The notes beneath the pieces were generated by a model that saw only the letters and a list, made by a program, of their open reading frames with translations, did not search any database and was not told where the DNA came from. Shown here in pieces: positions 1-40,099 of a DNA stretch of 40,099 nucleotides (position 1 is the stretch's first letter; every line of letters starts with the position of its first letter). Source of the stretch: Candidatus Heimdallarchaeota archaeon (GTDB taxonomy: Archaea > Asgardarchaeota > Heimdallarchaeia > JABLTI01); contig JAHLVW010000009.1 of NCBI GenBank assembly GCA_019058275.1, forward strand, positions 1 to 40,099, in the 5' to 3' direction. Made by a program: the position numbers and the translations under genes.

Positions 1-759
1 TTCATGATCATCAAGAACATTCCAGTGCTCTAAATATGAACCAAGTGGACCTGCTGCACTACCTGTTGCAGGATCTTCTAACACTCCTGCAGAAGGAGCA
101 AACATTCTTACATGAACATCAGAATCTTCATGAGTAGTTTCTTTTGTAAAAACTAGTAACTCAGAGGTTATAAATTTGGATAGTATGTCGATTTGTTTTT
201 GAGCATTCAGATTAATGCTTTTAATAACATCCATTGAGTTCAAAGGTACGATTAGAAAAGGAAATCCTGTTGAAACAGCTTGGATAGGATATTCATCTGA
301 AATATCACTTTCCTCAATATATAATATTTCAGCTATAGCTTGACCATCTGAGTATTCATCCAAAAAACTAGGTCTAGGTTGAAACATACTGATAGTTTCT
401 TTATCAATAAATTCTACTTCTATTGGTCCTATGCCTAATTCCAAAAATGTTTTAGTTGTTTTTACCGGAACTAGATTCTGTTCTTTAAGGACATAAGTAG
501 TTCCTAAAGTTGGATGACCAGCAAATGCTAATTCTTTCCCAGGTGTGAATATTCGAACTTTTACCGAGCACTTATCAATTTTTGAGCTAAAAATATAGGT
601 TGTTTCTGAGAAATTCATTTCTAATGCAATACCTTGCATTTCCTCATTACTAAGTTGTTTATTAGCTTCTTCATTCCAAAAAATAGCTAATTGGTTGCCA
701 GAAAATTGATAGCGATCATCAACAAAAACACTTGTCTGGATGAAAGGAAGTTTTTTCAT
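1..759 (-). CDS. PhzF-family (phenazine biosynthesis-like / DAP-epimerase fold) isomerase, 3' end runs off the window
   Basis: Not in the ORF track. Manual translation from ATG at 759: MKKLPFIQTSVFVDDRYQFSGNQLA...MNFSETT...VRIFTPGKELAFAGHPTLG...EDPATGSAAGPLG, which are hallmark PhzF motifs. Confidence 0.92.
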   Translation of the reverse strand, partial: MKKLPFIQTSVFVDDRYQFSGNQLAIFWNEEANKQLSNEEMQGIALEMNFSETTYIFSSKIDKCSVKVRIFTPGKELAFAGHPTLGTTYVLKEQNLVPVKTTKTFLELGIGPIEVEFIDKETISMFQPRPSFLDEYSDGQAIAEILYIEESDISDEYPIQAVSTGFPFLIVPLNSMDVIKSINLNAQKQIDILSKFITSELLVFTKETTHEDSDVHVRMFAPSAGVLEDPATGSAAGPLGSYLEHWNVLDDHE

Positions 760-846
760 AGTCGCACATAATTATTGAAAAATATAAGAATAGTGCTTTA
801 TCTGTGCTGAAAGATAACTAAAATGAAATGATTTGAAAAATTAAAT

Positions 847-2322
847 CTACTTTGTTTTACTTTCAACCTTAGCAAGTGATTCAAGTATAGTTGTCTCTAA
901 ATCCTCTCTGATTTTCTTCTTACAATATGGGCAAGTAGAAGTTTTTTCTAACCAACCTCTAAAGTGGTGCACATGAGCAAAACTGGAACAATGAGGGCAA
1001 ATACTTACCTTTGTTCCTTTACCTAAACTATTCAAACAGACAATACAGTAAGGTAATTCCTCTCCACATTTTTTGCATTTTCTTTGTATTGAGGAATTTG
1101 TTGCTTGGCAGTAGGGGCAAATTACTTTCTTACCCTTTCCTTTTCTTTTTGCTAATAGCTGTTCTGTGGCAAATAATTGTGATAAATGGTCACTTTTGAT
1201 TTCTTCAAATTCCTTTTCTGTTAGACTATCCTTATTTTGTTCCAAAATTCTTAATGTTGCATTTAGAACTTCGATCTTTATTTCCAATTCCTTATCTGTT
1301 AGCAGTTCAAACATTCTTCTTTCATGCAGAACTTCATGGTCAAAATATTTCTTCGAGATATAGTAGTTCCCTGCGCGAGTTCGTATTTCAATAATTTCTT
1401 CGTCTATTGCTGATATCGCTGTTAATGTTTGATCTCTTTTCATACCTGATGGTGACTTAATCTCTTTTATTTTTGTTTTTGGTATTGGTTCTTTTTCAAC
1501 TATCTTTCGTAATTTTTGTGTTTGTTTATCCAAGCTTTTGGCTAATGTTTTATCATCTTTGAGTTGCTTGATTTTATGAATAATAAGTTTCATATTGGAT
1601 ATTGATTTTTTTATTTCTGGAAATTTAATTTTAAAAAAATTCAATTCATTCTCATTAATTGTTTGATTTTCAATAATATATTCAAGTGCGTCAAGTACAT
1701 CAAATAAACTTGTAAGATATAATTCATTATCAGTTAAAGTTTCTAAATCTAAAGACTCAAGAATAAACGTGCCATGAGCAATTGAAAAAGCAACTCTTTT
1801 GATGTTTTCTTTCATAATTAAATTATCATTTTCTATTAACATTTCAGAGAGATAGCCTGTATATAACATTGCTATAAAATTATCAGCCGAACCATCTTGG
1901 TTTGCTATTTCAAAGGAATTTTCGACTAGATCATAAATATCTGGAAATTCTTCTTTACTCTGTTCCAATACATGTTTGATTTGGCTTTTTTGCCCTACTT
2001 TTTTAATAAATACTTTCCTATCTAGAATTTTTTTCATTAATCCGAAAATAGTCGGTAGAAGAAGGATTGAAGTTAACAATGCTAAACCTACATAATACAG
2101 AGCATCATGATATCCTGCAAGAATTAGAAATATCATTGATGAACTAAATAAAATCAAAGCACCATAAATGAGGAATTTCTCGGATTTTCTTTTAAAAACT
2201 TCTAATTCTTTTTTTGAGATGATAGAATAAATCCTTTCATCAATTGTTTTATCACTTATTGCTAGTTTTGTTATATTGCGAGCTATTATATCACTCGAAA
2301 TTAATTTTTGTTTTGTCATCAA
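847..2322 (-). CDS. Membrane protein (2 N-terminal TM helices) with C-terminal zinc ribbon + RING-variant finger; putative E3 ligase-like
   Basis: Hydrophobic segments at about aa 50-95; CPYC-x10-CKKC, then CIVC-x12-CPHC-x4-HVHH-x10-CPYC with the RING-typical Trp (FRGWL). Confidence 0.8.
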   Translation of the reverse strand: MMTKQKLISSDIIARNITKLAISDKTIDERIYSIISKKELEVFKRKSEKFLIYGALILFSSSMIFLILAGYHDALYYVGLALLTSILLLPTIFGLMKKILDRKVFIKKVGQKSQIKHVLEQSKEEFPDIYDLVENSFEIANQDGSADNFIAMLYTGYLSEMLIENDNLIMKENIKRVAFSIAHGTFILESLDLETLTDNELYLTSLFDVLDALEYIIENQTINENELNFFKIKFPEIKKSISNMKLIIHKIKQLKDDKTLAKSLDKQTQKLRKIVEKEPIPKTKIKEIKSPSGMKRDQTLTAISAIDEEIIEIRTRAGNYYISKKYFDHEVLHERRMFELLTDKELEIKIEVLNATLRILEQNKDSLTEKEFEEIKSDHLSQLFATEQLLAKRKGKGKKVICPYCQATNSSIQRKCKKCGEELPYCIVCLNSLGKGTKVSICPHCSSFAHVHHFRGWLEKTSTCPYCKKKIREDLETTILESLAKVESKTK

Positions 2323-3026
2323 ACTCTCTCCTCTTCTACAATTAATTCATCCTCAATCATGCGTTTTCTACAATTAGGACAATTACCCATGCACTTTAAC
2401 CACTCTATCATATGAGTAGCATGTGCTAAAACATTACAGTTAGGACATCTTACAGTCTGTTCATAACCATAGATGTTTCTTCTGCAAACAGGGCAAACAG
2501 GATGACTCTTTCCACAATGAGAGCAATTATCCTTTTCTACAATCAGATCATTATCACAATGATAACATCTTTTCCTTCTCTTTGCTCTATTTTCTAAAAT
2601 TTGATTAATGATTGATATTTCTTCATTTTTTGCTTGAAATTTCTTAAAATAATCCGAGCCATTAATTTCCTTCTCGCTAAATAATTCTTTAATTTTCATT
2701 ATTTGTTCGAGTATCTTCTCTTTTCTAGTTGCCAATTCTAAATCGGATAATTCTTCGTACCAGATATAAGGAGGAGTTTCATCTGATTCCAAGAAATCCC
2801 TCTTTCGCTTGAAATATTTATCAGGTAAAAAGTAGAATTTACCTCTATTGGTTTTTAAAGAATAAACTAAATTGTCTTCCTCTAATTCAGCTAATATTGT
2901 TTTTACTTTTTTATAGTTCAATCTGTAAACATCACTTATTGCATGAGCCGATAGTGGTTCATTTGTTATTCTGAGTATTTTTATAACCCTAGAAGTCAAT
3001 GATTGATTCTCAGCCACTTCAGACAT
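2319..3026 (-). CDS. Winged-HTH + zinc ribbon + RING-variant finger protein
   Basis: N-terminal wHTH pattern (ILRITNEPLSAHAIS...KVKTILAELEEDNLV); CYHC-x10-CSHC, then CPVC-x12-CPNC-x4-HATH-x10-CPNC with MIEWL; 4-bp ATGA overlap with the downstream RING gene; AGGAG just upstream of the start. Confidence 0.82.
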   Translation of the reverse strand: MSEVAENQSLTSRVIKILRITNEPLSAHAISDVYRLNYKKVKTILAELEEDNLVYSLKTNRGKFYFLPDKYFKRKRDFLESDETPPYIWYEELSDLELATRKEKILEQIMKIKELFSEKEINGSDYFKKFQAKNEEISIINQILENRAKRRKRCYHCDNDLIVEKDNCSHCGKSHPVCPVCRRNIYGYEQTVRCPNCNVLAHATHMIEWLKCMGNCPNCRKRMIEDELIVEEERV

Positions 3027-3231
3027 ACTCCTTTTCCTACCCTTATTTCATATTTCTCACTATTTAGTATTCTCATTTTGTTAAATTCTTAATTAAAAAT
3101 TACTATTATTGTAAGAAATGTTTTTTAAGTAAGTTAAATGATATTTTTTTATATGAGGGAGTATTATTAGTGATAACGAAATTAAGTATAAAAAAATCAA
3201 GATTACTGGTTCTGTTATTATTAGCTTAGTT

Positions 3232-3633
3232 TTGGGAGCAATTTCTGGGGTTATTTGGTTTATCATTATTATCGATTTTCCACTAATTACTTATTTCGAC
3301 TGGTTTGCTGCCGATTTGATTTTCGTTCCATCTGCTATTTTAGCTGGTGTTTTTACTGCGTTAGTTTTCAGACACAGATTTAGTAATATGTTGTGTATTA
3401 TTTATGGTGCTATTGTTTTTACTTTTGAAATTGTATGGGTATTTGGATTAGCAGCTTCTTGGGCAGATCATATAGATTTTATGATTATACCAGTAGCAAT
3501 AATAAGTGGGGGTATGACAATTCTTGGATCCTGGTTAACTCTCAAGCTTTTTGAAAAGTATAAAAAATCAAAAGAAGCTCAATCAACTAGCGAATCTATA
3601 GCTGTAAAAGAAGAACCAGATGTTGAAATTTAA
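3232..3633 (+). CDS. Hypothetical membrane protein (about 4 TM); true start probably upstream, near 3166
   Basis: Hydrophobic ORF with a charged tail. The frame is open back to 3157 (IISDNEIKYKKIKITGSVIISLVLG), just after GAGGGAG. Confidence 0.7.
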   Translation: MGAISGVIWFIIIIDFPLITYFDWFAADLIFVPSAILAGVFTALVFRHRFSNMLCIIYGAIVFTFEIVWVFGLAASWADHIDFMIIPVAIISGGMTILGSWLTLKLFEKYKKSKEAQSTSESIAVKEEPDVEI

Positions 3634-3824
3634 CTCTAACTAAATTTGATATATTTGTTTGATATTTATATACTGCAGTACTTTTTGCTTTTCCAAAACA
3701 ACGCTCATAATTAATTGCCAAATTATTTTTGATTTAGATTTCATTTAGAGCTGTTTAAATAATCATCAATCCTATTTATCATTTAGCAAAGACATTTGAT
3801 ATTATAATCAAGAGGAACAAAAAA

Positions 3825-4553
3825 TTGCCTTATTGTCCATCATGTGGGGCTCCTATAGATGGGAAACATAAATTCTGTATGAAATGTGGATCACCAATAG
3901 ATTATGAGCCAGAGAAATTTAGATATGTAGAATTAGCAGAACAAATATCATTAGAACAAAGATTACCTACATTAACCACAAGGCAATATTGGGTATGGTT
4001 GATATTATCTTGGGTAACAGGTATTTTCTCATTTGTTTATCTGTTTTTCAATTTTCAAGATTTAACTGATTTGTACAAATATCCGAAATCAAAAGAAACT
4101 CCTTCAATGCGCATTAATTTTGAGGATTTTATCATTCCTGTAGTAATCGTTTTTGTATTAACAATTGCCTTTGGTTTATTTCCAATTGTATTAATATTCG
4201 TAGATATTTACTTTAAACACCAAAAATACCAAAATTTGTACACTTATATTCAATTTAATCACTCAAAACAACAAAAAACTATACCTCTCTCAGAAAGCAA
4301 ATATCTAAGATTGGCGCTCTCCAGTTTATTCTGTTATTTAATAAGTGCAGGAATACCATTTGCACTCTTTAGTCCTATTATACTCAACACTCCCTATCTA
4401 TTAGCAATTATTATAGCAAGTAGTGCAATAATATTCATCTGTGGTCTTGGAATCTCAATATATCTAATAGTTGCTGAATATAATTGGCAAGAAGCACTAA
4501 ATGAGCGAATACTAATAGTTAATCCAAATGCAGAACAAAAAGTGCTCTTCTAA
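3825..4553 (+). CDS. Zinc-ribbon + DUF4234-like membrane protein
   Basis: N-terminal CPSCG...FCMKCG zinc ribbon; YWVWLILSWVTGIFSFVY motif followed by several TM helices; TTG start after AGAGG. Confidence 0.75.
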   Translation: MPYCPSCGAPIDGKHKFCMKCGSPIDYEPEKFRYVELAEQISLEQRLPTLTTRQYWVWLILSWVTGIFSFVYLFFNFQDLTDLYKYPKSKETPSMRINFEDFIIPVVIVFVLTIAFGLFPIVLIFVDIYFKHQKYQNLYTYIQFNHSKQQKTIPLSESKYLRLALSSLFCYLISAGIPFALFSPIILNTPYLLAIIIASSAIIFICGLGISIYLIVAEYNWQEALNERILIVNPNAEQKVLF

Positions 4554-4661
4554 CACTTCTTTTTTTCCTTTCAGTAAAAATTAGTATTCTTTTTATAAAC
4601 GACAAAATTAATCAAAATGATTCTTTAAAGGACTGTTTATAAAAGCAGGAGATAGCTTATA

Positions 4662-5100
4662 TTGGACAAGGAAAAAAAGATTACTATTATAAGTGTGATT
4701 ATGGTTAGTGTTATTACGGTGGGAGTTATCGTTGCATTTTCAATTCCGCTAGGAATTTTTCTTCCTCTTGGAGAATTTCTTTTTCCTGGTGATGGTTTAT
4801 GGAATATTGATGAGGAAATTGCTCAAGAGGAAACAATTTCAGCACCAAATTTATCCTATGATGTAATAGTTTAGAGATAAATTAGGTATCCCGCATATCT
4901 ATAGATATAGCAAGGAAGATTTAGGTTTTGCATTAGGGTAATATTCATACACAAGATTGTTTATTACAACTGGATCTAGCTAGACGAGCTACTAGAGGTG
5001 GTTTATCAGAAATTCTTGGTCCTGGTTTGATTGATTGGACAAATTTGGTTTAACTAAACTAATGGATTACTGGACTCTTGAAACAGTTAAATATTATCAA
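4662..5100 (+). pseudogene. Penicillin acylase (Ntn-hydrolase) family N-terminal remnant, frameshifted and truncated
   Basis: After the 70-aa ORF (TM anchor + DVIV), shifted frames read RDKLGIPHIY...EDLGFALG / IHTQDCLLQLDLARRATRGGLSEILGP, matching the RDxxGIPHI...GY.HAQDRLxQxDLxRR...LSEILG signature. About 3 frameshifts; the rest of the gene is absent. Confidence 0.85.
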
Positions 5101-5166
5101 AATAGAGGTAGTATAAACTGGACAATGTTGACAAAGTTATCTTTGTTTGTTATGCGATGCAAAAAA
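5101..5166 (+). repeat. Inverted copy of an internal fragment of the GT4 gene (partner 8580-8646)
   Basis: Matches the reverse complement of 8580-8646 with 4 mismatches + 1 gap; 5131-5166 is a perfect 36-bp match to revcomp 8580-8615. Confidence 0.93.
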
Positions 5167-5188
5167 ATTCATGCTCTGACCGCTTGAA

Positions 5189-5211
5189 TTCGAATCTCTT
5201 GGACCGGACCA
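5189..5211 (+). other. tRNA 3'-end-like remnant (T-loop to CCA), possible att-site scar
   Basis: TTCGAAT-CTCTT-GGACCGG-A-CCA has exact tRNA spacing (T-loop 7, T-stem 5, acceptor 7, discriminator, CCA) and is followed by a T-run; no 5' half is present. Confidence 0.5.
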
Positions 5212-5273
5212 ATTTTTTATCAAATAAAAACAAATATAAATAATACACAATATTGTCAAAAAAGGTTTGAAAA

Positions 5274-5822
5274 ATGCCAGAAAAAAAGGATAAACTCCTC
5301 AAAAAAATAAACTGGTTCAAATACTTCCTGATGAAGTGGCGTTATAGAATTGATCAATCACGTGCGTTATTTGCGCTTGTAACATTTGCAGCATTATTAG
5401 CTGTTTCATATATAGAATATATTACATTTTTTGATAAAATGGGCTTTTGGGGCGTGATATTATTTTCACTGATAATCTTTGTAATATTTCTTATCTTAGG
5501 ATATCTATACGATGTTGTTATGAAAATGTGGAAAGCAACAATTAAAGTAAATGTTGAACGAAATCCTTATACTTATGTACCACATCCAAAAGAAAAGATA
5601 TTGCGTATGGGGTTAGACATTTTTCTTTATCATAGTTTGATTCAGATGTCAGAAAAACTTGGTTTAAAATTAACCGGAGAAGAAAAAATCCCTGAACTAA
5701 TAAATAAATACTATAGTTTATCAATCGCGAATCCTAATTTTGAAAAAGATGCTAAAGAAGTTGAGAAAATTTCAGAAACAATTCGTAAAATTTTCTATGA
5801 GGCAGAAAACAAAAAAGAATGA
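5274..5822 (+). CDS. Hypothetical membrane protein (2 TM + soluble C-terminus)
   Basis: 182-aa ORF with two hydrophobic helices at about aa 32-80; directly upstream of the TagF-like gene on the same strand. Confidence 0.75.
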   Translation: MPEKKDKLLKKINWFKYFLMKWRYRIDQSRALFALVTFAALLAVSYIEYITFFDKMGFWGVILFSLIIFVIFLILGYLYDVVMKMWKATIKVNVERNPYTYVPHPKEKILRMGLDIFLYHSLIQMSEKLGLKLTGEEKIPELINKYYSLSIANPNFEKDAKEVEKISETIRKIFYEAENKKE

Positions 5823-5849
5823 GATAATAAATAGGATGAGTTACATATA

Positions 5850-7040
5850 ATGTTTAAAAATCTCATTAAGAGAATTCTCAAAAAACTAATAACTATTCTA
5901 CTCTATATTTTTGATCTTATAATTCCTAAAAAAAATAATTGTTTGTTGTTTGGCTCAAGAGCTGGACAGCAATATGGTGACAATTCTAGATTTCTATTCG
6001 AATGGATAAGAGAGAATAGACCAGATTTAGATGTTTATTATCTTACTTACGATAAAAAAATACTTGTATCCGAGGACAAAGATGAAAGAATAATCCCATA
6101 CCATTCAATGAATGCATTAAAAAAACTTTTGCGTGCAAAGAAAATTTTCATAACACATGGTATTGGGGATATGCCATACCAATCTCTCTGTAAAAGAGCA
6201 CACGAGATATATTATCTAGGACATGGTATCAGTTTCAAAAGAACCGATCTCGCAACAAAAGGAGGGATACCAAAGAAGACAATGAAACTAAAAAAACATT
6301 CTAGAAGGTTATATGCATTTATTTCATCAGGAATAGAACGATTGGCATTACATACTTATTTTGGAATTCCTTATAATCAAATCAAAATTACTGGTACACC
6401 ACGGAATGAGTTATTATGGAAAAACATCCAAAATAAAAACAATGATTACCCGAAACTTCATAATATTTTTTCTTTTCAGAATAAAATACAAAAAACAATA
6501 CTTTATGCACCGACCTATCTGCCCGAAGAGGAGAATGCTTTTTTTTCGTTCGATGATTTTAATCTAGAAAAATTAAAACAATTCCTTGAAAAAAATAATC
6601 TATTCTTATTTTTAAGAATGCACAGAAACGACTTACAAAGATATAGAAAAACAAATGGCGATTTACTATATGATAGAATTAAATTACTAGATTTTGATTT
6701 AATCCCAGATATAAATAGCATTTTACATGAATTTGATATACTGATAACGGATTTCTCATCTATATTCTTTGATTATTTTCTAGTGGATAGACCAATTATT
6801 TATATTACTTCTAAATTAGAGGAATATATGGAAAAAATTGGTTTTTATTTCGATTATGACAATGTCACTCCAGGACCAAAGGCAAAGACCTTTTTGGAGT
6901 TTATTGAAGCTTTAAGAGAATGCATTGTTGAACCAGATAAATGGAAAAAAGAACGAAATCTTCTAACAAATCTTTTTCACGAGTACTCGAAGGGAGATTC
7001 ATGTCAAAAGATAATGGAATATTGTTTAAAAAAAAGATAA
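5850..7040 (+). CDS. CDP-glycerol/polyol glycerophosphotransferase family protein (TagB/TagF-like)
   Basis: Motifs YGDNSRFLF, LGHGISFKR, ITGTPRNE, ILYAPTY, LRMH, DILITDFSSIFFDYFLVDRPII. Confidence 0.92.
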   Translation: MFKNLIKRILKKLITILLYIFDLIIPKKNNCLLFGSRAGQQYGDNSRFLFEWIRENRPDLDVYYLTYDKKILVSEDKDERIIPYHSMNALKKLLRAKKIFITHGIGDMPYQSLCKRAHEIYYLGHGISFKRTDLATKGGIPKKTMKLKKHSRRLYAFISSGIERLALHTYFGIPYNQIKITGTPRNELLWKNIQNKNNDYPKLHNIFSFQNKIQKTILYAPTYLPEEENAFFSFDDFNLEKLKQFLEKNNLFLFLRMHRNDLQRYRKTNGDLLYDRIKLLDFDLIPDINSILHEFDILITDFSSIFFDYFLVDRPIIYITSKLEEYMEKIGFYFDYDNVTPGPKAKTFLEFIEALRECIVEPDKWKKERNLLTNLFHEYSKGDSCQKIMEYCLKKR

Positions 7041-7169
7041 TTAATGATCACTTAAATCATATTTAGCAAAGAGTTGAGAATATTTTTTCTGGATTGTCTC
7101 AGAAAAAATTTTCATTTGTTCGGTTGTCAAAGAAATAGTGTATTTTCGTTTATTTGTTTTTTCATCAAA

Positions 7170-7934
7170 TCACATGTTATGTTTTTTAACAAATTCTTCC
7201 GCTCGAAATAGATCGTTTTTATAATTAATATTGAACCAAGGAATGTCTTCGAAGTCAGCAAAGGTTATTGTATATTTTTTTTCTATCCCCAATTTTACAA
7301 CATCCGTCCACCCAAAACGAAATTGTCTTTGTTCAAGCTCTTGAACAACTCTAAGTATAGTACTCTTAACTAGAAAGATTCCTGTATCAATTCTATTAAA
7401 TTCATTAATGTTCTTCCCAATTGTAATCACTTTATTCTTTTTTCCCAATATTTTTGTTGTGCTACCATTTACAATTTTATCATCATTGATGAACGGATCT
7501 GTTCCTATAACAATATCTGAATTATCATCTTTAGATAACAATTTACTAATAAATTTTTGAGAGTATAGATGATCTCCCATTGACAAAACGATTTTTTCCC
7601 CAATATTTAATACTGTTATTTGATTTAATCCAAGAAAACTACTATATCCATTTTCGCGTTCCAAATTATTGTTTATAAGATAGAAAAAATCTATTTTTTC
7701 ATGACTTTTTAAATATTCTTTTTTAATTTGTTCTAGATGATTTAAAAGAAGAGGTTCTTTATACCCTAATACAAAAACGATTTTAGTTATATCATTCTTG
7801 ATGAAATTATCAACAATATAATTGATTATTGATTTTTTATTGACTGCTATCATCGGTTTAGGCAGTTTGTATCCCGTTTGTTGAAGTCGATTTCCATATC
7901 CTGCGCAAAGAATTAAGCCACAAAAATTAGTCAT
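7170..7934 (-). CDS. NTP-transferase (LicC/IPCT-like sugar/polyol-phosphate cytidylyltransferase)
   Basis: ILCAGYGNRL...LPKPM, ERENGYS, LSMGDH, IDTGIF, WFNIN motifs. Confidence 0.85.
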   Translation of the reverse strand: MTNFCGLILCAGYGNRLQQTGYKLPKPMIAVNKKSIINYIVDNFIKNDITKIVFVLGYKEPLLLNHLEQIKKEYLKSHEKIDFFYLINNNLERENGYSSFLGLNQITVLNIGEKIVLSMGDHLYSQKFISKLLSKDDNSDIVIGTDPFINDDKIVNGSTTKILGKKNKVITIGKNINEFNRIDTGIFLVKSTILRVVQELEQRQFRFGWTDVVKLGIEKKYTITFADFEDIPWFNINYKNDLFRAEEFVKKHNM

Positions 7935-7953
7935 GTTACTCCACCAACTTGTG

Positions 7954-8946
7954 TTAGGTTTCTAATATAACTTTCTTGAGTTTCTCATAAATCTTGTTAG
8001 AATCATGTTCATCAACAATTCGTCTTTTTATCTTTTCAATCTTCTCATACTTTTCTTCCTTTGACATCCTCGATATTTCTATTACCTTATTTACAAAGTC
8101 TTCCTGTGAAGAAAAAATATTTTCTTGAGGGAGAAACTCTTCAACCCCATCCCAAAAGTGAGACAATGGGTAACACCCACATAATGCCCCCTCATGAAGC
8201 ATATAGTGGAAGCTTTCATGTACACTATTCCCTACAATAACATCCATGGAATTTAACCATTTATTTTTGTCTTCTACATAACCATAAATTATCACTTTAT
8301 CATCAAGTTCTAGTTTTTCTACAAGCTCTTGAATCATTTTGGTTTGATATTCTGTACCCTTACCACCAATGTGTAAGGTATACCCTCTATCTTTCTCTAA
8401 TAATTTCTTGAAAGCAAAAACCAGATCATAGATTCTTTTTCTCTCTAACATATTTCCTAGTATTGCAATTCTGCCATCAAAAGTTGTTTTCTCCTTTATA
8501 TCTTTAAACTCCTCAAGATTGATAGCATTATAGACAACTGTGCTTTTTTCCTTAAATTCAGGGTAATCCTCGATAAATCTTTTTTGCATCGCATAACAAA
8601 CAAAGATAACTTTGTTAACATTTTGCCAGTTTATTCTGCCTCTATTCTCAAAATAGTCACCCCGATGACACCTAGCAATAACCTTTCCTTTACGCCTTCT
8701 TTTTGTTACGTGATGTAGAATATCACCAACCCACTCAACGAAAATCACGTCCTTACGTAGATAAGATTGAATCTTAAAGGGAATATAAATCCTAAATGGG
8801 ATAGGAAGTTTCCTTGTTTTACTGTTAATTTCAACAGATGTAACTTTAAATGTAGTTCTAAACTTTTCTAATATATGTTGAAGGAAAAGACCATTGCCAA
8901 ATAGGAATGATATTTTCAGTTTCTTCAAAAAACGAAACCTCTTCAA
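7954..8946 (-). CDS. Glycosyltransferase family 4 (GT-B)
   Basis: TVVYNAIN, ILGNMLERKR, VIIYGYVED, NSVHESFHYMLHEGALCG (E-x7-E motif). Confidence 0.88.
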   Translation of the reverse strand: MKRFRFLKKLKISFLFGNGLFLQHILEKFRTTFKVTSVEINSKTRKLPIPFRIYIPFKIQSYLRKDVIFVEWVGDILHHVTKRRRKGKVIARCHRGDYFENRGRINWQNVNKVIFVCYAMQKRFIEDYPEFKEKSTVVYNAINLEEFKDIKEKTTFDGRIAILGNMLERKRIYDLVFAFKKLLEKDRGYTLHIGGKGTEYQTKMIQELVEKLELDDKVIIYGYVEDKNKWLNSMDVIVGNSVHESFHYMLHEGALCGCYPLSHFWDGVEEFLPQENIFSSQEDFVNKVIEISRMSKEEKYEKIEKIKRRIVDEHDSNKIYEKLKKVILET

Positions 8947-9120
8947 TAAAATCTGATGTATGATATATAACTATTACGGAAGGATAATTTACAAAGGAAA
9001 AAGTCGTCATTAATTTACCAGAACAGACCATTATTCCTCAAGGGATTGGTATGGGTTGCTATGTGAAAACACCTCTGGTCTGTTGTATAGTGTGCGATGT
9101 TTTGCGTAATACAAAAACCA

Positions 9121-9261
9121 CCACTCCTTTTAGCTCTTGGATTCGCATTTACTACTGTTTGGCAATTATCAATATTGGTTGGGATAATTAACGGACTCTT
9201 TTATAACAAAATGAAGAAAGGTGTTGTTGCAGGATTATTAAGCGTAGATTTTTACTACTGA
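9121..9261 (+). pseudogene. Degenerate membrane-protein fragment
   Basis: One frame reads PLLLALGFAFTTVWQLSILVGIINGLFYNKMKKGVVAGLLSVDFYY*, which is TM-like and lacks a convincing start or completion. Confidence 0.4.
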
Positions 9262-9424
9262 GTTCGTAAGATAACCTGATCCTACATCAGCAGATGTTTT
9301 AGTAAAAATCATCTGAAAGAAACTACCAAAAGAAAAAGTTAAAACAACAGTTCCATAAACATTTGATAATTTGGTAGAAACTTAAGAAAAGCACTAAAAT
9401 AGGATAAGTTACTGAGAGTTTATC

Positions 9425-10204
9425 ATGAATGACGAAGAATTAGACTATGAGTTTCTCAACATTGAAGGAATCTATGCTTTGTTAGATGGTGATTACAAAA
9501 AAGCAGAAGAATTGTTCACTAAAGCAATCAAAATCGAAGATAATAGTTTTGAAAGTTTATGCAATATGGGTAAATTACTTTTGGTGCAAGGAAAGGTAGA
9601 TGAAGCTCTCGAATTCTTTGAGAAATCATTAGAAAAGAATCCAGAATATCCCGAAGCATTACACAATGTGGGAGTATCTTACTATAGAAAACAAGAACTA
9701 GAGAAAGCCATTAGCTACTATATGAAAGCTGTAGAAATAGATGATAAGTATTTTGAAAGTTGGTTTAATCTGGGAAATAGTTTTTACGAAAAAGGGGAAT
9801 TGCAAGAAGCATTGAAATATTACAAAAAAACAACTGAAGCAAATCCAAATTTTACAGATGCTTATTATAACTTGGGTAATGTCTACAGAGAACTTGGTCA
9901 GCATGCATTAGCAAAAAAAGCCTATCAAGATATTCTAAAGATAAGACAAGATGATGCAGCAGTTTACTATAATTTGGGATATGTTTTACAGATAACGAAC
10001 GATTTAGATGGAGCTATAGAGAATTACCAGCAAGCAATTAAACTAAGAGAAAATTATCTGAAAGCAATCCTAAATCTGGGAATTGCCTATCAAGCGAAAA
10101 ATAATTTCAGAAAAGCACTAATGTACTTTGAAAAAGCTCTCAAAATACAACCAGATTTACAGATAGTTCAGGAAAGAATTGTACAAATAAAGGAAAAAGA
10201 ATAG
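9425..10204 (+). CDS. Tetratricopeptide repeat protein (about 7 TPRs)
   Basis: 34-aa periodic ..NLG..Y...G....A...Y.KA....P motifs across the whole protein. Confidence 0.93.
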   Translation: MNDEELDYEFLNIEGIYALLDGDYKKAEELFTKAIKIEDNSFESLCNMGKLLLVQGKVDEALEFFEKSLEKNPEYPEALHNVGVSYYRKQELEKAISYYMKAVEIDDKYFESWFNLGNSFYEKGELQEALKYYKKTTEANPNFTDAYYNLGNVYRELGQHALAKKAYQDILKIRQDDAAVYYNLGYVLQITNDLDGAIENYQQAIKLRENYLKAILNLGIAYQAKNNFRKALMYFEKALKIQPDLQIVQERIVQIKEKE

Positions 10205-10354
10205 AAGGTCGTTTTTCTTTTTCTAAATCTATGTTCCAAAAAAGCTCTTTCTATAAACGATTGTGGGAGAGTTTAATCATTTATAACTTTATAAAGAAAA
10301 GAATGTGAGGAGATAAACGAAGTAAATAGTTATCGAGCTACAACTCAAAGACCT

Positions 10355-10426
10355 ATAGATTTACTTAAGGGTGCATGATTTGAATAAGAACACCGCTCTT
10401 TTTTATTTGCACCCTACTAAATCTAT
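10355..10426. repeat. Intergenic imperfect inverted repeat / long hairpin
   Basis: ATAGATTTA (10355-10363) pairs with TAAATCTAT (10418-10426); AGGGTGCA (10368-10375) pairs with TGCACCCT (10408-10415). Confidence 0.7.
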
Positions 10427-10517
10427 TTTGCGTGGAGAAATCAAACTAAAAATTAATCCAAAAAAGTAAAAAGCAGTTGTAGTTAAACAATTAATTGCTC
10501 AAATGAGGTAAAGCATT

Positions 10518-11183
10518 ATGAAAGTTACTTGGTTAGGTCACTCGGGAATAATGATCAAGGATAAAGGAAAAATAATTCTCATTGATCCTTGGCTTTCAGG
10601 TAATCCTGTAGCTAAAATAAAGGCTGAAGATATTAAAAAAGCAGATGCAGTATTTGTTACTCATGATCACGGCGATCATGGTTTTGATGATGCTGTCACT
10701 ATCTGCAAGAATACTGGTGCTACTTTTGTTAGTGTATTTGAACTAGCTAATGAAGCAAAAGGAAAAGGTGTTGAAAATGTACTTGGTGGGAATATTGGTG
10801 GTTCTGCAATAGTTGCTGATATTGAATTTATTTTCACTTTAGCTCTTCATAGTTCTACTGTTGGTACCCCTCTTGGTTTTGTCATCAAACTTCCTACATA
10901 TACTATCTATCATGCAGGAGATACTGGTATCTTCATGGACATGAAATTGCTAGCTGAATTGTATGATATTGATCTTACCTTTCTACCAATTGGTTCACTT
11001 TACACCATGGGTCCTAAAGAAGCTGCTAAAGCTTTAGAACTTCTCAATTGTCAAAAAGTTGTACCAATTCATTACAAAACTTTTCCAGCCTTAAAACAAG
11101 ATGCTAAAGAATTCATAGAAATTGCTGGTCCAATGGTCGATGTGTTTGTATTTGAACCAGGAGAAGAGAAGGAAATCGGTTAG
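10518..11183 (+). CDS. UPF0173 metal-dependent hydrolase (metallo-beta-lactamase fold)
   Basis: MKVTWLGHS, LIDPWL, THDHGDH, IYHAGDT, LPIG..YTMGP, VPIHY; GAGGT upstream. Confidence 0.93.
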   Translation: MKVTWLGHSGIMIKDKGKIILIDPWLSGNPVAKIKAEDIKKADAVFVTHDHGDHGFDDAVTICKNTGATFVSVFELANEAKGKGVENVLGGNIGGSAIVADIEFIFTLALHSSTVGTPLGFVIKLPTYTIYHAGDTGIFMDMKLLAELYDIDLTFLPIGSLYTMGPKEAAKALELLNCQKVVPIHYKTFPALKQDAKEFIEIAGPMVDVFVFEPGEEKEIG

Positions 11184-11205
11184 TTCCTTTTCTTTTATTC
11201 TTTTT

Positions 11206-11392
11206 TCACATTCCAGCCATTCCTATTATATGACCACAGTTAACACAAAATCCGACAGCAAATGGTGGTAGTATGTTAAATCTTATTTTTTTTTAAATTT
11301 TGATCTTCTTTTTAGTTTCACTGCTGAAGGTATAAATTTCCAAGCAAATTCGTTCTCCCCACATTCAAGGCATTTAGGTTCTGTTATTTCAT
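11206..11392 (-). pseudogene. Small CxxC...CxxC zinc-finger gene split by frameshift(s)
   Basis: Minus strand reads ITEPKCLECGENEFAWKFIPSAVKLKRRSKFKKK*, then in another frame IRFNILPPFAVGFCVNCGHIIGMAGM*. The junction is an A9 run (11286-11294). AAGGTGA lies upstream, but the nearby ATG is out of frame. Confidence 0.6.
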
Positions 11393-11524
11393 TTTGTCAC
11401 CTTACACCAGTATTAACATTATTCCTACTCATATCAACCTTTTGTGTTTTTCTAACTAGCAAAGGTAATAGTTAAAAAGGGATAAGTCATGAATTGATAT
11501 CATCTCCTAAATGCAAACTAACAT

Positions 11525-12796
11525 ATGAGGGATATACATTTGAAGTGTTGTTATGATCCTAAACTTGAAGCAGAAGGGCATTGTATTAATTGCAATGTTC
11601 CACTTTGTAAAACTTGTGTAACTTACGCTGAATTAAACGAAGGAATATGTCGAGCTTGTCGACGTCAAAAGAGTTTTTTGAAAATTTATGGAACTTCACG
11701 AATCATTATTTGTGGTCTTGGCATAGTGTTCTTGGTTGTTTCACTTATCTGGATATCACCCGGTAACCTCATGAATGGTTTTGTTTATGGTTTACTAGGT
11801 GTTATGGGTGCAGTAGCAATCAATATGCTAACATTAGCTTTGATGTCAAGATTCTTACTTTCAAATCTTGAACCTCATCAGAAAGTCTTTGTTGCTTTAG
11901 CAAGATATTCTGTAAGTGGAAATAAAGTGTTCTTTAATCAAGCGATAAAGGCTATGAAAAAAGTTGAGGATATGTTTCAATATAAAGATGCATTGTTTGA
12001 TCAACTTGTTTCTATTTTGATACTCCAACCTTTTGATTTGCCAAATGAATGGGTAGAGTATCTTTGTGAAAACTTCATATTTACTGAGCAAGAATTATTA
12101 GATGGTATTCTTGAATTTGGAACAGATGTCTTTGAAGAGAATATCTTTAATCAACATCATTACCAAGCTATTGAACCATATATTGAAGTTCTTAAAAGAA
12201 CAGAAAAGACAGAATTATACAATAAGCTTATTGATCAAATTCTTGAAAGACTTGAAAAGGTTGATTTAAAAGCTGTTATACAACCACCTCCTGTTTCATT
12301 TCAAGGAACTCAACCACAACCAGTAAGAGAAGAGCCTTCCGTTGTAAAAGATCGTGCTTTTCTTACAGAATTGAAATTAATTGATTACGAATTAGAAGAG
12401 TTTCTTACCAAAGCTAAAAGGAAGAAAGATTGGAAGAAAATTAGTGAAATTATCGAAGATTATGAACTTCCAAAAGTTCCTAAGAGCACCTTTGAAGCTG
12501 CACGAGCAATGGCTACTCAAACTCAACAAACAATGAAAGGTCCTAATGGTATCCCTGGAACTGCTGATGATCTTGGTAATCCAAATAAAGTTAAAATCTG
12601 TGCTGAATGTGGTATATCTTTCTACAAAGATCATTTGAGTACTTATGTCTTCAGAGATATCTCTGTTAATGTTTGTTCTGAATGCTTAGCAACCTTAAAT
12701 AAGGAAGGTCATAGAGAACCCCGCTTACTTGCTAGCATCCGCAAACCTGAAGAATACAAAAAAGTTGTAGATGACTCAAAAGAAGATGATAATTAG
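11525..12796 (+). CDS. B-box-like zinc finger + 2 TM + helical region + C-terminal CxxC/CxxC protein
   Basis: CCYDP...A...CINCNVPLCKTC...CRAC N-terminus; TM hairpin at about aa 60-110; CAECG...VCSEC near the C-terminus. Confidence 0.75.
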   Translation: MRDIHLKCCYDPKLEAEGHCINCNVPLCKTCVTYAELNEGICRACRRQKSFLKIYGTSRIIICGLGIVFLVVSLIWISPGNLMNGFVYGLLGVMGAVAINMLTLALMSRFLLSNLEPHQKVFVALARYSVSGNKVFFNQAIKAMKKVEDMFQYKDALFDQLVSILILQPFDLPNEWVEYLCENFIFTEQELLDGILEFGTDVFEENIFNQHHYQAIEPYIEVLKRTEKTELYNKLIDQILERLEKVDLKAVIQPPPVSFQGTQPQPVREEPSVVKDRAFLTELKLIDYELEEFLTKAKRKKDWKKISEIIEDYELPKVPKSTFEAARAMATQTQQTMKGPNGIPGTADDLGNPNKVKICAECGISFYKDHLSTYVFRDISVNVCSECLATLNKEGHREPRLLASIRKPEEYKKVVDDSKEDDN

Positions 12797-12992
12797 CCCA
12801 TCTTTCTTTTGATTTTATACCTTTTTCCTATATTCAATTAAATTAGATTATTCATCAAATTAGTTTTTTTTCGAATAATATAACATACACAATTTTCTTT
12901 TTCTTATGTATTAATTGTTCAATCTGAATCTAGCAGAAATGTTTTTCTATTATTACTTAAAACTATTTGAATAGCTACTAATTAATGAGTAA

Positions 12993-15962
12993 GTGAAGAT
13001 TATGAGGCAAGGAAAAAAACTCTCGATCTTTCTATTATCATTATTTATTCTCTCTGGTGTTGCTCCTGTAATTTTAGCTAATGCTACTCTTCCAGAAGCT
13101 ATTTTGCCAGATACAGTAATTTATACGAAAACAATTGTTGATTTAAATGGTGATAAATTAGATGACAAACTTATAATAGATTTAGAAGTAACTAACACGC
13201 ATTCTATCGATGTTGTTGTACTCTATGATCATGAGGTTAATTCTCTTGATAAATTGAGGTTAAGACGCTTAGGTGTTACATTCTCAGAAGAAACTTGGGA
13301 TTTAGGAAGGAGACTATTGGTATCAACCACTAAGGATGGACTTGAGGCCTTAGCAAAAATACCTGAAATTAATCTTATTACATCTGCTGAAAAAAGACAT
13401 ATCATGGTTGGAATTCTTGGAGATGATAATTCAGATTTAGCTGCACTTGAGAGATTTGAAGGTGCTCAAATTTTCTGGGGTGTTGGATGTGCAGTTGTTC
13501 CTTATTACACAGGACTTGAAAATGATATTGCACAATTAGGAACTTATACAGCTATTGCTGATACAACTGATTCCTATTTATACAAAATAGAAACTCCCCA
13601 ATCAACAACAACACTACAAGTAAATACATTAGTTACTGCAAATGAAATCAATATAACTGGATTGTGGGCTGATGGACATGATGGTACAAGTATAAGAGTA
13701 GGCAATATAGATACAGGTATTAATGAAAATCATGTAGATTTTGCTGGTAGAATAATATCTACAAAAAGCTTTGTTTCACCTGATTATGGTTATGACCATA
13801 CGGATGATACTATAATTGATTTTGATGGTCATGGAACTCATACAACTGGTATTATGGCTGGTTCCGGTGATGGTGACCCAAAAAATATTGGTATGGCACC
13901 TAACTCAAGCATTTACTTTGCCAAAGTTGAATCACCAGCAACATGGTGGTCAGTTATTGCTGCTTTGGACTGGTTAGTTAATAATAGAGATGTTGATGTT
14001 GTCAATTTAAGCTTTGGTGGTGGGGCTGGTGAAGCACCATCATGGAATATTGCTGAAATAGCTTTCAAGGTAGCAGTAAGAAAGACAGACACTCCTTGTG
14101 TAATATCAGCTGGTAATGAGGCTATGGAAGGTTTTGATAATTACTATAGTGTTAGTTCTCCTGGTTCAGTTCAAGATGTAATAACTGTAGGATCACTAGA
14201 TACATCAACTTCCTCTGAATATGGTATAAATGGATTTAGTAGTCGAGGACCTACTGGTCTAAATCTTGTAAAACCTGATGTTTTGGCTCCTGGGAATGAT
14301 ATTGTATCATGTTCCAATATAGGAAGTAGTTACATTAGCTATAGTGGTACTTCTATGGCTGCTCCCCATGTGGCTGGTGCTGTGGCAGTATTAATAGATG
14401 CTATGAAAAATCACAGTGTTTCTTATAATCCTGGCGTTATCAAAGCTGCTCTTCTAAAAACTGCTATTCCACTTGATGGCTTCACAGCACTAGACCAAGG
14501 TAAAGGTTACATAAATGTTGGTGCTGCATTAACCTATATTTTGAATGCAGAAAGAGAAGGCAATCTTCCTATTATTGGTTCTTGTAATCAAGATTTACAA
14601 CCAATCAAATTATTCGATAAATTACGACAAGGACAAATATCTGAACAATATCTAACCACAGTTTCACCATTTAGATATAATAAATCTCTTGCATTAAATG
14701 GAGATGCTGCACAATTCGTCACTATTACTAGTGATTTCCTAGGTCCTGAAACAGATGTCATACAGCTAACCTATAAAATACCAGTAGACGCAACAATTGG
14801 AACTTATACCGGTCAAATTGATTTTGTTTACAATGGGACAATATTGGATACAGTAGACATTGATTTTGATGTTGTTGAAAGCAATGGTCACAATATGCTT
14901 CTGAACTATCGTACAACAAATTACGGTATAGATCACATGTATGGGCAATATATGTATTATACTCAAGACATCTATGCTAATGGTTATGTTATTAGTGAGC
15001 AAAACATCACATTAAATGAAACAATCTTAGCTAATTATGACTGTGTTTGGTTCCCAGATCCTTTTGGTTATAAATTCCCACAAGGTGGTTATGGTGATTA
15101 TAGTATAAGAACAACATATAATCCATGGGCTTCTGGAGAACTAACAGCTCTGAATAATTATGTTGCTAATGGTGGAACAGTATTCTTTGCATTCATAGGC
15201 TACAGTTCAGAATTTATTGAAGGATATGGAACAATTGTTGGTGGTACTAATGTTTCTGTTATTAATGAGTTTACAATACCTTTTGGTATTGAAGTTCTTA
15301 CAGATGAATGGCCTGCGGTAACACCTGGTGTTGCTAAACCATTAGGTTCTCATGCTCTAACTGCTGGAGTTGTTGGTGTTGATCATTATGGTTGTTCATT
15401 GGAAATAACAGGTGATGCTGTTGCTGTTTCTAAATACGAAGATATTGTTTGTGCTACTTATCAACACGATAGTGGTGGTAGAGTCATTGTTCTTGCAACT
15501 AATTTCTGTCTAGATACTGAAGGCTATAAAGATAGATACAATGGTGGATTTACTAATAACACTATTTTTGCTATGAACTTGATGCGTTGGGCAACCTCAG
15601 AACATAAAATTAGAAGAACCAGTGTAACAAATGAAAGTGGAATCTATACTTTGACCTATGAATATTTATCAGGTCCTGGTCCAGATTTTGGTGGTTACGT
15701 ACTCTATTCAAACAAGACAGTTGTAGATTTAACTTGGACTGAAGTTTCAGATGGTATCTGGAAAACTGCTGTTAGCACACTTGGATCATCAAAAATAATT
15801 CATGTTTATCCTGAATGCGGAGAAACCGGTGTGGATGAATTTGATTATTATAAAATCTTTTTAACTGGAACTGATGAAAGTGGTTTTGGAGCTTTATCAA
15901 TAGTTTTAATTGCTGGATTTGGTCTTGCAGGTTGGTATTTGATCCTAAAAAGACGACGTTAA
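12993..15962 (+). CDS. Secreted, C-terminally membrane-anchored S8 subtilase, Site-1-protease-like
   Basis: Signal peptide; catalytic IDTG / HGTH / SAGN / GTSMAAPH; C-terminal alpha/beta domain; terminal TM helix + KRRR. Confidence 0.93.
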   Translation: [989 protein letters not shown]

Positions 15963-16179
15963 ATACTAAAGAAAATGCTGCGAAGAAGCATATTGAATTC
16001 TTCCCTATTACCTCTTTTTTTCTCATAGCTGATTTTAATCTAAAATCATTCATCTTATTTTTGCTGCAAAATGAATCTTTTTACATCAACCGTAGCATTT
16101 AATATACTTGGATTTAACATTTATTCGAAATATAACATTATACACACAAGTTGTAAAAGCATGTTAGGAGACATAATAG

Positions 16180-16542
16180 TTGACATTTGAATCAGAAGCT
16201 GCAAAGTTGCAAAGAGATGGTATTGTTGGAGCACTAGCGTTAGTTGGAGCCGATGGCCAAGTTTACTGGCAAACTCAAAACTGGCAAGTTGATGGTCCAA
16301 CAATCATAGAAGCTTGGACAAAGAAAGCTCCATGGATAGTGATTCAAGGGGTTAAATACTCAACAATTGATATTACTAATAATCGATTAGTATGTACAAA
16401 CATTCAACAACAAGGTCATATCATAATTGCTAAAACACCATTATGGCAAGGTTTTGTAATGGCCTGGTGTTCACCAGCAAATCCCGTTAGAATGGTTTAC
16501 GTAGACATAGCTAAATTAGCTACTAAAGTAAAACCAGGATAA
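16180..16542 (+). CDS. Profilin (Asgard-type)
   Basis: 120 aa; ALVGADGQVYWQTQNW...IVIQGVKYS...RLVCTNIQQQGHIII matches the pattern I recall for Asgard profilins (AIIGKDGQIITQTENW...IQGIKY...TNITGKGH); TTG start after AGGAG. Confidence 0.88.
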   Translation: MTFESEAAKLQRDGIVGALALVGADGQVYWQTQNWQVDGPTIIEAWTKKAPWIVIQGVKYSTIDITNNRLVCTNIQQQGHIIIAKTPLWQGFVMAWCSPANPVRMVYVDIAKLATKVKPG

Positions 16543-16599
16543 CAAAAAGATTCTCTTTAAGGAAATCATTATTATTTTTCTTTAAAATTGGCATTTTAT

Positions 16600-19500
16600 T
16601 TATTGTTTTTGAAAGATATTTGATCCTGGTGCATCTGGTGATATAACAAAAATAGTTCCTTTCTCTACTACTTGCATTTCAGATAAGTCTATCCCTGTAA
16701 CATTCATCATTGATAGGAATTTTCCATATTCTGCTAATGTTTGAATTTTCCTTCCAGAGATTAAGGACTTGAAAATATTATGCGTACACAATGAATCTTT
16801 TAATTCTACACCTATTGATCCCGTAACTGATTGTGAGATATCACTCATGACTTCCTTTTCAACAGTTGCATTTGTAAATAATACAACAACTTCTCGAGAC
16901 AGCTTTTCACTAACTAGAAGAACAGGATTGTCTGACAATGATAATCCTAAACAAGTTCCAATATGTCTACCATTTGTTGTTCTTACGCGCAGACATTCAA
17001 TTGGAAAGATCTCAGAAGGATAGAATACTCGAGAAGAATTCCTTAAAATTACACTTTTCTTACCTATTTTATCTACTGAACCTCCAGAAACAAAAACACG
17101 AAAAGTATTTAGTATTTCATTAGGTAAGATTGGAAATCCTCTATTTAATGAATAATTGATTAGTGTTCTTGGTTTTAATGCTTCACCTTCTGGTATTCTT
17201 AATTGCTTAGCGATTAGATATTTTACTAACCATAATCTCTCTTTAGGTTTGTCTTCTATAATTTCTAATCTATCAACGAGATAATTTACTAGTGTTGTAT
17301 CTGGTTCCCTTGTATCTATTAACAATAATTTACCCATTAATGGATGCTTAACAATAGCTATTACCTTACCAACCTTGATTCCTTGGCTTAAACAACATTC
17401 TTTACCGATTGGCGTTCTTTCACTTGTTATTAATTTTCCATCCCAAGGAGCTGTTCGATATGGTTGAGGTGCAACTATATTATCAGGGCTACAAATAACT
17501 GAACCATGTTTTATTCTAATCTTGTCAATTGGTACAATACCCAGTATCTCTTGAGAGTGTATCTGTTCTTCTGTTGGGTAATTTATGTTTCTGAAATTAG
17601 CAAATTCTTGAAGTCTAGTTATATGTAATGCTACATCCTTCTGAATTTGCAGTGATTCCATAACTTCACTGATAAGGTAATTCTTACGTTTCTCTGTGGA
17701 TTCCATATATTCTTCAGTTACCCATAAGGGCTTAATCTGATCGAAAATATTGTCAATAATTGATTGATCGGCTGATGCTTCAGAAACAAGAGTAAATCCA
17801 AGTTTATTCTTATCGAAAACAATTACTTCTTGTAAATACCCTAAAAATTCTCTTTTTACATCTTCAACTAAATTGAACAAAGCTTTTCCTGAAAGCTTCC
17901 ATGCTTCAGTTGCTGCTTCAAGTAATTTTGGTAAAATCATTGATGTTTTTTGTGGTTTAATTAAATCTTCTTCTACTTGATCAAGAATTTCTGGTTTTAT
18001 CTCTGCAGGAGTTACTATCTGTTCGGGTATTATTTCAGTTTCTGTTGTACTTATACCGAATTCCTGTGGCTCTTCTGTTATTTCATGTGTAATTGTATAA
18101 TCTGGTGGTGGAGCTGGTATATCCAAAACTTCCTCTGAGGTTTCAGTAACTACCATATCATCTGTGCTTTCAATATCCATCAGTTCTTCAGATGGAATTG
18201 CTTCAATTTCCTCGATCACAGTAATATCATTTGTTAAAACCTCAAGTTCTAATTCTTGTGGGGTTTCTGGTACCTCTATAGATCCGGGGAATTCTTTATC
18301 ATATGACTCAACAATTCCTTTTGTTTTCTTAAGATCAGAAGTTAAACTGCTAAATTCTGCTTTGCTTTCAACAGGTTTTGGTTGAGGTTTAGGTTTTTCT
18401 ACTTCAGGATCTATTAATTTTTCAAGCAATCCTTCATAAGATTCAAAAATAATTTGTTCTGTAAAAACATTCATTTGCTCTGTTGAACCATTAATGCTGA
18501 ATGGTTGACTGAAGTCTTCCATACCAATTATTTCTAAATCAAGTTTAGGTTCATAGATTGGTTGAGGTGTATCAGGAATCACAAATTCATCAGTAGGTTC
18601 TTCACTTACAGTTGAAGGCACTTCTTCTGGAATTGTAATAGAATCAGTTGTATCAATCAAGAAGTAGCTAATAGGATCATTAACTAACCCTTCTATTTCT
18701 AAAGTTTCTAGAAGAGGGGCGATTTGTTTCTTCTTCTTTTGAATTTCGATTGTTTGGTTTTCAGCTTCAATTTCGATTCCAAATTCCTCTGGAATAAACA
18801 AATCATGAGAATGATCTATCTTTAAAATATCATCTTGTAATAATGATAAGCAATTACAATACTCTTTGATATCATTGGATAAAATTCTAATATAAACTTT
18901 CAATTCATTTACAGATTGCTGAATCTCTAATAATTGCTTGAAATCTGGTAAACCATTTCTTGATTTTGTTGTACTTATTTCAAGTTGAGTTGTTTTTACA
19001 GTTGCAAGCATTTCAGCAAGTGCCTTCCTATATTTTTGTCTAATTTTAATTTCCTTTTGAAGGTCACTAGATAGCTCTTTCAATTCTGTTTCATTTGTAA
19101 TACCGTGACCGAATGAAAATCTAAGATAATTTTCTAAAGTGAATTTTAATAATTCAGCCTTTGAAGGATTGCGTTTCAGATATTTCTCACGTGCAGCAAA
19201 TCTGTTATGAGCTAACCTTAGGTCGAATTCAAGTGTTTCAATTTTGATATTGGCTGTATCTGTATTAATTTTCTTCTCAGCTTGTAAGATTTTTAATTTC
19301 TGAAGATTATGCTCTAAATTGTAAATATTTCGATCAAGTTCTTTTATTTCTCTTTCTATTTTTAAGTGTCTAAAGAATGTCCTTGGAACATTAAATGTTG
19401 GAAGAAGATCTTCAATTGAGATTCTTCCTACCAATCTATTTGCACTGAGAGGTATTTCTCTTGAATCAATTGCTCTTAGTAGGTCCTCTTCAGATATAAC

Positions 19501-19638
19501 GTTGGTATTTTTTAGCTGCTTTTCTAAAAGTTGCATGCGGTTTTCAAAATCCTCTGAATCAATTTCCTCGAGAGCATATTTTTTCTCAATCTCCATTATT
19601 TCTTTGAGGATATCAATTCTATTTCGCAAATGTATCAC
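16600..19638 (-). CDS. Large hypothetical protein: coiled-coil N-terminus, acidic Pro/Glu-rich linker, three PRC-barrel-like repeats
   Basis: Heptad-rich aa 1-270; E/P/T-rich aa about 290-560; repeats LSGKAL..EFLGYLQEV, PIGKEC..GIKVGKVIAI, LRVRTTNGRHIGTCLGL. Confidence 0.72.
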   Translation of the reverse strand: MIHLRNRIDILKEIMEIEKKYALEEIDSEDFENRMQLLEKQLKNTNVISEEDLLRAIDSREIPLSANRLVGRISIEDLLPTFNVPRTFFRHLKIEREIKELDRNIYNLEHNLQKLKILQAEKKINTDTANIKIETLEFDLRLAHNRFAAREKYLKRNPSKAELLKFTLENYLRFSFGHGITNETELKELSSDLQKEIKIRQKYRKALAEMLATVKTTQLEISTTKSRNGLPDFKQLLEIQQSVNELKVYIRILSNDIKEYCNCLSLLQDDILKIDHSHDLFIPEEFGIEIEAENQTIEIQKKKKQIAPLLETLEIEGLVNDPISYFLIDTTDSITIPEEVPSTVSEEPTDEFVIPDTPQPIYEPKLDLEIIGMEDFSQPFSINGSTEQMNVFTEQIIFESYEGLLEKLIDPEVEKPKPQPKPVESKAEFSSLTSDLKKTKGIVESYDKEFPGSIEVPETPQELELEVLTNDITVIEEIEAIPSEELMDIESTDDMVVTETSEEVLDIPAPPPDYTITHEITEEPQEFGISTTETEIIPEQIVTPAEIKPEILDQVEEDLIKPQKTSMILPKLLEAATEAWKLSGKALFNLVEDVKREFLGYLQEVIVFDKNKLGFTLVSEASADQSIIDNIFDQIKPLWVTEEYMESTEKRKNYLISEVMESLQIQKDVALHITRLQEFANFRNINYPTEEQIHSQEILGIVPIDKIRIKHGSVICSPDNIVAPQPYRTAPWDGKLITSERTPIGKECCLSQGIKVGKVIAIVKHPLMGKLLLIDTREPDTTLVNYLVDRLEIIEDKPKERLWLVKYLIAKQLRIPEGEALKPRTLINYSLNRGFPILPNEILNTFRVFVSGGSVDKIGKKSVILRNSSRVFYPSEIFPIECLRVRTTNGRHIGTCLGLSLSDNPVLLVSEKLSREVVVLFTNATVEKEVMSDISQSVTGSIGVELKDSLCTHNIFKSLISGRKIQTLAEYGKFLSMMNVTGIDLSEMQVVEKGTIFVISPDAPGSNIFQKQ

Positions 19639-19778
19639 CGCTCAATTTTCTATATATTATTCTATTTCATTCTTACTTAAAAAATATCACATATTAAAAA
19701 TTATTTTACTCTAATTTCAAATTCCTTTCTGATTCATCTAACACAGAAACTTATTATATAGGTATTTGTTTCTTTTGT

Positions 19779-20594
19779 TTGCGCCATATGTGTACAAAAA
19801 TTTTCCTAGGTTTGTTGCAGATGACATTCGTGGATTGGTATCATAGCAATCAAGATTGGCTTATGCTTGTATGCATGTTCATTACTTTGACAGTTATACT
19901 ATCAATTTTTTACATTCTAAGCAAGAAAGGTTTAGATGTTTTCTATACACGAAAAGGTGTTCATATAACAGCTGGTAGCTATATTTTCTTTTGGTTAATG
20001 GCTTCTGATAATATTTGGACTAGATGGGTTGCTTCTATACCAGCTGTATTAACAGCTCTAATCTTTTTACTAATTGGTTTGAAAGCTATTCCTGGAGGTT
20101 TTTTGGTTAAAAGTATGTCTCGAACAGGCGAACCATTTGATCTAGTTAAAGGTACTTTAATTTATGCTATAATTATGTCTCTCATTTGTGTGTTTATTTG
20201 GCGTGACCAACCATGGGGATTAATAGTAATAATGACTATAGCTTGGGGAGACGGAATTGCTCCAATAGCTGGAAAATTTTTAGGAAAGCATAAATATCGT
20301 TCTATTGGTGGAGGAGAGAAGTCAATTGAAGGGAGCATTGCAATGTTTATTGTTTCAGTTGCATTTAGCTATTTGATAGTCTATGTTTTTGGAATAGTTC
20401 TTACAGGAGAAAATTGGCTTTGGGGATATGATCAATGGCCTTGGCTTTGGGGTAAAATCCTAATTTTAGTGACCGTTGGGACAATTGCTGAAGGTCTTAG
20501 TCCAACAGATATTGATAACTTAGTTGTACCAATAGTTATGATTCTAATTACATTAACATTTCAATTGAATATCTTTCTCAATCCGTTAAAATAA
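19779..20594 (+). CDS. Phytol/dolichol kinase-like integral membrane kinase (CTP-dependent); start may be ATG 19821
   Basis: YTRKGVHI, SMSRTG, GTLIY, AWGDGIAPIAGKFLG, KSIEGS, DIDNL motifs. Confidence 0.88.
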   Translation: MRHMCTKIFLGLLQMTFVDWYHSNQDWLMLVCMFITLTVILSIFYILSKKGLDVFYTRKGVHITAGSYIFFWLMASDNIWTRWVASIPAVLTALIFLLIGLKAIPGGFLVKSMSRTGEPFDLVKGTLIYAIIMSLICVFIWRDQPWGLIVIMTIAWGDGIAPIAGKFLGKHKYRSIGGGEKSIEGSIAMFIVSVAFSYLIVYVFGIVLTGENWLWGYDQWPWLWGKILILVTVGTIAEGLSPTDIDNLVVPIVMILITLTFQLNIFLNPLK

Positions 20595-20604
20595 AAAAAG
20601 GATA

Positions 20605-21093
20605 TTATCCTTGTAAATTCTCAAGGATAAAAAGTAATTCTTCTGCCAAAGTTGGTTTACTTTTAGGATTTTCAATCATCTCTCCAACTTGTTCACCTGA
20701 AGAATTTAAAATATAAAATGTAGGTATTTTTCGTAAATCAAATTCATCTACCTCAGGAGGAGAGGGAGGAATTCGCCATCTTACATCTGGATCTAAAGGA
20801 GCAGATTTAATGCTTTTGAAAAAGATAGCATTAATACTTGGTTTTTTCTTAACAATTTTAGCAAATTCAGCAACATACTTTTTACAATCTTTACACCAAT
20901 CTGCAGAAAATACAACAAATGTATGACAATTAACTATATCTTCTAATCTTTTTATTATGTCATCATTTGGTTCGTAATTTTCATAGGTATCCCTTAAGAT
21001 GTCTCCATGTTTTCCCTCTAACTTTGCTAGCATTTCATCTACATTCAAACCTGCTTTCTTAAGCTTAGTAATATCATGTTTAATCATTGTCAA
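20605..21093 (-). CDS. Thioredoxin-family protein
   Basis: FSADWCKDC active site; IPTF cis-Pro motif; MIENP...LAEEL. Confidence 0.88.
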   Translation of the reverse strand: MTMIKHDITKLKKAGLNVDEMLAKLEGKHGDILRDTYENYEPNDDIIKRLEDIVNCHTFVVFSADWCKDCKKYVAEFAKIVKKKPSINAIFFKSIKSAPLDPDVRWRIPPSPPEVDEFDLRKIPTFYILNSSGEQVGEMIENPKSKPTLAEELLFILENLQG

Positions 21094-21297
21094 TATAAAT
21101 CAACTTTTTAATTTATCAAAGGATATTTCATAAAATGCTTATTATATCTTTTCTCTTATTTTCTAATTATTAAGAGAGAGCTAATTTATTGTTTATGAGA
21201 AAGAAATAAGATATTTTTCCGCTTTTTTTCGGAATTTTTATATTTGGTTAATATACTATTATCTACTGTTTCAAACATTTAGAAAAGGTTAGTAACA

Positions 21298-22248
21298 ATG
21301 ATAGGTAGTTCATACAGTGAAGTAGAAATAGAGAAATTTCTGCAAGAAGTTCTTTGTTCTCCTCTTGCATTGTCAATTTATAAGCAACTGGTTATGGATG
21401 GTGGAAATACTGCATTAGGTATTTCTGAAAGTTTAAAATCAAAGGGCATGAAAGCATCAAAAACAAGAGTTTACGAAGAAATATCAACTCTCTTAAAACT
21501 AGGTTTAATTAAAAGAGTATCAAATAGACCACCTGTCTATACTACTGTTACGTCCAAAGATAACCTTGAGCAAATAGCAATGCAATTCTTTATGGAATCT
21601 CGAGAAGATTTAATGAGACGTTGGGCTGCAACTTACCCGTTTCTCCCTGATAATATGAAAACAACTGATTTGAAAACCACAAAACTAGCTGGGGGTCCTA
21701 TGGTTAATTTCAATCCTTATCCAGTTGTTGACATTTTTAATACTGAAACTGAAGGATTAAGACGCTATATGTTAAGGGTTTTTGAATCAAATTCAATATC
21801 TGTTTCAAACATGGTTGTAGATACTTGTTTTGCTACAGATAATTTTAGAAGAGTTTTTGAATTTGATAATTTTGAATCTTTCTTAGCTCAAATAAAAACG
21901 AACTATGATAGGTTTGGCCCAATTAATACTAGAATAATGTCTACCCATGTAACAGATGATATGATGCAAATGAAACAACTCACTAAATTAACTAGCTTTT
22001 ATAAAAAATACTTCAGTCTAATTAACTACGAAATTAGGGAACCAGGTTCTACCTTGTCAAGCTTTATTTTAGGTGATAAGAACGTTCTCTATCCAGTTGG
22101 TATTGGTGGAATTAATAAAAGAACTTACTTTATTATAGAGATAAGAGATCCTCAGATAGTCAAAATAGCACACAATTCTTTTGAAGATGCTTGGAAGAAG
22201 GCCAAACCAATATTGAAAATTGAAAATGGCGAAATTATCTATCAATAG
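21298..22248 (+). CDS. TrmB-like transcriptional regulator (wHTH + degenerate PLD-like domain)
   Basis: TALGIS...KTRVYEEISTLLKLGLIKR...RPPVY HTH; C-terminal SSFILGDK...FEDAWKKA. Confidence 0.8.
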   Translation: MIGSSYSEVEIEKFLQEVLCSPLALSIYKQLVMDGGNTALGISESLKSKGMKASKTRVYEEISTLLKLGLIKRVSNRPPVYTTVTSKDNLEQIAMQFFMESREDLMRRWAATYPFLPDNMKTTDLKTTKLAGGPMVNFNPYPVVDIFNTETEGLRRYMLRVFESNSISVSNMVVDTCFATDNFRRVFEFDNFESFLAQIKTNYDRFGPINTRIMSTHVTDDMMQMKQLTKLTSFYKKYFSLINYEIREPGSTLSSFILGDKNVLYPVGIGGINKRTYFIIEIRDPQIVKIAHNSFEDAWKKAKPILKIENGEIIYQ

Positions 22249-22265
22249 TGTTATTTGAGATATTA

Positions 22266-22356
22266 AAATAGGGGAGGAAAAATCCTCCCGCAGGTTGCCA
22301 AGGTTTGTGTCAGATCCTTCAAACAGGGTGCACTGAAAATTAGTACTGAAGGTTCT
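22266..22356 (-). ncRNA. Candidate small structured RNA
   Basis: GC-enriched intergenic tract. TTATATAC box (22384-22377) ends about 21 nt upstream of a 5' stem GAACCTTCA/TGAAGGATC; 3' hairpin GGGAGGA-TTTT-TCCTCCC followed by a T-rich tail. Confidence 0.45.
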
Positions 22357-22395
22357 AAAGAAAGGTTGAAATTTAGGTATATAACCTCCGCTTTT

Positions 22396-24105
22396 TCAAA
22401 TTACAATATAGAATTCAGCAAATAATTTCTCAATTATTTTTGGTTTCATATCCTTTCCTATTTTACCCAATTCTTTTTCATCAGCTTTCATTATTGCTAA
22501 AGCTTTTTTCTGGTCTTTAGGATCTCGAGATTTTAGCAATTTTCTAAGTTCTTTTTTATCTACATCTATTTTGATTGCTTTATCTTTAGTTTCACTTTCT
22601 TCAATCTGTGTTATGACTTTTGATGTTAAATCTTCCAATGCCCTTTTTTGATCTACTTTATCCTTTTTTGGTAGCTCTGTTTCATAATCTTGTATAACAA
22701 TACGTGTTTTTGGAAATTCCTTTCCTCTATGTAAGCGTCCAAAAGCACTACTCTTTGCGTTGCAAAATAGTTGAAATTGAAAATTAGTTAATTTTTTAGC
22801 TTCCATTTTCTTATAAGCCATTAACCATTGAACTTCATCAATTGTAAGATGAATTTCATCTAGTAAAGTAATTTTCTTGAGTTCAGTTGTAAAATAAGTT
22901 TCTCTTATTTGTATAGGAACAGGTCGACCCCATTCTTGCATTTCATCAATTAAAATGAGAAGAAATGCTAATGGATTGTTCTCAAAAACATAATCTTTTA
23001 GTTGATCTTTAAAATTATGAATAGAAATTGCTTGAGCTGCTTTAATGTAACCTTCTAGTTCATCGCTATTTTGTTTTATCTCTTCAGGAGTTCCTAAACT
23101 TTTCAGTAAACTTAGTGCACCAACAACTCCATGGTCTAAAGATATTTTACTTTCATATTCAAATGTAGTATGAACATTTTCTCTATCATGGAAATGCTGA
23201 ATTTCCGGAAGACGTAAGGAATCGAAATCTAAGCCTGAACCACTACGAATAAGCAATTTTGCATCCTTGGAAAGACCTTCTTCTAAGAGTTTGATATATG
23301 GTTCAAGATTTTTATTTGAGAGAGAAATTTCGAAAGGTATAACATCAAAATCTAGCATTGGGTAACATTTGAGAATCTGATTTAGCAATGAATAATTGAT
23401 TGATTTGGTCATTTTTTGCATTGGATATCCAATATCGTGAATTAACCCCATTACCCACCATATCTGATCTTTTATCATTTCCTTATCTATTTTGGTTATG
23501 TCAGAAATATGTTTGAGCAAATTACCTAGACCAAGATCTTGTTCAAGTAGAAAATCTCCTAGGACTGCAACACGTAGTTGGTGTTCAGTATGGTCTCGAT
23601 AATATTTACCAGCACTTGTACTATAAAGAAAGCTTTCAAGATCAGGCAATGAATGAATGAGATATAGAATACCTTCAGAGGTTATTCCTCTTTCTTTTGC
23701 TACATCATATAAGGCTGAAGACAAACTCTTTCGTTTACCTGTGACAAAATCAATATTCATGTCTCCAATCTCAAAACCAGGTATGCTACCTCTTAATTTT
23801 TCTGTTAATTTACTTTGAATATTACCAACCATGCCTGATATGTATCCACCTAAAGAACCTAATCCTTGAAGGTTATCAGAAAATTTTGTTAATGATTTTT
23901 CGGCTCGCTTCATTTGTTCTTCCAATTCAACTAAATCAGGCAAATCTTGTTTGGATTTCTTTAATTCATCAGCAACTTCTGGCCTACTTTCCTCAATTGA
24001 TTTCGTAATTGATGCAACAAGATTTTTCGCCCATTCACTAAAACTATTACTTTCTTTAGATATTCTTTGTAAAATCCAATCATCATTGATAATATATTCA
24101 GGCAT
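22396..24105 (-). CDS. HD-superfamily metal-dependent phosphohydrolase with N-terminal helical region
   Basis: YRDHTEHQLRV..LG, IHDIGYP, DHGVVGA, AISIHN, PLAFLLILIDEMQEWGR. Start placed at MPEY (24105); the ORF-track extension to 24183 looks like AT-rich promoter DNA. Confidence 0.85.
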   Translation of the reverse strand: MPEYIINDDWILQRISKESNSFSEWAKNLVASITKSIEESRPEVADELKKSKQDLPDLVELEEQMKRAEKSLTKFSDNLQGLGSLGGYISGMVGNIQSKLTEKLRGSIPGFEIGDMNIDFVTGKRKSLSSALYDVAKERGITSEGILYLIHSLPDLESFLYSTSAGKYYRDHTEHQLRVAVLGDFLLEQDLGLGNLLKHISDITKIDKEMIKDQIWWVMGLIHDIGYPMQKMTKSINYSLLNQILKCYPMLDFDVIPFEISLSNKNLEPYIKLLEEGLSKDAKLLIRSGSGLDFDSLRLPEIQHFHDRENVHTTFEYESKISLDHGVVGALSLLKSLGTPEEIKQNSDELEGYIKAAQAISIHNFKDQLKDYVFENNPLAFLLILIDEMQEWGRPVPIQIRETYFTTELKKITLLDEIHLTIDEVQWLMAYKKMEAKKLTNFQFQLFCNAKSSAFGRLHRGKEFPKTRIVIQDYETELPKKDKVDQKRALEDLTSKVITQIEESETKDKAIKIDVDKKELRKLLKSRDPKDQKKALAIMKADEKELGKIGKDMKPKIIEKLFAEFYIVI

Positions 24106-24216
24106 CTTAATACACTTATACAAATTATATATTATATAATAATAACTGTTCTTAGTTATTTTTTTATCTAGAAAAAAAGTCATATTATATAAAAAAAAAA
24201 AGGAATAGCATAATAA

Positions 24217-24522
24217 TTATGCTAATTTATTTAATTCGTTTTGTACTACATAGATTCCAACTGGGAAGAGGAGCCACAATAATAGAAATGCCATCATAGC
24301 ACTTGTTTCAGATTTTGTTACTTTTTCCCAACCTTCAGCATACTTATAGTACCAGAAAATAGTTCCTACATAAGGAATGAGCCACATCCAAGCAGTTGGA
24401 ATACCCGCTCCTTTTTCATTCATTTCATTTTTGGTGGATATACTCCAGAAAAGCCAAGATATACCTAAAGTACAACATAGACCCCAAATAATTACCATTA
24501 TTGGATTTCTTTCTTTAACCAT
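24217..24522 (-). CDS. DUF4234-family small membrane protein
   Basis: ERNPIMVIIWGLCCTLGISWLFW...KNEM...WYYKY...VQNELNKL. Confidence 0.85.
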   Translation of the reverse strand: MVKERNPIMVIIWGLCCTLGISWLFWSISTKNEMNEKGAGIPTAWMWLIPYVGTIFWYYKYAEGWEKVTKSETSAMMAFLLLWLLFPVGIYVVQNELNKLA

Positions 24523-24674
24523 TTTTTTATCAACTACCTTGATATACCTAAAAATTGTAACTATCTTATTTATTAAAATTTAGGAAAGAGCATTGAAATT
24601 AGTAAACGATGGACTTTAACCAAAATAGCAATAGGAAAAGATTGATAAATAATGAGTTACAAAAATATAAGTCG

Positions 24675-24690
24675 TTGACATACTAGTCAA
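24675..24690. promoter_or_regulatory. Inverted repeat TTGAC-N6-GTCAA, putative operator
   Basis: Lies between an AATATAA box (about 24664-24670) and the TM2 gene start, in a divergent intergenic region. Confidence 0.4.
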
Positions 24691-24710
24691 TATTAAATGA
24701 GGCAAAAAAA

Positions 24711-24905
24711 ATGGCAGGAGAAACTGATAAAATCGTAATGATTTTAGTATGTTGGTTTTTAGGCGCTTTTGGAGTCCACAGATTCCTTAAGGGTTACTGG
24801 CTATCCGGCATTGTCTGGTTATGCACTGGTGGTCTTTTCGTAATTGGTTGGATAATTGATCTTATCTGGATTATTGTAGATAAGCCACTAATTTGGCCAA
24901 AATAA
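24711..24905 (+). CDS. TM2 (NINE) domain small membrane protein
   Basis: WFLGAFGVHRFL...GIVWLCTGGLFVIGWIIDL; GAGG upstream. Confidence 0.92.
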   Translation: MAGETDKIVMILVCWFLGAFGVHRFLKGYWLSGIVWLCTGGLFVIGWIIDLIWIIVDKPLIWPK

Positions 24906-25100
24906 CCTAACTATCTATTTCTATCAATGAAATCTATTCATTAATTCTATCTTTTTTTTCTAAATTACTCAAAACTCATATTTATCTTTGTTACAAATTA
25001 ATCTGTTATTTCTCAAAATTTTACTTAGAAAATATTATAATATTAAAAGTAAATCAATCAAATTACAACTATTGGTACCTGCTTTATTTGAGGTAAAAAA

Positions 25101-25295
25101 ATGGTAAAAGAAAAAAAGATTATTGATTTTCTCTTGGTCTTCTTTTTAGGTTTTGGAGTATTCAGAGCAATAAAAGGATACTACATATCAGCTATAGTTA
25201 AATTTGTTTTATGGCTTGTAGGTGCTGGTTTTATCTGGTGGATAATTGATTGGGTATTTGTCTTATTAGATAAAAAGCTCCTTTGGCAAGAATAA
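25101..25295 (+). CDS. TM2-like small membrane protein (divergent paralog of 24711-24905)
   Basis: Same length (64 aa); FLGFGVFRAIKGYYIS...WWIIDW...DKKLLW aligns with the neighbour; GAGGT upstream. Confidence 0.82.
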   Translation: MVKEKKIIDFLLVFFLGFGVFRAIKGYYISAIVKFVLWLVGAGFIWWIIDWVFVLLDKKLLWQE

Positions 25296-25556
25296 TTTCA
25301 ACTATTTTTTCTTTTCTTTATAATACAAGTAAAAGCTGTAATTTTACAGGTTATTTTTTACAAATTAAAATCAAAGTTATATATCATCATTAATAGATAA
25401 AAGGCATTTGAATCGATGAATTGATGTAAAAATAAAGAAAAAAAGTCTTTTTTTAAAAGAAATAATTTTTTTATAATAGCTGTTTTTTGAATAAAAATCT
25501 TAAATCATGATGCTTTTAATTAGAAATAATGATAATTATAAGGAGAAAAATGATAA

Positions 25557-25994
25557 ATGTCTCGAAATGTACAAGGAACTAGATCATATTTCATGTGGGT
25601 ATTTTTAGGAATTATAACATTAGGTATTTGTTTTATAGTATACAATTTGTTGAATTTCTTGGATTTAGATGAGCATAATAGAAGATATGCAAGCAGAGAA
25701 AACGCTTCATCAACTGATTCGCAAGCCTGACTTATGGTTTTATTGTGTATTTTTATACCTGGCATAGGAGGATTCATCGCTTTATACATCAAATATTCAA
25801 AATTACATGATCACTTAGCAGTTTATCAAGGTGCTCCAAATATACCCGATGGGTTGAGTATATTATTGATAAACCTACTCTTGTCTTGGGTAAGTCTCGG
25901 AATTATATTCTTATATTTCGAATGGAAATGGCAACATGTATTTAATGAGCATAATTGTTGGCATGCTCACCAAGAAGCACAATTAACAAGATAA
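25557..25994 (+). pseudogene. DUF4234-like membrane protein interrupted by a single in-frame TGA (25728-25730)
   Basis: ATG 25557 (AAGGAG upstream) reads MSRNVQGTRSYFMWVFLGIITLGICFIVYNLLNFLDLDEH...DSQA*LMVLLCIF, in frame with ORF 25734-25994; similar to the membrane part of 3825-4553. Confidence 0.8.
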
Positions 25995-26498
25995 AAGATG
26001 CTGAGAAGGAAAACTTTCCTTCTTTTTTTCTACAAATAAATTTATATTAAGATAAATCATTTTACTTCTAAAAGCAATTGACATTAATAATCATGTTTGC
26101 TTTATTTATATGAAATTCCTAATGGAGGATAAGATGTGACTACTTGGAGGCGATATTGGGTTATCGTCTTGGCTAATACTACATTCTAGGTTTCTTTTCC
26201 AATTGACTTTAGGTTTAATTCAACTTTTTTATCTGAACATCTTCAGTAACTTAATTTCAATACTTATTAGCCAAAGTAAAATTAACGGGTTACCAGAACC
26301 ATATTTATCTGGGATTTCTTATGACAATTCTAATCAAAGAACTTATCATAGAACAAGCGAAAAAGCTTTTAATTACTATTGTGCGACAAAACAAAGAAAA
26401 TCTGATAGCTTGATTAATACTGGAATGCTAAAACAGCTTCTAGTAGAACTGAAAGGTATTCATAAGAATTCATTATTCCTTAGGATGGAGTTGAAAAT

Positions 26499-28991
26499 AT
26501 GAGCAAGAAAAAAGAAAAGGCAAAAGAACAAGGACCTCAACCAAAATTAGAGAAACATTATGACATTGCTAACTCAGAAAGAAAGATGCAAGATCTATGG
26601 GCTTCAAAAGAACACTATAAAGAAGTTTATAGCTTTAAGTTTGATGATTTTGAGCGACCATTGTTTGCTATCGATACACCACCACCCTTTACTAGTGGAA
26701 TATTACACATAGGTCATGCATATTGGTGTAGCATTTCTGATCTTGTTGGTCGATACAAACGTATGAGAGGATTTAATGTACTTTTACCTCAAGGTTGGGA
26801 TACACAAGGATTGCCAACAGAGCTCAAAGTACAATACAAATGGAATATTCCTCGTACAAATCGACCTCTATTCAAAGAGAAGTGTCGAGAATGGACTGAA
26901 GTTATGATTAAAGACATGAAAGATGTCATTTATAAAATAGGATACAGGCCAGATTGGGAAGAATTTGAATACCGAACTATGGATCCAGAATATCAGGTTA
27001 TTGTCCAAAAATCATTACTATATATGTATAATAACGATGAAGTATATGTTGATAATTTTCCAAATATGTGGTGTTCCTATTGTGGAACAAGTATAGCTCA
27101 AGCTGAAACTGGTTATCTAGAAAAGAAAGGTTTAATGAATTGGGTAAAGTTTCCTATTTCAGGTGAACAAGACGAATTCATTGAAATTGCTACTTCAAGA
27201 CCTGAATTAATACCTGCTTGTCAAGCAATTCTCATACATCCAAAAGATAAACGATTCAAGAAATATCATGGGAAAAAAGCTATCATACCTTTACTTGAAA
27301 AAGAAATACCAATTTTAACTGATGCTGATGTAGACATGGAATTTGGTACAGGTGCTGTAATGAATTGTACATTTGGTGATGAGCAAGACATTAAATGGCA
27401 ACAGAGGCATAATTTACCTATTTCAAGCACTATTTCACCTGATGGTAAAATTGTTAGTACTGGTTTAAGATATGATGGTATGTTGATTAACGATGCTCAA
27501 CGTGAAATATCAATTGACCTTAATAAAAAAGGTTACATGAACAAACAAGAGCGTATCAGACATAGAGTCTTATGTCACACAGAAAGAGGTGACTGTGAAA
27601 CACCAATGGAATTTTTGACAACAAAGCAATACATGATTAAAATCAAAGAATTCGCTCCTGAATTAATTAAAGCTGCAAAAAGAATGAAATGGTATCCTAG
27701 TTTCTATTTGAGACGAGCTACTGATTGGATTGGTGCATTAGAATGGGACTGGATTATTTCAAGACAGAGAGTTTTCGGAACACCCATACCATTCTGGAGT
27801 TGTAGTGATTGTAATGAAGTAATTGCTCCACCAGAAAATGCAAAATTCCCAATTGATACTTCAATCATCCCACCACCTGTTAAGAAATGTCCCAAATGTG
27901 GTTCATCTAATATCAAAGGAACAGAAGATGTTTGTGATTGCTGGGTGGATTCAAGCTTAACAGCATTAATTATTTCCAAATATTACAGTGAACCTGAATT
28001 TGCTAAACGATGGATAACCAAAGATTCAGAGAGTATCGTCAGATTACAAGGACATGATATCATTAGAACATGGTATACATATACTACTTTTAGAACCATG
28101 AAGTTAACTAATGGATTGCTACCATATGGAAATGTGCTCATTAATGGTCATGTTCTTGGACCGGATTCATTAAAGATGTCAAAATCCAGAGGAAATGTCG
28201 TGGATCCTCGAGATGGAATTAAGAAATTTGGAGCAGATGCAATTAGACAAACAATACTAAGCAAAAAGGTTGGTTCTGATTTTCCATTCCAATGGGATAA
28301 AGCTCAATATGGGAAATCATTTTTGCAAAAACTTTGGTCAGTTTCCAGATATCTTAGTACATACATTGATGATATTCCAGAAGTAAAACCAAAATACTCA
28401 CCAATCGATATTTGGTTGCTCTCAGAACTCGAGAAGACAAGGAAGGAAATAACTAAAACAATGGATGTTTATGAATTCCACCAAAGTCTTAAATTAATCC
28501 ATGAATTCACATGGACAACCTTATGCGATAATTATCTTGAAAGTGTAAAACCAATCATCAGATCAGATAATGAGGTAAGATCTGCTACTGTAAAACAAAT
28601 ATTAAGAGACACTCTCTGGTCAGTTTTACGTTTATTAGCACCTTTCTGCCCACACATTACTGAAGCTATTTACTTGAAAATGTTCAAAGAAGAGATTGGT
28701 AAGATATCAATACATGCTACTGAATGGCCAACTAAAGATAAAAGGAAAGTTAGTTCAGAAAAGGCAGAACTCGGAGGTTTACTAATTGAGTTAATCTCCC
28801 TTGCTAGACAACAAAAAGCAAGTATGAGAATTGCTTTAAATCAACCAATAAAATCTGCAACAATTAGTATTCCAAAAGAAAAATTACCTTTGATTAATAG
28901 GCATCAAGAGTTACTTAAGCTACCTTTACATATTGCTAATCTAGTACTAATTCCAGGTGAAGAGATTTCAATTAAGCTACAAAATGATTAG
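26499..28991 (+). CDS. valS: Valine--tRNA ligase (archaeal type)
   Basis: IDTPPPFTSGILHIGH, QGWDTQGLPTE, GTGAVM, WDWIISRQRVFGTPIP, QGHDII, KMSKS. Confidence 0.96.
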   Translation: MSKKKEKAKEQGPQPKLEKHYDIANSERKMQDLWASKEHYKEVYSFKFDDFERPLFAIDTPPPFTSGILHIGHAYWCSISDLVGRYKRMRGFNVLLPQGWDTQGLPTELKVQYKWNIPRTNRPLFKEKCREWTEVMIKDMKDVIYKIGYRPDWEEFEYRTMDPEYQVIVQKSLLYMYNNDEVYVDNFPNMWCSYCGTSIAQAETGYLEKKGLMNWVKFPISGEQDEFIEIATSRPELIPACQAILIHPKDKRFKKYHGKKAIIPLLEKEIPILTDADVDMEFGTGAVMNCTFGDEQDIKWQQRHNLPISSTISPDGKIVSTGLRYDGMLINDAQREISIDLNKKGYMNKQERIRHRVLCHTERGDCETPMEFLTTKQYMIKIKEFAPELIKAAKRMKWYPSFYLRRATDWIGALEWDWIISRQRVFGTPIPFWSCSDCNEVIAPPENAKFPIDTSIIPPPVKKCPKCGSSNIKGTEDVCDCWVDSSLTALIISKYYSEPEFAKRWITKDSESIVRLQGHDIIRTWYTYTTFRTMKLTNGLLPYGNVLINGHVLGPDSLKMSKSRGNVVDPRDGIKKFGADAIRQTILSKKVGSDFPFQWDKAQYGKSFLQKLWSVSRYLSTYIDDIPEVKPKYSPIDIWLLSELEKTRKEITKTMDVYEFHQSLKLIHEFTWTTLCDNYLESVKPIIRSDNEVRSATVKQILRDTLWSVLRLLAPFCPHITEAIYLKMFKEEIGKISIHATEWPTKDKRKVSSEKAELGGLLIELISLARQQKASMRIALNQPIKSATISIPKEKLPLINRHQELLKLPLHIANLVLIPGEEISIKLQND

Positions 28992-29106
28992 TTAACTATA
29001 TTTTCTACCTTTTCCTTTTTTTCTTGTACTGTACAGAAACCCTTTTGAATTATCTAGATTTCTTTAAGTCGGTTTAGAACTCGTAAAAAATTGGAGCGTT
29101 TTATAT

Positions 29107-30009
29107 ATGATTCAAGAGATGTGGTTTACAGCACTATTCGGTCAATGGGGTTGGTTAATTGCAGTAGCTATCGCTATATGTATAAATGTTCCAATTTTCA
29201 TTTGGGCTAGAGTGAAAAAACATCTTACCCTTTTAGGTTGTTTAATGGCTGGTTTTTTTGGCATTGCATATTGGATGATAAATCCACTTTTTTACACTCT
29301 ACTTTTTGTGTTTTTCATATCCAGTAGCATTTTAACAAACTATCGTAAGAAAGACAAGAAGGAAGTGCAAGATAAGTTTGCTAAAGGTGGAGAAAGAGAT
29401 ACATCACAAGTGTTAGCTAATGGTTTAGGTGCTTTTATCTTTGCTTTAGGTCATTTGCTATTCTATGTTTTAACAAATAATGTTATAATTAGTAATGCTT
29501 TTGTTTATGCTTTTATCGCAACAATTGGAACAGTTAATGCTGATACTTGGGGTACTGAAATAGGTATATTATCAAATGATCAACCTTATTGGATTCTTAA
29601 TTTATCACAAAAAGTAGAAAGGGGAACATCAGGAGGAGTTTCTCCAAAAGGAACAGGCGCTTCATTCATTGGAGCAACTATCGTCTCTATTGTAGCTTTG
29701 ATAATTGAAGCATTATGGAGAAATCCACTGTCTGAAAATTCTACCTGGCAAATCTTCTTATTTATCTCCTTAACTGCAATTGTTGGTTTCATTGGAGGAT
29801 TGATTGATAGTCTCTTTGGAGCTACAATTCAGGGATTCTTCAAATGCACTGTTTGTGGAAAAGGTACAGAGAAGAGAGGACATTGCAATAAACCAACGGA
29901 ATTACAAAGAGGTTCAGTAAGATTCAGAAATGATCATGTTAATTTTTGGGCTTCTTTCATTGCAGGATTAATAGCATTTGGAATTGGCTGTTTTGTATAC
30001 TTGATCTAA
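29107..30009 (+). CDS. DUF92 (TMEM19/VTE6-like) membrane protein
   Basis: KGGERDTSQVLANG, ADTWGTEIG, GTSGGVS, DSLFGATIQ, C..C...HC, NDHVNF. Confidence 0.93.
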   Translation: MIQEMWFTALFGQWGWLIAVAIAICINVPIFIWARVKKHLTLLGCLMAGFFGIAYWMINPLFYTLLFVFFISSSILTNYRKKDKKEVQDKFAKGGERDTSQVLANGLGAFIFALGHLLFYVLTNNVIISNAFVYAFIATIGTVNADTWGTEIGILSNDQPYWILNLSQKVERGTSGGVSPKGTGASFIGATIVSIVALIIEALWRNPLSENSTWQIFLFISLTAIVGFIGGLIDSLFGATIQGFFKCTVCGKGTEKRGHCNKPTELQRGSVRFRNDHVNFWASFIAGLIAFGIGCFVYLI

Positions 30010-30017
30010 TGATTTCT

Positions 30018-31187
30018 TTAATCTGCAAAAATCTCTACTATATCGCCATCTTTCAATTCATGGTTTAATCCTACAGTTTGCCCATCAAATTTAGCACTAG
30101 GACCATATATTTTTGCTAGTTTGAAATTATCATAAAATCTTGAATGGATAATTTTCGCAACATCACTGACAGTTGCTCCCTTTTTCAAAACTATCGGTTT
30201 TGGTGCAATACCACCATTAGGTTCTTTGCTTTTGATACGAACTAAACCTAGATGGTCAAATAACTTCTCTTTTAATTCATCTAATCCATCGTGTTTTGTA
30301 GCACTTACTGGTAGTATTAAAAATTGTTGACCATAAGCAGATTTAAGCTTCTCAAAATTCTCTTTTGAACCTTGTTGATCTCCTTTATTCGCAACAATGA
30401 TACCTTTACTATAGGCTATACTATAATCAAGTGCTTCAACAAGATCTGTTAAAGTCATTTCTTTTATGATTTTAAGTGAGAAATTATATAGACTTTGATC
30501 ATGTAAAATCTCGATTATTTCTTCTCGAGAAGCATCGATTTTATCCTCACCAATAAGAATAGCCCCACCTGATCCTGTCTTTCTAAGCTCTATAGGTGGT
30601 TTTTCTTTATTTACACGAATACTTCCTGAATATAATTCTTCAATTAAAAGATTCATTTGCTCTACAGGGTTTTCAGAAAGGTCAATTAAGAAAATTATTA
30701 AGTCTGCAGCTCTAATCTGTGAAAATAACATTGCTCCATTCTTGGATTCATTTCTAATATTAAGAAAAATACTTGGTAAATCTATTAATTGAATTATAGC
30801 TCCATCGCAATCAAGAACTCCTGGTTCTGGTTTCTCTGTTGTGTAAGGATAATCACCAACTTTTGTATTTGAACCTGTGAGAATTTTCAGAAGTTGGGAT
30901 TTACCTGAATTTGCTACACCAACTAACGAAACCTGAGCATCTCCTTCTTTAGGAATAACCCAAACTGGACCTTTTGATAATGACTTCTGTCTACGCTTCT
31001 TATCCTCTAACTCAGATTTATGTTTTACAAGTCTACTTCTAAGTCTTGCAACCATTTTTTCTGTTGCCTTATGTTTTGGAACTAAGGAGATAAATTTCTC
31101 AAGTTTAACTATTTTATCATCGAGTGTGTTTGCTTCATTATAATCCTGTTCTGCTAATTTTGCTTCAGGACTTAAATTGGTCGACAT
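30018..31187 (-). CDS. DRG/Rbg-like OBG-family GTP-binding protein with TGS domain
   Basis: PKHKATE, GVANSGKS, DYPYTT, QLIDLP, NKGD, GPSAKFDGQTVGLNHELKDGDIVEI. Confidence 0.92.
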   Translation of the reverse strand: MSTNLSPEAKLAEQDYNEANTLDDKIVKLEKFISLVPKHKATEKMVARLRSRLVKHKSELEDKKRRQKSLSKGPVWVIPKEGDAQVSLVGVANSGKSQLLKILTGSNTKVGDYPYTTEKPEPGVLDCDGAIIQLIDLPSIFLNIRNESKNGAMLFSQIRAADLIIFLIDLSENPVEQMNLLIEELYSGSIRVNKEKPPIELRKTGSGGAILIGEDKIDASREEIIEILHDQSLYNFSLKIIKEMTLTDLVEALDYSIAYSKGIIVANKGDQQGSKENFEKLKSAYGQQFLILPVSATKHDGLDELKEKLFDHLGLVRIKSKEPNGGIAPKPIVLKKGATVSDVAKIIHSRFYDNFKLAKIYGPSAKFDGQTVGLNHELKDGDIVEIFAD

Positions 31188-31315
31188 TTACACTATTTTT
31201 CTCCTTATTGATAATTCACTTAGTAATGTAATTAATTACATCAAGCTTATATTTTTTGCTTAAGTTTATAATAAAAAATTGTTTAAACTTAAATTAATAA
31301 AAAAAGAAAGGAAGT

Positions 31316-31337
31316 AAAGTGCAAGTAAATGCACTTT
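31316..31337 (-). terminator. Hairpin + T-tract downstream of the surface-protein gene
   Basis: AAAGTGCA/TGCACTTT 8-bp stem about 14 nt after the stop, followed on the minus strand by CTTTCTTTTTTT. Confidence 0.5.
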
Positions 31338-31350
31338 TATTGTTTCAAGT

Positions 31351-33051
31351 TTATTTTCGTTTTCGGAAGTAAATAGTAGCTACAGCGATTGACATGATTG
31401 CTGGGAATACCATTAACCATGTAAAGCCTGGTATAAATCCAGATGGTTCAAGTAGATCAGGTGGGTTGTAATCTGGGTTGCCGAATTTCATTGCAACGTA
31501 AACATTAACTGTACCTTCTGGTAGGAAGCCACTGTCAAGTTCATCGTATAGTGTAGCAGTAAGATTAACAGTCATTTTAGCACCAGCTAAAATACCTTTT
31601 TTAGCGAATGCAATGTAAGCATTTTGTGTAAATGAAACATCTACTCCAAGGTCATATAGTTGATTTGCAACCATTGTGTATGGTGTAGGTGATGGTATAA
31701 TAGCAGTAATGTTGAGTTCAGCTTGTCCTGTTAAATTTTCTTGGAAGTAATAGTAACTTGATTTCTTTTGCATTTGGAATAGTCCACCAAATCCAATAAT
31801 AGTAAAATTTTCAGTTGGAATCATTGGAATCAGTACATCGAGAACTTCATCAGAGTAAATATCAGCAGCAAGATTCATTAAAGCCATATATCCTTCATAG
31901 TGATCCCAATCGGGGGTTACTACAGGACCAAATCCTGGAATGAAATCAGCAGTAGTACCATATATCATTGGAGTTTGAGACAAGGTCCAAGTTGGGGATA
32001 GACCTAGATAACCATTGAATACAACATGATTTGGCATTAGTACTAGTTTATCTTGATCCCAATCATACATCCACATTTTGCATTTATAGAATGTACCAAC
32101 AGTATCAATAATTTGGTACTTTTGCAATGGTTTGCCGGCAATGTTAGCAAATTGATCTTGGATATAAGTAATATTATCACCAAATGTTTCAGTGATGTTT
32201 TGGTATAATTCACCAGAACCTGAAACATCAAATGATGCTATTTCATTGTTTAGTTGGATTATATCACCAATTTCTGCTTCTAATGGTGTGAAAGTTTCTT
32301 CTACTAAGGTCATTTCAATTGTATAGTCAGTTGCATTCATTAAATCAGTCATATATAGATCATCAAGAATGATGTGAGTTAAAACTCCATCTGATTTGCG
32401 CCATGTTCCTTCCATTAATCCTGAACCGTTTTCTACTCTTGCTGTAAATTCATCTTCAGTTTCGGTAACGGTCCAACCCATAGCTTCTAGTTGTACTTCG
32501 TGATCATCCCAATCATTATTTAGAACAAATACTATTGGTCCATACTCATAAGTGGGAAACCAATCTTCGTAGGGACCTTCAAATGAAGTATTAAAGTGTG
32601 GTAAACCGGCTACTCCTGCAGCATTAGTTACAACACCTGTTGGAATTGTAATATCACTGGAAAAAACATCAAAATTGAATGACAATGGTATGTCTTGAAT
32701 AACCTTCATTCCCATAGCTGCATAGACTATAGAACCTTGTACTGATGAATAAGAATCATTATAGTACAATCTTTGGTATTCATCAACAGCCAAAACCTTG
32801 ATGTACAATTGTATTTTGTTGGCCAAATTAGGAATAGTTATATTGTCTTCTATACCTATATCTTCCAATAACCAAACTGGATATTCGAATTGATCTAGAT
32901 TGTAGTACAGATTTGTTCCTGCTTCAACAAGAACATCAGAATCATATACATTTGCAGTCATATTATCTTCAATAACCATAACTGCATTAACTGATAATAC
33001 TGGAGCCAGTATCATCAAAGCCACTAATAGTATTGATTTATTCAGCTTCAA
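31351..33051 (-). CDS. Secreted acidic cell-surface protein with PGF-CTERM-like anchor
   Basis: Signal peptide; acidic, aromatic-rich body with many NxS/T sequons; C-terminal IPGF + TM helix + RKRK. Confidence 0.82.
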   Translation of the reverse strand: MKLNKSILLVALMILAPVLSVNAVMVIEDNMTANVYDSDVLVEAGTNLYYNLDQFEYPVWLLEDIGIEDNITIPNLANKIQLYIKVLAVDEYQRLYYNDSYSSVQGSIVYAAMGMKVIQDIPLSFNFDVFSSDITIPTGVVTNAAGVAGLPHFNTSFEGPYEDWFPTYEYGPIVFVLNNDWDDHEVQLEAMGWTVTETEDEFTARVENGSGLMEGTWRKSDGVLTHIILDDLYMTDLMNATDYTIEMTLVEETFTPLEAEIGDIIQLNNEIASFDVSGSGELYQNITETFGDNITYIQDQFANIAGKPLQKYQIIDTVGTFYKCKMWMYDWDQDKLVLMPNHVVFNGYLGLSPTWTLSQTPMIYGTTADFIPGFGPVVTPDWDHYEGYMALMNLAADIYSDEVLDVLIPMIPTENFTIIGFGGLFQMQKKSSYYYFQENLTGQAELNITAIIPSPTPYTMVANQLYDLGVDVSFTQNAYIAFAKKGILAGAKMTVNLTATLYDELDSGFLPEGTVNVYVAMKFGNPDYNPPDLLEPSGFIPGFTWLMVFPAIMSIAVATIYFRKRK

Positions 33052-33255
33052 ATAAGTTCACCCTTAAAGTGGTATCTAAACGTATCATTAAGAATTTGAT
33101 ATGTTTACATTTAGTTATAATAATAACTGATTAATAAAGGGTTGCTTCTTGACATATTAAAAGTCACCACATGCAGAATGTTTTATACTGTAAACCAATT
33201 TTAAGTAAACTAATTGATTCATATTGTGAATATGTCGGTTGCAAGCTATTGGTTG

Positions 33256-33937
33256 TTATTTTAGCAATTTTTTTTCGAAAATAGCAATATCTTGTATAAG
33301 AATAACATATAAAGTTAATATTAAAGTGCTCACAATGAAGAAAATTGAATGTATTAACCATGTCACAGCTGCGATTATGAAGAATAATCTTCTAACCCCT
33401 AGCATCCATGAACATTGTGAAATTCTAAAAGTATATCGAGTTAGACCAACACCTTTTATATCATTAATTTCTACATCTTGAGGTTGGCTTGTTATAAGAT
33501 AGCTTAGATTAGAAGCCATACGACTTGAATTAATAAGATTAATAAAACTAAAAATAACACAAAAGAGAATAACACTAAGTTGTGCATAACTTAATTTGAA
33601 TGAGGGAATAATATTCCATAAGAAAGTTTTTCAATGTCGAAAATCAATTGAAATAATCCTACTAGGATGCCCCTGTAAGAACTAATAAAGCAGAAATAAA
33701 CGCACCATTTACTAGAATTTGATTTCTAATAGCTTGAACTGTTGCAGGTTTTGATTGTGCATCTAAATTATGTTTTACCCAATCCTTCATGATTAATCTT
33801 CTCAATCCTTTACGTGAAGTAGGTTTATTCAAACTATAATAAAGAAAGATAATTGACACAATAAAGCAAATAATAAATATAAAAAAAGCTATCTCATCAT
33901 GCATTTTTCTTATCCTCAGATCTTCTATTAATAACAT
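33256..33937 (-). pseudogene. DUF599-family membrane protein, frameshifted
   Basis: ORF 33662-33937 (WV...VQAIRN) continues through GILVGLFQLIFDIEK in a second frame and KTFLWNII...SSRMASNLSYLI...GVRRLFF in a third (includes ORF 33256-33519); two frameshifts. Confidence 0.8.
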
Positions 33938-34051
33938 AGTTTAATTTAAAATAAAGATTTCAGTTTAGAAGTATATTTCTCATTATTAACTGACAAAGAA
34001 ACTGCTTTTGGTTAATAAAAACTAATAAACTCAAATTGCCAATTTAACCAT

Positions 34052-34459
34052 ATGCCAAAAAAACTTACTATTCGTCATCTAGAACGCTGTGTTGGTTGTT
34101 TGTGTTGCGTAATGGCTTGTGCACGTGAAAGATTCAATAAATTGTCTATAGATGAATCAGCAATAACTGTAAAAGCTGCAGGTCAAACAGCCTATTATGC
34201 AATCATTGTTTGTAGGGGATGTAAGGATCCAGTTTGTATGCGAGCATGTCCAACAGGTGCATTAAGTAAGCGTAAAGGTGGTGGTGTGATTTTGAATCTG
34301 TCTAAATGCGATGCTTGTGGTAGCTGTCAAGAAGCATGTATTTTGGGAGCAATAAAATTGGATATTTTGAGTGAAACACCAATTATCTGTATTCATTGTG
34401 GTAAATGTGTTGATTTTTGTCCACATGGTATATTAGAAATGGAGGAAGTTGAAGGATGA
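34052..34459 (+). CDS. 4Fe-4S dicluster ferredoxin subunit (AOR-associated)
   Basis: CVGCLCCVMAC, CRGC..PVC...CP, CDACGSCQEAC, CIHCGKCVDFCP; ATGA overlap with AOR. Confidence 0.93.
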   Translation: MPKKLTIRHLERCVGCLCCVMACARERFNKLSIDESAITVKAAGQTAYYAIIVCRGCKDPVCMRACPTGALSKRKGGGVILNLSKCDACGSCQEACILGAIKLDILSETPIICIHCGKCVDFCPHGILEMEEVEG

Positions 34460-36198
34460 AAATCATTGACATTAATTTAACTAACAGGAAAATTAAGCGA
34501 ATAGATGATGATAAATTAGACAATTACTTAGGTGGTGTAGCTTTAGCAACAGAATTATTCACTAAGAATTGTAAACCAAATATCGATCCACTTTCTAAAG
34601 AAAACGTTGTTGTATTTGCTAATGGACCTTTAACTGCTGCATTTCCTACTGCATCAAAAACAGTTGCTATGTTTAAATCACCTCTAAACGGAGAGTTAGG
34701 TGAAAGCTATGCCGGAGGAAGAATGGCATCAGCTTTACGGTTTGCAGGATATGATGGGATAATAATAAGAGGTTCAGCTTCGCATCCTGTTTATATTGCT
34801 ATTCATGATGATAATATCACAATAAAGAATGCTGAGCTTCTATGGAATTTGAGAAGTGTTTTTGCTGTAGGTAGAATCCTAAGAGATGTAGAGCCACAAG
34901 GTCCAGGTAGAAGAAGTTTTGTTAGAACAGGTCGAGCAGGAGATCGCTCTATAAAATATGCAAACTTGAATGTTGACAATTACAGACATTTCGGACGATT
35001 AGGTTTAGGAACAGTTTTCAGTTCAAAAAAACTGAAAGCTTTGGTTATTGAGGGAACGAAAGACTTTCAATTTCCCAATATGAAAGCTTACAAGAAAGCA
35101 TATCGTGATATTTACAACCATTTACGTGATAGCGATGATATGGACAAATATCACATTTTGGGAACAGCTGCAGGGATTAAACCTATCAATGCAATGGGTG
35201 CTCTTCCAACAAGGAATTTCAGTTCAGGTACATTTGAACATGTTGATAAAACATCTGGCGAATATCTAGCTGAAAACCTCCTTTTAAGAAAAATTGCTTG
35301 TTCACAATGTCCTATTGGTTGTATACATATTGCTTATTTACGGGTTCCATATAAAAAAGAGGAATATGATGTTGAAACCACATTTGTACCTTATGATTAT
35401 GAGTTAATTTATGCTTTAGGTTCAAATTTAGGTATTGATAATGCAAATGATGTTTTAAGACTCATAGAAATTTCTGATAGAAATGGATTTGATATCATTT
35501 CATTGGGAGGTATTCTTGCTTGGGCAACAGATGCTTATCAGAAGGGATTAGTAAGCATTACTGATTCAATGGGTGCTGTTTTTGAATTTGGTAATACCAT
35601 CAACTATCTTACAGTAATTGAGCTAATTATTAGAAGGGAAAATGATTTCTATCACACCTTAGGAGAAGGAATTGATGTTTGTGTTGAAAAATATGGTGGA
35701 GAAGAATTTGCTGTAAGAATTGGAGGGCAAACACCTGCTGGATATATGACAGGTCCTGCAAGCATAATAGGTCATATGATTGGACAGAGACATTCACACT
35801 TATGTAATGGAGGGTATAGTTTAGATCAAAAGTTATTTGGAAAATCATTTACACCTGAAAAAATTGTTGATGAATTGATTAAGGAAGAGAAATGGCGACA
35901 GATTTTGAATTCCTTAGTTATTTGTCTATTTGCAAAAAAGGTCTTTAATCTTTCAAGAACAATTGAAAGTCTCGAGTCAATTGGTAGGAAATTTACAAAA
36001 GAAGAACTACATAAACTATCACATGAAACTTATGAGAAAAAAAATGCTTGGAAAAAAGCAACAGGGCAAAATTTGACGACAAGTAAATTAGCTGCTCGCT
36101 TGTTTAAATTTAAAACTCCACATGGATTTCTAGACAAAGATTTCATACAACAAGCAATAAGCTACTATTCGCAACTTACAGAGATTCCTCTAAGCTAA
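34456..36198 (+). CDS. Aldehyde:ferredoxin oxidoreductase family protein (W/Mo-pterin)
   Basis: YLGGVALA, FKSPLNGELGESYAGG, AGYDGIII.G, GRLGLGTVFSSKKLKA, LPTRNF, CSQCPIGC, DYE. Confidence 0.94.
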   Translation: MKIIDINLTNRKIKRIDDDKLDNYLGGVALATELFTKNCKPNIDPLSKENVVVFANGPLTAAFPTASKTVAMFKSPLNGELGESYAGGRMASALRFAGYDGIIIRGSASHPVYIAIHDDNITIKNAELLWNLRSVFAVGRILRDVEPQGPGRRSFVRTGRAGDRSIKYANLNVDNYRHFGRLGLGTVFSSKKLKALVIEGTKDFQFPNMKAYKKAYRDIYNHLRDSDDMDKYHILGTAAGIKPINAMGALPTRNFSSGTFEHVDKTSGEYLAENLLLRKIACSQCPIGCIHIAYLRVPYKKEEYDVETTFVPYDYELIYALGSNLGIDNANDVLRLIEISDRNGFDIISLGGILAWATDAYQKGLVSITDSMGAVFEFGNTINYLTVIELIIRRENDFYHTLGEGIDVCVEKYGGEEFAVRIGGQTPAGYMTGPASIIGHMIGQRHSHLCNGGYSLDQKLFGKSFTPEKIVDELIKEEKWRQILNSLVICLFAKKVFNLSRTIESLESIGRKFTKEELHKLSHETYEKKNAWKKATGQNLTTSKLAARLFKFKTPHGFLDKDFIQQAISYYSQLTEIPLS

Positions 36199-36232
36199 AT
36201 TAAGAAAATAAAAAATAAGTCCATCTAAGGAC

Positions 36233-37129
36233 TTATTTTGTCTTCAATAACCAGTCTGGATCAAAATTACCAATATAACTAAGAGTAAGCAATTTTTTAC
36301 CGACATAGAATGAATTTATTACGCCTTCTTCTTGGATAATGATTTCTTTATTATTAGGGTTATTTGCTTGCAAGTGTTTGGCAAGTTCTTCTGCAGCTTC
36401 ATGCCAGCGAGTGTGCCCGATTATTAAAAGATTATTTTCAGGGATCATATTAGTAAGAGCTTTTACACCGAATTTCTTAATTTGTTCAATGATGAGGTCA
36501 TCTTTTGCGCGTATCTTACCATAGATAAATATCTCATCATCCTTAAATCCTAAAATTGGCTTGAAACTTAGCATATCTGATAAAAATTTCTTAACTTTAG
36601 ACAAACACGTTTTTACAAGATTGTCCAAAGTATTGATGATACCTGAATATTGTACCTGTGGAATCCAACTTTCAAGTTGTTTGACGATTTCATCTTTGGT
36701 TTTTCCTTGAGCTGCTAATCTAGCTGCTTCGATAACTAGAACACCTATACCAATACTGTTGACACCACCATGATAAATACTGATATCCTTATCTGGCAAA
36801 TACTGTTCTATGATTTTAACTGCGTTATTATATACACCCGATAATTTATGGGTGATGAAGATAGCAATAACTGAATCAGCAGTTTCTAATGCTTGTTCAA
36901 AAGTCTTAACAAAATGACCTGGACCAGGAATAGCTGTTGAAGGTATTTCTTTTTCAGAAAGTTCGTAAAATTCTTTCCAAGTGAGTCCTTCCTCTATTCC
37001 ATAGGATTTGAAAGATTTCTCTTCGAAATTAATAATGATTGGTAAGATAGAAATATTAAGTTCTTTTGCAATTACAGGTGGAATATCTCCTGATGCATCA
37101 GTAACAATTGCTACTTTTCTTTGAGCCAT
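36233..37129 (-). CDS. DegV-family fatty-acid-binding protein
   Basis: VAIVTDASGDIP, PSTAIPGP, KLSGVYNNA, LSFKPIL; start placed at MAQRK (37129) behind AAGGAG. Confidence 0.9.
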   Translation of the reverse strand: MAQRKVAIVTDASGDIPPVIAKELNISILPIIINFEEKSFKSYGIEEGLTWKEFYELSEKEIPSTAIPGPGHFVKTFEQALETADSVIAIFITHKLSGVYNNAVKIIEQYLPDKDISIYHGGVNSIGIGVLVIEAARLAAQGKTKDEIVKQLESWIPQVQYSGIINTLDNLVKTCLSKVKKFLSDMLSFKPILGFKDDEIFIYGKIRAKDDLIIEQIKKFGVKALTNMIPENNLLIIGHTRWHEAAEELAKHLQANNPNNKEIIIQEEGVINSFYVGKKLLTLSYIGNFDPDWLLKTK

Positions 37130-37306
37130 AGATTGATGTCTCCTTAGGATTAACAATTTATTGTCGATAATTGTTAATTGAAATATTTTGTATAATACTT
37201 GTACTTATTTAACTATTATGTGTGTACTAAACTAATTTTGAGTAAAAACAAATTTTTAGAATTATTTTTCTAATAGGTAATTTTAAATTGTTGTATTTTA
37301 CCTCAC

Positions 37307-37320
37307 TGTGTTCGAACACA
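37307..37320. promoter_or_regulatory. Perfect 14-bp palindrome TGTGTTCGAACACA, putative TF site upstream of the icd promoter
   Basis: Immediately 5' of AAAAGTGTTTAAAAAG (BRE/TATA-like, 37321-37336) in the divergent degV/icd spacer. Confidence 0.55.
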
Positions 37321-37377
37321 AAAAGTGTTTAAAAAGATTGATTATTGATATACCGACTAAAATTTGGAAGGTATAAA

Positions 37378-38679
37378 ATGACCCCGTATGAAAAACTAAC
37401 ACCTCCTAAAGATGGTGAAAAAATAACAATTGATGATAAGGGCAAACTTGTTGTTCCAGATAAACCTATAATTCCCTATATAGCAGGGGATGGTATTGGA
37501 CCGGAAGTTGTAGAAGCTATGCGAGCAGTAGTTGATGCTGCTGTAAAAAAAGTCTATATAGGTAAAAAAGAAATCATTTGGTTTGAAGTCTTTGCTGGAG
37601 AAAAAGCTCGAGAGATTTATGCTGCAGATTACTCTGAAGAGCAATTGAAGAAGATGGATCCAAAGAAAATTAGAGATCTCTTTTTACCAATTGATACATT
37701 AAAAGCAATTACAGAACATATTGTAGCAATAAAAGGACCTTTGACAACACCAATTGGTGGTGGTTTTAGAAGTTTAAATGTTGCAATTAGACAAAGATTA
37801 GACCTTTATTCATGTGTTAGACCTGCGAAACATATCAAAGGTGTACCTGCACCAGTAAAGCATCCTGAAAAAGTAGATATGGTAATCTTTAGAGAAAATA
37901 TCGAAGATGTCTATTCAGGAATTGAATTCGAACCTGAATCTGCAGATGCTAAAAAACTCATTAAATTCTTGAATGATGAATTAGGAACAAATGTCCTTAT
38001 GGAATCGGGTATAGGTATTAAACCAATGTCTTGGGCAAATACTTCCAGATTAGTCAGAATGGCAATTAACTATGCTTTTGAGAAAAATTACAAATCAGTC
38101 ACTTTAGTTCATAAAGGTAATATCATGAAATTTACAGAAGGCAAATTCAAAGATTGGGGTTATAAATTAGCTGCTGAAGAATTTCCTGATACTGTAATAA
38201 GTGAAAAAGATTTGTGGGATAACTATGATGGTAAACTTCCTGAAGGTAAAATCCTCATCAAAGACAGAATTGCTGACTCAATGTTCCAACAAATATTACT
38301 TCGTCCTGATGAATATGATATACTTGCACTACCAAATCTAAATGGAGATTATATAAGTGATGCATTAGCAGCTCAAATTGGTGGTTTAGGTTTTGCACCA
38401 GGAGGAAATATCGGTGATAAAGCTGCTGTTTTTGAAGCGACTCATGGTACTGCACCAAAACATGCTGGTAAGAATAAGGTAAACCCCGGATCAGTTATTT
38501 TCTCAGCTGTAATGATGTTAGATTACATGAGTTGGGTTGAAGCTGTTGAAATGATAAATAAAGCAATAGAGAAAACAGTCTTACAAAAGAAAGTGACCTA
38601 TGATATAGCAAGACAGCTAAAAGATGTAAAACCAATAGGAACTTCTGATTTTGCGGAAGCAATAATATCCAATATGTAA
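37378..38679 (+). CDS. icd: Isocitrate dehydrogenase (prokaryotic homodimeric type)
   Basis: [69 protein letters not shown]; start placed at MTPYEK (37378). Confidence 0.95.
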
Positions 38680-38708
38680 ACTTTGTTACAGCGCGTAGGT
38701 ATAGAAAG

Positions 38709-40099
38709 ATGACTAGTAAAAATATAGTGCAAAAAATACTGGAAGAACATGATATATCAGAAAAATCAATTCTAGAATATAATCATGGAGATCCAATCTT
38801 TGTAAAAGTTGCCCAATGCATAACTCAAGATGCAACAGGAACTATGGCTTGGTTGGAATTTGAAGCAATAAACATTCCCGAAGTTACTGTTCCCTTAGTT
38901 GTTTCTTATATCGATCACAACATGTTGCAAACCGATTTTCGAAATGCTGATGATCATCAATTTTTACAAACAATCGCTGCAAAAAAGGGAGCTATAATGT
39001 CTCGACCTGGAAATGGTATTATACATCAAGTTCATCTTGAGAATTTTGCTGCTCCAGGTAAAATACTGTTAGGAACAGATTCACACACTCCTACTGCTGG
39101 AGGTGTAGGTTCAATGGCTATTGGTGTTGGAGGATTAGTTGTAGCTAGTGCAATAGCTGGAGAACCTTTTGAGTTAAAATTCCCAAAAGTAATCAAAGTT
39201 CAACTTACTGGCAAACTAAATCGTCCATGGGTAACTGCTATGGATATAATTTTAGAACTACTAAAAATTAAAGGAGTCAGAGGAGGGCTCAAAACCATCT
39301 TTGAGTACTCTGGTCCAGGTATAAAAGATTTGACTGCACCTGAAAGGGCTACAATAACCAATATGGGTGCAGAATTAGGAGCAACAACATCAATCTTTCC
39401 TAGCGATGAGCACACAAAACACTTCTTGATTGCTCAAGATAGAGAAAACGATTACATTCCATTAGAAGCAGATGAAGATGCTCAATATGATGAAATCATA
39501 GAAATTGATCTGTCGAAATTAGAACCAAATGTAGCATTACCACATAGTCCAGGATCTGTAGTAAAGATACGAGAATTAGTTGAAAAAACACCAATCGATA
39601 AGATACTAGGAACTATGCCAGAGAAAGTTCATAATGATATAAAAAAACATGTTGGTCGTCTGTATGAACGAGATTTGTACATAGATCAAGTATGTATTGG
39701 TAGTTGTACAAATTCATCATATTTAGCACTAGCAAGTGTTGCTTCTATTGTTAAAGGAAAAGAAATAGCATCAAATGTTAGCATGACTGTTTCACCTGGT
39801 TCAAAGAATGTCTTTACACAAATAGCTCAAGATGGACTATTAACAGATATTATAGCTTCTGGAGCTAGGCTACTGGAAAGTGGGTGTGGTCCCTGTATTG
39901 GTATGGGTCAAACTCCACCTACAAATGGTCTATCAGTTAGGACTTTCAATAGGAATTTCTACGGTCGAACAGGTGAAAAAAGCGCTGGTTCATTCCTATT
40001 AAGTCCAACATCTGCAGCACTTATAGCATTAAAAGGACGATTTGTAGATCCACTAAAAGAAAAAGAGATTAAACCAGAAATTTTCTCTGAACCAGAAAA
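38709..40099 (+). CDS. Aconitate hydratase (archaeal/Aquifex-type), runs off the window
   Basis: Not in the ORF track. Manual translation from ATG 38709: TQDATGTMA, YIDHNMLQ, PGNGIIHQVHLE, GTDSHT, IGSCTNSS, CGPCIGMG, RTFNRNF. Confidence 0.93.
   Translation, partial: MTSKNIVQKILEEHDISEKSILEYNHGDPIFVKVAQCITQDATGTMAWLEFEAINIPEVTVPLVVSYIDHNMLQTDFRNADDHQFLQTIAAKKGAIMSRPGNGIIHQVHLENFAAPGKILLGTDSHTPTAGGVGSMAIGVGGLVVASAIAGEPFELKFPKVIKVQLTGKLNRPWVTAMDIILELLKIKGVRGGLKTIFEYSGPGIKDLTAPERATITNMGAELGATTSIFPSDEHTKHFLIAQDRENDYIPLEADEDAQYDEIIEIDLSKLEPNVALPHSPGSVVKIRELVEKTPIDKILGTMPEKVHNDIKKHVGRLYERDLYIDQVCIGSCTNSSYLALASVASIVKGKEIASNVSMTVSPGSKNVFTQIAQDGLLTDIIASGARLLESGCGPCIGMGQTPPTNGLSVRTFNRNFYGRTGEKSAGSFLLSPTSAALIALKGRFVDPLKEKEIKPEIFSEPE

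Follow-up and report, generated by a model that had tools for sequence, protein, structure and literature searches.

The window, which is the whole stretch of 40,099 nucleotides of Candidatus Heimdallarchaeota DNA that was analysed, carries on its forward strand an open reading frame predicted to encode a type-I membrane-anchored pre-pro-subtilase (Table 1). The reading frame is real: translated from its GTG start codon it yields 989 amino acids, and stop codons abound on the opposite strand. A protein identical to it carries the name Candidatus Heimdallarchaeota, in agreement with an Asgard source. An in-frame ATG lies at residue 4 (13002), and this codon, which is conserved across the subfamily, may be the true start. 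A model of the protein was built with AlphaFold2 without templates (pLDDT 82, pTM 0.73). The length of 989 residues and every one of the features that the earlier note had listed, from the signal peptide to the basic tail, were recovered in the sequence, by Pfam or in this model.

The model revealed that the two units of the pro-region share a beta-alpha-beta-beta-alpha-beta fold (residues 72-131 and 135-197); structural alignments to pro-subtilisins and to ProN-Tk-SP begin at model residue 131-135, at the second unit, while the first unit has no Pfam match. The catalytic domain is recognised by Pfam Peptidase_S8 (PF00082) at residues 232-499, with an E value of 8.6e-47 and a score of 160.3 bits, where the cut-off is 21.8. 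Residues D240, H280, N375 and S454 are kept in all 30 homologues compared, and the protease, with this catalytic set complete, is apparently active. The beta sandwich that follows was also modelled alone (pLDDT 89). The second sandwich, at residues 872-956 in the model, carries an invariant E941-C942-G943 motif, and the C-terminal transmembrane (TM) helix with its basic tail is also found in most relatives of about 1000 amino acids. The protein encoded downstream reaches E 1.6e-4 with the Pfam Profilin model, just under the cut-off for that model, and a copy with 79-95% identity occupies the same position in eight related loci.

Table 1. Position of the protease gene, its predicted domains and its neighbours in the window.
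Feature	Position	Strand	Description and basis
Whole open reading frame	12993..15962	+	989 aa; type-I membrane-anchored pre-pro-subtilase
Signal peptide	12993..13082	+	Residues 1-30; hydrophobic core, then ANA/T; helix 3-30 in model; hydropathy
Pro unit 1	13200..13388	+	Residues ~70-132; beta-alpha-beta-beta-alpha-beta; contains RRLL 106-109
Pro unit 2	13389..13592	+	Residues ~133-200; subtilisin-type propeptide adjoining catalytic domain
Peptidase S8 catalytic domain	13638..14552	+	Residues 216-520; Pfam, PDB matches
Catalytic Asp240 (DTG)	13710..13712	+	Invariant; aligned with S1P catalytic Asp
Catalytic His280 (HGTH)	13830..13832	+	Invariant; aligned with S1P HGT
Oxyanion-hole Asn375 (SAGN)	14115..14117	+	Invariant; aligned with S1P oxyanion Asn (residue identities, PMC11231238)
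Catalytic Ser454 (GTSMA)	14352..14354	+	Invariant; aligned with S1P GTSVA
Ig/PapD-like beta sandwich	14553..14888	+	Residues 521-632; occupies the place of the S1P 'P-like' subdomain
GIFT (GATase-like alpha/beta) domain	14889..15602	+	Residues 633-870; profile, hhalign, Pfam
Second beta sandwich	15603..15866	+	Residues 871-958; stalk from GIFT domain to membrane
Transmembrane helix	15879..15947	+	Residues ~963-985; model, hydropathy
Basic cytoplasmic tail KRRR and stop codon	15948..15962	+	Sequence
Upstream neighbour	11525..12796	+	423 aa, conserved; Cys clusters zinc-ribbon-like at both ends, two adjacent hydrophobic helices
Downstream neighbour	16180..16542	+	120 aa, conserved, profilin-like

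Match of the whole head to eukaryotic S1P

The eukaryotic site-1 protease (S1P, SKI-1 or MBTPS1), which in plants is SBT6.1, alias SBT7, carries out the first step in the regulated intramembrane proteolysis of SREBP, ATF6 and plant bZIP17/28, and also processes lysosomal-targeting and viral glycoproteins. Its plan comprises A and B pro-domains, an S8 domain, a P-like domain, a GIFT domain, a TM helix and a short tail (PMC11231238). A Foldseek search of the PDB with the AlphaFold2 model returned human S1P first (9csd_A, E 3.1e-35 over 760 columns; 8uw8_A, E 4.2e-32), and the matches that came after it had E values of 1e-25 and covered the catalytic part only. VIA-align superposed 588 residues on S1P 8uw8_A (model 209-874 against chain 190-875) with an rmsd of 3.9 Å and a Z score of 41, while all chains other than S1P aligned over at most 363 residues. 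The S1P alignment ends at model residue 874 with 8uw8_A, the best match, and its range reaches 953 with 9csd_A. Judged by this predicted structure, no solved structure other than human S1P matches the entire head, that is, the S8 domain, the first sandwich and the GIFT domain.

The comparison was extended to sequence profiles with eight genuine eukaryotic S1Ps taken from metagenomes, each carrying the Pfam domains MBTP1_N, S8, MBTPS1_3rd and MBTPS1_4th; one of these matches human S1P at E 1.8e-290. Alignment of the family to the eight S1Ps by hhalign gave a probability of 100 and E 6.8e-39 in a single collinear block of 574 columns (216-843 against 219-883), and the non-catalytic region alone gave a probability of 98.9 and E 1.2e-17 over 281 columns. 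The similarity beyond the catalytic core that the earlier note had pointed out, in collinear order, was confirmed by HMM profile and hhalign, with its four motif pairs aligned as claimed. When the S8 domain of S1P was searched in the genome that carries the studied gene, that gene was the best match (67.8 bits), ahead of the two other S8 genes (56.9 and 53.7 bits). A look-up with a protein language model ranked a plant S1P cluster second, but its score of 0.84 is under the trust level, and the match serves as a lead only.

Several searches from single sequences or from the S1P side returned little. A PDB sequence search with the C-terminal half of the protein gave no match, the close-family profile reached IFT52 alone, and weakly, and a word-index search for longer relatives with a broad profile did not find eukaryotic S1P. 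Neither the S1P C-terminal sequence nor the corresponding profile had a match in the genome carrying the studied gene; in the PDB the same profile matched no further GIFT protein, and in the local sequence set it matched Asgard proteins at about 20 bits only. As these S1P C-terminal searches were nearly empty, the link between S1P and the Asgard proteins shows up only when the search starts from the Asgard side or when profile is compared with profile. The whole S8-sandwich-GIFT module of the Asgard family is homologous to that of eukaryotic S1P.

Comparison of the single domains

Taken alone, none of the single domains is specifically S1P-like. With the S1P S8 profile, actinobacterial S8 proteins that have no GIFT domain scored up to 151 bits, compared with at most 137 for Asgard S8-GIFT proteins and a median of 100 for the studied subfamily. 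In the opposite direction, the S8 profile of the studied family scored Tk-SP at 217 bits and subtilisin BPN' at 157 bits, both above S1P at 140 bits. The first sandwich (521-632) superposed on S1P 478-618 with Z 8.6 over 106 residues, which placed S1P at rank 14, tied with many unrelated sandwiches and below a top match of Z 10.4; by hhalign there was no sequence signal between this sandwich and the third domain of S1P (probability 2%).

The GIFT domain gave a similar result. The family profile matched IFT52 GIFT (5FMR) at E 8.7e-15 and, through its positions 97-314, human S1P 602-852 at E 1.9e-14. In hhalign comparisons the Asgard S8-linked GIFT domains matched non-S8 GIFT proteins at E 1e-36 and S1P GIFT at E 3e-16, and the S1P GIFT domain in turn matched non-S8 GIFT proteins (E 2e-17, score 121) about as well as the Asgard S8-linked ones (E 3e-16, score 106). 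Among 95 relatives, the Pfam models IFT52_GIFT (28/95), ABC_transp_aux (25/95) and DUF4350 (10/95) each matched more members than MBTPS1_4th (PF23090, cut-off 27 bits). The last-named model had no match in the studied protein and reached seven of the 30 subfamily members only below threshold, with a best E value of 1.8e-4, in comparison to 341-464 bits for true S1Ps. MBTPS1_3rd (PF23094) had no match in the 30 members or in the 95 relatives, and residues 1-230 had none to MBTP1_N (PF23001) at E values up to 10; the hhalign alignment to S1P begins at residue 216, leaving the pro-region outside it. The structure and profile comparison with MBTPS1 that the earlier note had called for returned S1P for the full head, but the GIFT domain on its own is nearer to generic domains of this class than to S1P, which is one of the outcomes that the note had set against its own inference.

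These results could indicate that Asgard archaea and early eukaryotes separately joined an S8 protease, an Ig-like sandwich, a GIFT domain and an anchor, and that the architecture is convergent. That each of the three domains resembles unrelated carriers at least as much as S1P, that similarity in the pro-region was undetected, and that a beta sandwich after S8 is common (Vpr, tripeptidyl peptidase II, Tk-SP) would all agree with such an origin. Against it, the order and the relative placement of the three domains are the same in a model built free of templates, the TM helix and basic tail are present on the Asgard and S1P sides alike, and among the 120 nearest S8 relatives listed there was no GIFT match outside the S8-GIFT group. 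In addition, a tree in which all GIFT-bearing S8 proteins and S1P form one clade against the 21 nearest non-GIFT S8 proteins, the outgroups being the S8s nearest the studied protein and not those nearest S1P, fitted better than the free quick tree by 22.7 lnL units (p-AU 0.83), and monophyly of the wider S8-GIFT family with S1P was not rejected by this sequence-based test. Independent assembly is therefore considered unlikely.

Distribution and phylogenetic placement

The family is almost universal among the sampled Asgard archaea. The sandwich and GIFT module was detected in 144 of the 151 sampled genomes, in 71 of the 72 of good quality and in all 52 genera, and it spans 27 families of the phylum and has split into several deep lineages of paralogues. 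The protease family is large, with several copies per genome, and its named relatives include Heimdall-, Thor-, Odin-, Njord-, Gerd- and Baldrarchaeota.

In a tree of the three domains, S1P shared a split (support 97) with seven proteins from Asgard archaea, among which two are named as Thor- and Heimdallarchaeota, and the studied gene fell in a separate clade (support 100). The tree with an outgroup resolved a lineage A (support 96), which holds the studied gene, and a lineage B (SH-aLRT 88), which has S1P inside it. The eukaryotic S1Ps, eight in all, cluster tightly in a single clade (support 100) beside a subset of Asgard sequences. This clade has a very long stem, of 1.7-2.4 changes per site, and each of the Asgard sequences that partner it is a long branch too, for which reason the placement of S1P may be an artefact of attraction; backbone supports in the trees that place S1P are moderate. 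When S1P and the studied subfamily were forced into a clade, the likelihood dropped by 26.6 lnL units and the grouping was marginally rejected (p-AU 0.032; 32 rows, LG+G4). The earlier note had expected the protein to branch near eukaryotic S1P, and the trees did not bear this out, S1P joining another Asgard subgroup instead. Together with the GIFT result, the outcomes that the note had set against its inference thus largely apply to the studied gene. Its description of the protein as an Asgard precursor of S1P can be maintained for the wider family but finds no support for the studied gene, which is placed on a side branch.

The marginal rejection of a clade of S1P and this subfamily also bears on whether the gene is a true S1P orthologue. 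Such an enzyme would cut a membrane-tethered regulator in its outer loop or stalk at a site of the R-x-x-L type, and an M50 site-2 protease would follow in regulated intramembrane proteolysis. The S1P-like architecture of the head is compatible with this, and M50 proteases are present in the genome (three matches in two open reading frames); M50 was also detected in all 14 control genomes, for which reason its presence is uninformative. A candidate substrate is encoded next to the gene: the product of the upstream gene is a membrane protein with two helices in a hairpin, its zinc-ribbon-like ends in the cytoplasm and its topology recalling SREBP. It was set aside, as its outer loop is only about eight residues long and contains no Arg.

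The motifs and residues linked to the cleavage specificity of S1P were compared as well. The RRLL of the pro-region, in which the earlier note had seen a possible echo of the S1P autocleavage motif, is indeed present, but it lies within a beta strand (107-112) predicted in the first pro unit, where there is no domain junction, and R-R-[LI]-L occurs at this position in two of the 30 homologues, the rest having RR[VI]x or similar. At the junction between the pro and mature parts, none of the 30 homologues has an Arg. PMC12067269 names four residues of the S4 pocket, and by reading of the hhalign register only one of them has a like residue in the archaeal protein (D312 ~ E347); in the same register T286 of S1P lies in an S1P-specific insertion. 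With the marginally rejected clade and the grouping of S1P with other Asgard proteins, these observations make orthology highly improbable.

Least probable of all is that Asgard archaea acquired these genes from eukaryotes, as an S1P passed on by horizontal transfer: an origin of S1P (there SBT7) within eukaryotes has been hypothesised, with Asgard archaea unsampled (PMC6713707), but the spread of the module over so many Asgard families and deep paralogous lineages, the nesting of the eight S1Ps as one tight clade beside an Asgard subset, and the much closer relation of the Asgard GIFT domains than of the S1P GIFT domain to prokaryotic stand-alone GIFT domains all speak against it.

The reading that is preferred here, with a probability of roughly 75%, is that the studied gene is a homologue of S1P by architecture and a side branch of a possible S1P stock. 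Since S1P goes with lineage B and the studied gene belongs to lineage A, it would be a relative of S1P at the level of a paralogue and not an orthologue.

Proposed role and comparison with known systems

On the preferred reading, the signal peptide would export the pre-pro-subtilase, and the single C-terminal helix would hold the enzyme on the outside of the cell membrane, with the four-residue basic tail inside the cell. The enzyme would probably remove its own pro-region. The mature head, consisting of the S8 domain, the Ig-like sandwich and the GIFT domain, is predicted to be packed as in human S1P, with the second sandwich as the stalk to the membrane, and by analogy with S1P the GIFT domain may brace those loops of the S8 domain that surround the substrate cleft. 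The mature protease could then work as a sheddase or maturase that cleaves exported or membrane-bound proteins near the membrane.

The body plan of S8, sandwich, GIFT and TM helix would predate eukaryotes, and S1P would derive from lineage B or be sister to it. That the pan-Asgard S8-sandwich-GIFT proteases are the archaeal stock of eukaryotic S1P, by way of lineage B, is advanced as a tentative proposal. If it is true, S1P is an Asgard-derived eukaryotic signature protein and not a eukaryotic invention, and juxtamembrane cleavage by an enzyme of this kind could already have existed in the archaeal ancestor. Among the papers searched, none mentioned both S1P and Asgard archaea. A plausible prokaryotic root for S1P is provided by this near-universal Asgard family, whose three-domain head, anchor and tail are the same, and the present analysis adds a direct test against real eukaryotic S1P sequences; the family is also a simple model for asking what a GIFT domain does for a protease.

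The protein shares single parts with several known systems. Tk-SP of Thermococcus kodakarensis (3AFG, 9UES) and the classical subtilisins are the best sequence matches of its catalytic domain (E 1e-32 with the single sequence and 3e-63 with the family profile; 37% identity over 300 aligned residues) and have the subtilisin-type propeptide in common with it, but they are secreted and have neither a GIFT domain nor a membrane anchor. The sandwiches of Bacillus Vpr (8JMW) and tripeptidyl peptidase II (3LXU) superpose on residues 521-632 roughly as well as that of S1P does (Z 9.9 and 8.2, respectively, vs 8.6), and these proteases also have no GIFT domain or TM anchor. Residues 633-870 belong to the GIFT fold family of IFT52, the GldG-type ABC auxiliary proteins (PF09822), DUF4350 and OST48, in which the domain stands alone or in other contexts, whereas in the archaeal protein it is fused behind the protease and, in the model, packed on it.

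In comparison to S1P (8UW8, 8UWC, 9CSD), the archaeal protein has no conserved R-x-x-L at the pro-domain junctions of the 30 homologues and no ER/Golgi setting, and it has an extra folded beta-sandwich stalk ahead of the TM helix, while S1P carries insertions in the S8 domain and in the GIFT domain, the DENTRxWW segment being one of the latter. At an identity of about 18-23%, the catalytic Asp, His, Asn and Ser of the two proteins are aligned, and their parts follow in the same order: signal peptide, two-part pro-region, S8 domain, sandwich, GIFT domain, TM helix and basic tail.

Domain build and genomic context of the protease

The protease is encoded by a single open frame, with the opposite strand closed at this position, and its true start may be the conserved Met at residue 4 (ATG, 13002) instead of the GTG. 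An identical protein from a Candidatus Heimdallarchaeota MAG is on record, annotated as S8 peptidase. Pfam analysis returned Peptidase_S8 alone (residues 232-499, E 8.6e-47). The enzyme looks catalytically competent, since D240, H280, N375 and S454 never vary across 30 aligned homologues (40-90% identity). A template-free AlphaFold2 model computed from this alignment reached a pLDDT of 82 and a pTM of 0.73. Sequence, Pfam and model bore out every feature listed in the earlier note, from the signal peptide and long prodomain to the single transmembrane helix and basic tail; the protein also carries 13 N-x-S/T sequons. The best reading is that of a surface-exposed, membrane-tethered subtilase that would activate itself and whose probable task is the trimming or shedding of exported proteins close to the membrane.

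Positions of the protease, its predicted domains (residues, AlphaFold2 model), its neighbours and the other S8 genes of the same genome
Feature	Position	Strand	Remarks
Protease, 989 codons	12993-15962	+	GTG start
Signal helix			N-terminal, first in order
Linker			Between signal helix and pro units; poorly predicted
Two beta-alpha-beta-beta-alpha-beta pro units	residues 72-131 and 135-197
S8 domain	residues 216-520
Beta sandwich	residues 521-632
Alpha/beta domain (GIFT)	residues 633-870
Second sandwich	residues 872-956
Transmembrane helix	residues about 963-985		Followed by KRRR
Nucleotidyl transferase with GT4 glycosyltransferase	7170-8946	-	Ordinary neighbour
TPR-repeat protein	9425-10204	+	Ordinary neighbour
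Upstream neighbour, 423 aa	11525-12796	+	Conserved; without Pfam family
Profilin-like gene, 120 aa	16180-16542	+	Pfam Profilin E 1.6e-4, 22.2 bits against a cut-off of 25
1012-aa protein	16600-19638	-	Convergent with protease/profilin pair; without Pfam match or hydrophobic helices
Thioredoxin-like protein	20605-21093	-	Ordinary neighbour
Other S8 gene	C2:65608-66792	-	Same genome, contig C2
Other S8 gene	C78:12842-13513	+	Same genome, contig C78

For the orthologous group of the protease, the gene order of 423-aa protein, protease, profilin-like gene and convergent 1012-aa protein is conserved in eight related genomes. The 423-aa neighbour is 47-65% identical in seven related loci, and an eighth has a partial copy with 93% identity. 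This protein bears a Cys-rich, zinc-ribbon-like motif at either end and has a long helical middle part; with its two hydrophobic helices side by side (about 58-76 and 85-108, connected by a loop of about 8 residues), its topology recalls that of a hairpin membrane-tethered regulator. The profilin-like gene, 218 bp downstream of the protease in the window, recurs at the corresponding site with 79-95% identity in 8 Heimdallarchaeal loci related to it, and the 1012-aa protein keeps its place in related loci with 55-92% identity. Three M50 matches were found in the genome, but M50 was found in every control genome too; a part for the protease in regulated intramembrane proteolysis is speculation.

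Similarity to human S1P, as a whole and by domain

A Foldseek search against the PDB ranked human S1P first (9csd_A, E 3.1e-35 over 760 columns; 8uw8_A, 4.2e-32), and the matches that followed (1e-25 and weaker) covered the catalytic part only. VIA-align superposed 588 residues on 8uw8_A (model 209-874, chain 190-875; 3.9 A, Z 41) and no more than 363 on any other chain. As a single sequence, the protein reached S1P in the PDB through S8 only (E 6e-19), with Tk-SP and subtilisins ranking above it, and a sequence search with its C-terminal half gave no PDB match. Among 1.84 billion representatives searched exhaustively with a profile, 218 relatives came up, most of them of about 1000 aa with S8, C-terminal module, transmembrane helix and basic tail. 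A 95-sequence sandwich+GIFT profile (A3) matched human S1P 602-852 in the PDB (E 1.9e-14), and this alignment reproduced the S1P motif pairs that the earlier note had given; the IFT52 GIFT was matched as well as S1P (E 8.7e-15). Since A3 detects both eukaryotic GIFTs at about 1e-14, and a profile of the S1P C-terminal part (A5) detects neither IFT52 nor Asgard proteins, the archaeal S8-linked GIFT domains act, as judged from profile comparison, as intermediate sequences between these two eukaryotic families.

Metagenome contigs were then scanned for the S1P-specific peptide GDH-x-HTNF, taken from the A3 alignment. The scan yielded 119 loci, several with uninterrupted ORFs of about 1000-1170 aa that scored far above the Pfam thresholds for MBTP1_N, Peptidase_S8, MBTPS1_3rd and MBTPS1_4th; one matched human S1P over residues 98-989 (E 1.8e-290), and eight formed the eukaryotic S1P sample. 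Alignment of the 30-sequence family with these eight by hhalign (probability 100, E 6.8e-39) revealed a single collinear block of 574 columns, 216-843 against S1P 219-883, spanning S8, sandwich and GIFT, and the probability was 98.9 without the S8 domain (E 1.2e-17, 281 columns). Within the genome, the S1P S8 domain matched the protease best (67.8 bits, against 56.9 and 53.7 for the other two S8 genes).

The domains taken singly were unspecific to S1P. The S1P S8 profile scored up to 151 bits on actinobacterial S8s without GIFT, against a maximum of 137 on Asgard S8-GIFT proteins, a median of 100 in the protease's own subfamily and 119 for the best non-self PDB chain. The first sandwich, modelled alone (pLDDT 89), is of a generic Ig/PapD-like type; its S1P counterpart aligned with it over 106 residues at rank 14 (Z 8.6; Vpr 9.9, TPP II 8.2, top match 10.4), S1P was absent from Foldseek's best 50 matches for the isolated domain, and hhalign of the family sandwich with that of S1P was null. 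The S1P GIFT aligned with Asgard S8-linked GIFT (E 3e-16, score 106) and with GIFT of proteins without S8 (E 2e-17, score 121), and these two prokaryotic sets matched each other at E 1e-36. Pfam models specific to S1P stayed below threshold throughout on the window protein and its Asgard relatives. Because of this, the case for common descent with S1P rests on the shared combination and geometry of domains and not on any single one. Convergent assembly is a live rival explanation of the likeness.

Similarity in cleavage specificity was also considered. The RRLL that had been proposed as a possible echo of the S1P autocleavage motif is present in the prodomain (residues 106-109), but the model places it within a strand of the first pro unit, and R-R-[LI]-L occurs there in only 2 of 30 homologues, which also have no conserved basic residue at the pro/mature junction (196-218). 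An acidic residue after the oxyanion Asn, frequent among subtilisins, is common to S1P and the window protein in the hhalign register. The S4-pocket residues of S1P (PMC12067269) have, by our reading of the same register, a single like counterpart (D312 to E347). These sequence comparisons thus neither support an S1P-like R-x-x-L specificity nor speak decisively against it.

Distribution and variants of the family

The sandwich+GIFT profile was found in 144 of 151 sampled Asgard genomes, 71 of the 72 of good quality and all 52 genera (52/52), at 1-12 copies per genome and mostly in ORFs of 660-1400 aa. Named relatives belong to Heimdall, Thor, Odin, Njord, Gerd and Baldr lineages, the exceptions being one 'Bathyarchaeia' and one 'Zixibacteria' label. 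The 'Bathyarchaeia' MAG (DATKZI010000061.1) is probably mislabelled, since its protease, paralogue and profilin neighbourhood match those of the window.

Several relatives depart from the common build. An N-terminal zinc ribbon (PF13240) precedes S8 and GIFT in P0219-P0224, P0250, P0256 and P0319 (about 1230-1280 aa; the P0224 cluster is named Baldrarchaeota), whereas in P0137 a double zinc ribbon forms the C-terminus instead; P0162 (~1272 aa, named Odinarchaeia) is a separate member without a recorded zinc ribbon. A short form of about 610-680 aa (P0062, P0091, P0098, P0111, P0121 and P0147) ends directly after GIFT and, lacking stalk and transmembrane helix, presumably leaves the cell; one member, P0098, carries the name Thorarchaeota, and the related 735-aa P0110 a Zixibacteria label. 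In the genome of the window, another S8-sandwich-GIFT gene has an open frame of 754 aa, the third S8 gene is long-branched and gave no GIFT match, and contigs C1 and C52 carry GIFT-only ORFs.

Phylogeny and relation to eukaryotic S1P

The S8-only tree (86 rows) had a weak backbone; a clade of all GIFT-bearing S8s plus S1P, set against 21 of the nearest non-GIFT S8s, was not rejected (p-AU 0.83), and the likelihood of this constrained tree exceeded that of the free quick tree. In the three-domain tree (63 rows, 720 columns), a split with support of 97 united S1P, whose stem measures 2.1 changes per site, with seven Asgard proteins, including P0179 (Thorarchaeota) and the P0160 cluster (Heimdallarchaeota). 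The window protein fell in a separate clade (100) within a group of 35 (99). Rooting with 11 non-GIFT S8s split the ingroup into lineage A (96), containing the protease, and lineage B (SH-aLRT 88), containing S1P. Forcing S1P together with the protease's subfamily cost 26.6 lnL (p-AU 0.032). Sub-threshold MBTPS1_4th matches (17-24 bits) occur in five of seven lineage-B proteins. In reading these trees, it should be kept in mind that S1P and all its partners are long branches, that the searches were 'quick', and that closeness to the window protein, not to S1P, decided the choice of outgroups.

A literature search found no report of a link between S1P and Asgard archaea; a eukaryotic origin of S1P has been put forward in one study (PMC6713707). 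Descent of S1P from the pan-Asgard family, through a lineage other than that of the window gene, is plausible but not proven, and we give it a probability of about 0.4. Head, anchor and tail are common to this family, the window protein included, and eukaryotic S1P. According to its cryo-EM study (PMC11231238), human S1P begins with the signal peptide and the pro-domains A and B; S8 is followed by the 'P-like' sandwich (479-616), the GIFT subdomain (617-998), the transmembrane helix and a short tail, and the window protein has the same domain order.
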